DNA of 64,000 nt from Alphaproteobacteria bacterium. GTDB taxonomy: Bacteria; Pseudomonadota; Alphaproteobacteria; RF32; CAG-239. The stretch is from positions 7,227 to 71,226 of the forward strand of contig JAZLAM010000022.1 of the NCBI GenBank assembly GCA_045613125.1. Direction: 5' to 3'. Positions 1-64,000 of the stretch are shown in pieces; the stretch's first letter is position 1; the number at the start of each line of letters is the position of its first letter. The notes beneath the pieces were generated by a model that was not told the origin of the DNA, did no database searches, and saw only the letters and a list, made by a program, of their open reading frames with translations. The position numbers and the translations under genes are program-made.

Positions 1-145
1 TTCGGATATGTGAAAGCATTGTGTAATACACTGTATGGTATAAATGATGTTGTATTAATCAAAGCTGAAGGTTTAGACGTACACGGGAACAACATTTCCG
101 AAATTTTAGCTAAGACAAAAGAAAATATTGATAAATTGTTTTAAT
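1..145 (+). CDS. 3' end of an unidentified CDS (5'-truncated by the window edge)
   Basis: Open frame running from the window start to TAA at ~143-145, convergent with the downstream NUDIX gene. The product is not recognisable. Confidence 0.3.
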
Positions 146-148
146 TAA

Positions 149-178
149 AAAAGAAGGCATTAAAGCCTTCTTTTTAGT
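149..178. terminator. Bidirectional rho-independent terminator
   Basis: The GC hairpin gaaggcattaaagccttc is flanked by an A-run and a T-run, between convergent genes. Confidence 0.55.
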
Positions 179-659
179 TTTTCAAACTTTTTTGTATGCT
201 TAATATTTGTTTTTTATATTTCATCAATGCATCAATATTTTTAGGTGTCCAATTTATGGAAGTATCATTCAAATCAACCCATCTGAGCTCTTTTTGTTTC
301 AAAGGTTCAACAATTTTTAATAATGATATATCAGTTGGTGCACACGCAAACCAATGCAGTTTGTATTTATTATTACGAATTGTACCTAATTTTTTGATTA
401 TATCTATATTAAGGTTGGTCTCCTCTTTAATCTCACGATGAATTGCTGCATTTAAGGTTTCTCCTGGCTCAACTTTTCCCCCTGGAGCTACATATTGTGT
501 ATCATCGGTGTTAATTAAATCATTTTTTTGAGCAGTTTGCGCCAATATTTTATCCTGATAGATGATAACAGCACATACAACGTCTTGATTATTTCCTTTA
601 AGTCGATTGATTATTTCCCAATAAATAAAATCTTTGATCCGCAAAACAAAATTTTTCAT
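174..659 (-). CDS. NUDIX hydrolase (MutT-like)
   Basis: The Nudix box GGKVEPGETLNAAIHREIKEETNL (GX5EX7REUXEEXGU) is present in a 161-aa protein. Confidence 0.7.
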   Translation of the reverse strand: MKNFVLRIKDFIYWEIINRLKGNNQDVVCAVIIYQDKILAQTAQKNDLINTDDTQYVAPGGKVEPGETLNAAIHREIKEETNLNIDIIKKLGTIRNNKYKLHWFACAPTDISLLKIVEPLKQKELRWVDLNDTSINWTPKNIDALMKYKKQILSIQKSLKN

Positions 660-796
660 TACTTATTCTCCTTAATATATAGAATAATTCATATATGAGG
701 TTATATATTAAGAATAGCCTAAAGTCAAACATTAATAAATTGAATTTTAATTGAGCTTATTATGATAAAAACATCATCTTAGTACAACTTATACTA

Positions 797-1942
797 TCAA
801 TCTTCTAAGTACAAACTACTCTTTTTGTAGTTGCTTATGGCGTATCTTATAATTACACCGATTATCGCCGCAACCGGAACAGCTATCATAAGACCTAAAA
901 AACCCAGTAACACGCCTCCTGCTAACAACGAAAACATAACCCATACAGGATGCAATCCCACTTTATCTCCGACAAGCTTTGGAGTTAAGAAATTTCCTTC
1001 AATAAACTGTCCGATTACGAACACAGCAACTACTTCAATTATTTTTGTGATAGTACCAAATTGGGCAGAAGCTAATATAATGCTGATTAAAAATCCTGAT
1101 ATACTACCGATATATGGAATAAAAGATATAATACCAGCCAAAAAACCTACTAACAAACCTAATTCCAAACCTATTAACTGAAGACCTAAAGCATAGTAAG
1201 ATCCTAAAATAAGACACACACTCAGCTGTCCCCTGATAAAGCCTGATAAAGCCCTATCTATTTGCTTAAATTGTTCTTTAATTGCCGTTTTAGATTTACG
1301 AGGCAATAAATTATCAATTTTTTTCACAAATGTATTCCAGTCTCTTAACATATAAAACGCCACGACAGGAGTAATCAATAACAACGAAAGCAAATTCATA
1401 AGTGCAAAACCATTATTTATAATCCCTTTCAGTAACTTTCCGCTAAATTGCATTCCGCTGGTTAAATTATTTTTTATCATTTCTGGAAAACTATTAACCT
1501 CCAATGATGGAAATGAATTATGTATATCCATCACGACAGGCTCCATACGTTTGATAAACGAAGCAATATATGTAGGCGCAGCATCAACGAAAAGAGACAA
1601 CTGTTTATCAATAACACTAAAAACCATAATAAAAGTAGGAACAGCAAATAAAATAACCACGACAAAGACCAAGATTGTAGCGATTGTCCTTGATACGCCA
1701 AGTTTTTCAAATTTAGTTGCAAGTGGATCAAACAAATAACCCAATATGATACCGGCTATAAACGGAAGCAAAACAGATCGCAGAACGTATACACCAATGC
1801 AAAACAAAATAAAAATAATCAACCAAACCAAAGTGTTGTTATATTTTGACATTTTGAACGATTTTTTTTCATTTTTTTTCGAAAACGAGCTTTTTTTGTT
1901 AACAAAATTACTCTTTTCTTTTTTTTTCAAAACTTTTTCCAT
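797..1942 (-). CDS. AI-2E (PerM/UPF0118) family membrane transporter
   Basis: Polytopic membrane protein. Its N-terminal motif LLPFIAGIILGYLFDPLATKFEKLGVSRTIA matches the AI-2E family signature. A Lys-rich N-terminal extension is also present. Confidence 0.6.
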   Translation of the reverse strand: MEKVLKKKEKSNFVNKKSSFSKKNEKKSFKMSKYNNTLVWLIIFILFCIGVYVLRSVLLPFIAGIILGYLFDPLATKFEKLGVSRTIATILVFVVVILFAVPTFIMVFSVIDKQLSLFVDAAPTYIASFIKRMEPVVMDIHNSFPSLEVNSFPEMIKNNLTSGMQFSGKLLKGIINNGFALMNLLSLLLITPVVAFYMLRDWNTFVKKIDNLLPRKSKTAIKEQFKQIDRALSGFIRGQLSVCLILGSYYALGLQLIGLELGLLVGFLAGIISFIPYIGSISGFLISIILASAQFGTITKIIEVVAVFVIGQFIEGNFLTPKLVGDKVGLHPVWVMFSLLAGGVLLGFLGLMIAVPVAAIIGVIIRYAISNYKKSSLYLED

Positions 1943-1944
1943 AT

Positions 1945-2982
1945 TTATAGCCCCTTGTCCATTAGTGTATAAATTCCGTTTGTAATTTGTAGATATAATC
2001 CATTACGCGCCATAACTTCAATAAGATCATCAATACCTGATGAAAATTCTATAGTAAAAACTGCTTTTCCCAAACTAAAAGATTTAAGATACACTTTTTT
2101 GACTTGAGCTATATCATTTAATTTTTTTTCTGTTGCAAGCCAATCTGTAATTTTTGTTTCAAAAAACACATCAATTTGCCCATCTTGATTTGTCAGAGTT
2201 TCTGTTCTGTTTTGTATTAAATACGTCATATTACTGAGAGCCTGATCAATTGCCTTATCAAAAATATTTCCACCATTAATGATAAAACTTTTGTGATAAT
2301 TTTTAGGAAAAGACTTTATACTAACTACCAGCATATCTGATCCTGCTTTTATTGCATTTATAATAAAAATATCTTCTGCTCCGTTGACAAAACGTAATTT
2401 ATCGTAAGTATTGTTATCAATGGAATCGATATTTTGCAGATTGATAAGTTCACTATTTTTTTCTGTATTTTGAATAATATCAAACTCTATATTTCCGGAT
2501 TTTATATAACCTTTATCCATCCAAGCTTCACGCCAACTATTTGAATCTTCAAATAAAAGCTTATTTTCTTGTTCCGTATTGCTATATATCGGAATAATTA
2601 AAGCTTTTGAAACAATATCAGAAGTTGTCAGCATATTATTTTCAGCCAAATATTGTTTCAAAAGATTTTCATTTATTTTTATATTAAGGTCAGCCCGATA
2701 TGATGTAGATGTCATTTTTTCAGCAACGACTTCAACTTCTCGAATAAAATGAGAAAGCTGATCATCAGTCAAATTATCTAAAGTTTGCACATTTTGAGCA
2801 GAAGTCAATCTGGAGCTAACTTTCAAAAAAGCTTCTCTATATGCCTTATTAAGCGCAGTTTTTTTAGCTAAGCCCGAATTTTGATCTGTAGCTTCAGTGT
2901 TTACACCTGCTTCAAAACTTATTTTTGCAGATAAATCAAAAGAAATAAGCAACATAAATATAAAAATATAGAAAAAACGCAT
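1945..2982 (-). CDS. Secreted hypothetical protein
   Basis: N-terminal signal peptide (MRFFYIFIFMLLISFDLSA). No recognisable catalytic motif. Confidence 0.45.
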   Translation of the reverse strand: MRFFYIFIFMLLISFDLSAKISFEAGVNTEATDQNSGLAKKTALNKAYREAFLKVSSRLTSAQNVQTLDNLTDDQLSHFIREVEVVAEKMTSTSYRADLNIKINENLLKQYLAENNMLTTSDIVSKALIIPIYSNTEQENKLLFEDSNSWREAWMDKGYIKSGNIEFDIIQNTEKNSELINLQNIDSIDNNTYDKLRFVNGAEDIFIINAIKAGSDMLVVSIKSFPKNYHKSFIINGGNIFDKAIDQALSNMTYLIQNRTETLTNQDGQIDVFFETKITDWLATEKKLNDIAQVKKVYLKSFSLGKAVFTIEFSSGIDDLIEVMARNGLYLQITNGIYTLMDKGL

Positions 2983-3132
2983 ATTTAAACTAACCCTCTA
3001 AACTGTTACATGTTTACCCATTGCGCATACTATTATAAAATCTTGCAAAAATCAAAACTTTTTATAGACATTTGTATAATATAGTGCTTAATTTTGTTTA
3101 TCATTAAATTTAGGTGTAAAAGGATATAACTA

Positions 3133-4137
3133 ATGCTTACAAAATATTTAACCGGCATCATGGAACAAGCATCGAAAAATGTTAAAACCATTGTTTTACC
3201 GGAAGGAGAAGATAAAAGAGTGCTAATTGCAGCTCATATAGTCACCAAAGCTAAAGCTGCCAAAATAATTATTTTGGGCGATAAAGATGAAATTACAGAT
3301 TTTTATCGTGAAAACAACTGGAGTATGGATGATATCACAATCATAAAACCAGAAACTTCCGAAAAATTGGAAGATTATGCAAATCTTTTATATAATTTAC
3401 GCAAAGAAAAAGGAATGACCGAAGAAGAAGCTCACAAGACAGCTCTTAATTACAATTATTTCGGAACATTAATGGTAAAATCCGGTGATGCAGATGGTAT
3501 GGTATCCGGCGCAAATCATTCAACTGCAGATACTGTAAGACCCGCATTGCAGATTATCAAATCTGCCCGTAAAGACAGAGGTGTTTCATCATTTTTAATT
3601 TTGGTTTCAGGTGATGAACCTTACCTATTGTCAGATTGTGGTGTTGTTATTAATCCGAATGAAAAAGAACTTTCAGACATTGCTTTAACATCTGCAGAAA
3701 CAGCAATCCAATTTGGTATTGATCCTAAAGTTGCCATGCTTTCATTTTCCACATACGGATCCGGAAAAGCCGAATCGGTTGATAAAGTCAGAAATGCGAC
3801 TCTGTTAGCACAAGAAGCCCTAAAATCTGACGAATATAAAAACTCAAACATTGAAATTGATGGTGAGTTGCAAGTTGATGCAGCCCTAGACACTGTTGTT
3901 GCTGCAAAAAAAGCACCTCAAAGTCATGTTGCGGGTAAGGCTAAAGTTTTAATATTCCCTAACTTAGAAGCTGGAAATATTGGTTATAAGCTTTTGCAAC
4001 GCTTAGGCGGTTGTGAAGCCTATGGACCTATATTGCAAGGATTAAACGCTCCGGTTAATGATCTTTCAAGAGGAGCATTTGCTGAAGATATTGCGGGTGT
4101 TATAGCCATTACATGTTTACAAGCTAATAATAAATAA
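3133..4137 (+). CDS. pta: Phosphate acetyltransferase (short Pta, PTA_PTB domain only)
   Basis: IVLPEGEDKRVL and SGANHSTADTVRPALQ motifs typical of Pta. The gene lies immediately upstream of ackA. Confidence 0.85.
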   Translation: MLTKYLTGIMEQASKNVKTIVLPEGEDKRVLIAAHIVTKAKAAKIIILGDKDEITDFYRENNWSMDDITIIKPETSEKLEDYANLLYNLRKEKGMTEEEAHKTALNYNYFGTLMVKSGDADGMVSGANHSTADTVRPALQIIKSARKDRGVSSFLILVSGDEPYLLSDCGVVINPNEKELSDIALTSAETAIQFGIDPKVAMLSFSTYGSGKAESVDKVRNATLLAQEALKSDEYKNSNIEIDGELQVDAALDTVVAAKKAPQSHVAGKAKVLIFPNLEAGNIGYKLLQRLGGCEAYGPILQGLNAPVNDLSRGAFAEDIAGVIAITCLQANNK

Positions 4138-4160
4138 TTTTTTAGAAGGAAATTTTATAA

Positions 4161-5339
4161 ATGAAAAAAATTTTGGTTTTAAATTCTGGTTCATCTTCAT
4201 TAAAATATCAACTTTTTAATGTTGAAGGTGAAAATTATGAAGTTGTTGCTAAAGGTGTTGCTGATAGAATCGGTATTCACGGATCAAATATTGTTTTAAA
4301 ATGCGGTAGCAACAAGCAAACAAAAGAGGTTAATCTTCCAACACATACTGAAGCAATTAAAGAAGTTTTGAGCATGCTTTTGAGTGGTCCTTTACATGAC
4401 ATGGATGAACTAAGTGCTGTAGGACATCGTGTTGTTCATGGTGGAGAAATTTTTAAATCTTCCGCTTTGGTTACTGAACAAGTTAAAAAAGATATTGAAG
4501 ATTTGGCGGAACTAGCTCCTTTACACAATCCGGCAAATTTACTGGGTATTAAAGCTGTTGAGGAGTTATTGCCAAATATTCCTCAAGTTGTTGTTTTTGA
4601 TACAGCTTTCCATCAAACAATGGAAAAAGAAGCATTTTTATATGCTTTACCGACAGAATTATATACTGAACATAAGATTCGTCGTTATGGTTTTCATGGA
4701 ACATCACATGCATACGTTGCAACAGAAGCAGCAAAACTTATCGGCAAAAAGGGAAAAATTATCACATGCCATTTAGGTAACGGAGCTTCAATTTCAGCTG
4801 TTGACAACGGCAAATGCATTGATACATCTATGGGCTTCACACCTCTTGCCGGTGTTGTAATGGGTACCAGATCTGGTGATATTGATCCATATATTCCGCT
4901 TCATCTCATGAAAAAATTAAATAAAAATGTTGATGAGGTAAACGCATTAATGAACAAACAAAGCGGAATGTATGGAGTTTGCGGTTTTTCAGATAACAGA
5001 GATGTTGAAAATAACTATTTAGATGGCGAAGAAAAAGCAACAGATGCAATGAATGTTTACATACATAGTTTGTTGCGTTATATCGGGGGATACATTGCCG
5101 TATTAGGTGGTGTTGATGCCATAGTATTTACGGCAGGTGTTGGAGAAAATGGCGCAATTGTACGTAAAATGGTTGTTGAGCGTTTAGCATATTTAGGTAT
5201 TGCGCTTAATGAAGAAAACAACAATAAACGTGGTCAAACAATTGAAATTTCAACACCTTCTTCTAAGGTCAAAGTTTTTGTTATTCCAACAGATGAGGAA
5301 TTGATGATTGCAAAAGACACTGTTGCTCTGGCTTTCTAA
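4161..5339 (+). CDS. ackA: Acetate kinase
   Basis: N-terminal ILVLNSGSSSLKYQLF and the VHGG / HLGNGASI motifs of the acetate/propionate kinase family. Confidence 0.9.
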   Translation: MKKILVLNSGSSSLKYQLFNVEGENYEVVAKGVADRIGIHGSNIVLKCGSNKQTKEVNLPTHTEAIKEVLSMLLSGPLHDMDELSAVGHRVVHGGEIFKSSALVTEQVKKDIEDLAELAPLHNPANLLGIKAVEELLPNIPQVVVFDTAFHQTMEKEAFLYALPTELYTEHKIRRYGFHGTSHAYVATEAAKLIGKKGKIITCHLGNGASISAVDNGKCIDTSMGFTPLAGVVMGTRSGDIDPYIPLHLMKKLNKNVDEVNALMNKQSGMYGVCGFSDNRDVENNYLDGEEKATDAMNVYIHSLLRYIGGYIAVLGGVDAIVFTAGVGENGAIVRKMVVERLAYLGIALNEENNNKRGQTIEISTPSSKVKVFVIPTDEELMIAKDTVALAF

Positions 5340-5349
5340 TTTTGTACAA

Positions 5350-5392
5350 TATTATAAAAAGCCTCTGTTGAAAAATACAGAGGCTTTTTTTA
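5350..5392 (+). terminator. Rho-independent terminator of pta-ackA
   Basis: Hairpin gcctctgt...acagaggc followed by a T-run. Confidence 0.6.
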
Positions 5393-5517
5393 TATTTAAA
5401 ATCATCATTGTGTTAATAAAAAAGAATCGAAATATCTTCTGACATTTTAGAAAAAAATATGGTTAATCTTCAAATTAGTTTAAAAATATCCATCATCTAA
5501 TGCATTGCTGGTTGGTG

Positions 5518-5570
5518 TAATTTAATCGGAAGATCGCTGGACGATTGCTTATCGCAATCGAGCGATGACT
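5518..5570. repeat. RPE-like palindromic repeat module (D/B modules)
   Basis: taatttaatcggaagatcgctggacgattgcttatcgcaatcgagcgatgac is the reverse complement of the element at 16099-16163. It contains an internal inverted repeat. Confidence 0.7.
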
Positions 5571-5909
5571 TTATTATATTTTATTATATTTTTTAATAAA
5601 CAAGAATCGCTACAATCTCTTTATTTACAACGCTTTCAGCGATTTTAAACTGCTCGTTTTAAACGTACGTTTAAATCAAGCAGTTTTTTTACTGTTTTCT
5701 TAGGACTTCCGTTTTTGCTATCTCTTTGAAAAACAATAAAAAGCAAATTTTAAATTTTGCAAAATTCTCCTTTTTACACTGCGTTAAAAAAACGTACGTT
5801 TAAATTACACTACTAATGTGCTTTGAAAAGCTTGAAACTCAAGCCAAAGCGCTTGGTGAAAATGTTTAGTTTTTTAGCACTTGTAACGTTACATTTAGGA
5901 GACTTAATT

Positions 5910-6527
5910 ATGAAAAAAAATATTTTATTAACTACAACAGCTATGTTGTTATCTGCCATAACATTAAACGCAAATGCTGATTCAAACAGTGCTCAACTTC
6001 ACATAGAAGTAAATATGGTTGAACCATTTGAAATTATAAGAGAAAAATATCTAGGTTTTGGTAAAGTTTTAGCCAGTGGTCCAAATAAAACCGTGATTGT
6101 TACAACAGATGGAAAATTAGACCCTAACTCTACTGCAACAATGTTGTCAAAAGCCACATATCAGAACTATAGCGATAAAAATGAGCCTGGAAGCGGTTCG
6201 TTTAATGAGGGGTTGTTTCAAATTAAAAACCCGGATCTAACAATAACGGAAGATGATGAAGAGTATTTAAATGCAGCCTTTAAAGTAAACTTTGCTCATG
6301 CTGAAGTTAATCTGGTTGATAGTACAAACGGTACAACATGTGGAACCGTTAGTGATTTTACCACTCGTTTTAAGCCTTCAGCTGAAGGTGAAATGCATCT
6401 TCATGTTGGTGGAACTTTTACAACCGTTAAGATGACCCAAGAGGCACACTGCAGCGGACAAACAACTGTTACAATAGTTTTAAATGAAGATGTTATTATT
6501 GCAGGAACGAATAGTGATAGTAACTAA
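5910..6527 (+). CDS. Secreted hypothetical protein
   Basis: Likely start MKKNILLTTTAMLLSAITLNANA (signal peptide) with AGGAGA 8 nt upstream. The upstream part of the six-frame ORF is probably not translated. Confidence 0.5.
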   Translation: MKKNILLTTTAMLLSAITLNANADSNSAQLHIEVNMVEPFEIIREKYLGFGKVLASGPNKTVIVTTDGKLDPNSTATMLSKATYQNYSDKNEPGSGSFNEGLFQIKNPDLTITEDDEEYLNAAFKVNFAHAEVNLVDSTNGTTCGTVSDFTTRFKPSAEGEMHLHVGGTFTTVKMTQEAHCSGQTTVTIVLNEDVIIAGTNSDSN

Positions 6528-6552
6528 TTCTTAATCAGATAGATTACCGACA

Positions 6553-6590
6553 AAAACCTCCACCGATTGTGTCGGTGGAGGTTTTTATAA
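6553..6590. terminator. Bidirectional terminator
   Basis: Hairpin cctccaccgattgtgtcggtggagg with flanking A and T runs, between convergent genes. Confidence 0.6.
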
Positions 6591-6630
6591 TACCATCACG
6601 GCTAAGACAAAGGGAGTTTTGTATTACATC

Positions 6631-7281
6631 TTATTTATAAGAATCGGCAGGGCCTTGGAAAATAATATGTTTTTTATCTGAAGACATTTTATTTAAAGCA
6701 TCTATCAATTTTTGGTTATACGGAAACTCTTTTGTTTTTTGAAAGACCAAAGTATCTTTTAAATATTGTTCATATATAGTTGTATATTCAGGAAACCCCG
6801 GTTGCGATTTTTCATAAGTCGGAAGTTTTATCCCCTCCTCTCTTGATGCAACTTCTTTAATTTCAGGTTGAGTTTTCGTTTCAACTACAGGAGCAACTCC
6901 TTCTGTCGAAGAAGTATTATGAATAAAGTTATTCTTTTGTTCCTTTATTTGACTACTTTTTATAACAGAAGGATGATTTTCAATAGTTATCTCATCTTTT
7001 GCTACATGCTCGGATACGGGAATTTCAACTTTTGTGTATGTAGGAACAAAAACCCCATCAACCAAAACATATTTTACTTCATACAAAGTATTCTGTTGCC
7101 TCACAACAGACTGAACATCTTGCTGTACAACAGGTGGTAAATTTTCATAATGTGGAGCCGTTTCCTGAGATGGGATAAAAAACGATGCTTCTTGGTCTTG
7201 ACGCTGAAAATTTTGCGCAAAAACACACAGAGGAAAATAAACGCTTGTTAAAAGTATGGTAAAAAATTTCAAATTTTTCAT
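6631..7281 (-). CDS. Secreted hypothetical protein
   Basis: Signal peptide MKNLKFFTILLTSVYFPLCVFA. Pro/Gln/Glu-rich, with no conserved catalytic motif. Confidence 0.45.
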   Translation of the reverse strand: MKNLKFFTILLTSVYFPLCVFAQNFQRQDQEASFFIPSQETAPHYENLPPVVQQDVQSVVRQQNTLYEVKYVLVDGVFVPTYTKVEIPVSEHVAKDEITIENHPSVIKSSQIKEQKNNFIHNTSSTEGVAPVVETKTQPEIKEVASREEGIKLPTYEKSQPGFPEYTTIYEQYLKDTLVFQKTKEFPYNQKLIDALNKMSSDKKHIIFQGPADSYK

Positions 7282-7323
7282 AATATTAACTCTAAATTGA
7301 TAATTCTACGATATTATTGTATC

Positions 7324-8019
7324 ATGAAAAAAGTTTTTTACATAGTGTTTTTTACAAATTTAACATTTTTTTCATCACTAGCAAGAGCTAATGATGCTGA
7401 GCAAGCTTGTATCCAAGCCATGACAGTACCTGAAATTACAATCAGCACATCTTATGGAAATTTGCAATACGATCATAGTAAAAGCAGACGTTCGATTACC
7501 AGATTGCATTTGAGCAGAAATAAATCTGGAACATTGTTTAAAAATTTGTTGAACGGATTATCAACTTTTGAACATTCTATTAATTTTAGTGCAAAACTCA
7601 CAAAACACACATTACCATCAGGTATTACATGCGTTTATCCGTCATCTGTAACTTTGCATTTTGGCACTGGGGAAGACCCTGTAATTTATGTTGCTCGAGA
7701 ATATGAAGAAGATACTTGTATGTATAAACTTGTTTTACGCCATGAACAGATACATCAACAAATTAATCAGTCTGTTTTAGAGCATTATTTACCGATGATA
7801 AAACAAAAATTTTTAGAGGTTGTAAAAAATAATGTCGTTGTAAGTAAGGATTACAACATCAGCTTTGCGGTAGCCCAAGAAGAACTTAAAGAAAAATATC
7901 TTACAATATTGAATCCGCTTTTGGAAGAAATCAAAGACAAGACAAAAGCAGAGCAAAACAAACTTGATCGAGCAGAAAACTATGATTATGAAACTGCAAT
8001 TTGCAGAGAAACCGATTAA
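7324..8019 (+). CDS. Secreted hypothetical protein
   Basis: Probable start MKKVFYIVFFTNLTFFSSLARA (signal peptide). Confidence 0.45.
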   Translation: MKKVFYIVFFTNLTFFSSLARANDAEQACIQAMTVPEITISTSYGNLQYDHSKSRRSITRLHLSRNKSGTLFKNLLNGLSTFEHSINFSAKLTKHTLPSGITCVYPSSVTLHFGTGEDPVIYVAREYEEDTCMYKLVLRHEQIHQQINQSVLEHYLPMIKQKFLEVVKNNVVVSKDYNISFAVAQEELKEKYLTILNPLLEEIKDKTKAEQNKLDRAENYDYETAICRETD

Positions 8020-8022
8020 GAT

Positions 8023-8697
8023 TTATATATTTTTACAATCAATCAGATCATCAACACACTCAATTACACCTTTGTATGCCGTATCAATATAAGTTTTGTC
8101 TTTTGCAGAATTTTCTCGGTAAAAAATTCTGACTGTAGTCATACCAACTTCTTTAGCAAATTCCAAGTTTGAATAACTGTCATCAACAAAAATACAATCA
8201 TGAGGATCAAAACCTATTTTTTTGCAATATTGTTTATACACCTCAGCATTTTCATTCTTTTTATATACTCCAAAATCTTCAACAGAATAAAAACGATCTT
8301 TAAAAATTTCATACAAACCGATGTGTTTTAAAATTTTTTCCGAAGCAAACCGATTGCTTGCTGTAAAAATATATTGTTCAAAAGGTATTTTTTTTATCTT
8401 ATCAACTAAACCTTGATAAGGTTCAATCAGATGAACCGGTTTACGGTTAAAATAATGCTTGAATAAATCTTTAGGAGCAATATTGTGGTTTTGATAAAAA
8501 TATTCACCTCCGTCACGATAAACGCGATAAGATTCTTTAACTAAGTCTTTGCAATCTTCCACACTCATAGGCACACCTAAATCTAAAACCAAAGCCTCAG
8601 CCATTGCCATATCCAACCTATCAGCAAATTCAGGTGTTATACGATATAAGGTGTTATCCAAATCCCAAATTATTGCTTTTTTATTTTTAAACACCAC
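8023..8697 (-). CDS. HAD-superfamily hydrolase (pyrimidine 5'-nucleotidase-like, subfamily IA)
   Basis: HAD motif I (IIWDLDNTLY, DxDxT) and a downstream VDD motif. Confidence 0.7.
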   Translation of the reverse strand: MVFKNKKAIIWDLDNTLYRITPEFADRLDMAMAEALVLDLGVPMSVEDCKDLVKESYRVYRDGGEYFYQNHNIAPKDLFKHYFNRKPVHLIEPYQGLVDKIKKIPFEQYIFTASNRFASEKILKHIGLYEIFKDRFYSVEDFGVYKKNENAEVYKQYCKKIGFDPHDCIFVDDSYSNLEFAKEVGMTTVRIFYRENSAKDKTYIDTAYKGVIECVDDLIDCKNI

Positions 8698-8882
8698 ATC
8701 TCTCCATATTATTTAATACAAACATATTAAGGATATCACATTTATACTATCCGTCAAGGAATGTTTTGAATTTGCAAGCATAAAATATTGTGTTTATTTT
8801 CATCTTTTTTATCCCTATTAAGACTTATTTTAGATATTAATGATTATAATTTTCCAAAATATGTTTTTAGAAAGGATATGTT

Positions 8883-9938
8883 ATGTTTTTAAATCTAGGT
8901 GGGATTGAGTTATCTGTTTTAACCCGAGCCTTTATTGCTTTTTTCCTTCCCTTTGTTTTATTTTTAATTTTTGGTAATAGCTTTATCAGATTTTTACAAA
9001 AACATCAACAACACGGGCAACCTATCAGAGATGATGGCCCTCAGTCACATGTAGCAACAAAACAAGGAACCCCCACCATGGGAGGATTACTAATTTTGTT
9101 TTTATCAATGCTGTCAATATTGATGTTTGCAAATATAACGTATCATTTTGTGTGGGTAAGCCTTTTGGTCTTATTGATGTTTGGAATAGCTGGTTTCGTC
9201 GATGACTATATAAAAGTAAGCAAACAAACACCAAACGCTTTAACTGCAAAGGCAAAACTTTTTGTGCAGTTTATGACGGCCGTAATAGCTGTTACAATTG
9301 TTACAGCAGCGACTCCATCAGCTTCCTCAACAATCATCTTTATCCCTTACATTAAAGCTATTTTGAATTTATCTTGGCTTTATATTCCTTTTGCCGTGAT
9401 TGTTATATCTGGCACATCTAACGCAGTTAATTTAACAGATGGATTAGATGGGTTAGCTAGCGGATTGTTGATTATGGCCTTTATATTTTTTAGCATAGTT
9501 GCTTACATCGCCGGTTCTGATCTTGCAACAGTTTTTTCCTTTATTTACATTCCAAGAAGTTCAGAAATGTGTATCGTTTGCTCGGCAGTAGCCGGTGCTT
9601 GTTTGGGATTTTTATGGTTTAATGCACCTAAAGCAAAAATTTTCATGGGTGATACAGGTTCATTAGCTTTAGGAGCTCTTTTAGGGTTAGTTTCCGTTAT
9701 CTTAAAGCAAGAAATTTTACTTGCAATTGTAGGTGGAATATTTGTTGTAGAAACACTTTCTGTAATGATACAAATTTTTTGGTATAAAAAAACAGGTAAA
9801 AGATTTTTCAAAATGGCTCCAATACATCATCATTTTGAGCAGCTTGGGTGGAAAGAAACAACGGTTGTAACTCGTTTTTGGATTATAGGTTTTGTTTTAA
9901 CTCTTGTGGGCTTAACTGCTTTAATAAATTTCAACTAA
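8883..9938 (+). CDS. mraY: Phospho-N-acetylmuramoyl-pentapeptide transferase
   Basis: MraY motifs (TPTMGG, NAVNLTDGLDGLA, GDTGSLALG). Ten-TM topology. Confidence 0.9.
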   Translation: MFLNLGGIELSVLTRAFIAFFLPFVLFLIFGNSFIRFLQKHQQHGQPIRDDGPQSHVATKQGTPTMGGLLILFLSMLSILMFANITYHFVWVSLLVLLMFGIAGFVDDYIKVSKQTPNALTAKAKLFVQFMTAVIAVTIVTAATPSASSTIIFIPYIKAILNLSWLYIPFAVIVISGTSNAVNLTDGLDGLASGLLIMAFIFFSIVAYIAGSDLATVFSFIYIPRSSEMCIVCSAVAGACLGFLWFNAPKAKIFMGDTGSLALGALLGLVSVILKQEILLAIVGGIFVVETLSVMIQIFWYKKTGKRFFKMAPIHHHFEQLGWKETTVVTRFWIIGFVLTLVGLTALINFN

Positions 9939-9949
9939 GGAGTGATTAA

Positions 9950-11077
9950 TTGTTTGCTATTTCCAGATTAAACAAAAGTCGTTTAGCAAATTGGTGGTGG
10001 ACTGTTGATAAAGTTACATTAGGTATGGTTTTAGGCCTAATGTTTATAGGTCTGTTTTTAGTTTTTTCTGCAAGTCCTCCTGTTGCCAGAACTATTCATA
10101 AGCCGGATTACCACTTCATAATAAAGCAAATTCCTTTTGTAATTATGTCCGTTGGTATTATAATTTTTTTATCAATATTAAGATTAAAGACAATAAGAAG
10201 ACTAGCTATTTTAGGTTATGTAGGGGCTCTAATTTTAACATTAGCCACAATTTTTATCGGGTTTGAAGCGAAAGGTTCTTCAAGATGGATATCTTTGTTC
10301 GGAATTTCTATTCAACCTTCAGAATTTCTGAAGCCAACTTTTGTGGTTGTTTCAGCATGGCTTTTAGAAGGCAGTAAAAAATGTGAAGAATTTCCCGGCA
10401 GATTACTTGCTTTTGGGCTATACATCATTACAGCTACCATATTATGGTTGCAACCTGATATAGGCATGACCATAGTTATTACCGGAGTTTGTTTTTTTCA
10501 GCTGTTTTTATCAGGTATCCCTATATTATGGTTTGCAGGATTAATCTTACTGTGTATATTGGGGGCAATTGGTGCTTACTTTACCTTCGATCACATACAC
10601 ACCAGAGTTAATGCATTTTTATCCTCAGGAGACAACTTACCTGAACAAGTTGCTAGATCATTAAAAGCTTTTGAAAACGGCAACTTATTAGGAAAAGGTC
10701 CGGGAGAAGGTGTTGTAAAATTACATTTACCTGATGCTCATACTGATTTTATTTTCGCAGTTGCGGGAGAAGAATTTGGTATTTTGTTATGTTCGATTAT
10801 AGTTTTGCTTTTCGGGACAATTGTCATCAGATCATTGTTCTTATCTATGAAAGATAACAACCTGTTTATCATATATGCATCTGCAGGACTAGCAGCTTCT
10901 TTTGGCGCTCAAAGTATAATAAATATGGCATCTACATTACACCTTATGCCAACAAAAGGAATGACTCTACCATTTATATCATATGGTGGCTCATCAATTT
11001 TAGCCTCTGCAATTTGCATCGGAATGCTACTGGCAATAACACGTAAAAATTCATCGGCAGAAGATAAAGATATATAA
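9950..11077 (+). CDS. ftsW: Cell division protein FtsW (SEDS family)
   Basis: SEDS-family membrane protein (QPSEFLKP, TDFIFAVAGEEFG). Starts with TTG, with AAGGAG upstream. Confidence 0.8.
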   Translation: MFAISRLNKSRLANWWWTVDKVTLGMVLGLMFIGLFLVFSASPPVARTIHKPDYHFIIKQIPFVIMSVGIIIFLSILRLKTIRRLAILGYVGALILTLATIFIGFEAKGSSRWISLFGISIQPSEFLKPTFVVVSAWLLEGSKKCEEFPGRLLAFGLYIITATILWLQPDIGMTIVITGVCFFQLFLSGIPILWFAGLILLCILGAIGAYFTFDHIHTRVNAFLSSGDNLPEQVARSLKAFENGNLLGKGPGEGVVKLHLPDAHTDFIFAVAGEEFGILLCSIIVLLFGTIVIRSLFLSMKDNNLFIIYASAGLAASFGAQSIINMASTLHLMPTKGMTLPFISYGGSSILASAICIGMLLAITRKNSSAEDKDI

Positions 11078-11090
11078 AAGTGAGATAAAT

Positions 11091-12014
11091 ATGTTTAACA
11101 GATTAAAAAAAAGCCCCCTTATTGAAATGTTACCCACAGTTAAAGGTAAATATTTAAAAGACGTAAATTTAAGTAAACACACTTGGTTTGGCGTAGGTGG
11201 ACCGGCTGAAGTGATGTTTATACCGCATGATTTAGACGATTTATGCCATTTTTTAAGGTCTAAGCCACATAATATCCCTATATGTATGATAGGAGGAGGT
11301 TCCAATCTGTTAATTAGAGACGGAGGCATCCCGGGAGTTGTGATAAAATTAGATAGTCCGTTTTTTAGACGCATAGAACTTCATACTCATTCAATCACCT
11401 GTTATGCCGGATTAAAAAATGTAGAAATAAAAAAAGTTTTGCTAGATAACAATATGGGAGGTTTAGAATTTTTATGTTCCATCCCCGGTTGCATAGGTGG
11501 ATCCATAAAAACTAATGCCGGTTGTTTTGGAAAATGTATTAAAGATGTTTTGATATGCGCAACAATTGTAGACGGACTTGGTCAAATTAAAGAAATCACA
11601 CCTGATGACTTGCAATTATCATATCGTAACAGTTTTTTTCCGGACGACTGGATTGTTGTGGCAATCACTCTTAAAACCGAACAATCTTCCAAAGAAGAAA
11701 TTACAGCAATTTTAGAAGAACATAAAACTTATCGTATAAAAAATCAACCATACAACACAAGAACAGCGGGATCAACGTTTAAGAATCCTGACGGATTAAA
11801 AGCATGGGAACTGATTCAAAAATCAGGATGTGCTAACTTGCAAGTAGGAGGAGCAAAAGTTTCAGAAAAACATTGCAATTTTTTAATCAATACAGGCACG
11901 GCAACTGCAGCAGATATTGAAAAATTAGGTGAAACCATAATTAAAAAAGTTAAAGAAAAAACTTCCATAACTTTAGAATGGGAAATAAAACGTATGGGAA
12001 TTTCCGATAAATGA
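11091..12014 (+). CDS. murB: UDP-N-acetylenolpyruvoylglucosamine reductase
   Basis: FAD-binding domain and the MurB C-terminal motif (AGSTFKNP...CNFLIN). Confidence 0.85.
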   Translation: MFNRLKKSPLIEMLPTVKGKYLKDVNLSKHTWFGVGGPAEVMFIPHDLDDLCHFLRSKPHNIPICMIGGGSNLLIRDGGIPGVVIKLDSPFFRRIELHTHSITCYAGLKNVEIKKVLLDNNMGGLEFLCSIPGCIGGSIKTNAGCFGKCIKDVLICATIVDGLGQIKEITPDDLQLSYRNSFFPDDWIVVAITLKTEQSSKEEITAILEEHKTYRIKNQPYNTRTAGSTFKNPDGLKAWELIQKSGCANLQVGGAKVSEKHCNFLINTGTATAADIEKLGETIIKKVKEKTSITLEWEIKRMGISDK

Positions 12015-12862
12015 TGCTAAAAAGTATGATAAATCCATCTAAAAACAAACTTAATGAAAAGCCATTGCAAGCACACAATCGCGTATCATTGCCAATTGAG
12101 GCTCCTTTTCGCTTTTTAGGTTTATTTTTGATTCTACTTTTTATTGCATCTGTCAGCATGACTATCATCACCATAAGAGATAGCTTGATTGATAAAAAAA
12201 TGACAAAGATACTAAATAACTTTTACGAATATAGCTTAAACTATGGTTTTGCTATCGACGATATCATTATTGAGGGACGAGAAAAAACCAAAAAAGAAGA
12301 TTTAATTGAAAAAATAGGGCTAACTCGAGATAACAACATATTAGATACAGATTTACATAAAATCAAAAAAAACATAGAAGAACTTCCTTGGATTGAAACA
12401 GCTGATGTTAAGCGCACATATTTTCCAAACACTCTTCAAATCAAATTATATGAAAAAGATGTTTTAGCATTATGGCAAAACGAAGGAAAATTTCATCCTT
12501 TAGATATGAAAGGTAAAATTATTGATGCAGAATATATTGCTCATAAACCAATTCTGGTTATAACCGGAGAAAAAGCACCGGAAAACATTCTCAATCTATT
12601 AGATATAACTTCAAAAAATCCGGAATTTCATAAACGTATAGTGGCTGCAGTTTTTTATTCCGGCAGACGTTGGAATCTGATTTTTGATAATTTTGAAAAC
12701 GGTATAACAGTAAAATTGCCACAAAAAAATGTAGAACAAGCTTGGAAGAAATTTGTTAAAATAAACAATCAGTATGCTGTTCTTAATCGTAAATTAACCT
12801 TCATAGATTTAAGATATAAAGATAAAGTAAGCGTAACATTGAGCAACGCAGAAGATAATTAA
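12011..12862 (+). CDS. ftsQ: Cell division protein FtsQ
   Basis: Single-TM protein with a POTRA/FtsQ-like domain. ATGA-overlapped with murB and located upstream of ftsA. Confidence 0.7.
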   Translation: MMLKSMINPSKNKLNEKPLQAHNRVSLPIEAPFRFLGLFLILLFIASVSMTIITIRDSLIDKKMTKILNNFYEYSLNYGFAIDDIIIEGREKTKKEDLIEKIGLTRDNNILDTDLHKIKKNIEELPWIETADVKRTYFPNTLQIKLYEKDVLALWQNEGKFHPLDMKGKIIDAEYIAHKPILVITGEKAPENILNLLDITSKNPEFHKRIVAAVFYSGRRWNLIFDNFENGITVKLPQKNVEQAWKKFVKINNQYAVLNRKLTFIDLRYKDKVSVTLSNAEDN

Positions 12863-12893
12863 CTTAATAATATAAATATAGGGAAAGTTTATC

Positions 12894-14150
12894 GTGAATC
12901 GGCCTTTTGTAAAGCCTTCTACTTTAGCAACTTTGGATATTGGATCATCCAAAGTAAGCTGTATTATAGCTCATATTAGTGGTCGTGATAAAAAAATAGA
13001 AATAGTCGGATACGGCTACAATGCTTCAAAAGGTATAAAAAACGGCATTGTTACCGATATCAATCAGGCAACATTATCAATTTGTAATGCTGTTGAGGCA
13101 GCTGAACAAATGGCAAATGAACGTATCAGTCGTGTTATCATTAATATTTCGGGAGACAAAACTCGCAATTTGATACGAAACACGTCAATCTCGTTACACA
13201 AAAATCGTCCGATTTCTGAAATTGATATTGAAAAAATAATCAATAAAAGCAACTCAAAAATAAAGGTTACAGATAACGAGATTATACATTGTTTACCCAC
13301 GCATTATAGGATTGATAACGGTGAAATTTTAAAAGACCCTCGAAATATTTATGGTGAAACTTTAAGTCTTGATTTATTACTTGGCTTTTATCCTGAAATG
13401 CTTTACAAAAATTTAGCTGCGGTGATTGAAAATGCTCATCTTGAAATTGAGGGCAAGGTTTTCTCTGCTTATGCATCAGCACAAGCGTGCTTAGTAGAAG
13501 ATGAAAAAGAACTTGGAGCCACCCTTGTTGATATCGGAGGAGGAACTACAAGTATTGTAACTTATAAAAATGGTTTTCCCACACATTTTTCAACAATTCC
13601 TGTCGGAGGCAATAACATAACAAATGATATTGCATGGGGTTTAACCACATCGTCATTACATGCTGAAGATTTAAAAATCAGACACGGTTGTGCCTTTTTA
13701 ATCAGCCAAGACAAAACTGAAAGCATTAATGTTTATCCGGTTGGAGAAGAAGATGATAATTCAATCAAACAGATACACAAGTCTGATTTAATAAATATAA
13801 TATCTCCTCGTGTTGAAGAAATTTTTGAAATGGTCAGTAAAAAACTTGCCGAACACGGATTAAAAGATGTTTCTTCACACAGAGTTGTTTTAACCGGAGG
13901 CTGTTCACAATTGGCCGGCATCAGAGATGTCGCAGCACTTATTTTGGATAAACAAGTACGTTTAGGCGTTACTCGCAATATTCCGAACATTCCAAAAGAA
14001 TTATATTCTCCAATTTTTTCGACATCACTTGGCATGATTTTATTTGCACTTAACTATAAAGAACGCAAACCACATAATGTTATCACACGTTCCAGCATGG
14101 AAGTTGGCGGAATTAGTAAAATTATGAGTTGGCTTAAACAAAACTTTTAA
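12894..14150 (+). CDS. ftsA: Cell division protein FtsA
   Basis: Actin-like ATPase motifs (LDIGSSKVS, DIGGGTTSI). GTG start with GGGAAAG upstream. Confidence 0.85.
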   Translation: MNRPFVKPSTLATLDIGSSKVSCIIAHISGRDKKIEIVGYGYNASKGIKNGIVTDINQATLSICNAVEAAEQMANERISRVIINISGDKTRNLIRNTSISLHKNRPISEIDIEKIINKSNSKIKVTDNEIIHCLPTHYRIDNGEILKDPRNIYGETLSLDLLLGFYPEMLYKNLAAVIENAHLEIEGKVFSAYASAQACLVEDEKELGATLVDIGGGTTSIVTYKNGFPTHFSTIPVGGNNITNDIAWGLTTSSLHAEDLKIRHGCAFLISQDKTESINVYPVGEEDDNSIKQIHKSDLINIISPRVEEIFEMVSKKLAEHGLKDVSSHRVVLTGGCSQLAGIRDVAALILDKQVRLGVTRNIPNIPKELYSPIFSTSLGMILFALNYKERKPHNVITRSSMEVGGISKIMSWLKQNF

Positions 14151-14254
14151 GAAAAATCATTATAAGAATAGTTATTTAGTAACTAAAACTTAATTTATTT
14201 TTTATATCTTTAATGCAATAGATAAACATTTGTTATAATAGGAGCTCTCAAAAA

Positions 14255-16000
14255 ATGTCTATAAATTTAGCAGTGGCAGATACAAACATTACTCACTTAA
14301 AACCACGCATAAGTGTAATTGGCGTTGGTGGTGGTGGCGGAAATGCCGTAAACAATATGATTTCAAAAAATCTCGAAGGTGTTGATTTTATCGTAGCCAA
14401 CACAGATTCTCAGGCTTTAACACACTCTTTAGCAAGTAAAAAAATTCAACTCGGACTTGAAATTACTCAAGGTTTAGGAGCCGGTGCTCGTCCGGAAATC
14501 GGAAAACTTGCTGCGGAAGAAGCCAGAAGCGAAATTGAAAAAGAACTAGAAGGCGCAAATATGGTCTTCATCACAGCCGGAATGGGCGGAGGAACAGGTT
14601 CTGGTGCTGCTCCGGTTGTGGCAAAAATTGCAAAAGAAAAAGGCGTTTTAACTGTGGGTGTTGTTACAAAGCCATTCTCTTTTGAAGGTAAGAAAAGAAT
14701 GGAAATAGCTGAAAATGCTTTAACAGAATTTACCAATGAAGTTGACAGTATTATAGTTATCCCAAACCAAAATTTATTCCGTATTGCCGATAAAAACACC
14801 ACATTAGCCGAAGCTTTTATTATGGCTGATGATGTATTATATTCCGGCGTTCGTTCAATTACAGATTTGATGATGATGCCGGGACTAATTAATTTAGATT
14901 TTGCTGATATCAAAAGCATTATGGAAGACAAAGGTAAAGCCATCATGGGCACCGGTGAAGCAGAAGGAGAAAACAGAGCTCGTATTGCTGCCGAACAAGC
15001 ACTTTCAAACCCGCTTTTGGACGATTGTTCAATGAAAGGAGCCAAAGGGGTCTTAATTAATATTACCGGCGGAAATGATATGACTTTGATGGAAATTGAT
15101 GAAGCAGCAAACATCATCAAAGAAGAAGTTGATGAAGACGCAAACATCATTTTTGGTTCAAGTTTTGACAACTCCTTAGGCGGAAAGATCAGAGTTTCTA
15201 TTGTTGTTACGGGAATTGAAAACAAAACAGGCTTCAAGGTTGCTTCAAGACAATCTGAAATAACATCATACATTGATGAAAGTTATGCAACTCCAACAGA
15301 TAATTTGATAGTTTCTTTAAACGAAGAAAACGCTGTTAAAACAATCACAAAGAACCTTCCGAACGCAGAAACTGATGATAAAACAATCGTTGAAGAAAAC
15401 ATTATTCCGACAGAATCTGATGCGGATTTAGACAACGACGAAGGATCTATTGATTTTTTGCCTCAAGAAACCGCTGAATTTGCTGCTTATTCCGATACAG
15501 AATATACCAAAGATAGCATCAATGATGTAGAAAGCTTTGATGATTTGGAAAAATCAATTGCAATATCTGATGTTCCTCAAGCAACAGCATTGTTTAATGC
15601 AATTATAAATAAACAGCCTACTACAGATAACAAAGAGGAAATTGAACCAGAAGCAGATTTAGATAGTTTTATTTTAGAAGATAAAGATATCTTTACACCA
15701 AAAACATCAATAAACATCATTGAAGAAGAGCCAGAATTGTTTCCTGAACAAGATAGTTTGATTTTTGACGGCTCAGAGCCTGTTAAAGAAGAAATCATTA
15801 TTGAGCCTGAAGAAAAAAAATTGAGCTTTATTGATAAGGTATTAGGCTTATCTCACGCCAGAAAGAATCGTAAAGAACAAATCAATGTTTCAGAAACTCA
15901 GGCACCACAGATGATATCTGAACCTATTGAAGATATCAGATTTTCAGTAGATGATGATAATGATAATTTGGATATTCCAACATTTTTAAGAAAAAAATAA
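14255..16000 (+). CDS. ftsZ: Cell division protein FtsZ with a long acidic C-terminal linker
   Basis: [13 protein letters not shown] tubulin signature. A ~250-aa Asp/Glu-rich linker ends in a conserved C-terminal peptide (DIPTFLRKK). This architecture is alphaproteobacteria-like. Confidence 0.95.
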
Positions 16001-16021
16001 AATATGTCTTATAAAGTGCCA

Positions 16022-16058
16022 TACCCTGCTTTTTTATAGCAGGGTATTTTTTTGCTTG
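16022..16058 (+). terminator. ftsZ terminator
   Basis: Hairpin ataccctgc...gcagggtat followed by a T-run. Confidence 0.6.
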
Positions 16059-16094
16059 CACGTCCTATACCATCACACCTATTTGTGAGTGAAA

Positions 16095-16410
16095 CGAACA
16101 TCCATAACTGTCATCGCTCGATTGCAATAAGCAATCGTCAAGCGATCTTCAAATTAGTAATTAATCGGAAGATATTTTAAACTGTCACTCCTCCGAGCAA
16201 AGACACTTTTACTGTCACACCTCCGAACGAAGTGAGGTCAAGGGGTCTTCAAATTAGTAATTAATCGGAAAATATTTTAAACTGTCACCCCTCGTTTTTG
16301 TTAAGAAAACGTCAAGGGGGCTTCAAATCAGTAATTAATCGGAAGATGCCTTGACCAAACCTTACGGTTTGGAGGCATGACAATATTATATTTCCTTGCG
16401 GAAACGAACG
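16095..16410. repeat. Composite array of RPE-like palindromic modules
   Basis: The D module (gtcatcgctcgattgcaataagcaatcgtcaagcgatc) is followed by three copies of cttcaaat(t/c)agtaattaatcggaa(g/a)at interleaved with ttttaaactgtcac(t/c)cctc units. The end (ggaggcatgacaatattatatttccttgcgg) is the reverse complement of the 21.9-kb locus. Confidence 0.75.
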
Positions 16411-16461
16411 ATGACTTTGGTTATTTTTCTTAGCGTTTGGGAAATATGACAAAGGGATAAA

Positions 16462-16489
16462 AAAAGAGGGGAAACCCCTCTTTTTTTTA
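16462..16489. terminator. Bidirectional terminator downstream of the giant pilin-like gene
   Basis: agaggggaaacccctct flanked by an A-run and a T-run. Confidence 0.6.
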
Positions 16490-19400
16490 CCATGGATCGT
16501 TATAATCCAAAGTCGGATCATTCAAACGTTCAATATAACTTTCGTTTGATCCAATCGTTCCGCCATCAGTACTATTATCTCTAGTGTTGTCCTCTCCGGT
16601 CTTAATATATCCTTGTCTAAAGTTATTAAGCTGATCATATTGGTCAACATATCTACTGCTATTGCCAGATTTAAATATATTAGTTCTGTCAAAGTAGCAA
16701 TATACTGTTGCATATGCTTCTATGGTTTTGGTCTGAACCGGGAACACATTCCAGTAATAAGCGTCATCCTGAATACCTTCAGCTCCCAATTTCCCTAAAA
16801 TCTCTTTATATTGGTTTCCCGGATAGACAAAGCCCATAATTGCAGACCAACCGACAAATTTAGAACCATCACACGATCTGTCTTTTGTCTCAGATTCCGG
16901 AGAGTGTTTTTCACAATCCCCTGTATGGCCATCTTCCTGTGGTTGAACCATACCTCTAAGTCTGGTGCTGTGTTGGAAATATAACGGTTTAGGACCATAT
17001 TTTGTACCATCAGAGTCACTATACCCTAAAAAGTATCTAGTCTCTGTTGATAGAGTTCCATCTTGGTTTGTGCCACCGGTTGCTACAGTCATCTGTTTAT
17101 ATTCTGGCTTAGCAATCGCTACTTCAGGATCCAAACCATTTATTCCACCACCAGTTGGGTCAGTAGTAAAACGTTTTTTAACATTACCTGGATTAAACGG
17201 GTGCACTTCCCCCTTACTTGGATCTAGCACATTAATACTGCTTGTTGCTTGAGCCATTTCAAAAGCTGCCGGTGTAAGGGTCATAAGTTTTGCATGCCCA
17301 GGAGGACATTGTGGTGCAGGCACAATTCCTAAAAACGGTGAAGCCCATCTCTTATTGCCTGTAAGGTTAACACCATCCCCATCTTCCACAATATCTTTGA
17401 CACCTTGTGCCGTAACTTGTCTAATACCACCTTTTTCAACTATTTCAGGTGTAATATAGCCGATATCAACATCATCTGCATATGTGTTGGTAACAACATA
17501 TATACCTTTGTTGATAAAGTCTGGCAAAATATCGCTCAAACGAGCTCCGCCTCTGGTTGTCAACTTGATATCATGCATCACAGACGTATACGCCGGATTT
17601 ACCATATAACGATCATAACCTAATTTTGATACCGCTGCATATCCATCGTTCAATCCCATGTTACTAATATGTTCATATACTTTAGCCCTAGCGCCATCTC
17701 CATAATAACTGTTATTACTATAGTCACCTGCATATCTGGGGGTTGCAATTGCGTAATTATCAGGATATTCTTCTATTATAGCATTAGAAACAAAACGGCT
17801 AGCTTCAATGTACCCCATACCGGTGTCTGCGACTTGGTCTCCTTCAATCAAATCTATATCAGGAACCTCTAACTCAATTGCACCACGGCGGATATATACA
17901 CTACCTTTAGTACCTTGAGCTTCTGTAGCATGCGGCCTCGGGTTAGGCCCACCAGATGTGTTTTCCACTTGCGTTAATTCGTCTGTAGAATAATCAACTT
18001 CCAGAATAGGAGTCATAATTTTATTATCTGTTGTGTCGTTCACATGAGAAATTAGCATCTTTTCATGATTAATTTCAACATTTGCCTCAGCATAAGGCAC
18101 ATCATTTTCTGTATTATTAGCATTTGTTCTATTAGGAACAACCTGAAACAATGTTGTTGGTGCCAACGACTGTATCACACCCAAAGAGTTTTGTTGTGTT
18201 GTCACATTCTGCATCACCCTAAAACCATGCGATTTAACTGTAACACTATCTGATTTCATACCAATTTTTTTCGAATCAAGAGTGGTTATTCCACCTTTTG
18301 TGTCAGCATCTATACTCAAAATATTCTTATCTGTACCCTCTGTGTTATCCTCTTGACCATGAATATTAAATTCGTTAGACTTTATATCAGTTGATTTAAC
18401 CCAAGCATCTTTACCAAAAGTGATGTTCTGAGCTGAAATATCAACGGTATTACCAGCTACCACATACTGTCCATCCTCATTTTCTTTAGAATATTGTCCG
18501 GTTAACGTAATTGCCCCATTTTGCAAAGAAACAACACCGTTTTCAGCATCCGTGGTATAAATATTAACAGCCCCACCTTCATTTTTTTCTGTATATATAT
18601 CAACCACATCATCACCTTGCAAAATAGCGTCTGTATCACCTAACTCTAACTTTGTTTTTCCTGTGTAGCCGACAATTCTTGTTTCATCAGGATCAATAAG
18701 CAGTCTATCTCTAGTTCCATCGTTTACTGTAACACCATCCTTGTTTGCTGTTAACCACCAATGGTCGCCTGGTTTACCCGTTCCTGACGAAACTGTAGAA
18801 TGACCGGCTTGCAGAGACTTAATCTTACCTGTTTCAGTACCAATTTGTTTAGCCTCCAAAGCCTCTCCTATATAAGCATCGCCATTAACTTTTAACATCA
18901 CATTGTTCATGTCGGATGAGATAATGTTATGAGTTGTGGTACCTGGAACTTGATCAGTATATCCTACTGATACCGCCTTCTTTAAATCAGACGTTCCGGT
19001 CACCGTAAGGTCAGCGTTTGCTTTTACACCTACACCGTCTTGAACCACAAGAAGTCCATCACTATTACTTTCTGTTGTTACCAATCTCACAACAGTGCTA
19101 GAAGCGTCAACACCGCTTTTTGCCAATTTCACACTGTTACCTGATGCATCAATATAGAATCCATCTTTTCCCGCATAAAAAGACTTACCATCTCCGGTTG
19201 CAACTTTCGTGTCGCCTACAACATCTAAAACGCCACCAATCCAAGCAGATTTTTCTCCAGCAAGCACCAAACCATCTGCTGTAACAGATTCCGGATTCTC
19301 TGTAGCACCTATAATCATCTTACCAACACCTAAGATGCTGCGCATTGACGTATCTGTAATATCACCGCCGGTAACACCACCCATATACAAATCTGCAGTC

Positions 19401-20080
19401 ATGGTGTTACGCCAAATTTCGTTCGGATCATCAGGTTGTGTCCTTTGTAAATATTTTTCATTTTCCAGAGCACCTGATGTTGCAGAGTTGATTGCTTCTG
19501 ACGAAGCTACCATAACAGAACCTTTATCACCGGTAAAACCACTGCTTGATAACTGATCTTTAGACAAGCTCCACACACCACCAACACCTTTTGCATCACC
19601 ACTGCCTGCAACATAACCACCATTACTTCCAACCATCGAAGCAATTCGGGCAGCACGCATTTCACCAATATCGGTTTCTTTAGGAAACTGGATAAACGCC
19701 GTAATAGAATCGGCAGATTTTTGGAGAACAATTTTCGGTTTACCGAAATTTTTCAAATTATCAAAAGAATATCCGTAAGGTAAATATCTTAACAACTCGG
19801 CATTCTCTATCCCAATCTCTTTATGTGCCGTTTCACTTCCAGATAGTTCTTCTTCCAAAATTTTCTGATAGTTAGCTGCCACATAATTATCCACTGCTTT
19901 AGAAAGTGTACGAACATGTGTTGCAGTGTTGATATCTTGCAACTCGCTGGTACGTTCAGCAGATTTTTTATATAAAGTTGGGGTAACTAAAGAAATCAGC
20001 GCCAACATAGCCATTGCCTCGACCATCATAGAACCGCCCTGACTTATCTTTTTTAATATATTTTTACGTATGTCAGTCAT
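16487..20080 (-). CDS. Giant (~1197 aa) pilin-like adhesin with a prepilin (class III) N-terminus and a beta-strand-rich body
   Basis: Start assigned to MTDIRKN, which has AGGAGA 8 nt upstream and overlaps the stop of the upstream gene. The N-terminus KKISQGG|SMMVEAMAMLALISLV has G(-1) and E(+5), like type IV prepilins. The body is Gly/Thr/Ser/Asp-rich and predicted beta-rich. Confidence 0.6.
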   Translation of the reverse strand: MTDIRKNILKKISQGGSMMVEAMAMLALISLVTPTLYKKSAERTSELQDINTATHVRTLSKAVDNYVAANYQKILEEELSGSETAHKEIGIENAELLRYLPYGYSFDNLKNFGKPKIVLQKSADSITAFIQFPKETDIGEMRAARIASMVGSNGGYVAGSGDAKGVGGVWSLSKDQLSSSGFTGDKGSVMVASSEAINSATSGALENEKYLQRTQPDDPNEIWRNTMTADLYMGGVTGGDITDTSMRSILGVGKMIIGATENPESVTADGLVLAGEKSAWIGGVLDVVGDTKVATGDGKSFYAGKDGFYIDASGNSVKLAKSGVDASSTVVRLVTTESNSDGLLVVQDGVGVKANADLTVTGTSDLKKAVSVGYTDQVPGTTTHNIISSDMNNVMLKVNGDAYIGEALEAKQIGTETGKIKSLQAGHSTVSSGTGKPGDHWWLTANKDGVTVNDGTRDRLLIDPDETRIVGYTGKTKLELGDTDAILQGDDVVDIYTEKNEGGAVNIYTTDAENGVVSLQNGAITLTGQYSKENEDGQYVVAGNTVDISAQNITFGKDAWVKSTDIKSNEFNIHGQEDNTEGTDKNILSIDADTKGGITTLDSKKIGMKSDSVTVKSHGFRVMQNVTTQQNSLGVIQSLAPTTLFQVVPNRTNANNTENDVPYAEANVEINHEKMLISHVNDTTDNKIMTPILEVDYSTDELTQVENTSGGPNPRPHATEAQGTKGSVYIRRGAIELEVPDIDLIEGDQVADTGMGYIEASRFVSNAIIEEYPDNYAIATPRYAGDYSNNSYYGDGARAKVYEHISNMGLNDGYAAVSKLGYDRYMVNPAYTSVMHDIKLTTRGGARLSDILPDFINKGIYVVTNTYADDVDIGYITPEIVEKGGIRQVTAQGVKDIVEDGDGVNLTGNKRWASPFLGIVPAPQCPPGHAKLMTLTPAAFEMAQATSSINVLDPSKGEVHPFNPGNVKKRFTTDPTGGGINGLDPEVAIAKPEYKQMTVATGGTNQDGTLSTETRYFLGYSDSDGTKYGPKPLYFQHSTRLRGMVQPQEDGHTGDCEKHSPESETKDRSCDGSKFVGWSAIMGFVYPGNQYKEILGKLGAEGIQDDAYYWNVFPVQTKTIEAYATVYCYFDRTNIFKSGNSSRYVDQYDQLNNFRQGYIKTGEDNTRDNSTDGGTIGSNESYIERLNDPTLDYNDPW

Positions 20081-20090
20081 ATTTTTTCTC

Positions 20091-21026
20091 CTAATCGTAA
20101 ATCTGCTGTATAGCATAAAAACAAGGATTATATCTATTATAACATCCTAGTTTTTTAAAATCCCTATCTTGTCGCACTGCTTCAAAAATCTTATGATATT
20201 GAAACTCCTGTTTCACTTGCGAATCGCCACCAACAAGTTCTAAAGCCCCGTCCAAACCACCTTCGGGGATTTCAACCTCGGGTGCTGTCACACTGTGGGG
20301 AGCATAAGCCGTAGGATTTGATCCGCTCAATCCGTCTCCGATGCTAACACCAGGCATCTCTGTGTCTAGGCCACCTTCAGGTAACTCTGCCTCAAGGCCA
20401 CCACCCGTAAAGTTATCATAGTTTTTAGCCATATATCCGCCACTTAAAATCAATTCTCCATTTTTATAATACGTATAGCCGAAACTTTTACCGAAACCTC
20501 TGGTTTTGGCCATATATCCTAAAAGATCTGCATTTGGCATATAAGTAGATATATTACGTAATCGCTGAGGAATTGGTGCATATGAAATCACATATATACC
20601 GGCAAACTCATTACTGCAACAGCTAACATAGTCATACGTAGTGCACCAATGGCTTTTATCGCCATCATTAAAACAATATACCTTACTAACCACATCAGCA
20701 TCCAGCGAATAGCCCACCGGCAAATATGGTTTCAAATCTTCTTCACTGATACTGCAATCTTCCAAAGTGGTTCCTTTTGCACAGAATGTACTATTAAAAC
20801 CATCTCCCGGAAAATATGACACGGCAGTGTGGCCTGTTTTAGATGTTGCTTTAGAATTAAAATAGTCTTTCACAGCATTATGCTGAGCAAAAAACTTTGT
20901 TACAGCAACACCGGCTTTTGTTTCCGCATGGACACGATCCAAATCTGCCCTAACGGAGATGTTGTACGAATATAAAATTGTAATAAATGTTGCAATTATT
21001 ACCCATAAATACATAGTTCTTCTCAC
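20091..21026 (-). CDS. Membrane-anchored hypothetical protein co-transcribed with the giant pilin-like gene
   Basis: N-terminal TM segment (LWVIIATFITILY) and a Cys-rich periplasmic domain. Its stop overlaps the RBS of the downstream gene. Confidence 0.45.
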   Translation of the reverse strand: MRRTMYLWVIIATFITILYSYNISVRADLDRVHAETKAGVAVTKFFAQHNAVKDYFNSKATSKTGHTAVSYFPGDGFNSTFCAKGTTLEDCSISEEDLKPYLPVGYSLDADVVSKVYCFNDGDKSHWCTTYDYVSCCSNEFAGIYVISYAPIPQRLRNISTYMPNADLLGYMAKTRGFGKSFGYTYYKNGELILSGGYMAKNYDNFTGGGLEAELPEGGLDTEMPGVSIGDGLSGSNPTAYAPHSVTAPEVEIPEGGLDGALELVGGDSQVKQEFQYHKIFEAVRQDRDFKKLGCYNRYNPCFYAIQQIYD

Positions 21027-21171
21027 GCAATATTCATATCATACTTCGCATATTAACACAGATTTTATTTAAAATCCAACATTTATGTTAAATATGGCAA
21101 AATATTCACATTTCTGTAACAGATGTGTATATTATATCATCATTGGGTAAATTTTTAATTAAAAAAACTCT

Positions 21172-21492
21172 TTATAAACAATCTCCGGCATTTTGCGCAA
21201 ACGTGTTTTTCTTAATATGTTTTACACAAACTTCATAATCTAACGCTATATCTTCAGTTTCATCTGAAAGCTCAAAAACAACCGCCTTAGACGAAGTTGC
21301 AAGAATTTTAGCTACCCTGTCATCTAAAAAATCAAGCAAGATTGTTTCATTTTCTTTGCGATATAAGGTGGCATGCTTGCTGTCATCATACAATATAAAA
21401 GGTCTGACAGGCTCACCTAAACGATGTTTTATCAAAAAAACCAAGACACCTTCGTGCGTAATTATAACTTCATAATCTGCTTCATTTTCCAT
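21172..21492 (-). CDS. Acidic hypothetical protein (106 aa)
   Basis: ORF tightly linked to the upstream 85-aa gene (2-bp gap). No recognisable motif. Confidence 0.4.
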   Translation of the reverse strand: MENEADYEVIITHEGVLVFLIKHRLGEPVRPFILYDDSKHATLYRKENETILLDFLDDRVAKILATSSKAVVFELSDETEDIALDYEVCVKHIKKNTFAQNAGDCL

Positions 21493-21494
21493 AA

Positions 21495-21752
21495 TCAGAA
21501 CATCTCCTTACCTTTTTTTATCCACCTGTCCGAAAGCTTATTCACCGTTTTATGAGCTGAATCGAACAAAGCCTTACCAATTCCCAATTTAGGTGTCTTA
21601 ACAAAAGAATCTGCTAAATTTACAGCACCATTTAACACCACTTCGGCAGCACTTAAGCCATAATCGGCCAATTTCGCCGCAACTCCGGCTCCGACTAAGA
21701 CACCACCACAAGCCCCTTTTACACACTTTTTTACTTTATCATCATCTAACAT
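21495..21752 (-). CDS. Small Gly/Ala-rich hypothetical peptide (85 aa)
   Basis: GACGGVLVGAGVAAKLADYG glycine-zipper-like segment. Lys-rich C-terminus. Confidence 0.35.
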   Translation of the reverse strand: MLDDDKVKKCVKGACGGVLVGAGVAAKLADYGLSAAEVVLNGAVNLADSFVKTPKLGIGKALFDSAHKTVNKLSDRWIKKGKEMF

Positions 21753-21835
21753 CTCTCATCTCCTTATAGGAAGAATAACAAAAAACCTAAGTTTTGTCAA
21801 ATTATAATTATAAAGAAAAAGTGTCGCTTGAAAAT

Positions 21836-22090
21836 TCTGCAAGGAATCGTCAAGAAAAATAACCAAAGTCATCGTCCGCTTAGGCAGAAAATAAAACCAT
21901 TGTCATGCCTCCAAACCGCAAGGAAATATAATATTGTCATGCCTCCAAACCGCTAGGTTTGGTCAAGGCATCTACCGATTTTTTTAATTATTTTACACCA
22001 CTTCCTATGATGGATTTTTTAAACTAATTTGAAGACCGCTTAACCTCGCTTTGCTTGGAGCGATGACAGCATTATTTTTCCGCTCGAAAC
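21836..22090. repeat. RPE-like palindromic repeat cluster
   Basis: Tandem copies of ttgtcatgcctccaaaccgc, the hairpin ccaaaccgctaggtttgg, and taatttgaagaccgc...ggagcgatgac modules. These are shared with the 16.1-, 59.8- and 61.9-kb loci. Confidence 0.75.
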
Positions 22091-22100
22091 GGCTACAATT

Positions 22101-23780
22101 TTATCTTTCAAGTTTTTTATATTTTATACGATGCGGACGACAAGCCTCATCACCTAAACGACGGCGCTTATCCTTTTCATATTCTTCAAAATTTCCTTCA
22201 AACCACTCAACATGACCTTCATCTTCATAGGCCAAAATATGTGTTGCCAAACGATCTAAAAACCATCTGTCGTGAGATGTTACCAAAACACATCCGGGAT
22301 AATTCATAATTCCTTCTTCTAAGGAACGCAATGTATCAACATCCAAATCATTAGTCGGTTCATCGAGCATAATGACATTTGCACCTTTTTTGAGCATTTT
22401 TGCCAAATGAACACGATTACGTTCACCACCTGAAAGTTGGCCTACTTTTTTCTGCTGATCAGCACCCTTAAAGTTAAACTGTCCCACATATGCTCTTGAT
22501 GGCATTTGTTTTTTACCAAGCTCTATAATATCTAAGCCATCAGAAATTTCTTCCCATACATTTTTGTTAGCATCAAGTTCATCACGACTTTGATCAACAT
22601 AGCCTAAATCTACCGTATCGCCAATCCTAATTTCTCCCGAATCTGGTTTTTCTTGTCCGGTAATCATTCTAAACAATGTAGTTTTACCGGCGCCGTTAGG
22701 ACCAATGATACCCACAATAGCACCTTTAGGAATTTTAAATGACAGATTTTCAATCAAAACCTTATCCCCAAACGATTTGCTGATATTATTTGCTTCTATC
22801 ACCAAATCCCCTAATCTATCTGTCATCGGAATGTTTATATATGCATGCGTAATTTTATCTTTTGTTGCTTGTGATAAAAGTTCATCATAAGCATTTATAC
22901 GAGCCTTAGATTTTGCTTGGCGCGCTTTCGGATTTTTTTGAATCCACTCAAGCTCATTTGCCAAAGTTTTTTGACGTGCTGTTTCTTCTCTGGCTTCTTG
23001 CTCCAAACGCTTTTGTTTTTGCTCAAGCCAAGAAGAATAGTTTCCTTCATAAGGTATACCTTGTCCCCTATCCAGCTCTAAAATCCACCCAGTTACATTG
23101 TCTAAAAAGTATCTATCGTGTGTTACCATCACAACAGTTCCTTTATATTCTTTTAAATGTTGCTCAAGCCAAGAAACCGATTCTGCATCCAGATGATTGG
23201 TAGGTTCATCTAACAAAAGTATATCTGGTTTTTGTAAAAGCAAACGACAAAGTGCTACTCGACGTTTTTCACCACCGGAAAGCTTGGTCACATCTGCATC
23301 TGCCGGTGGGCAACGCAATGCATCCATTGCAATTTGAATCGTGCGTTCTAAATCCCAACCATTACAAGCATCAATTTTTTCTTGCAATTCTGCTTGTTGC
23401 TCTATCAGAGCATTCATTTCATCATCACTCATCGGCTCAGCAAATTTTGCAGATACTTCTTCAAATCGTTGAAGCAAATCTCTTACTTCACCCAAGCCAT
23501 CCATAACATTTTCCATAACGTTTTTGTTTGCATCAAGTTTTGGCTCTTGTTCTAAATATCCAACCTTAACGCCATCTGCAGCCCAAGCTTCTCCGTTAAA
23601 CTCTTTATCGACTCCTGCCATAATTTTCAAAAGTGTAGACTTACCGGCGCCATTAACACCTAAAACACCAATTTTCGCACCAGGTAAAAACGATAATGTT
23701 ATCCCCTTAAAAAGCTCTTTACCACCAGGAAAAACCTTCGTTAAATTTTGCATTACAAAAACATACTGATATGCTGCCAT
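22101..23780 (-). CDS. ettA: ABC-F ATPase EttA (energy-dependent translational throttle)
   Basis: Two ABC ATPase cassettes ([23 protein letters not shown]; [21 protein letters not shown]) with an arm/linker. The length and N-terminus match EttA/YjjK. Confidence 0.85.
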
Positions 23781-23813
23781 CAGCTTATACTCCTAAAAAA
23801 TTGAATTAAAATA

Positions 23814-24347
23814 TTAAAATCCGTCTTTCATTTGTCGTTCTCTTAATGCCCTTTGAAAAGCCGGATCACTTTGTCTTTTTTGCACTTGATCACGATACAT
23901 GTTTATGTATTTTTGACGAACATTATCATCTTTTTGATAAACAAAATTCGGATCATACGAATTACGTGGTGTAACAATTGATCCGTCAGGCATTTTTATT
24001 GTTCCGTCTCCATATAAAACCATATTGAAAATCTTCTGTTTATCAAAACTTAAAGCTATAGAACCACAGTTATAAAAGCCATCCTGAATTTTTGACATAA
24101 ATGCATTTACTTTATATTCATTATACGCATTCATACCTTCGAGTTGTTCAGCATCAGATCGAGCCTTGGAAATCAAAATCGCTCTAGCTAACATCTCATA
24201 TGTATGATATTTCGATGCCTCACAGGCAAGACCCTGCCCCGAAACGGCGCCTAAAGCTTGCATTTCCTCAACATAACTAACTTTCTGAGCTTTAGCGCCA
24301 CTTATACACAAGAAAACACCGACTATAACCAAAATTAATCTTCTCAT
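23814..24347 (-). CDS. Secreted hypothetical protein
   Basis: Probable start MRRLILVIVGVFLCISGAKA (signal peptide). Confidence 0.45.
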   Translation of the reverse strand: MRRLILVIVGVFLCISGAKAQKVSYVEEMQALGAVSGQGLACEASKYHTYEMLARAILISKARSDAEQLEGMNAYNEYKVNAFMSKIQDGFYNCGSIALSFDKQKIFNMVLYGDGTIKMPDGSIVTPRNSYDPNFVYQKDDNVRQKYINMYRDQVQKRQSDPAFQRALRERQMKDGF

Positions 24348-24509
24348 TTCATCTCCGTACAAACTCTTATATTAATTTCGTTTGATTATACACAAAAGAA
24401 GTAAAAAAGCAATTAATTTAAAAAAAATCAAATAAATATAAAATTTAGGTTGACATTTGTTTTAATTTATCATAAGTTGCGCTCAACTGTAATAAAAAGG
24501 AACAAGAAA

Positions 24510-24635
24510 ATGAAATGTTATAGCTCTTTAAGATCAAAGAAAGTTCGTGATAAAGACTGTCAGATTGTTCGTCGCAAGGGTCGTGTTTATGTAATTAACA
24601 AAAAGAACCCTAAGCTTAAATGTCGTCAGGGTTAA
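24510..24635 (+). CDS. rpmJ: 50S ribosomal protein L36 (C-x-x-C-less type B, YkgO-like)
   Basis: [41 protein letters not shown] (41 aa) matches the L36 consensus. The six-frame ORF begins at an upstream in-frame ATG that is probably not used. Confidence 0.75.
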
Positions 24636-24660
24636 TCTGAACTAAATGAGATTCTTTTAA

Positions 24661-24697
24661 ACCTTCGGTAGCATTAAAACCGAAGGTTTTATTTTTG
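24661..24697 (+). terminator. rpmJ terminator
   Basis: accttcggtagcattaaaaccgaaggt hairpin followed by a T-run. Confidence 0.55.
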
Positions 24698-24785
24698 TTA
24701 ATCGGATAATAAGAAAAAATTAGCAAAAAAATAAAAAAAGCTCTTGACTAATGAATCATTTTGCAATAATTTCTCACTTGCTTGC

Positions 24786-24862
24786 GGGCGCTTAGCTCAG
24801 TTGGTTAGAGCAGGCCGCTCATAACGGTCTGGTCGTAGGTTCGAGTCCTACAGCGCCCACCA
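24786..24862 (+). tRNA. tRNA with CAT anticodon (elongator tRNA-Met, or tRNA-Ile2 by lysidine)
   Basis: Cloverleaf by hand. Acceptor GGGCGCT/AGCGCCC, D-arm GCTCAGTTGGTTAGAGC, anticodon loop CTCATAA, T-arm GTAGGTTCGAGTCCTAC, discriminator A and encoded CCA. G1-C72 rules out an initiator. Confidence 0.85.
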
Positions 24863-24865
24863 TTA

Positions 24866-24900
24866 ATAAAAAGAGGATGTTTCTATCCTCTTTTTTTTGT
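24866..24900 (+). terminator. tRNA terminator
   Basis: aagaggatgtttctatcctctt hairpin followed by a T-run. Confidence 0.55.
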
Positions 24901-25358
24901 GCCTTGATGAGGCCTCAAAAGCCCACAGTTTGCGGGGTTTGCAAGATTCGGTGTCTCATTTATGATGTGAGCACATAAACCACCGCTAAGAGATTTTTTA
25001 TTAAAATCACGAAAAATAGATACTTTTGGATTGACCTCGTCCAAAACAAAAAACGCCTTATTTAGGCGCTTTTCTTACAACCCAACCTCGCACCCCATAT
25101 CCATGACCAGGTTAAACAGAATTTGGAAACGTATACTTATAACTATAAAAATGCTTTAATATTTTTTTATTAGCTTGATTTTTAAAAATATAACATCTAT
25201 ATTTTTGAGTGTGCTTGTTGGCGAGCCCGTTCACTCGTGCAAAGACTTTTGGTCAGCCAATTATTGATAATATAACCTTTTTCAAGATTGTTATCAAACT
25301 ACAGATTACGAGTGCTTTTTTCTGATAATAACCTTGAAGTAATAGAAAGGATTATATT

Positions 25359-25817
25359 ATGACAAATATAGATTTTTTTAAAAAGCAAGCAAAATTACTC
25401 TTAAAGGACTGGCAAAATAGAGAGCAAAAGCATTTTGGCTTTAATGTTAAGGAGCTTTTTCGACTTTATGAGGTAAATGCACATGAACAGCCTACATTAA
25501 TGAAAGCACAACATCTTCTTGCGCAAGCTTTGGGTCGTAAAAGTTGGGCTGAGCTGATAAATGATTCAGATGAAAGCTTGGAATATACTAAGAATGCATT
25601 CATCGAAAACATAAAAGAAGAAAAAATGCTAGATGCTATGTGGAATGAAACATTTTCTGAAACTGAATCGCATTCTGATGAATTTAATGAAGAAGACGGT
25701 TATCATGGAATTGTCGAATGCTTACATTGCGGACAAAGGTTTCCTATTGATAAACCTAATCATTTGCCTAGTTGTGATGGAGAAGATTGGGATTTAGTTC
25801 CAATTGAAGAACTGTAA
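25359..25817 (+). CDS. Hypothetical protein with a C-terminal Cys/His cluster
   Basis: ORF with CLHCGQRF...PSC, a possible zinc ribbon. The first gene after a 500-bp tRNA-proximal gap. Confidence 0.4.
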   Translation: MTNIDFFKKQAKLLLKDWQNREQKHFGFNVKELFRLYEVNAHEQPTLMKAQHLLAQALGRKSWAELINDSDESLEYTKNAFIENIKEEKMLDAMWNETFSETESHSDEFNEEDGYHGIVECLHCGQRFPIDKPNHLPSCDGEDWDLVPIEEL

Positions 25818-25946
25818 TTATTAAGAACGGCCAGACCTTTTGGGGGTTTGGCTGTTCTATTTTTTATAATCTAAATATTTTATATATTTTACTGGACTTC
25901 TTTGTTTTTCCAAGCATTCATTGTCTTGTAACGAAAGGAGTTCATT

Positions 25947-26117
25947 ATGACGGTTATTTGGTATCACGAAACAAAAGAAGCACCTGATTTTGATGCAAGA
26001 ATAGCAATATGCGACGAAGATGGAACCTGGGCTTATATGAGTGAAATTGAAGCTTTGGAAGAAGAAAATAAACAACTAAAAGCTGAAATTCAAAAACTGA
26101 AAGAAGCGCTCAAATGA
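25947..26117 (+). CDS. Small coiled-coil hypothetical protein (56 aa)
   Basis: MTVIWYHETKEAPDFDARIAICDEDGTWAYMSEIEALEEENKQLKAEIQKLKEALK. ATGA overlap with the next ORF. Not in the supplied track because it is under 60 aa. Confidence 0.3.
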   Translation: MTVIWYHETKEAPDFDARIAICDEDGTWAYMSEIEALEEENKQLKAEIQKLKEALK

Positions 26118-26428
26118 AACCAGTTAAAGTCTATTTAGTGCGAAAACCTTCTGATTTTGAAGAAGTAAAAACTTTATGCAAAAAGTATACGCATGAGGCC
26201 GAAGAGCTCTTAATTGAAGAAACTGTCAATCTACCTTTAGTTTGGTATGAAGCACTTTGCCAACGCCCATTGGATAACTACATTTTCTTATCCGGTAAAG
26301 GCGGTTATGATGATACAGGCCACCGCAAAGTAGTTGCTATAAAATGCCCAGGCAAGCCAACGCTCTATGTTGATCCTTCCGGTTCAAGTTATTGCCGATA
26401 TATGGGAGTAGAAAATGAAAAATTATAA
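26114..26428 (+). CDS. Hypothetical protein (104 aa), phage-like small gene
   Basis: Translationally coupled to its neighbours by overlapping start and stop codons. Confidence 0.4.
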   Translation: MKPVKVYLVRKPSDFEEVKTLCKKYTHEAEELLIEETVNLPLVWYEALCQRPLDNYIFLSGKGGYDDTGHRKVVAIKCPGKPTLYVDPSGSSYCRYMGVENEKL

Positions 26429-26651
26429 TGACATTCCACCTAATCGCAAAATCAGCATGCCGATGGTTTATAACCACGCAATTAGAGTACTTGACAGACT
26501 GGACAGACGACTGAGCAGACTTAACAACCCAACGCAACCACTTAAATATAAATACGAAATAAACCGTCTAGCTCATAAATTGGAACAAATGGTCGCTAAA
26601 TACAAAGCCCTAGAAAAGGAGTTGGAATATGTCAAATCCCAAATATCCTGA
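26415..26651 (+). CDS. Hypothetical protein (78 aa)
   Basis: Overlaps the preceding ORF by 14 nt. Basic N-terminus and coiled-coil C-terminus. Confidence 0.35.
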   Translation: MKNYNDIPPNRKISMPMVYNHAIRVLDRLDRRLSRLNNPTQPLKYKYEINRLAHKLEQMVAKYKALEKELEYVKSQIS

Positions 26652-26679
26652 TATAACATAGTTTGAAGTAGAATAAAAA

Positions 26680-27579
26680 TTATATTCTTGTAAATTTTAA
26701 ATCACTTAATATGTCTTCATTTTGTTGATGTTTTATTTTCATTATATAAATTCGTTCATTATCTACAATGCTTTTATCAAATAGATTATAATGTTTATCA
26801 GGGATTTTATCTACGTCAGTAAAATCCATTGATGCTATTGCACCAGAAATATAATCTGGTATTCTTATAAAATCATCAAATATTTTTTTATCATAATCTT
26901 TAGCTTCTAAATAACCATATACTTCATTATCAGATACTCTTCTATTTATTAAATTGGCGTATCCTAAACGAATAAATTCATGCACTATACCATTATGAAA
27001 AGATGTTATGTTGTCTCGATCTGAAATCCAATAAATGTGTCTTGCATTAGCTTTTATTAAAAGAAATTCTATAATGGAAGACATAATGTGTACAAGCACA
27101 CTTATGTTTGATAATGTTTTTAGATCTATTTCTTTTCGATATAGGTAATTTTTGAAGCTTTTTATTTTATGAATAAATTCTTCTTTTTTATTTTGTGGCC
27201 AATTATCCATTCCTTTTATAAGCTTATCCATCAATTGTTTATTTTGCTCAAGATTGAAAATATTATTTTTGCCTTCAATTATAAAGGAGATGGAAAAAGA
27301 GTATGGAGATTCTTTAATATAATTAATTGCTTTTTCAGATAAATTTGAAAAATCTTTAATATCTTTGGATAAGTTATGTTTAATTCCTTCTTTTAATATA
27401 TAAGGATGAATAAAAGGAAAAATTGTAAAAGTCATAACATCATTAGGTTTATTCTTATCATCTAAGCAATAATCACTAGTAATATACCATGAAGCATTTC
27501 TTTTGAAATTATTTTGAAAATTTTTCCATTTTTCAACAAATTCAGGAAAATGGCTAGATAAAATTGTTTTTCTATTCAT
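26680..27579 (-). CDS. Hypothetical protein (299 aa), very AT-rich, possible defence/abortive-infection gene
   Basis: Asn/Lys/Ile-rich composition distinct from backbone genes. No recognisable motif. Sits at the edge of the restriction-modification island. Confidence 0.4.
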   Translation of the reverse strand: MNRKTILSSHFPEFVEKWKNFQNNFKRNASWYITSDYCLDDKNKPNDVMTFTIFPFIHPYILKEGIKHNLSKDIKDFSNLSEKAINYIKESPYSFSISFIIEGKNNIFNLEQNKQLMDKLIKGMDNWPQNKKEEFIHKIKSFKNYLYRKEIDLKTLSNISVLVHIMSSIIEFLLIKANARHIYWISDRDNITSFHNGIVHEFIRLGYANLINRRVSDNEVYGYLEAKDYDKKIFDDFIRIPDYISGAIASMDFTDVDKIPDKHYNLFDKSIVDNERIYIMKIKHQQNEDILSDLKFTRI

Positions 27580-27641
27580 ATTTGCACCTAAAAGTATTCT
27601 TATTATATATACTTAGGTTTTATTTCTCAAAATAACAAGTT

Positions 27642-28100
27642 CTACAGCTTCAGATGCTTCAAAAAGGCATCGCAGCCTTCAACAATATCCCAATATGTCT
27701 CGTCAAAATTTCCAGTATACCAAGGATCTTTGATATTGCGAGGCTTGTTTGCAAAATCTAGCAAGCGATGAATTTTATTATCCGTATCAATACCAACGAT
27801 AGATTGTATATCTTCAATGTTGCTGTCATCCATCGCTAAAATATAGTCATAGTAAGCATAATCTTTTGGACGAATACGACGAGAATAATGTTCTTCAAAA
27901 GGCACATGCATAGATTTCAACATCTCACGCGTGCCATGATGAATGCCGGCATGACACATTTCATTATAGCTCTCTGTGGCGGCAGAATCAATTTCAAACT
28001 GATCAGACAAACCGCGTTCCTCAACCATTTGTTTAAAAACAAACTGCGCCATCGGCGACCGACATATATTTCCTAAACATACAAATAAAACTTTAATCAT
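27642..28100 (-). CDS. Low-molecular-weight protein tyrosine phosphatase (copy A)
   Basis: P-loop VCLGNICRSP (CX5R) at the N-terminus and a DPWYTG (DPYY-like) loop. ~90% aa identity to copy B at 45327-45791. Confidence 0.8.
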   Translation of the reverse strand: MIKVLFVCLGNICRSPMAQFVFKQMVEERGLSDQFEIDSAATESYNEMCHAGIHHGTREMLKSMHVPFEEHYSRRIRPKDYAYYDYILAMDDSNIEDIQSIVGIDTDNKIHRLLDFANKPRNIKDPWYTGNFDETYWDIVEGCDAFLKHLKL

Positions 28101-28116
28101 TGTTATTTTTTAACTC

Positions 28117-28800
28117 CTAAATACTTAGTAATTTTAACTCAAAATTTTGTTTTACTTGCTTCCAATTAGGCATTTTGATTGATAGTAGGTTATAAAAATC
28201 TTCTGTATGTCTATCATAATAAATATGGCATAACTCATGATAAATGACATAATCAATTGATTTTTTGCTAGCCTTTATTAATTCGGGATTCAAAACAATT
28301 TCGTGTTTTTTCAAATAGCTTCCCCAACGTTTATTAAGTTTTCTTATTTTTAATACTGGTTTTTCTACATCTGGAAAAGCCTTAATGCATTCGTTAAGAC
28401 GCTCATTGAAAATAATTTCTGCTCGTTTCACAAGCCACTCTTGAAATGCTTTATTTATTTCATCAATCTTTTGAGGTGCAGATGATAAAACATAAATTTT
28501 ATTATTAGATAGCTTTACAACATTTTTAAGAGCCGCTTTTTCAATTATAACCTGATATTGACGTCCAAGGTAAAGAGCAGAACTTCCTGATTCATAAATT
28601 TTATTTTCAGGAGCATTAAATTGCTTAAAATATGATAATTGCTTATCAATCCATAATGTTTTTCTTTTGATAAAATTATCAATTTCAAAATCTTTTGCTT
28701 GAATTGGAGCTTTTATAATTATTCGAAAATCAGGATAAACCTCCGCAGATAAAGATTTCCTGTCTTCTTTAATTATTCTAAAGTCATAATTTTCAAACAT
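28117..28800 (-). CDS. YgjP-like (DUF45/WLM) zinc metallopeptidase associated with type I restriction-modification
   Basis: HELCH (HExxH) motif near the C-terminus. Its start abuts the hsdR stop, as is typical of YgjP partners of HsdR. Confidence 0.6.
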   Translation of the reverse strand: MFENYDFRIIKEDRKSLSAEVYPDFRIIIKAPIQAKDFEIDNFIKRKTLWIDKQLSYFKQFNAPENKIYESGSSALYLGRQYQVIIEKAALKNVVKLSNNKIYVLSSAPQKIDEINKAFQEWLVKRAEIIFNERLNECIKAFPDVEKPVLKIRKLNKRWGSYLKKHEIVLNPELIKASKKSIDYVIYHELCHIYYDRHTEDFYNLLSIKMPNWKQVKQNFELKLLSI

Positions 28801-31800
28801 TAGAGCATATCCTTATTTTGAACAGCCAAATTCCATGCAGTTTGTGCAATTTGCTCAACAACTGATGCAGATAAATCTTCTTCAACCTCATCAAACAAAT
28901 AATCTTCAATAGCAAAAAGAATGTCTCTTTTTACACTTGTGTTATTTTGAAAATCTACAACTTTTTTCGATTTGATAATATCAACTATGTGTTCAACAAT
29001 TTCACCATATCCATCGCCTGTGGATTTGAAAAAGTCTTTAATATTGCGATAAAATGGGTGATAAATCTTTACAGCTCTAATTTTTTCAGGAATATCACTA
29101 TCAACATAATCCGTAACATTTTTTTGATAATCTTTAGCTTGGTTAAGCAAAGCTTCTAAATCTTCTTTTTTTGCATTTTTCAAATCTTTAAGCAATTTAT
29201 CAATTAACTCGCTAAATTTACCATAAAAAGCCTCATCTTGATGATATTTTTCTTGAATAACCTTTTTGGTTTGAGCGAGTATTGCATCAGCTTTTGACTT
29301 ATCTGATAAGCCATTTTTTTGATCTTCAATATATTGGTTAAATTCATACATATTAGATAAACTGATTTCTTTTGAAAGCACCTCAACATCTTTTGCGGTA
29401 ACATATTTATCCAACAATTTCAAAATCTGGTCTTTATATTTCGAAAAATCAACTTTTTCAGCCATAGCTAACTGTGTTGTTTTTTTAATTTCAATAAATC
29501 TTTTCAAGTCTTTTTTATATGTCAGTAGGTCTTCTGTATTTATTTTCTCATGAAAATCATACAACGAATAACAAACCGAAAATTGCTTTATAAATTTATT
29601 TACATCATCATAAAAAGCTTCTCTTTCTTTTTCATGATCCTTCAAAAACTCAATATAAGCATTGGTGTTGTTAACATCTTTGATATTTCTAAACACATCA
29701 TGCAGACGTTCAAAAATACTCTTCAACACAAAAATCTGGCTATCAGCATCTAACAATGCATTTTCAATATCTTCAGGCGCATAGTTAGAAAACAACTCTA
29801 AAGCATTTTTAAGGTTTTTAGCATTTTTAGAGTAGTCAACAATCAAACCGGCTGTTTTACTTTGTTTACCTGCATCACCATCAAATACACGATTAACCCT
29901 TGCAATTGCTTGTAATAAGTTATGGTCTTTTAATTGCTTTGCCAAATATAATGCAGTATCACGAGGAGCATCAAAACCAGTCAATAATTTATCAACTACA
30001 ATGATGAGTTCACAACCTTCAGGATTTTTCTTATAATCTTGAATTATTTGCTTTTCTCTTGTTTCCAAAGAACCATATTTATGTTTTTGCTCTGCTAAAT
30101 ATTCGGTAATTGCTTTTTTATGTGTAGCATTTACATCATCTTTCCCTTCATCAGCTAATGTATCAGAAATAACAACTTCAGAATTAATACATCCAAGCAT
30201 ATCCAAAGAATTTTTAAACATAACAGCAGCATATTTACTCGGAGCAACAAGCTGACCTTTTAATCCTGTATCCTTAAAGTTTTTCATAAAATGATCATTA
30301 ACATCTAAAGCTATCATTTCAATACGTTGAGATGTTTCTTCCAAAACAGAGTTTGATATACATTTTTTAGCAAAGTCCTTACGTTCACTCTCCGAAAATT
30401 TTGAAGCAAGTCTTTCATAAAATTTATCAGCAATCGCATCAATTTTCTGGTCAACAAAGCGTCCTTGATAAATAAGAGGCAATACAGCACCGTCTTTTTC
30501 TGCTTCTGATATTGTATATTCATCAATTAAGCCACCAAATTTTTGAATAGATTCAGACTTTGAAGCAACTTTGCCTTTCAAACGTTCGGGAACTTTTTTC
30601 ATTAAAGGTGTTCCGGTAAAGGCAATCTGACAAGATCTAGGCAACATTTTGTTCATCATTGCATTAGCATCACCACCTTGTGTTCTGTGTGCTTCATCAA
30701 TCAAAACAAAAATGTTATTATCATTATCAACAAAATCTGTCGGTTTATCAAACTTATGAACTAATGTTGTAATAACATCTAATGTTTTAGATTTAATTTT
30801 TTTAACCAAATCTGCGCATGATGTTGCTTGTTGAACACCTTTTTTGATATTGCAAGCTGCAAATGTATCTCTAATCTGAATATCAAGGTCTGTTCTGTCT
30901 GTTACAACAATAACTCTTGGATTGTTAACGGTTTCAATTAAGTTTTTAACCAACATAACCATAGTTAAAGACTTTCCGCTACCTTGTGTATGCCAGATAA
31001 GTCCACCATGACGTTTACCATTTTCATGTTGATTTTGAATTTTTGCTATTGTCTTTTTAATAGCAAAATATTGCTGATAGCGCGTAACTTTCTTAATTCC
31101 ATTATCATAAATGATAAAGTTTCTAACCAAATCAAGCAAACGTGTAGGCTCTAACAGACTATAAATTCCTCTATCTTGAGCTGACGGAGTTTCTTTTTCA
31201 CATTGATTATAAGAATATCTTGATAAATCTGATGCAATTTTCTTAACAACAGCTGTATCAACTGGTTTATTTATACTTTCTAACACTTTTTGCTCATAAG
31301 TGTCTGTTGCATTTTTTTCTTTCCAAACTGAATAAAACTCAAATGGAGTGAGCATTGTTCCATATTTTATTTCATTAACATTGGTTGCAATCAATATTTG
31401 TGGGAACAAAAAGAACTTTGGTGTTTGCGTATATTTTTGGTTTCTTATCATCTGATGAATAGCCTCATCAACCAAAACAGATGCTTTTTTGCACTCAATA
31501 ACTGCAAACGGAATACCATTTACAAACAAAACAATGTCCGGTCTGCGATTTTGATCTTCTTCAATTTCAAATTCAGCCACCACATGAAACATATTTTTTT
31601 CTGGCTCATCCCAATTTATAAACCTTAATTGTGGAGATGTTTTTTTGCCATCAATAATTTCAGGAACAGATACACCACTAAGCAAATTAGAAAAAATAAT
31701 TTCCGAAGCTTTGACCACACCATCATCAAGTTTTATTTTCTCTAATCCAAAAATAGCCTCATCAATACTTTTATCTGATATCTCAGATGGATTTATTTCT

Positions 31801-32006
31801 CGCAAGGCTTTGATTGCAATATCACGCAAAATATATTGGCTTTTGCTATCACGATAATTATCAACCTCATGTCTTGGAATATAGGTATACCCCAAGTTAA
31901 TAAGCTGCAAAATCGCAGGAATTTGCGAACTATTAGCTTCATCAAAATCAGGAAGAATGTGGTGTGTAGTCATAGTATTACTCCGAAAATTCCTTATTTT
32001 TTTCAC
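28800..32006 (-). CDS. hsdR: Type I restriction enzyme R subunit
   Basis: N-terminal nuclease region, then SF2 helicase motifs (TQGSGKSLTM, LIDEAHRTQ). 1068 aa. Confidence 0.9.
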   Translation of the reverse strand: MKKIRNFRSNTMTTHHILPDFDEANSSQIPAILQLINLGYTYIPRHEVDNYRDSKSQYILRDIAIKALREINPSEISDKSIDEAIFGLEKIKLDDGVVKASEIIFSNLLSGVSVPEIIDGKKTSPQLRFINWDEPEKNMFHVVAEFEIEEDQNRRPDIVLFVNGIPFAVIECKKASVLVDEAIHQMIRNQKYTQTPKFFLFPQILIATNVNEIKYGTMLTPFEFYSVWKEKNATDTYEQKVLESINKPVDTAVVKKIASDLSRYSYNQCEKETPSAQDRGIYSLLEPTRLLDLVRNFIIYDNGIKKVTRYQQYFAIKKTIAKIQNQHENGKRHGGLIWHTQGSGKSLTMVMLVKNLIETVNNPRVIVVTDRTDLDIQIRDTFAACNIKKGVQQATSCADLVKKIKSKTLDVITTLVHKFDKPTDFVDNDNNIFVLIDEAHRTQGGDANAMMNKMLPRSCQIAFTGTPLMKKVPERLKGKVASKSESIQKFGGLIDEYTISEAEKDGAVLPLIYQGRFVDQKIDAIADKFYERLASKFSESERKDFAKKCISNSVLEETSQRIEMIALDVNDHFMKNFKDTGLKGQLVAPSKYAAVMFKNSLDMLGCINSEVVISDTLADEGKDDVNATHKKAITEYLAEQKHKYGSLETREKQIIQDYKKNPEGCELIIVVDKLLTGFDAPRDTALYLAKQLKDHNLLQAIARVNRVFDGDAGKQSKTAGLIVDYSKNAKNLKNALELFSNYAPEDIENALLDADSQIFVLKSIFERLHDVFRNIKDVNNTNAYIEFLKDHEKEREAFYDDVNKFIKQFSVCYSLYDFHEKINTEDLLTYKKDLKRFIEIKKTTQLAMAEKVDFSKYKDQILKLLDKYVTAKDVEVLSKEISLSNMYEFNQYIEDQKNGLSDKSKADAILAQTKKVIQEKYHQDEAFYGKFSELIDKLLKDLKNAKKEDLEALLNQAKDYQKNVTDYVDSDIPEKIRAVKIYHPFYRNIKDFFKSTGDGYGEIVEHIVDIIKSKKVVDFQNNTSVKRDILFAIEDYLFDEVEEDLSASVVEQIAQTAWNLAVQNKDML

Positions 32007-32241
32007 CTTTTGTTATTTCTATTTGATTAATAGCCTCTTTATTAAGCTCATTTTGATAATCATTATCTAATGCTTTTGACATCTCATTCATTAAAATTTC
32101 ACCACCAATATGAAGTCCCAAATGTGCCAACCTATCTGCATTATTGTTATGTTCTGTAAATTTTTTCGCAGATGCTATCCTCATAAACCAAGAAACACCT
32201 GTTAAAAAACCTTTCAAAAATCTATTTGCATTTTTATCCAT
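31978..32241 (-). CDS. Hypothetical protein (87 aa) between hsdS and hsdR
   Basis: Overlaps the hsdR start and the upstream gene's stop. No motif recognised. Confidence 0.35.
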   Translation of the reverse strand: MDKNANRFLKGFLTGVSWFMRIASAKKFTEHNNNADRLAHLGLHIGGEILMNEMSKALDNDYQNELNKEAINQIEITKGEKNKEFSE

Positions 32242-32968
32242 TTTTGTTTCTCCTTAGATTATTTTCATTTGACTGAATATTTTTTAAATCTTTATTTGGT
32301 TGGTGTGCTTTATCATCCACAGTTTCAAGTTTAACTGTATTATCTTGAGATATGTAAACTGTTCTATTACTATATGACTGTATTGCAAAAATTATTATAG
32401 TTACAAATATTCCAAGTATAACCAACCAATTTGTTATTTCGAAACGACTTTTAGCTAATAAAGCTTCTCGCTCTTTCTCACAGCATTCAAAAGATTTCTT
32501 ACCTTTCTTCTCATATGAATAGAAAAATGGACAACTTTTTGTAGATAATGTTTTTAAATCTTCAATCTCATTAAAATGTTCCCATTGCTCATGCCAACAT
32601 TCTAAATAATCATCATCGGGAGCATCTGGATGTGGCAACATACCAAACACAGAAGAAAGAGAGTACTTGTTAATAGACATACTATCTTGTGCTAATAACT
32701 CTAAAACCCGAGGTCCTCCACCTAATTGCTGATGATACATCCCTTTTTTCATATTGTCTAACATTTGCTCATATTGTGCTTCCCATACCTTTTGTATTCG
32801 AATTTCTTTTCCTATAAATTCAAAATTACCAGTAAATGCTTGTTTTCTTTCTTCATTAGTTAAAATTATGGTAATATCATCATTTGTAGACTTTAATGCT
32901 AACATATCATAGCTTGTTTTATCAATACAACGCATACAAAAAGCACAATTTAAACAACATTTTTTCAT
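32234..32968 (-). CDS. Cys-rich single-pass membrane protein (244 aa) nested in the restriction-modification operon
   Basis: N-terminal CCLNCAFCMRC cluster, a second SCPFF...ECCEKE cluster, and a C-terminal TM helix (WLVILGIFVTIIIFAI). Confidence 0.4.
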   Translation of the reverse strand: MKKCCLNCAFCMRCIDKTSYDMLALKSTNDDITIILTNEERKQAFTGNFEFIGKEIRIQKVWEAQYEQMLDNMKKGMYHQQLGGGPRVLELLAQDSMSINKYSLSSVFGMLPHPDAPDDDYLECWHEQWEHFNEIEDLKTLSTKSCPFFYSYEKKGKKSFECCEKEREALLAKSRFEITNWLVILGIFVTIIIFAIQSYSNRTVYISQDNTVKLETVDDKAHQPNKDLKNIQSNENNLRRNKNG

Positions 32969-32969
32969 A

Positions 32970-34208
32970 TTAGTTCACTTTCACGCGGGTTTGGCCGGTT
33001 AAGAGTTGTTGCATTAGGCCTTTCTTTTGCTCTTTTAAGGCGTCTAATTTTTTGTTCAAAAGGTTAATCTCATCATCTGTTGTTGATAAAACATCAGCAA
33101 TAGCCTTTTGTTCGGCAATATCAGAAGGAATAAATACCTTAACTAGCTGAAAATCTTCAGACGAAACAGCCATTCGCTCATATACAGTGCCTTCTTCATA
33201 CCTACGAGCTTTTGAAATAAAATTATCAGTTGTTAATAAATATCCAAAAAATAACGAATTACCATTAATTATTTCATAAGTTACATAAATTGGAGAAAAA
33301 ATCCCTTCTCCATAAGTATTTAAACAAATAACACCAAATTTGAGATTCGCAGGATTATAACATATGTCATGTGACTTGGTTATTTTATACTCTTTATCAA
33401 TCTGCTTAACTAAAAAATCACGATTGTATCTATCTGATTTTGGAACAACTCCTTCTTTTGTTAATGAAACGTGTTCTAATTCAGCTCCTTTAGTCAAATA
33501 TGTTTTTCGTTCTTTTAAAAATTCTTTACATTTGACTTCTTTCCAAGGTTGGGTGAAGCCTTTGAGGCGAGTTTTACCGGTGAGGAGTTTTTGCATCAGA
33601 CCTTTTTTAAGGAGTTTCTTTTGCTCTATCAAAGATGATAACTTTTCAATCGCCTCATCCCAAGTCCCCAATATCCCCGCAATCTTCTCCTGTTCAGGCA
33701 AGGGTGGAAGAAGCAAAAATATTTTTGATAAATCTTCTTGACCGATATTAGAACGAATTGCTCCTTGGCACCTACGTATAGCTTCCTTTCTAAAATAACC
33801 TGATTTAAAACAATATACACTAAACTTTGGAGAAAGAATATTAGATTTAGGTCGACCTCTGATAATAAAACCACCAAAAGTGATTTTTGAAGTATCAAGA
33901 TAAACAGAAGAGCATGCTATTTCTTCAGGAATTTCTGAGGTTCTATTAAATAAGACATCTCCATATATAACACTATTTTCATTAAGTTTACGTTCATTTA
34001 CATTAACAGAACCTATAATATTTTTTTCATATAAATATGTGTTATTAAATATGTCCATAGTATTAACAAATTTAATACCTGAACCATAGGACTCTTTTTC
34101 AGCATTTAGTCCATTCTTAAATATCATAAAATCACCAAGTTTCTTAACACTCCAGCCCTCAGGTATTTTTTGATTATTCTGCATCAATGCTATCCTTTTC
34201 TTCACCAT
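32970..34208 (-). CDS. hsdS: Type I restriction-modification specificity subunit (two target-recognition domains)
   Basis: Conserved central (LPPLPEQEKIAGIL) and C-terminal (AEQKAIADVL...LKEQKKGLMQQLLTG) HsdS repeats flanking two variable domains. Confidence 0.85.
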   Translation of the reverse strand: MVKKRIALMQNNQKIPEGWSVKKLGDFMIFKNGLNAEKESYGSGIKFVNTMDIFNNTYLYEKNIIGSVNVNERKLNENSVIYGDVLFNRTSEIPEEIACSSVYLDTSKITFGGFIIRGRPKSNILSPKFSVYCFKSGYFRKEAIRRCQGAIRSNIGQEDLSKIFLLLPPLPEQEKIAGILGTWDEAIEKLSSLIEQKKLLKKGLMQKLLTGKTRLKGFTQPWKEVKCKEFLKERKTYLTKGAELEHVSLTKEGVVPKSDRYNRDFLVKQIDKEYKITKSHDICYNPANLKFGVICLNTYGEGIFSPIYVTYEIINGNSLFFGYLLTTDNFISKARRYEEGTVYERMAVSSEDFQLVKVFIPSDIAEQKAIADVLSTTDDEINLLNKKLDALKEQKKGLMQQLLTGQTRVKVN

Positions 34209-34653
34209 TTATTACAAATTTATAAGATGGAGCATCTTTTTCTAACAATACCCAGACACCTAATAAATACTTATATTCACCTGTTGGATTAGTTAAATCT
34301 TTCAATTTTTGAATATCCTTTTCATCGTCATTATTCCACCATCCTTTAAATTCAATAGCTATTTTATTTTCATCATTACTCCACATTTTATGTAAAATAA
34401 TATCAGGACGAACCCCTTTGGGAAAATTAGGAGTTGATTTAACAGAATCACAATTTTTATTATATTCTGAATTTAGATCCAAATCTTTATATTGTGATGA
34501 TTGGACTTTTTGAAAAAGATGGGTGTAAATCAGAGCAACAACACATTGTTCTAATCCCTGAATTTGAATAACTTTTGAAAAATTAGCATAAACAGCATCA
34601 ACTGAGCGTTGAAGCATATTAAATAGTTGTTTCCGTTCTTTTAACTTACTCAT
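34174..34653 (-). CDS. Hypothetical protein with a possible PD-(D/E)xK nuclease signature (159 aa)
   Basis: RPDIILH ... IAIEFK resembles the D...ExK core. The call rests on this weak motif alone. Confidence 0.3.
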   Translation of the reverse strand: MSKLKERKQLFNMLQRSVDAVYANFSKVIQIQGLEQCVVALIYTHLFQKVQSSQYKDLDLNSEYNKNCDSVKSTPNFPKGVRPDIILHKMWSNDENKIAIEFKGWWNNDDEKDIQKLKDLTNPTGEYKYLLGVWVLLEKDAPSYKFVINGEEKDSIDAE

Positions 34654-34663
34654 ATATCACCTC

Positions 34664-35143
34664 TCAGGTATTTTTTGATTGTGCTTCAACTATAACATCA
34701 TTTTTATTTAACACTTTGTCAGAATAAGAGTTTTTATATAAATTCATATACTTGTCTGCAAAATCAAAAGTGTAATCTAATTGAAAAACTATAATTAATA
34801 GTGCAATATGTGCTGACGATAGGTATAAAGTATCTTTGTAATTATAACTAAAAGAAAAAGCATTTAAAAAAAATAAAAACAATAAAGAAAACAATGATGT
34901 TTTTAAGAATTTTTTATTGTCATATATAAATTTTTCAAACATATTATGTTTTTTCATATAAAGATTTATTTCTTGGTTAGCATAAGCAGCTAAAAGAAAT
35001 GATTGAGAAAAAGCAAAAATAATTGATATACAAGTAATTGCATCTGAAAGCAGGCCATTATTCAAAGTGAACAATAGACTTATATTTAGAAGTAAAAATA
35101 AAATCCATGTCCTACATTTTACTAAAGATTTCTTCAATTTCAT
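34664..35143 (-). CDS. Small 4-TM membrane protein
   Basis: Start assigned to MKLKKSL. Four hydrophobic helices. Overlaps the end of the upstream 251-aa gene. Confidence 0.4.
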   Translation of the reverse strand: MKLKKSLVKCRTWILFLLLNISLLFTLNNGLLSDAITCISIIFAFSQSFLLAAYANQEINLYMKKHNMFEKFIYDNKKFLKTSLFSLLFLFFLNAFSFSYNYKDTLYLSSAHIALLIIVFQLDYTFDFADKYMNLYKNSYSDKVLNKNDVIVEAQSKNT

Positions 35144-35867
35144 AATATCCTTCTTCCTTTTCAAATTCAAAAATTTCTTTTGCAACAACACTTTCCTCAT
35201 TAATGGATATGAAACCATCAGAACTTTCTCCTTTGATGTTAAAGGATTTTATATATGATGGTGCTTTAAGTTTATTATATAATTTTATTAAATAACTTTC
35301 TTTAAGAGCTCTTTTGAAATCCATTTTAACTATTGTTGTTTCTGGTCGTTCTTTTGCATCTAAATCATCTCCCCAATCTGGATTTAAAAAATCATGAATA
35401 AATAAATCATTTGTTGCTGTAATAGAAATAGATTCTATAGATTTAACTTGCTTAACAAAATCATCAATAGATGTAGAAACCGCTAATAATTTACAAGAGA
35501 AATCATTATCAGCTCCATGTAATAAATTTAATATTATATTTCTTTTATCATGGTCGGAACATAGTACTCGGTCTTGATAAATAACAAATATAAATTGATT
35601 AGTCATATGAATAATTTCTTCAGATAATATGCTATCATCATAATTTTTCTGATTTTTATTATAGCATCTATTAGGTTTTAACTTACCATAGGACACTAAA
35701 AAAACAATTTTGTCTTTATCTGCCATATGACGGATTGTATATGTTATACTTCTTAATGGAAATTCAATAATTTCTTTATTGCTGAATAAATCCTTTGAAA
35801 TTCGTTTTCCTGCACCTAAAAGGTCAACACATTCAGGAATATAATTAAACATACGTACTATACTCAT
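35112..35867 (-). CDS. Hypothetical cytoplasmic protein (251 aa) paired with the membrane protein
   Basis: ORF separated by 4 bp from the upstream fic. No motif recognised. Confidence 0.4.
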   Translation of the reverse strand: MSIVRMFNYIPECVDLLGAGKRISKDLFSNKEIIEFPLRSITYTIRHMADKDKIVFLVSYGKLKPNRCYNKNQKNYDDSILSEEIIHMTNQFIFVIYQDRVLCSDHDKRNIILNLLHGADNDFSCKLLAVSTSIDDFVKQVKSIESISITATNDLFIHDFLNPDWGDDLDAKERPETTIVKMDFKRALKESYLIKLYNKLKAPSYIKSFNIKGESSDGFISINEESVVAKEIFEFEKEEGYYEIEEIFSKM

Positions 35868-35870
35868 TGC

Positions 35871-36917
35871 TTAATACTCCTCCACAATTTCCCAATGACC
35901 GCCTTTGTCTGGACCGATACGACGGAGCTGATTATTGTTTTTCAAATTGGTTATTTGTTTAGCTATTGCACGTCTTGATATTCCAAGAGTTTCAGCCATC
36001 TCGGTTGTTGTGATTTTTGGATTTTGTGCAATTAACTCTAAAATTTTCTGTGAACTTTTCTGTGAACTTTTCTGTGAACTTTTTTCTTCTGTGGTACTCA
36101 CATCTTTAATCTGCATTTCGCGATTGTCCAAGAGATTAGTTTCATCTAAAAGCAAGTTTCCAAAGAACTTGTTTAAGAATTCCATTGTATAAGGAATGTC
36201 TTTTTTAAGGTTTTGATAGTTAGCACGAACAAGCGCATTACGGAAATATTTAGCATATTTTTCAAATATGTCGTTATTAGTTTCAAAACCTAAAGTATAA
36301 AGATATTTAATCACAAAAACCGCGGTGGTTCTGGTGTTACCTTCGCCAAAAGGATGTATCTGCCAAACTCCTGATATAAACTTTGCTAAATGCTCAACCT
36401 TTTGTTTGTTTGAAAGCCCTTGATAATTAAATTTCTTCTCTTGAGCAAAATCATAATCCAAAGTTTCTTGAATACTGTCCGAACGGCCATAAATAACCGT
36501 ATCACCATTTAAGATAGGTTCTTTTTTGGTAATATCATAAGTGCGAATTTTACCGGTAATTTCATCTTTTAAGATACCTGTAAATAAAGCCTTGTGAATA
36601 GAAAGGAGTTCAACAGGGCTAAATGAAAAAGTGTGTGTACTCAATAGTTTTGTGATACGAGCAGAAACCTCGTCAGCTTCTTTTTCATTGTGTTCTTGCA
36701 CAGTTTTTGCCGGATTTTGCTTATAATAACGAGCAATTTCTTCATTGGCCTCATCAATGGAAATTTTGCCTTCAATATTATCTTTAGCAACATCTATCAG
36801 ATATTTTGAAGGAGTTAACCCGTCAACTTGTTGCAAACCGATAGCAACACGCCAATTTTCTGCCTTTTTATATTTTTCAGGCTCATTTTGCTTTTTATAT
36901 TCTTCAAAATGCTCCAT
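35871..36917 (-). CDS. Fic/Doc family protein with a C-terminal winged-HTH, embedded in the type I restriction-modification operon
   Basis: Variant Fic motif HPFGEGNTRTT (HPFx[DE]GN[GT]R). SSQKSSQKSSQK linker. C-terminal HTH (TTEMAETLGISRRAIAKQI). Confidence 0.7.
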   Translation of the reverse strand: MEHFEEYKKQNEPEKYKKAENWRVAIGLQQVDGLTPSKYLIDVAKDNIEGKISIDEANEEIARYYKQNPAKTVQEHNEKEADEVSARITKLLSTHTFSFSPVELLSIHKALFTGILKDEITGKIRTYDITKKEPILNGDTVIYGRSDSIQETLDYDFAQEKKFNYQGLSNKQKVEHLAKFISGVWQIHPFGEGNTRTTAVFVIKYLYTLGFETNNDIFEKYAKYFRNALVRANYQNLKKDIPYTMEFLNKFFGNLLLDETNLLDNREMQIKDVSTTEEKSSQKSSQKSSQKILELIAQNPKITTTEMAETLGISRRAIAKQITNLKNNNQLRRIGPDKGGHWEIVEEY

Positions 36918-36920
36918 CTA

Positions 36921-38423
36921 TTACACTCCTAATTCTTTGAGGTATTCATTCATCTTGGCTTGAACATCTTGAAGCTCTTTTTCAAGTGAAGCGATATCAG
37001 ACTTAACTTTTGCTAAATCAACTTCTTCTTCCTCTTCAAAAGTATCTACATAGCGAGGGATGTTGAGGTTAAAGTCGTTTTCGCTAATTTCATCAAAGGT
37101 TGCGATATGCGAATATTTTTCAATTTCTTTGCGATTTTTATATGTATCAACGATTTTATTGATATGCTCATCTGAAAGAGTGTTTTGGTTTTTACCAGGA
37201 ACAAACTCTTTGCTTGCATCAATAAACAAAACATCTTTTTTGTTTTCATTGACCCCGCCTTGTTCACGAGATCTATCAAAAACAAGCATTGCGACAGGAA
37301 TACCGGTTGTTTGGAATAAGCTATTAGGCAAGCCAATTACAGCATCAAGAATATTTTCTCTAATTAATGCTTCTCTAATTCTTCCTTCTGATGAACCACG
37401 GAATAATACACCATGTGGAACAATAACTGCTACACGACCGGATCTTGGTTTTGCTGTTGCAATCATATGTGAGATAAATGCATAATCTCCTTTACTTGCT
37501 GGAGGCATACCTCTATCAAAACGATTGTAAATATCATTTTCTAAATGTTTTTCACCCCATTTATCTAATGAAAATGGCGGGTTTGCAACGATTACATCAA
37601 ATTGCATTAAATGGTCATTTTCCTTCAACAATGGGTTGTTTAAGGTGTCACCCCATTCAATGCGAGCAGAATCTTGTCCATGCAAAAACATATTCATACG
37701 AGCAAGGTTATAGGTTGCACCGGTTTTTTCTTGTCCATATAAAGCATAATCTTTTGAACCTTGAGAAGAAACTTCTTCACCGGCTAACAATAACAGGCCA
37801 CCTGAACCACAAGCTGGGTCACAAATTCTATCACCTGGTTTAGGCATAGCTAATTTTGCTAACAAAGCAGACAGAACTTTTGGTGTATAAAATTCTCCCG
37901 CTTTCTTGCCTGCATCTGAACCAAAACGTTCTATCAGATACATATAAGCATTACCAAGCAAATCACCCTCAACATCAGACAAATCAACCTGACTAAAATC
38001 ATTAATAAGATCTCTAATCATTTTATTTCGTTGACTAGTTTGGCCTAAAATAGCTTCATTGTTAAAATCGACGGTAAAAATCCCTTTTAAATGAGCCTCG
38101 TTAGCATCTTCAATTTTGCGAAGTGCTTTATTTATTAGCTCACCAACATTGTCTGCATTTTGTTGTTCGTAGATATCATAAAAACTAGCACCTTCAGGCA
38201 ACACAAAACGAGCATTTTTAAGACGAAGTTCAATACGTTCTTTATCATTTCCATAGCGTTCTTGAAGTTTTTTTACTTCAGCTTGCTTAATATCGCTCAT
38301 ATATTTATAAAACAAAAAGGCTAAAATATAGTCTTTGAACATACCGCCATCGACCACACCGCGCGCAGAATCTGCTGCACTCCATAATAGGTTATTTAAT
38401 TTGTCTTGCGTAATTTTAGCCAT
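36921..38423 (-). CDS. hsdM: Type I restriction-modification N6-adenine methyltransferase subunit
   Basis: HsdM N-terminal domain, an AdoMet-binding motif, and NPPF (VIVANPPFS). Confidence 0.9.
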   Translation of the reverse strand: MAKITQDKLNNLLWSAADSARGVVDGGMFKDYILAFLFYKYMSDIKQAEVKKLQERYGNDKERIELRLKNARFVLPEGASFYDIYEQQNADNVGELINKALRKIEDANEAHLKGIFTVDFNNEAILGQTSQRNKMIRDLINDFSQVDLSDVEGDLLGNAYMYLIERFGSDAGKKAGEFYTPKVLSALLAKLAMPKPGDRICDPACGSGGLLLLAGEEVSSQGSKDYALYGQEKTGATYNLARMNMFLHGQDSARIEWGDTLNNPLLKENDHLMQFDVIVANPPFSLDKWGEKHLENDIYNRFDRGMPPASKGDYAFISHMIATAKPRSGRVAVIVPHGVLFRGSSEGRIREALIRENILDAVIGLPNSLFQTTGIPVAMLVFDRSREQGGVNENKKDVLFIDASKEFVPGKNQNTLSDEHINKIVDTYKNRKEIEKYSHIATFDEISENDFNLNIPRYVDTFEEEEEVDLAKVKSDIASLEKELQDVQAKMNEYLKELGV

Positions 38424-38426
38424 TTT

Positions 38427-39002
38427 TTACTCCTTAATAGTCTGACTTAATATTGAGTTTATTAGTTTTTTTCTTGATTGCTTTATTTTTTCAAATATAT
38501 CCACCTCTTTTTCATAAAGAGAAAATAATTCAACAAGTTGCTTTTGTTTTTCTAGATGTAGAAGGGGGATGTCTATTTGCTTTAATTCATTAATAGTTAT
38601 CGTGCTTACGCGTTCAGTATTTTGGCGCAAGTTTAATTGTGATTTGCAGATAGGGGAATTCAGGTATAGGGCAACATATTCAGGATAATATTTTTCGTTA
38701 ATTAACTTAATACGATAAAAAGCACTTGATGCTATTGTTTGTATGTTATTTTTCCAAATAGCAGCTTTAAAATCTCCCTTATTTGTAAACAAAATTTCGT
38801 TTTGGTAAAGGAAATATTTTTCTTTAGCATTGACAATATCTGCTTTTTCTAAGTTACGGATATTGATATGGGTGAAATTTTCAACATCTCTGGGCTGAAC
38901 TACCGGAACAGTGGAGATTACACATTCTTTTTTTTCAAGAGAAATTAATTCTCTTCTAAAATTATGTCCTATTTTTACTTCAGCTATATCAGATAATCTC
39001 AT
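38427..39002 (-). CDS. hsdS: Half-size HsdS (single target-recognition domain)
   Basis: One variable domain plus the conserved C-terminal repeat (IDIPLLHLEKQKQLVELF). Sits 4 bp upstream of hsdM. Confidence 0.65.
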   Translation of the reverse strand: MRLSDIAEVKIGHNFRRELISLEKKECVISTVPVVQPRDVENFTHINIRNLEKADIVNAKEKYFLYQNEILFTNKGDFKAAIWKNNIQTIASSAFYRIKLINEKYYPEYVALYLNSPICKSQLNLRQNTERVSTITINELKQIDIPLLHLEKQKQLVELFSLYEKEVDIFEKIKQSRKKLINSILSQTIKE

Positions 39003-39265
39003 TTTTACATCCTATTTTGTTGAGTATGAAACTTTATAGCATATAAAAAACAAAAACACAAGACAAAAATTAGTTCCAGAAGAAAAAAACTTCTTGACAA
39101 GTTTCAGGGCTTTTCATATAAACAAAATGAGCTTGGTAGATTCCAAACTCATTAACTGGCAAATCAGAAACATGACTTGCGCTGTCTTTTGCACCTCTAG
39201 TAATAGTCATTTTTCTTGGTTTGTCAATTGAATTTTAACAATAAAGCCAAGAAAGGAAAATAAAA

Positions 39266-39562
39266 ATGGCTATAAATTATAAAATTGTAAATGATATACT
39301 TAATTATATCGGAAATGAAAATAAATCAGATTGGTATATAGGAATAGCAACATATCCACGTAATAGGTTATTTGGAGATCACAATGTGAATGAACTTAGT
39401 GGTCGATGGATTTATAATACTAATCCAATGAGTGAAAATGACGCAAGAGAAACAGAGGCTTACCTATTAAAAATGTATCCTTTTAAGGGAAATACTGGTG
39501 GTGGAGACCATCCTCAGTATGTTTATGCTTATAAAATAACTTCATATACTAGAGAATCATAA
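39266..39562 (+). CDS. Hypothetical protein (98 aa), weak GIY-YIG-like half motif
   Basis: WYIGIATYPRNRLFGDH resembles the YIG...R...H part of GIY-YIG domains. The first GIY element is not evident. Confidence 0.3.
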   Translation: MAINYKIVNDILNYIGNENKSDWYIGIATYPRNRLFGDHNVNELSGRWIYNTNPMSENDARETEAYLLKMYPFKGNTGGGDHPQYVYAYKITSYTRES

Positions 39563-39600
39563 AAATGGGCGGATATTCCGCCCTTATTTTTCCAAAGTGA
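39563..39600 (+). terminator. Rho-independent terminator
   Basis: gggcggatattccgccc hairpin followed by a T-run. Confidence 0.55.
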
Positions 39601-39950
39601 CCAGCCAGAAGTGACCAGTGACCAGCCAGAATTTTTTATACCCCCTTATAACCCTTGTGTTTATTGGGGTTTGGGATATACCCGACCAGCCAAAATTTTT
39701 CTGTTTCGCTAGAAATATGGCGCGGCTTGCGTCCCCGCATATGAATTATCGCTAGGAAGGACCCGCTGGTACCTTAACCCCCTAAAAAGGACTGGCCCTC
39801 TATACTCAACCGGCGGTTATGGTCATGTTAGTATTATACTATCCGCCAAAATCGGGCAAAATCCGGGATAGTATGTAGATACTATGATAGTATCCGGTAA
39901 TTTGGCGAAAAACCAGAGATACTATCTTGTTAGTATCATACTATCCTTAA
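39600..39950. repeat. Direct repeats and clustered TAGTAT/ATACTA palindromes (candidate att or recombination site)
   Basis: GTGACCAGCCAGAA appears twice, plus cccgaccagccaaaa. A GC-rich segment follows. Beyond it there are at least 7 copies of GATAGTAT/ATACTATC forming palindromes such as atagtatgtagatactat and tagtatcatacta. Confidence 0.55.
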
Positions 39951-40009
39951 TTTTAGAAACCACCGCAAATTTTGTATTTGGAATAGGGCAGATTTGTTTA
40001 TCACCTCCT

Positions 40010-40801
40010 TTACAAATACTCGCCGGTTTTGTGGGTGTGGCAGAGGGCAAAGTGCCAGCCGTCTAGTTTCTTACCGCTTCTTTCACACCAACCGTTGGCT
40101 TCATAATAACTATAAAAGCCTTCCAGATTGATATAGATGTTCTTTTCGGCCACATACCGTTCCACTTCCTGCCAGTTAGGTGGCAGTTGTGTGAAGTGAT
40201 ACTTAAACTTCGCGCCCACTCCTAATCCTTGCCGAGCCAAAACATCACCAAGCCCAACCAAACCACTACCGGTTCGTTTTTGCTCAAAAATCGCCGGCTC
40301 AGCTAATTTCTTTTCATTATTTACATTATTACCTTGTTTTCTTTCTTCAGTCGTTGGCGGATAGTCGGCGATTAAACGGCTTTCATCCGGCGGACAAGTG
40401 GCGGTGGTGTTCGGCGTTATATCCTCAAAGCCCTGATATTTATTATAGTTAATGAGCCTGACAAGTGTGGCACATCCGATACGTGTTGTTGTAATATCGT
40501 TGGTGCGTTTGAGTTTATTAAGTAGTCGCCTGATTTGGTCCTTGGATTTATCCAGAGTTTCAGCCAATCGCATGTGGCTGATGACAACTTCGCCCCGATG
40601 AACAATAATATCCTTAAAGGGCTTATCTTTGAAATTTGCCGTCAGCATCAGGTGGAGATATAGTTGCAAAACATTTGCATCTGAATACCAATGCCAATCT
40701 TGAAAATCGCGGTAGAACTTAATAAATCCGCCTTTGACAACTTCCTTTTTGTGAAAAGACAAAGAGGTATTGTCAGACTTATGGTGTATCATATCTGTCA
40801 T
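40010..40801 (-). CDS. Phage/plasmid replication-like protein (263 aa)
   Basis: Higher-GC gene adjacent to the serine recombinase. N-terminal region FIKFYRDFQDWHWY...GEVVISHMRLAETL and C-terminal Cys/His-containing domain resemble mobile-element replication proteins. The assignment is tentative. Confidence 0.35.
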   Translation of the reverse strand: MTDMIHHKSDNTSLSFHKKEVVKGGFIKFYRDFQDWHWYSDANVLQLYLHLMLTANFKDKPFKDIIVHRGEVVISHMRLAETLDKSKDQIRRLLNKLKRTNDITTTRIGCATLVRLINYNKYQGFEDITPNTTATCPPDESRLIADYPPTTEERKQGNNVNNEKKLAEPAIFEQKRTGSGLVGLGDVLARQGLGVGAKFKYHFTQLPPNWQEVERYVAEKNIYINLEGFYSYYEANGWCERSGKKLDGWHFALCHTHKTGEYL

Positions 40802-40816
40802 GAGAAAACTCCTGTC

Positions 40817-42445
40817 TTAAATTTCCGGGAAGTTATATTTTTTGCGTTGTTCGGCCCAAATTGGTGGAATTTCCTCGCGTATCAGACGTTTTAAGATAAA
40901 GTCTGCCGGTTGAGTGCCTGCCAGAATGGATTTGATAATATCCGGTGCCAACGAAGTTAAACGAAGAATACGTCCCAAATAACCGGCATCCAGTTCTTCA
41001 TGTAACGATAGTTCGGCAATAGTCATTCGACCGGAGGTTAATATCTTTTGATATTTAAACGCTTTGGAAAGGGCTTTGATAAGCTCTTTATTCGGGCAAG
41101 AGTTTTGCGTTAACGCTTCCGGAACTGTCACCTGTAATACACCATGCGTTCTGGAAAGAGGGACATCTATTGTCATGATGTCGTCTTTGGTTTGAGCGGC
41201 GTATTTATCAGGTAAAATATCCAGCGCCAAAGCAGTCCATTTGATTTCCAAATTATCACATTGAACCGTAATGTTTTCGATTAACTCTTTGACTAAAAGC
41301 GATTTATCAAGCTCACTCATCTTTGCCAAGACCTTTTCTGGATGTTGCATAATCTTAAACAGCTCTTTGGTTTTATCCGGTGCAATTTGCTTGATAAGTC
41401 CGTTTAGGATATGGGCATCTTTTAGCATTGGCGTGATGATTTGTATAATCGCTTCATCAAGGATAGCCACCGCTACCGAGCCATTATGACAAGTATGATA
41501 GCCGTAGTATTTGGCTTTGGTCGAGGTATAATAATAACGCCTGCGACCATGTCCCATGCTGACCGTTGGTGTCATTCGGGTATGGCAGCAACCACAAGTT
41601 AAAATACCACGCAAAATGCCGACTTCGTTTTTCTTGTATAAGCAAGAGCGTTTGGCTACATCTTTGGAGGCTCTGATTTCGGCAACCTTATCAAATGTTT
41701 CTTGATCGATAATGGCCGGATGTTGTCCATCATATAGTTCATTTTTGTGTTTGACTTTGCCAAGGTAAACCGGATTTTTGAGTAATCGTTTTATCATCTC
41801 TCGGCGGTATTCTATACCGTATTTATCTTTGACTAACTTACAGACGGCGGTAATGGATTTATGCTTTAGATAACTTTCAAACATAAAGCGTATCATTTCG
41901 CCTTCTTCCGGTTTAATTTTGAGCTTTTTGTTGATAGCAACATAACCGGTCGGAACAGCACCGCCCATCCACATGCCTTTCTTTTTAGACGCGGCTACTT
42001 TATCACGAATACGTTCACCGCTGACTTCCCGTTCAAATTGAGCAAATGAAAGTAAGATATTGAGCATCAAACGGCCCATACTGTCGGCGGTATTAAAATT
42101 TTGGGTTACCGATACGAAAGAGCAGTTGTTCTTTTCCAATATCTCAATCATTTTGGAAAAGTCGGTTAATGACCTGGTTAACCGGTCTATTTTATAAACG
42201 ACAATCATGTCAACTTTGCCGGCATTGATGTCTTCTAACAGGCGCTCTAAGGCGGGTCTATTCATATTACCGCCGGAAAAGCCTCCATCATCATAATGTT
42301 CAGGAATGATTTTCCAACCTTGATGTTTCTGACTTAATACATAATTTTCACCGGCTTCACGCTGAGCTTCTAATGTATTAAACTCTTTATCCAACCCTTC
42401 ATCGGTTGATTTTCGGGTATAAATGGCACAACGAACTTCTTTCAT
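40817..42445 (-). CDS. Large serine recombinase
   Basis: N-terminal resolvase domain (CAIYTRKSTDEG with catalytic Ser). A recombinase domain and a zinc ribbon (CGCCHTRM...C). 542 aa. GC clearly above that of neighbouring genes. Confidence 0.85.
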   Translation of the reverse strand: MKEVRCAIYTRKSTDEGLDKEFNTLEAQREAGENYVLSQKHQGWKIIPEHYDDGGFSGGNMNRPALERLLEDINAGKVDMIVVYKIDRLTRSLTDFSKMIEILEKNNCSFVSVTQNFNTADSMGRLMLNILLSFAQFEREVSGERIRDKVAASKKKGMWMGGAVPTGYVAINKKLKIKPEEGEMIRFMFESYLKHKSITAVCKLVKDKYGIEYRREMIKRLLKNPVYLGKVKHKNELYDGQHPAIIDQETFDKVAEIRASKDVAKRSCLYKKNEVGILRGILTCGCCHTRMTPTVSMGHGRRRYYYTSTKAKYYGYHTCHNGSVAVAILDEAIIQIITPMLKDAHILNGLIKQIAPDKTKELFKIMQHPEKVLAKMSELDKSLLVKELIENITVQCDNLEIKWTALALDILPDKYAAQTKDDIMTIDVPLSRTHGVLQVTVPEALTQNSCPNKELIKALSKAFKYQKILTSGRMTIAELSLHEELDAGYLGRILRLTSLAPDIIKSILAGTQPADFILKRLIREEIPPIWAEQRKKYNFPEI

Positions 42446-42447
42446 GG

Positions 42448-42849
42448 CTATACTCCAAAAAATTCTTTGCCGGAGATTTTCCGACCGGTTATTTCCAAAG
42501 CGATAGCCGATAGAGATTTATAAACCTGGCCATCAAACTCAAAACCATCTTTCAACACACGCAGACGATAAACATTACCCTTGAACCGTTTGATAAGCTC
42601 TGTGCCAACGGGCAAATAAGTTGCATTATCGGGTTCATCATCCATTGTTTCAAGTAGGTGTTTGGTTGCACTGTCTAATCCGCCAAAGCGCAGTTCTTGC
42701 AATCTGTTTGTAACACGCCAGATAAAAAAGGACTTACGGGTGGCCTTCGTTGGAAGAGAGAAAAGCTCAATATAGAGTTTGTATAACTCATCAAAGTCTA
42801 ATTGAGGTATGTCTTCCAAAGGAATGTCTAAATTAATATTTTTGACCAT
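42448..42849 (-). CDS. DUF2924-like protein partnered with the serine recombinase
   Basis: Start assigned to MVKNINLD. Translationally coupled (3-bp gap) to the recombinase, as seen in integrative elements. Confidence 0.5.
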   Translation of the reverse strand: MVKNINLDIPLEDIPQLDFDELYKLYIELFSLPTKATRKSFFIWRVTNRLQELRFGGLDSATKHLLETMDDEPDNATYLPVGTELIKRFKGNVYRLRVLKDGFEFDGQVYKSLSAIALEITGRKISGKEFFGV

Positions 42850-43084
42850 CGTTAACTCCTTTTGTTTGACAATGAATGCTTGCTTTTGAAACAATATCAA
42901 GTGATTTTTCGGGATTTTTCGATAAATCTTTGGGCTCTGTTTCGTTTAAGATTTCAGCCACAGCTGTTTTTAACAGTTCTATGATTTCATTCATGGTTTT
43001 ATCCTTTCAGAAAGTTCCTACATACAGAACAAGTGAAAAAATCGAAAAATCGTTCTCACTTTTTTCAATTTTTTTTGTTTGTCT

Positions 43085-43840
43085 GACATAGGGTAAAAAT
43101 CCCGGAGAGGGGAAAATATTACCATGTAGAGTACACATTTTTTAATGTTTTTGATAAGTTGTTGTTTTTCAAAGAATCTTTTTTTCATAATTTTACCTTT
43201 CACTTAAAAATTATTTTCTTGTTGCATAAGGTAAAAATCCCGGAGCTCAATTTTTCGTCCCAAAAAAATGAAAAATTTTTCAATTTTTTTATAATGTATT
43301 GATTTTGAAGAAATATTTTCATACGAGTTTTTACCTTTCTTTGATGTGAAAGGTTTGTTTCCTCCTTCCACCAAAAGGTAAATTCCCGAGAATATGGAAA
43401 TGTGCCGAAAAATAAATTTTTTTTAGATAACTGTTTTTGCATATTAAAACTCCTTTTTACCATTTCATGTGGAAGAGGTTTCTTATTCCCTTCACGTATA
43501 GTAAAAATCCCGGAGTTAGATTTTTCGTCTTCAAAAAATACAAAAAAAATAAAATATTTTATAAGTTGTTGATTTTTCATAAATCTTTTTTCTCCTTTTT
43601 TACCGTTATACAGGAGTGAAAGGGAGGGTAGCCTCCTTTCACGTAAGGTAAATTCCAGGAAAATTCGAAATATTCCCCCTAGAGGAAAAATTTTTTTAAA
43701 ATCTGTTTTTACCCTTTGGTGAGAAGGGCTTTTTATGCCTTTCACGTAAGGTAAATTCCCGAGGAAGTTGAAATCCGCTCCAAAAAATATTAAAAAAATC
43801 AAATTGTTTTATAAGTGATTGAATTTGCAGATAAATAAAG
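43085..43840. repeat. Degenerate ~100-150-bp tandem array with iteron-like cores
   Basis: Six direct copies of (c)ctttcacgtaAGGTAAA(a/t)(a/t)TCCCGGAG at 43092, 43230, 43377, 43500, 43647 and 43750. Each is followed by a tttcgtc...aaaaaat and ataagttgttgattttt AT-rich segment. Confidence 0.7.
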
Positions 43841-43989
43841 TGAAGCGTCTTTTTCATTTCATGTTTTTGCAAGTTTTCATTTAATGATTTTGCAGAAATT
43901 CATTTCATGGTTTTACAATTTATCGTTCGGTAGTTTGAGGATTTTTTATTTCTTGATTTTACAAAAAGTATGATATTCGGTAAATTTTG

Positions 43990-44056
43990 CTTGCTTTTTC
44001 GGTAATTATTCGGTAATATTTAGGTAATTATCCGGTAATATTCCGGTAAATTTAAT
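43990..44056 (+). promoter_or_regulatory. Five helically phased direct repeats (t)CGGTAAT immediately upstream of fic
   Basis: cggtaattatt, cggtaatattta, ggtaattatc, cggtaatattc and cggtaaattta at 10-12-bp spacing. The array ends ~15 bp before the fic start. Confidence 0.5.
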
Positions 44057-45127
44057 TTGAAAGGATTAGTTATGCCTAATATGAGTGATATAGTGATTAC
44101 ACCAGATATTCTTCGTAAAATAGCTGAAATAGATACATTTAAGGGTTCGTGGAATAGCGGTGGTATAAAAATTGAACCAGAACAATTAAAGACAATGAAA
44201 AGAATTGCTACCATTGAGTCTATTGGTTCATCTAATCGCATAGAGGGTAATAAATTAAACGATATAGATGTTGAAACAGTATTTAACAATATAACAAAAA
44301 AATCTTTTCAAACACGTGATGAGCAAGAAGTTGCAGGATATGCAGATTTACTAGCTACAATCTTTGATAGTTACCAAGATATCCCTTTATCAGAGAACTA
44401 CATTCGTCAATTACACAAAATTTTATTAAGTTACTCAACAAAAGATGAGCGTCATAGAGGTGAGTATAAGAAAGATTCAAATAGAGTTGCTGCTTTTGAT
44501 GCAGATGGTAATGAAATAGGTACAATATTTGAAACAGCTACTCCATTTGATACTCCTCGTTTGATGCAAGAGTTAGTTGATTGGACTAATGTTAATTTTA
44601 ATGATGGGTACTTTCATCCTATTATCACAATAGGTGTATTTGTTGTTCACTTTTTATCAATACACCCTTTTACAGATGGTAATGGGCGCTTATCACGAGC
44701 ATTAACAACAATGTTATTGCTTAAAAACGGATATAACTATATGCCATATGCATCTATGGAATCAATTATCGAAGCAAATAAAGAAGGTTATTATAGGGCT
44801 TTAAGAGCAACTCAAAAAACAATTTGGACAGATAAGGTTAATTATGAACCTTGGCTAACATTCTTTATTACCTCATTACAAAAACAAAAACGTCATCTAG
44901 AAGAGAAAATTACCAAAGTATCTGGCACAACAAGATATAATAAAACAGAAGAAAGTATAATTGCTTTATTTGATGAAAAGTCATCTTGGAGTGTATTAGA
45001 GATAGCTCAAGAACTTAATAAAAACAACGAAACCATCAAAAAGAATGTTCAAAATCTTGTGAAAAAAGACATTTTAGAAAAACAAGGTTCAACCAAAGGA
45101 ACATACTATATTTTGAAAAAGCAATAG
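44057..45127 (+). CDS. fic: Fic family protein (AMPylase-type)
   Basis: Canonical motif HPFTDGNGRLSRAL. C-terminal winged-HTH-like region. Confidence 0.8.
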   Translation: MKGLVMPNMSDIVITPDILRKIAEIDTFKGSWNSGGIKIEPEQLKTMKRIATIESIGSSNRIEGNKLNDIDVETVFNNITKKSFQTRDEQEVAGYADLLATIFDSYQDIPLSENYIRQLHKILLSYSTKDERHRGEYKKDSNRVAAFDADGNEIGTIFETATPFDTPRLMQELVDWTNVNFNDGYFHPIITIGVFVVHFLSIHPFTDGNGRLSRALTTMLLLKNGYNYMPYASMESIIEANKEGYYRALRATQKTIWTDKVNYEPWLTFFITSLQKQKRHLEEKITKVSGTTRYNKTEESIIALFDEKSSWSVLEIAQELNKNNETIKKNVQNLVKKDILEKQGSTKGTYYILKKQ

Positions 45128-45261
45128 ATTTGTCAGGATAGATAACGTGGGGTACATTATAGATACAAGCTCAGACCAGTTTGAGCTGTATCTTTTTGTA
45201 AGTATCGGTAATATAAAGATATTTAAAAATGGCTGTACCAATGGGGTCCTGTCCACCACCA

Positions 45262-45295
45262 TAAACAAAACCCCTCCCTTTAGTGGAGGGTTTTT
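45262..45295. terminator. Bidirectional terminator between fic and the low-molecular-weight protein tyrosine phosphatase copy B
   Basis: cccctccctttagtggaggg hairpin with T-runs on both strands. A second hairpin gatacaagctca...tgagctgtatc at 45158-45195 is also followed by a T-run. Confidence 0.55.
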
Positions 45296-45326
45296 ATTAC
45301 TCATTTCTTTAATTTTTCACATTTAA

Positions 45327-45791
45327 TCAGTCTTGCATTTTCAAATACTCTAAAAACGCCTGACAGCCTTCAACGATATCCCAATAGGTTTCATCAAAAT
45401 TGCCGGTGTACCAAGGGTCTTTGATATTGCGGGGCTTATTTGCAAAATCGAGTAAGCGGTGGATTTTGTTATCTGTATCAACGCCAACGATAGATTGAAT
45501 ATCCTCTATATTACTATCATCCATCGCTAAAATATAATCATAATAAGCATAATCGTGCGGACGAATGCGACGGGAGTAATGTTCTTCAAACGGCACATGC
45601 ATAACATTTAATATATCACGCGTACCATAATGAATACCGGTATGACACATCTCGTTATATCCTTCGGTGGCGGCAGAATCTATTTCAAATTTATCAGATA
45701 AACCACGCTCTTCTATCATTTGCTTAAACACAAACTGTGCCATCGGTGACCGACATATATTTCCAAGACATACAAATAAAACTTTAATCAT
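45327..45791 (-). CDS. Low-molecular-weight protein tyrosine phosphatase (copy B)
   Basis: Same CX5R P-loop and DPWYTG as copy A. ~90% aa identity and ~85-90% nt identity to copy A. Confidence 0.8.
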   Translation of the reverse strand: MIKVLFVCLGNICRSPMAQFVFKQMIEERGLSDKFEIDSAATEGYNEMCHTGIHYGTRDILNVMHVPFEEHYSRRIRPHDYAYYDYILAMDDSNIEDIQSIVGVDTDNKIHRLLDFANKPRNIKDPWYTGNFDETYWDIVEGCQAFLEYLKMQD

Positions 45792-46480
45792 TATGTTCTA
45801 TCTCTGCAATTTGACATATTTTTTATTAAGACGTTTTGTTGATATATTTTCTTCTCTTCAGCAAACAAATCTGATATTTCTTTTTTCCAGGCTTTAATAT
45901 TTGCATAAATTTTTGTTAGCTCTCCTGCTCTTTTTTCTTTAGGCAACTTCATAATCAGACAGTTTATCATGGTTGTCAAATTATTTGCTTTGGCACTACT
46001 TGGCGGATTTTTTTTAGAAAGTTGTTCTGCTTTTAAAATTTCTGATATTGGCAATTTTAATTGCGGATTTTTAGCATTTACGTTTTTAATACATCCAACC
46101 AAATATTTGCTATCTATTTTACCTTTAATTATTCTTCCGTAATATTGTAAAAAGCAAAATTCTTCAAACGGCATATCAAAAACTAATTTTGTATCGGCAT
46201 ATTTTTCATCATTAAAACAAGAAAAATCATCTTTTTGCATACTCTGCCAAAATGTGTTTTCATTATAAACTGAAACCATTGATGTTACATGATTATAATT
46301 TCCACCCTTTTGATATGCATCACATTTGGCTGCAATTCTGTTAAAAATAAGACCATTTTGTTTAATGTTATTTACATTTTTACCATCATGCATAATACAT
46401 CTGTGCACGAGCCTTATCCAATCTTTTTTAAGAGATGGCAAATTTTCTAATTTATCATAAGCATCAAAACTCATCTTCAT
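45791..46480 (-). CDS. Hypothetical protein (229 aa)
   Basis: Overlaps the neighbouring genes' stop and start. No motif recognised. Confidence 0.4.
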   Translation of the reverse strand: MKMSFDAYDKLENLPSLKKDWIRLVHRCIMHDGKNVNNIKQNGLIFNRIAAKCDAYQKGGNYNHVTSMVSVYNENTFWQSMQKDDFSCFNDEKYADTKLVFDMPFEEFCFLQYYGRIIKGKIDSKYLVGCIKNVNAKNPQLKLPISEILKAEQLSKKNPPSSAKANNLTTMINCLIMKLPKEKRAGELTKIYANIKAWKKEISDLFAEEKKIYQQNVLIKNMSNCRDRT

Positions 46481-46916
46481 AGAACCTTATCTCAGAATTT
46501 ATTTTACCAACTGCTTCTTTTAAATATGGACACGTATTTTCCGGTGTATTATTCCAACTGTGCCATTCCAGACGATCACACTTATTAGGTTCTTTATTTT
46601 CGATTACCCCGGACCATTTTAGACATTCAAAGTAAAACTGCATATATTCTTCACCTTTATTACTATGGCAAATTGTCTTTAAAATTAAATCTTCAGGCTG
46701 TATATCCACACCTATTTCTTCTTTAGCTTCACGAATTGCCGCCGATAAAATTTTTTCATTACCGTCTAAATGTCCTCCGACAAATCCCCAATTTCCGGCA
46801 AACGAACAATTTTTTCTAAGTTGCAATAAAACTTTATCATCTTTACGCAACATAACAAAAATTCCGACAGGAACTTTAAACCTTTTGGGTCCTGACATCT
46901 TATCTCCTTTTAACAA
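46464..46916 (-). CDS. NUDIX hydrolase
   Basis: Nudix box GGHLDGNEKILSAAIREAKEEIGV. Confidence 0.7.
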   Translation of the reverse strand: MLKGDKMSGPKRFKVPVGIFVMLRKDDKVLLQLRKNCSFAGNWGFVGGHLDGNEKILSAAIREAKEEIGVDIQPEDLILKTICHSNKGEEYMQFYFECLKWSGVIENKEPNKCDRLEWHSWNNTPENTCPYLKEAVGKINSEIRFYEDEF

Positions 46917-46937
46917 AAATATAATGCGCCATATCTT

Positions 46938-47921
46938 TTAATGTCTGGTTTTAGGATAATTTTTCAGTTTTGCATATTCTATCGTATTTTCCCAAGCATT
47001 AACATAGCTGTTTCTGATATATACGGCATCATCAAACTCTTTTTTCATTCCTTCTGCTGAGTATATCGGTAACAACGTATTATATATTTCTATCTTGGCA
47101 GTAAATTTTTTAGCCCTTCCCCAATCTTTATAATTAACTAAATTGAGAGCTTCCTTACATAGTCTTATTTTTTCTTGATTTGTAGTAGCCTTAGGAAGTT
47201 CTACACGCATTATATCATCATAGCGCAATTGTTTTTCTTTAATTTTTTCTGCCTTATTTTCTGCATCTTTAGTCGTTTTTTCTTTTTTTAGAGCAGATTT
47301 ATATGAACTATAATCATAACTGTCTTTATCTTTTGTTTTTCTGATTATAGAATCAAGAAGCTTAATACGATCTTCAACAGGTATCGAACGCATAAAATAT
47401 TCCATACGTTTTTTAGAAATATTCAGTGGATCATGGTCAAATGTACCGTCGTTTTGCTTAACGGTATCAACCATTTGTTTTATAATATCAAACAAACGTT
47501 GTTTACCTGACGGATTTGTTTGTTCTTCAATATTATACCTTAAATTATGTAAAGCTACACGAAGTTTCATTTCTTCTGCGTTATCTTTATCAAAAAGTTG
47601 CAAAACTTTACCTATATGGACATTAGTTTTATCAAAAAATTCTTCATCACAATCAGTCGAAAAAACAGCTATATCTTTTCTCAAACTTTCAACAGCATTA
47701 ATTTTTTCATGCATAGTTTCCGGGATATTAGGCAATACACGGTCTAAATGTTCTTGTCTTGTAAGCTCTTTTTCATTTTTGAACTCAAGTCCTGCTAACT
47801 GATATAAATCCGCCAACGAATTTGATGTTCCTTTAGAACCATACTCATTAGCCACACAATTAAAAGCGTATCTGCTTAGCAATTTGGCTTTTGTTATTTT
47901 TTTATCTGTATTCACAACCAT
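46938..47921 (-). CDS. Hypothetical protein (327 aa)
   Basis: Lys/Glu-rich and predicted helical. No motif recognised. Confidence 0.4.
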   Translation of the reverse strand: MVVNTDKKITKAKLLSRYAFNCVANEYGSKGTSNSLADLYQLAGLEFKNEKELTRQEHLDRVLPNIPETMHEKINAVESLRKDIAVFSTDCDEEFFDKTNVHIGKVLQLFDKDNAEEMKLRVALHNLRYNIEEQTNPSGKQRLFDIIKQMVDTVKQNDGTFDHDPLNISKKRMEYFMRSIPVEDRIKLLDSIIRKTKDKDSYDYSSYKSALKKEKTTKDAENKAEKIKEKQLRYDDIMRVELPKATTNQEKIRLCKEALNLVNYKDWGRAKKFTAKIEIYNTLLPIYSAEGMKKEFDDAVYIRNSYVNAWENTIEYAKLKNYPKTRH

Positions 47922-47926
47922 AATCT

Positions 47927-48364
47927 CTAAAGTTTTTTAACCATTTTTGCGAATGTAATGCCCTGTTCTTCAAACAAATCGCCCTCTTGTACAAATCCCA
48001 ATTTTTCATAAAACACCACCACAGAGAGCATCGCATGCATAACAATTTTACTATAACCGGCTTCTTTTGCTCTTTTTTGCGCATATCCTACCAAAGCCTT
48101 ACCTATTCCCTCACCTTGGCAAGAAGGACTTACAGCAACTTGCATCAATCTGATATCTTCATCATTTACCGGAGCTAAAATTAAACCGCCTACAAGTTTA
48201 TCTTCCAGGCTATCCAAACATCCTATATGCAAATATGAAACTTCTTTATGGCGAAAAGAATCTAAAAATTTCAACCCCAACGGTTCAAGTAAAACTTTAT
48301 AACGGAGCTCTACCAATTCATCATATCTGGATGAACCAAAATCTACATCTATCATTTTTTTCAT
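47927..48364 (-). CDS. GNAT family N-acetyltransferase
   Basis: Motif A QVAVSPSCQGEGIGKALV (Q/R-x-x-G-x-G/A). Confidence 0.7.
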   Translation of the reverse strand: MKKMIDVDFGSSRYDELVELRYKVLLEPLGLKFLDSFRHKEVSYLHIGCLDSLEDKLVGGLILAPVNDEDIRLMQVAVSPSCQGEGIGKALVGYAQKRAKEAGYSKIVMHAMLSVVVFYEKLGFVQEGDLFEEQGITFAKMVKKL

Positions 48365-48496
48365 TTTACTATCCCCTTATAAAAATATTTTAATTGCACT
48401 TATTAAAACATATTCTTGAGTTATTTTCAATAATATATTGCTAAAATAAAAAAATTAATTTATTTATAGCTATAATTAAAAACAGGAATAAATAAA

Positions 48497-50299
48497 ATGA
48501 CCGATTTGACACATATCAGAAATTTTGCAATCATTGCCCACATTGATCATGGGAAGTCTACACTTGCCGACAGAATAATTGAATATTGTGGTGGTTTAAC
48601 CGAACGAGAAATGACAGAACAGGTTCTTGATTCTATGGACATTGAAAAAGAACGCGGAATTACCATTAAGGCTCAAACAGTCAGGTTGAACTACAAAGCA
48701 AAAGATGGTAAAATCTATCAGCTTAATCTGATGGACACTCCCGGTCACGTTGACTTTTCTTATGAAGTGTCTCGCTCTCTTGCCTCTTGCGAAGGATCTA
48801 TCTTAGTTGTAGATTCAACTCAAGGCGTTGAAGCTCAGACATTGGCTAACGTATACTTAGCCATAGATAACAATCATGAAATTGTTCCTGTTCTGAATAA
48901 GATTGATTTACCATCATCAGAACCTGATAGAGTTAAACAACAAATTGAAGATGTTATCGGTCTTGACACTTCAGAAGCTGTTGAAACATCAGGAAAAACA
49001 GGTCTTGGCGTTCCGGATTTATTAGAAGCCGTAGTTAATAAACTTCCTGCTCCGAAAGGTGATGAAAATGCGCCGTTAAAAGCTCTCTTAATTGACAGTT
49101 GGTATGATTCTTATTTAGGAGTTATTATATTAGTGCGCGTTCATGATGGCATTTTGAAAAAGAAAACACTCATTCGAATGATGTCAAACAATGCCGTATA
49201 TAATGTCGATAAAGTTGGTATATTTACACCAAAAATGCAAGATGTTGAAGCCTTATATCCCGGTGAAGTCGGTTTCATAACAGCCAGCATTAAAAGTGTA
49301 AGCGATTGTAACATCGGTGATACCATAACAGACAATAAAGTTCCTTGTGCAGAACCGTTGCCCGGTTTCAAGCCTTCCATTCCGGTTGTTTTCTGCTCCA
49401 TATTCCCGACAGATTCCAGTCAATATGAAGCATTAAAAGACGCTCTTGCAAAACTAAAATTAAACGATGCAAGTATAAATTATCAAAATGAAAATTCTGC
49501 TGCTTTAGGTCTTGGTTTCCGTTGCGGATTTTTAGGTCTTTTGCATATGGAAATTATTCAAGAACGCATCGGTAGAGAGTTTGATTTAGATATCATAACC
49601 ACAGCGCCATCCGTTGCATATAAAATTCATCTTACAAGCGGTACTGAGCTTATGTTACACAATCCGGCAGACATGCCTGACTTAAGCACAGTTAAGTTTA
49701 TTGAAGAACCAATGGTAAAAGCTACCATTTTGGTTCCTGATACATATTTAGGCGCTGTTTTAAAACTTTGCACCGAACGTCGAGGAGAACAAGTTGAGCT
49801 AACATATGTCGGTACACGAGCCATGGTTATCTACAACATTCCGTTAAATGAAATTGTGTTTGATTTTTACGACAGATTAAAATCGATTACCAGCGGATAT
49901 GCAAGTTTTGACTATGAACTCACAGGTTATCAAGAATCTGATTTAGTTAAAGTTCAAATTTTGATTAATGAAGAGCCCGTTGATGCTTTAGCTTTTTTGT
50001 GTCATCGCTCTCAGGCCGAATCGAGAGGACGTCAAATTTGCGAACGATTAAAAGACTTAATTCCGAGACACTTGTTCAAAATTCCGATACAAGCAGCCAT
50101 TGGCGGAAGAGTTGTGGCTCGTGAAACCATATCGGCCATGCGTAAAGATGTAACTGCAAAATGTTATGGCGGTGACGTTACTCGTAAACGCAAACTTTTA
50201 GATAAACAGAAAAAAGGTAAACAACGCATGCGCCAGTTTGGTAAAGTTGAGGTTCCACAATCTGCATTTATCGAAGCATTACGCATCGGTGATGATTAA
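48497..50299 (+). CDS. lepA: Elongation factor 4
   Basis: GTPase G1-G4 motifs ([18 protein letters not shown]). LepA-specific C-terminal domain. 600 aa. Confidence 0.95.
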
Positions 50300-50326
50300 A
50301 AAAAGAGAGCATCAGCTCTCTTTTTT
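50299..50326. terminator. Bidirectional terminator
   Basis: gagagcatcagctctc hairpin between convergent genes. A-run and T-run on either side. Confidence 0.5.
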
Positions 50327-50732
50327 AATCTGATACACAATCATTTCCGCGCCATTTCCATGCTGATATAATGTTTTCTTTAATCATAAATGAGGTTTGA
50401 CAATATGCTTCAACCACATTATCGGTCAATTCTGCATAAGGCATAAAGTTATACTCATTCATTAGCGGTGCATAAATGGTATCATCAGGCTCAAATTCTT
50501 CATTGTAAAGATAATATTCTGACGGAAAATAAAAATCATTTATTTTTGTATAGGTAAAAATTTTGGTATTATCATTTACATATTTAACAGCACTAGGTGT
50601 TCCCCATGCCATAACAAGATCTTGTTCAGTTTTACCTATCCAAGAATTTAATTTTGCGTCATACTTTTCCGGAGTAGCACAAGCTAAAACTAAAAATGTT
50701 AAAATCAGTAAAAATGCTATATTTCTTATCAT
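50325..50732 (-). CDS. Lipoprotein, hypothetical
   Basis: Signal peptide with lipobox (LVLAC|A). Confidence 0.45.
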   Translation of the reverse strand: MIRNIAFLLILTFLVLACATPEKYDAKLNSWIGKTEQDLVMAWGTPSAVKYVNDNTKIFTYTKINDFYFPSEYYLYNEEFEPDDTIYAPLMNEYNFMPYAELTDNVVEAYCQTSFMIKENIISAWKWRGNDCVSD

Positions 50733-50898
50733 ATCTCCTCCTTTATTTTTTCAAATAAATAATCTCGGAAATCATATTTTCAATTTAGCAAAAAAGTTTT
50801 ATCCAATCTCTTATTTTAATCCACAACCGACACACTTCATGATTGCAAAAAAAAAAATAAACCTATAATTTGACTAAACATCATTTTTAGGAGTTTTT

Positions 50899-51510
50899 TT
50901 GATGAAATTATTTAAGAGCAATCAATATGGAAGAAGCATGGTTGAGATGTTGGGAGTTTTGGCCATCATCGGTGTCTTGTCCGTTGGCGGTATCGCCGGT
51001 TATTCTAAAGCTATGTATAAGCAAAAAATGAACAAATCTGTAGATATTGTTTCTAATATTTTGATGGGAATAAATGAATTGTTATTAAAAAACCCTAATG
51101 AAGATATATTTATAGACGGCGTTCAAAATGCAGTAAAATTAGGCATACTGGATAAATCATTGTGCGATAGCTCTGATATATGTAGACTTCCTATCGGTGC
51201 TGAAATATTGATTAATTTTACTAAATCATTCGGTATAATTTTTAAAGAAGGTAATCGTATAAATCTTTGTATTGATTTTTTATCACATCATTGGGAAACT
51301 GCATTACCGATTAATTATAACGGTATAAGCGCTGTAACTTATAAAGGTGATCAGAATTTCATATATTCATCAACTGCACTTAACACTTATATTGGAATTA
51401 AAACAAGCTATACATTAGCTGATATCAAAGAGGCTTGTAATAATGCTTGTGATAATGACTATCATTGTTATGTTTATTTTTATACTTGGGATGAAACAAA
51501 TAGTTATTAA
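50899..51510 (+). CDS. Type IV pilin-like protein (class III signal)
   Basis: Short basic leader, then G|RSMVEMLGVLAIIGVLSVGGIAGYSKAM with Glu at +5. Variable C-terminal domain with paired Cys residues. Confidence 0.7.
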   Translation: MMKLFKSNQYGRSMVEMLGVLAIIGVLSVGGIAGYSKAMYKQKMNKSVDIVSNILMGINELLLKNPNEDIFIDGVQNAVKLGILDKSLCDSSDICRLPIGAEILINFTKSFGIIFKEGNRINLCIDFLSHHWETALPINYNGISAVTYKGDQNFIYSSTALNTYIGIKTSYTLADIKEACNNACDNDYHCYVYFYTWDETNSY

Positions 51511-51600
51511 GTGTTATAGAAAAATCAAATTAAACAACTGTTTTCTTTTAAACTGCGCCTAATACGTTATCTAAAGATATTTTGCTTGCATCATAAACTA

Positions 51601-51640
51601 ATTTTCAAGCCTCTGTTTTCACAGAGGCTTTTTTTATTTA
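51601..51640. terminator. Bidirectional terminator
   Basis: gcctctgttttcacagaggc hairpin with flanking A and T runs. The stem sequence is the same as in the ackA terminator. Confidence 0.55.
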
Positions 51641-51643
51641 ACA

Positions 51644-52237
51644 TTAAAGTTCTTTTCTGGAAGTAAGGGCCATTTGGATTGTACCGTCATCCATATAATC
51701 AAGCTCTGCACCCACCGGAATTCCTTGTGCTAAGGTTGTAATTTTAATATTACTATCCTTTAGTCTATTCAGCAAATAATGCGTTGTAATTTGTCCGTCA
51801 ATTGTTGCCGGTAAGGCCAAAATAACTTCCTCAAAAACACCTGTCTCAAGGCGAGAAAACAAATTTTCAATATTTAAATCTTCAGGGGTTATTCCGTCAA
51901 TTGCCGAGAGCACTCCACCCAAAATGTGGTATAAGCCTTTATAAAAGCCCACTCTTTCCATCGCCCATAAATCAGCAACGTCTTGCACAACGCAAACTGT
52001 TTTATAATCTCTTGCAGCAGATGAACAAATTGCACAAATTTCTTCAGTATCAAAATTACCGCAAACTTTGCAAGTTTTTATATTTTCTGCAACATCTTGC
52101 AAAGCAGATATCAACGGCAACATTTGCTCATTTTTCTTTTTCAAAAGTTGCAAAACAATGCGTCTTGCCGACCTTGTTCCCAGAGCCGGCAATTTAGCTA
52201 TTGTTTTTATGAGTTTTTCGATTTCTTTTCCTGCCAA
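51644..52237 (-). CDS. recR: Recombination protein RecR
   Basis: C4 zinc finger (CKVCGNF...CAIC). Toprim domain. Confidence 0.9.
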   Translation of the reverse strand: MAGKEIEKLIKTIAKLPALGTRSARRIVLQLLKKKNEQMLPLISALQDVAENIKTCKVCGNFDTEEICAICSSAARDYKTVCVVQDVADLWAMERVGFYKGLYHILGGVLSAIDGITPEDLNIENLFSRLETGVFEEVILALPATIDGQITTHYLLNRLKDSNIKITTLAQGIPVGAELDYMDDGTIQMALTSRKEL

Positions 52238-52246
52238 TTTTTTTCT

Positions 52247-52567
52247 CTAAAACGGAATTTTTAAACCACCCAAATTAGCTCCACCGGTAGCTTCTTTCAT
52301 TCCGTCTTCTTGCATAGCTTCAATTTTTGCATGAGCATCATTATATGCAGCAACAATAAGGTCTTCCAAAACATCTACTTCATCGGCATCAATCAAAGAC
52401 TTATCAATGCTGATTTTTTTCATTTCGGAACGGCCGCTTAAAACAACCTTTACCAAGCCACCACCGCTTGCTCCTTCTCTTTCTTCTTCAGCCAAACGAG
52501 CTTGAGTTTCTTGCATTTTCTTTTGCATCATTTGTGCTTGTTTCATTAAACCTTGAATATTTAGCAT
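52247..52567 (-). CDS. ybaB: Nucleoid-associated protein YbaB/EbfC
   Basis: Family-typical sequence (LMKQAQMMQKKMQ...GGGLVKV...). Conserved dnaX-ybaB-recR linkage. Confidence 0.85.
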   Translation of the reverse strand: MLNIQGLMKQAQMMQKKMQETQARLAEEEREGASGGGLVKVVLSGRSEMKKISIDKSLIDADEVDVLEDLIVAAYNDAHAKIEAMQEDGMKEATGGANLGGLKIPF

Positions 52568-52573
52568 TTCAAA

Positions 52574-54298
52574 TTACTCCTCATCATATGTATTAACAAT
52601 TAAATTTTCTTCATCTTCTATGTCTTCTTGCGAAACCTTACGAACCAAAGTATCAATTTTAGCACCCGGAAATTCACTCAATATAGCTTTAATAAGCGGA
52701 TATTCCGATACACTTTGTTTGTCTTGTTCAAGAGCAGCTCTTTCTTTATCGGCTAAAGTTTCGCCCAAAGGACCACGTCTTATTTCCACTTTCCATTTTA
52801 TGCCGCTTGCAGCCTCAAGTTCTTTGTTGAAATTTTGCATAAAATCAGGTGCTATCTTGTCAGATATGGCCATTTTTATATGCCCCGAAGCAAATTCTTC
52901 AATAGAAATATCATTTTTTACGCTATAAAGAAGCAACAATTTTTTATGCTCTGTCAGATATAAAACAAAATCATTTAAGCTAAAATTTATATCTGTATTT
53001 TGTGTTTCTTGATTAACACTATTATCAGATTTTTCTTCTACTGCTTTGCTTTCTGCCACAAACTGTTTAACAGGTTCTGTTTGAACTGCTTTAGCATCAT
53101 TAACATGGCTGATAACACTTAAACTAGATTTTTTTTTTACTTCAGATAAAAGCTCTGCAGGAGTCGGTAAATTTGCCGAATATGCAACTCTGACCAAAAT
53201 CATCTCTAATGCCTTTAATGGCATATGCGCACTATTAAGTTCTGAAATACCTTTAATAAGCATCTGCCACATCCGAGACAACACTGCAATAGAAATTGAA
53301 GATGAAAGTTTTTCACAAAGTTTGCGCTCATTTTCGCTTAACATTTCAGAACCAAGTGTTGCCGGAACAATTTTAGCACGAGCAAGCATATGTGTAACAT
53401 CTATTAAGTCTTGCAAAATAGATGTCGGATTTGCCCCATTTTGATATTGATTTCCTAAATTGTGCAACACAGCCTGCATATCACCGGATATAAGTTTTTC
53501 AAAAAGCTCCAATGTTTTGTTTCTGTCAGCCAAACCTATCATTTCGATTACGGCATCTGTTTTAATTTTTCCATCGCCTAACACAATTGCCTGATCCAAC
53601 ATTGATAATCCGTCACGAGCAGAACCGTCAGCTGCACGAGCTACAATTTCTAACGCCTCATCTTGAGCTTCAATTCCTTCTGCTGTTATAATCTTTTTAA
53701 AAAGTGCGACTAAGGTTTCTATATTCAAACGTTGTAAATCAAAACGCTGACAACGAGATAATATTGTTACCGGAACTTTTCTTATTTCTGTGGTAGCAAA
53801 TATAAATTTGACATGTGCAGGAGGCTCTTCCAAGGTTTTCAAGAGGGCATTAAAAGCACCTTTTGAAAGCATATGAACCTCATCTATGATATAGACTTTA
53901 TACCTTGCATTTGTCGGCTTATAACCAACACCGTCAAGAAGTTCACGCATATCATCAACACCGGTTCTTGAAGCAGCATCAAGTTCTAACACATCTATAT
54001 GTCTTCCGGCAGCAATTGCCTTACAATTTTCACACACTCCGCAAGGACGTATAGTAGGCCCGCCTTTACCATCAAGGCCAATACAATTTAATGCTCTGGC
54101 AATCAAACGAGCCGTAGTTGTTTTACCGACACCTCTAATACCGGTTAGTATATAAGCATGATGTAAACGATTATTTTTAATGGCATTTGTAAGAGTTTGC
54201 ACCAAAGCATCTTGACCTAACAAATCTTCAAAAGTTTGAGGACGATATTTTCTTGCCAACACTACATATTGATTTTGTATATTATCTTCTGCCATCAC
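52574..54298 (-). CDS. dnaX: DNA polymerase III subunit tau/gamma
   Basis: AAA+ clamp-loader motifs (GIRGVGKTT, DEVHML, SRC). Zn module CGVCENC. Confidence 0.9.
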   Translation of the reverse strand: MMAEDNIQNQYVVLARKYRPQTFEDLLGQDALVQTLTNAIKNNRLHHAYILTGIRGVGKTTTARLIARALNCIGLDGKGGPTIRPCGVCENCKAIAAGRHIDVLELDAASRTGVDDMRELLDGVGYKPTNARYKVYIIDEVHMLSKGAFNALLKTLEEPPAHVKFIFATTEIRKVPVTILSRCQRFDLQRLNIETLVALFKKIITAEGIEAQDEALEIVARAADGSARDGLSMLDQAIVLGDGKIKTDAVIEMIGLADRNKTLELFEKLISGDMQAVLHNLGNQYQNGANPTSILQDLIDVTHMLARAKIVPATLGSEMLSENERKLCEKLSSSISIAVLSRMWQMLIKGISELNSAHMPLKALEMILVRVAYSANLPTPAELLSEVKKKSSLSVISHVNDAKAVQTEPVKQFVAESKAVEEKSDNSVNQETQNTDINFSLNDFVLYLTEHKKLLLLYSVKNDISIEEFASGHIKMAISDKIAPDFMQNFNKELEAASGIKWKVEIRRGPLGETLADKERAALEQDKQSVSEYPLIKAILSEFPGAKIDTLVRKVSQEDIEDEENLIVNTYDEE

Positions 54299-54314
54299 AT
54301 TCTCTTAAAAAGGC

Positions 54315-54400
54315 GAAGGGACAAAAACCTCGCTTCAACCGTTACGGCTGCTTCCTTCCGAACCTGACCGGGTTGGCGGCGAACCGACCTTTTGCCCTTC
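54315..54400 (-). ncRNA. ffs: Signal recognition particle RNA (small 4.5S type)
   Basis: On the minus strand the segment reads ...GGUCAGGUUCGGAAGGAAGCAGCCG..., matching the conserved SRP RNA domain IV motif. The terminal stems gaagggcaaaagg / cctttttgtcccttc pair. It lies immediately upstream of dnaX, a conserved ffs-dnaX synteny. Confidence 0.75.
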
Positions 54401-54506
54401 ATAATAAAAAAACCTTTTTTATATTGAAACAATCAGCTTCATTTTTAAAGTAAAAAATTAAACTATCAACATTTATCCGTATTTAATAGAAAAACTTTAT
54501 CTTCAT

Positions 54507-55874
54507 TTAATTAAGAATATAAGCCCTAACTTCTTCTGCATCTTTTCCCAAAACTGAAGGAAAATTTAACACTGGTTGAAGCTGATCAGAATTATCTAAA
54601 AGTTTATTTTCAAATTTAGCCGGAGCTTTATCCACCACTTTCGGTCCTTTTGACGTTACTTCCACAATATCTAAACTGTGTTCATTAGTTCCGTTTTCCA
54701 ATATACGAAAAGCACCGTTGATACCGACATATCCGTTAGAATCGATAATATTTGCATAAATATCTTCTTGAGGTTTTTCAGACAACGCAGAAGCCAACAA
54801 AACACCATCATATGCAAAAGAGTACAACTGATTAGGCAACTGACCGAATAATCGTTCATATTTTTTTGTAAAGTAATTGTTATGAACACGTGACATAACC
54901 GGATAAACTCCGTGATATAAAGTTGTTTCTTTACTCAAATTTGTATTTTCCCAAACCGATGTACCTAAAAATAAAATATCAGGATAATATATATCATAGT
55001 AACCAAACATAACAGCTGCAGATTTTAATCTGCTCGAAGTTTCCGCAATCAGAACAGCATCAAAATCTACCTCACCGGTTGTATATACATTTTTAATTTG
55101 CTTTAATTCTTTTTGAGCCTGTTCATCACCATTTGTAGCCAAAATTTCAAGTTCTTTTTTACGTTTTGTTATTTCTGCTGAACGTTCCTCATAATTAGTA
55201 ATTTCTTTAACAAGAGGGGCAAAATCTAATGTATCAGCCGGATAAAAAGCAAGCTTTACAACTTCTGTCCCATATTTGTGAGCATTACGGACAGCCGATT
55301 TTGCCGTATTGAGTCCTGACATTGTATCAGGAGCTATCACTACTATACGTTTTCTTTGCTTTGAAGCAGCATAAGATATCACTCTGTTAACTTGCTCATC
55401 ACCTAGAAGGCCCAATGTATAAACCCCTTTTTTGAGTACACTTGGCGAAGTAGAAAAAGAAATAACCGGAATATGTTTATCGATAGCCTTACTGCTTATA
55501 ACAGATACTTCTTCACTCATCAAAGGGCCTAAAATTAAATTCACATTATCTTCTATAGCTTCTCTTACAGCCTCGGTTGCACCTTTAACCGAACTTTTTG
55601 TATCATAAAAATGTAGCACCAAATTTTTGTTGTTAGCATCTTCTATGGCCATCATTGCTGCATTTTTAAGTCCGATACCATAGACAGAAGACTTTCCTGT
55701 TAAAGGTAACAACATCGCCACCTTAAAAGCTTTTTCTCCATGAAATTGCACGACACTACTCTGCTCATCAGACACTCCACCTTTTATAGAAATATCAGAT
55801 TTATTATAAAATGATGAACAAGCCACATTCAAAATCAATAAAAACAATAGAGCTACTTTTTTAAACACTTGCAT
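54507..55874 (-). CDS. LpoA-like lipoprotein (periplasmic-binding-protein fold; penicillin-binding-protein activator family)
   Basis: Lipobox signal (LNVAC|S). Type I periplasmic binding protein fold. Divergent from rsmI and followed by yraN, matching the E. coli rsmI/lpoA/yraN arrangement. Confidence 0.55.
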   Translation of the reverse strand: MQVFKKVALLFLLILNVACSSFYNKSDISIKGGVSDEQSSVVQFHGEKAFKVAMLLPLTGKSSVYGIGLKNAAMMAIEDANNKNLVLHFYDTKSSVKGATEAVREAIEDNVNLILGPLMSEEVSVISSKAIDKHIPVISFSTSPSVLKKGVYTLGLLGDEQVNRVISYAASKQRKRIVVIAPDTMSGLNTAKSAVRNAHKYGTEVVKLAFYPADTLDFAPLVKEITNYEERSAEITKRKKELEILATNGDEQAQKELKQIKNVYTTGEVDFDAVLIAETSSRLKSAAVMFGYYDIYYPDILFLGTSVWENTNLSKETTLYHGVYPVMSRVHNNYFTKKYERLFGQLPNQLYSFAYDGVLLASALSEKPQEDIYANIIDSNGYVGINGAFRILENGTNEHSLDIVEVTSKGPKVVDKAPAKFENKLLDNSDQLQPVLNFPSVLGKDAEEVRAYILN

Positions 55875-55948
55875 TTTTCCTCAAAATGTAAAACAATTGA
55901 TTTAGTTCGTTTTATATTAAAAAAAACTTATTGTAAAGAGTTATCAAA

Positions 55949-56785
55949 ATGTTAAACAATGCTTTATACATAGTTGCCACTCCGATAGGTAACCTTATGG
56001 ACATATCTTCAAGAGCAACAGAAACACTTGCAAATGCCGATATCATTGCTTGTGAAGACACGCGAGTTACAAAAAAACTTTTTTCGCTTCTTGATTTAAG
56101 TCTGGATAAAACATTTATTTCTTATCAAGACCACAATGAAGAAGAAAAATCTGACGATATTATAGAACTTATCTTAAACGGTAAGAGTGTTGCTCTGGTT
56201 AGCGATGCAGGATCACCGCTGATTTCAGATCCGGGCTATAAATTAGTAAGAAAATGTGTCGAACAAAACATCAAGGTTTATTCTATCCCCGGAGCATCTG
56301 CCGTTATTTGCGCCTTGCAACTTTCCGGTCTTCCTACCAATCGTTTTATGTTTGCCGGTTTTATACCTAATAAAGATAAGGCCAGAACAGATTTATTCAT
56401 AGAATTAAGCAAAATCAATACGACTTTAGTTTTTTACGAGACAGCTCCCAGATTATGTAAAACTTTATTATGTTTAAATCAAATTTTTCCTGAACGAGAA
56501 ATTGCCGTAGCAAGAGAAATTACCAAAATTTTTGAAGAATGTAAAAGAGCAAGTGCGCAAGAATTATATGAATATTACAGTGAAAATACTCCAAAAGGCG
56601 AAATTGTGATTATGGTTGCACCACCTTCGGAAAAAAATATTTGCAATTTTAATATAGAGCAAGAGCTTAAAATAAGGCTTAAACAAATGAGCTTAAAATC
56701 TGCGGTCAAAGAAGTTACAGAGCTTACCAAAAGCAACAAAAATGATATATATAATTTAGCACTGAGGCTTAAAAATGAACAATAA
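55949..56785 (+). CDS. rsmI: 16S rRNA (cytidine1402-2'-O)-methyltransferase
   Basis: Tetrapyrrole-methylase fold (LYIVATPIGNL, EDTR). Confidence 0.85.
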   Translation: MLNNALYIVATPIGNLMDISSRATETLANADIIACEDTRVTKKLFSLLDLSLDKTFISYQDHNEEEKSDDIIELILNGKSVALVSDAGSPLISDPGYKLVRKCVEQNIKVYSIPGASAVICALQLSGLPTNRFMFAGFIPNKDKARTDLFIELSKINTTLVFYETAPRLCKTLLCLNQIFPEREIAVAREITKIFEECKRASAQELYEYYSENTPKGEIVIMVAPPSEKNICNFNIEQELKIRLKQMSLKSAVKEVTELTKSNKNDIYNLALRLKNEQ

Positions 56786-57131
56786 AAATAGTGGAAAACT
56801 AGCCGAGTTGATTGCTCGTTTATATTTCAGATTCAAAGGTTATACAATAATATCCAAAAATCATAAAGGCATACTAAAAATGCCTGCCGGAGAAGTTGAC
56901 TTTATTGCGCTTAAACATAAAACCCTTGTTTTTGTAGAAGTAAAAAAAAGGCAAAGTATAGAAAAAGCATCTTATGCTATCAAACCCAATCAACAAAAAC
57001 GAATTGTAAATACCGCAAAACTTTTCCTAAAACAACACCCTACATATCAAAACCTTAATATACGTTTTGATGCCTTATTTATAATTTTTCCATTTAAGAT
57101 AGTTCATATACCAAACGCTTGGCAAGAATAG
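56775..57131 (+). CDS. yraN: UPF0102 family protein YraN
   Basis: G..GE.LA...L...GY domain and the FVEVK motif. Overlaps the rsmI end. Confidence 0.7.
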   Translation: MNNKNSGKLAELIARLYFRFKGYTIISKNHKGILKMPAGEVDFIALKHKTLVFVEVKKRQSIEKASYAIKPNQQKRIVNTAKLFLKQHPTYQNLNIRFDALFIIFPFKIVHIPNAWQE

Positions 57132-57133
57132 AT

Positions 57134-57832
57134 TTATTCTTGAACTTCAATCTCTGAACTGTCAATTGAATATCCTGTTGCACGAACCGTTCTGATATAG
57201 TCCGGACCATATTCGTTAAGTGCACGACGCAAGCGTCTGATATGAACATCGACGGTTCTTGATTCAACATATATATTATCACCCCAAACAGTTTTTAATA
57301 AAACTTCACGTGAAAACACTTTTTGAGGTTCACTCATCAACAACTTAAGCAGTCTAAACTCTGTTGGTCCCAAATGTACATATTTATCAGAACGAAAGAC
57401 TTTCTTTTCGGTTAAGTCCATTTTGATATCCTCAAAGATAATCTCTTTCACACTTGCAACTTCGGGAGCTCGTCGCAAATTTGCTTTAACTCTGGCCATA
57501 AGTTCCGGCACGGAAAAAGGTTTGGTTACATAATCATCAGCACCAGCATTTAATCCTTTAATTTTATCTTCTTCTTGTCCTTTTGCTGTTAGCATAATGA
57601 TTGGAATATGCTTAATATCAGGTTTGGTTCTTATAAGCTTACATATCTCAACTCCTGACATTTTCGGCAGCATCCAATCAAGCAAAATAAGCGAAGGATA
57701 ATGAGTTTCAACTTCTGCTATAACTCTTGCTCCATTTGATTCAATTACAACCTCATAGCCTTCCTTTTCTAAGTTATACTTTAACAACAAAGCCAAAGCT
57801 TGTTCATCTTCAACTACCATTATTTTTGTCAT
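57134..57832 (-). CDS. OmpR/PhoB-type two-component response regulator
   Basis: Receiver domain (IMVVEDE...D52-like LLDWMLP, K in MLTAKG). Winged-helix output domain (RSDKYVHLGPTEFRLL). Confidence 0.8.
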   Translation of the reverse strand: MTKIMVVEDEQALALLLKYNLEKEGYEVVIESNGARVIAEVETHYPSLILLDWMLPKMSGVEICKLIRTKPDIKHIPIIMLTAKGQEEDKIKGLNAGADDYVTKPFSVPELMARVKANLRRAPEVASVKEIIFEDIKMDLTEKKVFRSDKYVHLGPTEFRLLKLLMSEPQKVFSREVLLKTVWGDNIYVESRTVDVHIRRLRRALNEYGPDYIRTVRATGYSIDSSEIEVQE

Positions 57833-57847
57833 ATCCCGCTCCTTTAG

Positions 57848-58483
57848 TTAACGTAAAGCTTCAATATTTTTCTTATAATTACCATTATTTAATATGGCAC
57901 TTCCGGCAACCAAAATATCAGCACCTGCTGCCACACATTCGGCTGCGGTTAACGGATTGATACCTCCATCAACTTCAATTTTAATGTCTTTTCCCTTAAT
58001 CATAGATTTTATTTTTACAATTTTTTCAACACTCGCTGAAATAAAACTCTGTCCGCCAAATCCGGGATTTACACTCATAACCAATATCAAATCTAACTTA
58101 TCAAGCACATATTCCAAAACAGTTTCCGGAGTTGACGGATTTAGACTTACCCCAGCTTTTATGCCATATGATTTTATTTCTGCCAAAAGTTTATCCAAAT
58201 GTTTTGTACTTTCCGCATGAATTGTAATGATATCGGCACCTGCTTTAGCAAACCAAGGTATCATATCTTGCGGATTATCAACCATCAGATGCACATCAAA
58301 AGGAAGTCTTGTATAGTTTCTTATACTTTTAACCACCATTGGTCCAAAAGTTAAATTGGGCACAAAATGTCCATCCATAATATCAAGATGAATAAGATCT
58401 GCTCCGGCTTGAGATAAAGCAACAACTTCTTCCTTTAAACAAGAAAAATCGGCAGACAACAGACTAGGTGCAATCAATACCAT
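57848..58483 (-). CDS. rpe: Ribulose-phosphate 3-epimerase
   Basis: Start assigned to MVLIAPSLLSADF. Motifs HLDIMDGHFVPN, HLMV and GGQSF. Confidence 0.85.
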   Translation of the reverse strand: MVLIAPSLLSADFSCLKEEVVALSQAGADLIHLDIMDGHFVPNLTFGPMVVKSIRNYTRLPFDVHLMVDNPQDMIPWFAKAGADIITIHAESTKHLDKLLAEIKSYGIKAGVSLNPSTPETVLEYVLDKLDLILVMSVNPGFGGQSFISASVEKIVKIKSMIKGKDIKIEVDGGINPLTAAECVAAGADILVAGSAILNNGNYKKNIEALR

Positions 58484-58629
58484 AAAAAAACACTCCTTAT
58501 AAAAATATTTCTTGTATGCTAACTCATAAATACTTAAATACTGGTAAAAATTGGCATCTGAAGACATTGATTTTATAAATTATAGACATATTTGTTTTAT
58601 GTTGTATTGTTTTATAAAAGGAGTGAAAC

Positions 58630-59133
58630 ATGGGAGAAACTGCAAAAAAGATTATACAGCTTAATATTCCGGAGTTGTTAAACATTTTAAACGAAGCATA
58701 TGCCGAAGAATGGCTTGCATATTATCAATATTGGATTGGGGCCAAGCTTATAACCGGACAATTTAAAAAAGATATTGAAACCGAGTTTTTAGAACATGCC
58801 AAAGAAGAACTTGAACATGCCGATATGCTTGCAAACCGAATTTTACAATTAGGCGGAACACCGCTCATTAATCCTGATGATTGGAGCAAATTGGCAAAAT
58901 GTAAATATCTGCCACCTGTCAAAGAAGATGCTTTAACACTTGTAAAACAAAATTTGGCATCAGAACGTTGTGCCGCTGACAGATATCATGAAATTTGCGA
59001 AATGTGTTTCGGTAAAGACCACGAAACATTTAAAATTGCAGAACATATCTTAGCTCAAGAGCTTGAGCATGAACAAGAAATGGAAGATTTTTTGGCAGAT
59101 ATGGAAACGGCAAAGCAATATTATCACAACTAA
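58630..59133 (+). CDS. bfr: Bacterioferritin-like diiron protein
   Basis: Two E...ExxH ferroxidase motifs (EHAKEELEHADMLANRIL and ELEHEQEM). ~160-aa all-helical protein. Confidence 0.6.
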   Translation: MGETAKKIIQLNIPELLNILNEAYAEEWLAYYQYWIGAKLITGQFKKDIETEFLEHAKEELEHADMLANRILQLGGTPLINPDDWSKLAKCKYLPPVKEDALTLVKQNLASERCAADRYHEICEMCFGKDHETFKIAEHILAQELEHEQEMEDFLADMETAKQYYHN

Positions 59134-59140
59134 AAAAGCC

Positions 59141-59172
59141 CCCGGTTTTTAAGACTGGGGGATTTTTTTTAT
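59141..59172. terminator. Bidirectional terminator
   Basis: cccccggtttttaagactggggg hairpin with a T-run, between convergent genes. Confidence 0.55.
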
Positions 59173-59681
59173 TTTATTATACCACATGCAATTCTTTTTC
59201 CGCCTCCGCCTAAAGGCAGTGGTGTGTCTTGATAGTTATCAGCTCCCTCATGAATGATAATTGAGCGATTTTTAAAATCTTGTACTATCCTGTTTTTTAG
59301 ATAAAATTTAGCCTTAACCGTTCCGTCTTTTTGGGATGTTAAATATGGTAAATCTCCCAAATGTCCGTTAGCATTTGGTCCGAGATGTTTACCTGTTTTG
59401 TATGGATCAAAGTGAGGACCTGCATTTATAGCATATTCAATTTTACCATTTTTATTCATACCTGATGAACAATCCGGATTTTCATGCACATGAAAACCAT
59501 GATTACCTGGTGATAAATTTTTTAAATTTACCTCAACCAATAGACCTTTACCCGTATCTTTAAGCCAAACAGTTCCTATTTTTGTTTTGTTTATTTGAGT
59601 TGAATATATATCAGATTTTACACTTTGTTGATGATTTGCACAAGCTGATATTATAAAAAACATTAACCAACCATATCTCAT
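59169..59681 (-). CDS. sodC: Periplasmic Cu/Zn superoxide dismutase
   Basis: Signal peptide. Copper ligands GFHVHE. C-terminal GGGGKRIACGII. Confidence 0.85.
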   Translation of the reverse strand: MRYGWLMFFIISACANHQQSVKSDIYSTQINKTKIGTVWLKDTGKGLLVEVNLKNLSPGNHGFHVHENPDCSSGMNKNGKIEYAINAGPHFDPYKTGKHLGPNANGHLGDLPYLTSQKDGTVKAKFYLKNRIVQDFKNRSIIIHEGADNYQDTPLPLGGGGKRIACGIIK

Positions 59682-59744
59682 ATTGTTCTCCTTTACATCT
59701 GATATAATAAAATGTAAATATTTTACAATATGGCTTTAGTTTAG

Positions 59745-60250
59745 TGCAGAAAATAAACCATTGTCATGCCTCGATTCCGCCAGGAATCGTCAAGGCATCT
59801 TCCGATTAATTAATTTGAAGCCCCCTTGACCTCATTTCATTCGGAGGGGTGACGGTAAAAGTGTCTTCATTCGGAGGGGTGACGGTAAAAGTGTCTTTAT
59901 TCGGAGGGGTGACGGTATTATTTTTCCGTTCAGAGCGGTGACGATTATAGTAAAAGTCATCGCTCGCTGAGGCATTTATGCCGAATGCGTCCAGCGATCT
60001 TCCGCTTAGTTTTTTCCCTAACTAACACCGCTTCCGATGAGAGTTTTTTTAAACTAATTTGAAGACCCTCTGATTTTGTTCGTTTCACTCACAAAAAGGG
60101 GTGACGATTTTTGTTTAAAATAACCATTGTCATGCCTCGATTCCGCCAGGAATCGTCAAGGCATCTTCCGATTAATTAATTTGAATCCCCCTTGACCTCA
60201 TTTCATTCGGAGGGTGACGGTAAAAGTGTCTTTATTCGGAGGGTGACATT
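59745..60250. repeat. Large cluster of RPE-like modules including a ~125-bp duplication and 30-bp tandem repeats
   Basis: 59755-59880 closely matches 60118-60240 (aaccattgtcatgcctcgattccgccaggaatcgtcaaggcatcttccgattaattaatttgaa.cccccttgacctcatttcattcggagg(g)gtgacggtaaaagtgtctt). About 3.5 tandem copies of (c/t)attcggaggggtgacggtaaaagtgtctt. A D-module variant at 59966-60010. Confidence 0.8.
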
Positions 60251-60348
60251 ATAGGGAGTGCAAGCAAAAAAGGGGCGTTTATATGTGATAACAAAAAACT
60301 CCGTTGTCAACAACGGAGTTTTTCTTAAGCTTAAAGCTACATACTATA

Positions 60349-60981
60349 TTAGTAGTATTTCCAAGCAACTGCGTTGCCAGATGATGTATCGCTACAATAA
60401 GTAAGAGCGTTCTTAACAGACATCGGTGTGTCGTTACCCTGAGTACCACCAGGTGTAGCATAACCTGAACCACCTGCATCGCCTACATATACCTCTGCTA
60501 ACAAACCAGCAGCATTACCATCTGATGCAGCAGCAACAGCTATCAAACCGGAAGCTTGACCTGAACCCCAGTCACCTGTTGCGATGGTTACGCATGCTTC
60601 TTGAGAAAGACCGCCATATTCAATAGTGAAAGCTCTTGTTGCATTATCTGTACCGGTATTAAGAGCTGCAGCTGCAATTGTAACTTCACCACCGAAAGCA
60701 TTAGTAATTGTTGAATTAGATGCACTTGTAAACATATCATTTGGTACAATACCAAACTTTTTAGCATCTTCGTTCGTCAAACCATCATAATCACCTTGAG
60801 CAGAGAACAATGTTCTGATGTTGGCTACCAACATAGAAACTTGGTCTGTAGTTTTGTTGATTTTGAATTTGTTCATAGCTTTTGAATAGCCGGCAATACC
60901 ACCAACGGATAACACACCGATAATTGCCAATACGCCGAGCATTTCAACCATTGAACGACCAGATTCATTTGTATATTTCAT
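60349..60981 (-). CDS. Type IV pilin-like protein (class III signal)
   Basis: MKYTNESG|RSMVEMLGVLAIIGVLSVGGIAGYSKAM is identical over ~29 residues to the pilin at 50899. The C-terminal domain is divergent and Gly/Ala/Thr-rich. Confidence 0.7.
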   Translation of the reverse strand: MKYTNESGRSMVEMLGVLAIIGVLSVGGIAGYSKAMNKFKINKTTDQVSMLVANIRTLFSAQGDYDGLTNEDAKKFGIVPNDMFTSASNSTITNAFGGEVTIAAAALNTGTDNATRAFTIEYGGLSQEACVTIATGDWGSGQASGLIAVAAASDGNAAGLLAEVYVGDAGGSGYATPGGTQGNDTPMSVKNALTYCSDTSSGNAVAWKYY

Positions 60982-61298
60982 AATTACATTCCTTATTAAT
61001 AAGTTAAAATAAACTTGACCTTAAACGGTCAACCGGAAACTATGATTTGCAGTTTCCACATAGCACTAAGTCTATCTGATGTCATACTAACAAAAAAATA
61101 TTAATAGTCAAGAGATAAAAAAGACATATATCTTAAGTAATATTATCGCATAAAAATCTGTAACCACCTGTTTTATCGCTTTTAAATATGAAAACGTTTT
61201 ATATATACCTCAGGTATATATCTTTTTTTGTTAAAATATTTGCACTGGACAATGTGTTTTTTTTGTGCTAACATACATAATGTATAAAATTTACAATT

Positions 61299-61769
61299 AT
61301 GAAGAAAATTATGTTATTGGTTATCGTCGCTCTAGGAGTGATGTTAACAACCACATCTTGTGGTGCTCAAGCTTATTGTGGTTATCAACCTGTTGGCTCG
61401 TCTTATGTCCCCGGTTTTTATGGAACATATCAGGCAACGCCTCCATCTCCAACCGGTTTGTTTGTAAAAAGCAACAACCTTAAGGAATCTGGAACTTATG
61501 TTATCGGTAATTCTTATTCTCCGACTAGGCTTCAGTGGGTTAATATGACCATAGTAAAAAATGGTTGTCTTGTCTTTGTTTATGATTCTGCGAATCAGCT
61601 GATTGCTCAGTATGACTTAAGAACTCCAAAACAAGACGTTTGTGACATTTTCCAACCTACAGGTTACACAGGAAAAGCCCTATCGGTTACCGTGTGTATC
61701 TATGGCGGACGTGGTTATAACGCAGTTATAGTCAGAGATGGAAATGCGCAAGAAGAGTACCATTTGTAA
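61299..61769 (+). CDS. Lipoprotein, hypothetical
   Basis: Signal with lipobox (LTTTSC|G). Confidence 0.45.
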   Translation: MKKIMLLVIVALGVMLTTTSCGAQAYCGYQPVGSSYVPGFYGTYQATPPSPTGLFVKSNNLKESGTYVIGNSYSPTRLQWVNMTIVKNGCLVFVYDSANQLIAQYDLRTPKQDVCDIFQPTGYTGKALSVTVCIYGGRGYNAVIVRDGNAQEEYHL

Positions 61770-61855
61770 AAACAGATTTTTCTGTTTATGAGAAAGAAGG
61801 GTGGCTTTTGCTACCCTTTTTTATGTTTATAAAAAAATCGGCAGATGCCCTGAAT

Positions 61856-61950
61856 TAAATCGCTCGATTGCGTTCAGCAATTGTCATACGATCTTCAAAT
61901 CAGTTTTTAATCGGGAGGTCCCTTGACGTTTCTTGGCAGAAACGAGGGAC
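61856..61950. repeat. RPE-like repeat (D/B/C module variants)
   Basis: atcgctcgattgcgttcagcaattgtcatacgatcttcaaatcagtttttaatcgggaggtcccttgacg is related to the 16.1- and 59.9-kb elements. Confidence 0.65.
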
Positions 61951-61999
61951 GACAAATTTATATTTTTCGAAAATGAAAAATAGCACTTTTATTATTGTC

Positions 62000-62248
62000 T
62001 TAATTAAATATCACAGGATTATTTTCTGTTTTATTTTCTCCACTTACATAAATGTTGTTTTCATAGGCATATTTAAACACTTCTTTTGCAAATGCGTCTT
62101 TTGCCATACCAACCAAAAATTTCGCCTTTTCCATTTTTAATTTATCAAGCGTTTCTTCCAAAGCCTCAAAGCTTTCATAAATGGTACTGACAAACATAAT
62201 ATTTTTTTCTATCTGAGATGAGTTGTCGTCTTTGCCTATATTTTTCAT
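62000..62248 (-). CDS. Hypothetical protein (82 aa)
   Basis: ORF only. No motif recognised. Confidence 0.3.
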   Translation of the reverse strand: MKNIGKDDNSSQIEKNIMFVSTIYESFEALEETLDKLKMEKAKFLVGMAKDAFAKEVFKYAYENNIYVSGENKTENNPVIFN

Positions 62249-62364
62249 AATTTACCTCGCATAATTTTGTTAATAATGCTATAAATTATACTTACCATAA
62301 CAGAAATTAAAGATATAAACAAAGCTATATTGACAAGTCTGATTTTTAAAATCGAATCGAAAAA

Positions 62365-62559
62365 TTAAACCAAATAACGTTGGGGATGTGCTTTTGCATG
62401 ATGTGTTTTAACAGATTTATCAGGTGTGATATACTTATTTTTTGACCACTTATCTACCAATGTTTCAATGATATCGTCATCAATCATAACTTCATTGTTA
62501 AGCGGAAATCTGTTTAATAAATCGTGTATGATATATTGAGCAACATTTACTTTGGTCAT
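62365..62559 (-). CDS. Hypothetical protein (64 aa)
   Basis: ORF only. No motif recognised. Confidence 0.3.
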   Translation of the reverse strand: MTKVNVAQYIIHDLLNRFPLNNEVMIDDDIIETLVDKWSKNKYITPDKSVKTHHAKAHPQRYLV

Positions 62560-62694
62560 TTATTCCTCCGTTATTACAAGCACTTATATAATCAAAAGTT
62601 TTTTTAGTAAAAGTAGGCATAAACTAAAGTCTATGTTTATAAGTGTATTTTTATATTAGGTTATATGTTTTGGCTCTTGACATCTTTTAAAAAA

Positions 62695-62709
62695 GAACTA
62701 AAATAGAAC
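62695..62709 (+). promoter_or_regulatory. Alphaproteobacterial-type LexA box (GAAC-N7-GAAC) overlapping the lexA promoter
   Basis: GAACtaaaataGAAC lies ~25 bp upstream of the lexA start. TTGACA at 62677-62682 and TAAAAT about 16 bp downstream form a sigma70-like promoter whose -10 overlaps the box. Confidence 0.65.
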
Positions 62710-62735
62710 AAAATTGTTTAATAAGGATATACTGC

Positions 62736-63392
62736 ATGCTCACCGAAAAACAATATAAACTATTGATGTTTATCAACAAAACAACTAAAGAAACTGGTTG
62801 TTCTCCATCTTTTGATGAGATGAAAGATGCAATCGGCCTTAAATCTAAGTCAGGAATCCATTCGCTGATAAATGCCTTGGAAGAACGTGAGTTTATTAAA
62901 AAACTTCCTCACAAAGCTCGTGCTTTAGAAGTTGTTCGTATGCCAAAGTTTAAACCCAGAGCCATAATAGAAGAAGAAAAAAAACGTGAAACTGCTTTGC
63001 AAAATTCGGCAGCACAAATCCCGTTTTACGGCAAAATTGCCGCCGGTATCCCAATTGAAGCCATCGCTGATGAAACAAGAACTTTAAGTGTTCCGTTTGA
63101 GATGGTTGCAAGAGGTCAATTCTACGCTCTTTCCGTTGAAGGAGACTCTATGATAGAAGCTGGCATTTTTGATGGGGATACTGCCATAATCAAGAAAGTA
63201 GACACTGCTCATAATGGGCAAATTGTGGTCGCTTTGGTCGACAATCAGGAAGCCACATTGAAAATTTTACAAAAAAAAGAAAACGAGGTTTGGCTTGTTC
63301 CGTGTAACAAAGAATATCAAACCAAAAAGCTCGATGCAAAACGTGTTAAAATTCAAGGGATTTTAAGCTCCATTATACGTAATTATAACTAA
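62736..63392 (+). CDS. lexA: SOS repressor LexA
   Basis: N-terminal winged HTH. Cleavage-site region. S24 peptidase Ser/Lys dyad (GDSM ... K). Confidence 0.9.
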   Translation: MLTEKQYKLLMFINKTTKETGCSPSFDEMKDAIGLKSKSGIHSLINALEEREFIKKLPHKARALEVVRMPKFKPRAIIEEEKKRETALQNSAAQIPFYGKIAAGIPIEAIADETRTLSVPFEMVARGQFYALSVEGDSMIEAGIFDGDTAIIKKVDTAHNGQIVVALVDNQEATLKILQKKENEVWLVPCNKEYQTKKLDAKRVKIQGILSSIIRNYN

Positions 63393-63407
63393 AAGTTTTT
63401 TATCATC

Positions 63408-63986
63408 TTAGCGTGTAGCACTGATACTATCTAAAATTTTTTGGGCTTCTGGTGAAATAATCACTTGGATTTGGTTCTTTTTATCTTGATTATCACTTGC
63501 AACTGTCGCAGAATTATTGAGTTTTGCCTTTACCCTTGCTAGATTTTGTGCGTTTGGATTTGAAACTATGCTAAGTAATGCTTGCTTATCTTTATCTTCT
63601 AACTTGCTAAGAGCAACTTTTATATCGGCACCTGCCGAAATAAGCTCTCTTATAATTTCTTTCTTCATTTCTTCTTGATTGCTCGGTGTTCGTATCAGAT
63701 GTACTAAAGCATTGTTACCATTTATATCCGTTGCGTTTACATCAGCCCCATTTCTTATCATCAGAGCTATCATATCTTTTTTATCTTCCATTTTAATTTC
63801 CGATGAAGATGCAAAGTTTAACAAGGCGTTTTTTCCATCATTGTCTACTTGGTTTAAATCTGCCCCCATTGAGAATAAAGTATATGCAACTTCAAAATTT
63901 TTAGCTGTCATCAAAACAGTTTTACCTTCTTTATCCCTAGCATTCAGATTGAAGCCCATGCTTTCCCAAATTTTTATCTCATACAA
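63408..63986 (-). CDS. Ankyrin-repeat protein
   Basis: At least four ANK repeats (G.T.L..A......V..L...GADLN..D..G.NAL). This is typical of effector repertoires in intracellular symbionts. Confidence 0.75.
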   Translation of the reverse strand: MYEIKIWESMGFNLNARDKEGKTVLMTAKNFEVAYTLFSMGADLNQVDNDGKNALLNFASSSEIKMEDKKDMIALMIRNGADVNATDINGNNALVHLIRTPSNQEEMKKEIIRELISAGADIKVALSKLEDKDKQALLSIVSNPNAQNLARVKAKLNNSATVASDNQDKKNQIQVIISPEAQKILDSISATR

Positions 63987-64000
63987 ATTTTTAGAATCCG

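Follow-up and report, generated by a model that had tools for sequence, protein, structure and literature searches.

Within a Type I restriction-modification (R-M) operon, three genes, here called A, B and C, lie between fic and hsdS in the window (the whole 64,000-nucleotide stretch of the alphaproteobacterial contig JAZLAM010000022.1 that was analyzed), and this arrangement raises the question of whether they form one defense system or several, and of what kind. A sequence-only reading of the same DNA had described the three open-reading frames as a sensor/effector module, and all three are present between hsdS and fic on the minus strand, together covering ~ 1.7 kb (Table 1). In our assessment, the operon fairly probably carries two independent anti-phage cargo modules, in one of which A and B form an abortive-infection pair of the RexAB type.

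The host operon was identified by hsdM, hsdS and hsdR, all of which were found in one direction, as expected for Type I R-M. The gene order is half-size hsdS, hsdM, fic, A, B, C, hsdS, a 244-aa ORF, an 87-aa ORF, hsdR and a ygjP-like gene. All three hsd genes have orthologues in locus L012, where the hsdS gene is 46% identical and carries Methylase_S (hsdM and hsdR in Table 1).

Table 1 Features of the Type I R-M operon and its embedded genes in the window
Feature	Position	Strand	Basis
hsdR, restriction subunit	28800..32006	-	81% identity to L012 gene with HSDR_N/ResIII/T1RH-like_C
hsdS, specificity subunit	32970..34184	-	ORF; homologues in L012 and other loci are Methylase_S genes
Downstream repeat copy, overlapping the end of C: functional hsdS 5′ end (MQNNQKIPEGW)	34153..34199	-	Repeat search and junction alignment
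Gene C, 159 aa; small solo protein of PD-(D/E)xK type, proposed independent cargo	34174..34653	-	Motif, PADLOC profile, distribution
Upstream repeat copy: hsdS 5′-end relic within the 3′ tail of B	34658..34704	-	Repeat search and junction alignment
Gene B, 159 aa; proposed membrane effector with a basic N-terminus and four hydrophobic helices	34664..35143	-	ORF, hydropathy, homologues
Gene A, 251-aa soluble protein, predicted to have two domains as in RexA/RdgC; proposed sensor	35112..35867	-	ORF, ribosome-binding site, fold model
Fic-HTH protein, embedded cargo	35871..36917	-	Pfam Fic 6e-11 and HTH_24; PADLOC PDC-S72 8e-121 (PADLOC candidate)
hsdM, methyltransferase subunit	36921..38423	-	86% identity to L012 gene with HsdM_N/N6_Mtase
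Half-size hsdS at the operon head, 191 aa with a single target-recognition domain	38427..39002	-	Pfam Methylase_S 5e-7; PADLOC Specificity_I 2e-15

Gene A starts 3 nt past the fic stop, with the ribosome-binding site GGAGGAG upstream. The longest ORF of gene B has its start at 35218 and encodes 184 aa, and an ATG at 35143, preceded by GGAAGAAGGA, gives 159 aa, which is the length annotated by NCBI (P0043, 100% identity). Gene C, preceded by GAGAGGTGA, starts 10 nt past the B stop. Two hsdS starts come into question, 34184 (MQNNQKIPEGW), which would give an overlap with C of 11 nt, and 34208, which would give one of 35 nt; the former is favored by the B/hsdS and C/hsdS junction sequences conserved in other loci. 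With an A/B overlap of 32 nt, this spacing bears out the earlier account of co-directional, tightly or translationally coupled genes inside a defense operon, in which A and B overlapped by ~ 30 nt and C lay 10 bp downstream of B and overlapped the hsdS start. A, B and C are real genes under selection. The probability of such ORFs arising by chance, given the local base composition, is 3e-11 for 251 codons and 2e-7 for 159 codons, and dN/dS values against homologues of 0.07–0.34 for the three genes (0.10–0.27 for A) indicate purifying selection. A promoter and terminator scan of A-B-C found neither enrichment nor an internal terminator and hence gives no support to a transcription unit of their own. 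Scanning the three proteins with Pfam, NCBIfam, PADLOC and PHROGs gave no significant match, and they are missing from Pfam, NCBIfam, PHROGs and PADLOC v2, save for a remote PADLOC match of C; they are therefore missed by current annotation pipelines.

In all of the ~ 40 loci retrieved with relatives of either gene, the two are adjacent, co-oriented and usually overlapping, with B directly downstream of A every time, the placement of a small multi-pass membrane partner that characterizes RexAB-type systems. Relatives of A fall into 28 homologue clusters and those of B into 40, and the superfamily of A comprises 46 representatives among 1.84 billion proteins; B also follows A among relatives of about 16–28% identity, and at about 20% identity to A a membrane partner of ~ 150 aa is still present. 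The hosts are uncultured gut and rumen Alphaproteobacteria, and no member of the A family was found in IMG/VR viral contigs, GenBank phages or plasmids.

An AlphaFold (AF2) model of A (pLDDT 77) predicts a split β-rich globular domain, an inserted domain of dimerization type and a C-terminal helix, at residues 2–140, 143–235 and 244–250, respectively, mirroring the published domains of RexA (1–139, 143–234 and 248–279). When this model was compared with the PDB using Foldseek, the top match was lambda RexA (8twq_B, E 1.5e-5, probability 1.00). The Foldseek match, secondary structure and domain boundaries all point to a RexA/RdgC-like two-domain fold, with the caveat that the RexA match has a large rmsd and a TM-score of only 0.28, both of which may reflect a differing orientation of the domains. 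Against BFVD, the first matches were phage proteins of 277–322 aa (E 1.8e-11, TM 0.62), followed by phage RdgC proteins (E 1e-3 to 8e-3), and the presence of RdgC agrees with the RdgC-like fold published for RexA (PMC11077077). The similarity of A to RdgC is one of fold, and the RdgC matches are longer (355–373 aa) and score below both RexA and the uncharacterized phage proteins. RdgC forms a ring-shaped dimer and is not known to be paired with a membrane protein. At the level of sequence profiles, Pfam RexA (PF15969) matched neither A nor 44 members of its superfamily, the PHROG RexA family did not match A, and hhalign of the superfamily against lambda RexA, as a single sequence or a 4-sequence alignment, returned a probability of <1%. 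As a control, the Pfam RexA and RexB profiles recognized the lambda proteins (E 1e-97 for lambda RexA). Profile searches of PDB sequences with A, the distant A group and C produced chance matches only (intermediate filaments, proteasome, CdiI). Family-library scans of the 44 superfamily members likewise gave scattered noise only, including one weak match to HamA and two to PD-Lambda-5_A, which were judged to be chance.

The basic N-terminus attributed to B from its sequence is present (MKLKKSLVKCR). The four hydrophobic helices attributed to it hold up in part, in that three segments are clear in a Kyte-Doolittle scan and the fourth, at about residues 108–127, is below threshold and was read from the sequence and from family conservation. 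The family also conserves the motifs SDAITCISIIFAFSQS and YMNxYKNSYS. We propose that B is RexB-like in size, topology and position. Pfam RexB (PF15968) did not match B, and hhalign of the B family against RexB gave a probability of <1%, even with the alignment broadened by distant partners. The last helices of B and RexB each contain an H-I-x-x-L-x-x-Q-L-like motif, which was discarded as evidence because its spacing differs (H to Q 9 versus 7 residues).

In lambda, rexA (279 aa) lies upstream of rexB, which encodes 144 aa with four predicted transmembrane helices, and this pair (PF15969/PF15968; 8TWQ) shares with A and B the gene order of a soluble protein of ~ 250–280 aa followed by a four-helix membrane protein of ~ 145–160 aa, the genes being closely spaced and co-directional. 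RexA is the best PDB fold match of A, with near-equal domain boundaries and the same RdgC-like structural relatives, although A is ~ 30 aa shorter and no sequence similarity is detectable for either protein. The earlier view that these genes match no obvious named system thus no longer applies to A and B, which have the architecture of lambda RexAB, A being predicted to have the RexA fold. The two pairs differ in genomic setting: rather than on a prophage beside a cI-type immunity repressor, A and B occur, in the window and in related loci, in Type I R-M operons or defense islands. Five Rex-like systems have been described, all of them prophage-borne, and other accepted members also lack sequence similarity to RexB (PMC12894663). 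The divergent RexAB-type systems, RexABpp of Pseudomonas putida and gp30/31, gp44/43 and gp30/31 of the actinobacteriophages Sbash, CarolAnn and Butters, were recognized only because the RexA-like protein of each showed a remote or structural resemblance, as A does, and their membrane partners (at least that of P. putida) have no detectable RexB homology, as is true of B. They are two-component systems of a sensor and a membrane effector, which is what we propose for A and B. They differ in being prophage-encoded, whereas A and B are chromosomal and embedded in R-M operons, and HHpred detects P. putida RexA (98%), whereas for A hhalign, run against a small RexA alignment, found nothing. The RexA-like fold of A together with a four-helix membrane partner points to a RexAB-type abortive-infection pair.

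By analogy with RexA, cytosolic A would recognize a sign of infection, for instance phage DNA or a DNA-protein intermediate, and in response activate B. The latter, as a four-helix inner-membrane protein of ~ 150 aa, would then open or disrupt the membrane, leading to a stop in growth and an aborted infection. The 32-nt overlap would couple translation of the two proteins and, since the B stop overlaps the hsdS start in most genomes, the pair is expected to be expressed with the methylase and specificity genes. The analysis documents gene structure, conservation, co-occurrence, fold similarity, motifs and the repeat; the anti-phage role, the trigger and all biochemical activities, here and for C, are inferred.

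The second module would be C alone, as independent cargo. The RPDIILH (residues 82–88) and IAIEFK (98–103) stretches, which had been likened to the core of PD-(D/E)xK nucleases, are present, and E35, P83-D84 and E101-F-K103 are invariant in 14/14 members of the family (homologues 44–92% identical). In the predicted structure, D84 lies in a strand at 82–88 and E101/K103 in a strand at 97–103, followed by a helix at 110–120 and a strand at 131–136, so that conservation and model together give a PD-(D/E)xK motif on adjacent β-strands with an upstream helix glutamate. The PADLOC profile PD-Lambda-3_A matches 9/14 members, best in P0041 (E 2e-8, residues 23–154 against profile positions 20–148 of 159) and then P0040 (E 9e-7), both clear C homologues (E 2e-29 and 1e-34, respectively). 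These matches make C a remote relative, by sequence profile, of protein A of PD-lambda-3, an abortive-infection system of E. coli (Vassallo et al. 2022) that is listed with a PD(D/E)xK domain and has been used as an abortive-infection control. Likeness extends to the near full-length profile match of the family, the size of ~ 159 aa and the PD-(D/E)xK-type content; unlike PD-lambda-3, the window protein itself matches weakly (E 0.012, in the core region), lies inside a Type I R-M operon and has no PD-Lambda-3_B partner, none being found among the window neighbors or adjoining C homologues. Presumably, C is a nuclease or nucleic-acid-binding effector. It might instead be a catalytically inert DNA- or protein-binding scaffold of PD-(D/E)xK-like form, or another fold with a coincidental motif, a reading that we regard as unlikely while giving it real weight, since the C model (pLDDT 63) has a low-confidence core and returned nothing significant in Foldseek, and all Pfam matches of the family are below threshold. 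Those matches are mostly to nuclease families (AHJR-like in 5/14 members; VRR_NUC, Hjc and Mrr_cat in single members), as are several weak PHROG matches, and they argue, with the profile link to PD-Lambda-3_A, the invariant catalytic-type residues across diverged homologues and the strand-strand-helix-strand order, against this alternative.

Could A, B and C nevertheless act as one three-component system, for example with A sensing, B anchoring or permeabilizing and C cleaving? The tight co-directional junctions and the recurrence of the same trio in L020/L026 would fit, but these two loci are one contig in two collections, from a near-identical lineage (hsdM 97%, hsdR 98%), so that the three-gene unit recurs in only one close relative and is not conserved. 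C is absent from every other A+B locus retrieved, and A+B is absent from every other C locus; without the pair, C is found in the orthologous operons of L012-15 and L018-19, on the short contig L016, which has no R-M genes, and on plasmids, where its homologues are isolated hypothetical genes. The flanks of C also carry a direct repeat (D1; 47 nt, 77% identity, spacing 505 nt), which a junction alignment including B/hsdS of L021 and L027 and C/hsdS of L012 assigned to the hsdS 5′ end. This duplication suggests recombination at hsdS and is consistent with secondary juxtaposition; most likely, recombination at the conserved hsdS 5′ end gave rise to the order now seen and left the 47-nt relic. 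A single three-component system is thus highly improbable. The sensor/effector idea survives for A and B, which resemble a sensor and a membrane effector, and fails for the trio as one unit. Of the two findings that the earlier account named as fatal to it, no nuclease fold and no conservation as a unit, the second applies, and on the first the C model gave no significant fold match, so that its refutation is half borne out.

The genomic position of A and B bears on whether the pair acts on its own. The loci include two unrelated Type I R-M lineages, that of the window (L020, L021) and a second with hsdM only ~ 29% identical (L001-11, L023-25, L044-48), and in most of them the pair lies exactly between hsdM and hsdS, immediately upstream of the latter with the B stop overlapping its start, a position that recurs down to 28% identity. 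This position, with the RdgC-like fold of A, would suit an accessory of the R-M enzyme, for example one in which an RdgC-like DNA-binding protein and its membrane anchor modulate restriction, restriction alleviation or recombination at HsdR breaks. ClpXP controls HsdR during restriction alleviation. The reported inhibition of ClpXP/ClpAP proteolysis by RexB (PMC11077077) would fit such a role as well. We nonetheless consider it unlikely that A and B are such an accessory rather than an autonomous system, because the pair occurs without Type I R-M nearby in L022 (beside an integrase, a serine recombinase, an MmeI-like enzyme and HNH), L029 (beside pAgo and a DpnII-MboI nuclease-domain protein), L037 and L041, and upstream of hsdM in L024, and because Type I operons of the same lineage (L012, L018) function without it. 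The near-obligate position and the recurrent B stop/hsdS overlap in two unrelated lineages also prompt a rather improbable variant, a Rex-like membrane switch functionally wired to restriction, in which the pair would monitor whether the R-M complex is intact or active, much as PrrC is held latent by EcoprrI, or read DNA intermediates made by HsdR, and fire its abortive response once the enzyme is overcome by phage anti-restriction. If true, it would couple a RexA-fold sensor to R-M in the manner of a guard and offer a tractable model for the Rex trigger. Less probable again is an addiction or toxin-antitoxin-like module, with B as membrane toxin and A as neutralizer, that stabilizes the R-M operon or island instead of sensing phage. 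A small membrane protein translationally coupled to a soluble partner and mobile across islands would agree with this, and Rex-like systems with altered logic exist, the roles of gp30/gp31 in mycobacteriophage Butters being reversed relative to lambda; against it, known toxin-antitoxin families show no similarity to A and B, the fold of A points to RexA, and a larger, conserved, sensor-like protein upstream is the Rex layout. Kiwa, which also includes a membrane protein (KwaA, with KwaB), was rejected on the absence of PADLOC/Pfam matches and of a Kiwa chain among the PDB fold matches, and on its opposite gene order.

The RexAB-type reading also suits the surroundings. Defense genes embedded in Type I R-M operons are an established pattern, as in PrrC of EcoprrI, TgvAB of Vibrio VPI-2 and the 'guilt-by-embedding' candidates of Payne et al., and here too independent modules lie between hsd genes, probably as a complementary second line of defense, with the hsdM-hsdS and hsdS-hsdR gaps serving as variable cargo slots. 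What differs is the cargo, which there is an anticodon nuclease or a GmrSD-like enzyme and here comprises a Rex-like membrane pair plus a nuclease-like small protein. C extends the set of R-M-embedded genes to a solo PD-lambda-3_A-like protein, and the locus points to the hsdS 5′ end as a site where cargo genes are exchanged by recombination. If the RexAB-type assignment is true, A and B would constitute a sixth Rex-like family, unrelated in sequence to RexA/RexB and similar in fold and architecture, that broadens the class and offers numerous natural variants for sequence comparison, and a RexA fold paired with a four-helix membrane protein would be a mobile defense module that extends beyond prophage immunity regions.

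On the minus strand, from 28.1 to 39.0 kb, the window carries one co-directional array of genes lying 1-10 nt apart or overlapping, in which a consensus scan detected neither an internal terminator nor an excess of promoter-like sites. The arrangement of the three genes A, B and C within this Type I restriction-modification (R-M) operon was as the sequence-only reading had described it. The A/B overlap, claimed to be about 30 nt, measures 32 nt, with the B start codon, the ATG at 35143, preceded by GGAAGAAGGA; C starts 10 nt past the B stop, is preceded by GAGAGGTGA and overlaps hsdS. The basic N-terminus and four hydrophobic segments of B are present, as are the C motifs RPDIILH (residues 82-88) and IAIEFK (98-103). 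The chance of ORFs this long in the local AT-rich DNA is P ~3e-11 and 2e-7, and dN/dS against homologues is 0.07-0.34. The observation of three genes is confirmed, and their interpretation is partly supported.

Genes of the R-M operon, listed from its head
Feature	Position	Strand	Remarks
Half-size hsdS, 191 aa	39002-38427	-	Single target-recognition domain; operon head, 5' of hsdM
hsdM	38423-36921	-	
Fic-HTH	36917-35871	-	Fic domain and C-terminal winged helix; PADLOC PDC-S72, E 8e-121
A, 251 aa	35867-35112	-	
B, 159 aa	35143-34664	-	
C, 159 aa	34653-34174	-	
hsdS	34184-32970	-	
244-aa ORF	32968-32234	-	Between hsdS and hsdR
87-aa ORF	32241-31978	-	Between hsdS and hsdR
hsdR	32006-28800	-	
YgjP-like (PF01863) metallopeptidase	28800-28117	-	1-nt overlap with hsdR stop

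That Type I R-M operons can carry embedded defence genes is well established, as PrrC, TgvAB of Vibrio VPI-2 and a 'guilt-by-embedding' survey exemplify, and the window's operon, with Fic-HTH, A+B, C and two further ORFs between its hsd genes, is a clear case. The Fic-HTH protein, whose match PDC-S72 is a PADLOC candidate, has a threefold SSQK repeat immediately N-terminal to the HTH, and the hsdM-hsdS gap of related operons repeatedly holds Fic, RhuM and Doc-type genes. The 244-aa and 87-aa ORFs overlap by 8 nt and gave no family match; the 244-aa protein has a Cys-rich N-terminus (CCLNCAFCMRC) and one C-terminal transmembrane helix. Its homologue in L018, an orthologous operon of the window's own lineage, is 47% identical and occupies the corresponding slot.

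The half-size hsdS, possibly a second specificity gene or else a substrate for shuffling of specificity, occupies the same position in the loci L012, L018, L020 and L021, where it is only 38-66% identical; in L020, otherwise 97-98% identical to the window, both specificity genes diverge sharply from the window's (44-47% identity). At the other end of the operon, the YgjP-like gene keeps its place behind hsdR in L012 and L021. The flank immediately upstream (39100-42900) has a GC content of 0.40-0.45, against 0.25-0.38 across the operon, and contains a strong bidirectional hairpin (39567-39583) and ORFs of 98 aa (weak GIY-YIG match), 263 aa, 542 aa and 150 aa, of which the 542-aa ORF is, from its sequence, a putative large serine recombinase. 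A DUF2924 gene and a serine recombinase also lie upstream of the orthologous operon in L018. An integrative element may carry the entire R-M operon or lie next to it.

About 50 loci were retrieved and the window's operon proteins were mapped onto each. The proposal that A, B and C form one cassette did not hold, as A-B-C recurs among these loci only once, in the nearly identical L020/L026 (one contig) of the window's R-M lineage. Each locus that was retrieved with an A or B relative has both genes side by side in the same orientation, and in L021, of the window's R-M lineage, they are kept with another gene where the window has C. They also recur in a second Type I lineage, with hsdM and hsdR just 23-31% identical to those of the window, in the order hsdM-A-B-hsdS (the B stop overlapping the hsdS start), a variable slot and hsdR. 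In several of these operons the slot holds a ~280-aa family (L001 9749-10615, L009 12507-13349, L024 15880-16731, L048 4197-5045; 41-57% mutual identity, no Pfam match), and in others Fic, PIN_12, an AAA_15/DUF2813 ATPase or DUF3644. A+B also lies outside any Type I system: its neighbours in L022 are an integrase, a serine recombinase, an MmeI-like enzyme and an HNH protein, and those in L029 a Piwi-domain Argonaute and a protein with a DpnII-MboI nuclease domain. Among the most distant A relatives placeable on contigs, three have a ~150-aa membrane-protein gene downstream, overlapping or abutting, one such pair lying directly upstream of hsdS, which indicates that the A+B pair is ancient and obligate.

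C is found without A+B in orthologous operons (hsdM 83-86% identical to the window's), where it is preceded by another trio (L012-15) or flanked by a RhuM-like gene and a 244-aa gene (L018-19), and it stands alone in L016; its remote relatives on plasmids of Photobacterium and Aurantiacibacter are hypothetical genes that lie isolated. The trio in L012 (8605-10011), in the slot of A+B, consists of overlapping genes whose products are 144 aa (one transmembrane helix), 167 aa (DUF6680; likewise one) and 159 aa long (a single hydrophobic segment), and may be another uncharacterised embedded module.

A direct repeat of 47 nt with 77% identity (34153-34199 and 34658-34704) surrounds C, and both copies correspond to the hsdS 5' end (AATCAAAAAATACCTGAGGG, coding NQKIPEGW within the conserved N-terminus MQNNQKIPEGW). 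The upstream copy is a decayed relic, which now codes for the atypical C-terminal tail of B in the window, and aligns with the B/hsdS junction of L021 and L027; the window's C/hsdS junction aligns with that of L012. In L021 (11179-11919), at the same insertion spot, an unrelated membrane ORF of 246 aa is fused to this hsdS N-terminus (MHNNQKIPEGWSV). Given these junction alignments and this fusion, the conserved hsdS 5' end looks like a recombination point for cargo exchange and a recurrent insertion point, and the window's gene order most likely arose when an 'A-B-hsdS start' module was joined to a 'C-hsdS' module.

Homologue clusters of A (n = 28), B (n = 40) and C (n = 14) came only from metagenomes and MAGs of human gut and rumen, labelled as uncultured Alphaproteobacteria. 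For C, library searches gave sub-threshold matches only (AHJR-like REase, E 0.066; PD-Lambda-3_A, 0.012; PHROG endonuclease, 0.012). All 14 homologues keep E35, P83-D84 and E101-F-K103 along with SEYNKN and GWW motifs, and PADLOC PD-Lambda-3_A was matched by nine of them, with the two most divergent aligning to almost all of it (E 2e-8 and 9e-7). Weak Pfam matches in the family were mostly to nucleases (AHJR-like in 5/14; VRR_NUC, Hjc and Mrr_cat in one member each). In the weak C model (pLDDT 63), D84 lies on one strand and E101/K103 on the next, with a helix and then a further strand after them, the order of a PD-(D/E)xK core; Foldseek gave no significant match, and the HMM evidence is better. 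PD-lambda-3, for which a PD(D/E)xK domain is listed, is an abortive-infection system of E. coli; no PD-Lambda-3_B partner was found in the window or beside C homologues. The best description of C is a solo PD-(D/E)xK-type protein, probably a nuclease, rather than a complete PD-lambda-3 system.

Neither A nor B gave a significant match in Pfam, NCBIfam, PADLOC or PHROGs, a profile search of 1.84 billion representative proteins returned only 46 A relatives (250-280 aa), and none of 44 scanned A-family members matched a Pfam or PADLOC family. When the A model (AlphaFold2, 27-sequence alignment, pLDDT 77) was compared with the PDB using Foldseek, the top two hits were both lambda RexA (8TWQ; E 1.5e-5, prob 1.00, and E 4e-4, prob 0.99). 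Against BFVD, uncharacterised phage proteins of 277-322 aa came top (E 1.8e-11, TM 0.62) and phage RdgC next, in agreement with the RexA-RdgC relationship reported for the RexA structure (PMC11077077). The model comprises a beta-rich domain (2-140), a second domain (143-235) and a terminal helix (244-250), a layout shared with RexA, whose globular domain is split (1-139 and 248-279) by an intervening dimerisation domain (143-234) (PMC11077077). The lambda gene pair is ordered in the same way, rexA (279 aa) being followed closely by rexB (144 aa, four predicted transmembrane helices). In the current model, RexA detects an infection and turns on RexB, and the infection is aborted through membrane depolarisation or damage by RexB (PMC12894663).

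On balance, we favor A+B as a RexAB-type abortive-infection pair, in which A would sense infection and B would act on the membrane as effector. That this pair is in addition functionally wired to the R-M enzyme as its guard seems improbable. A+B is Rex-like yet unrecognisable by sequence, and in P. putida, at least, the Rex-like membrane partner has no sequence similarity to RexB (PMC12894663). The five Rex-like systems described are all prophage-borne (PMC12894663). Searches of phage and plasmid collections found no member of the A+B family. The novelty is in the cargo and its setting, a Rex-like family habitually inserted immediately 5' of hsdS.
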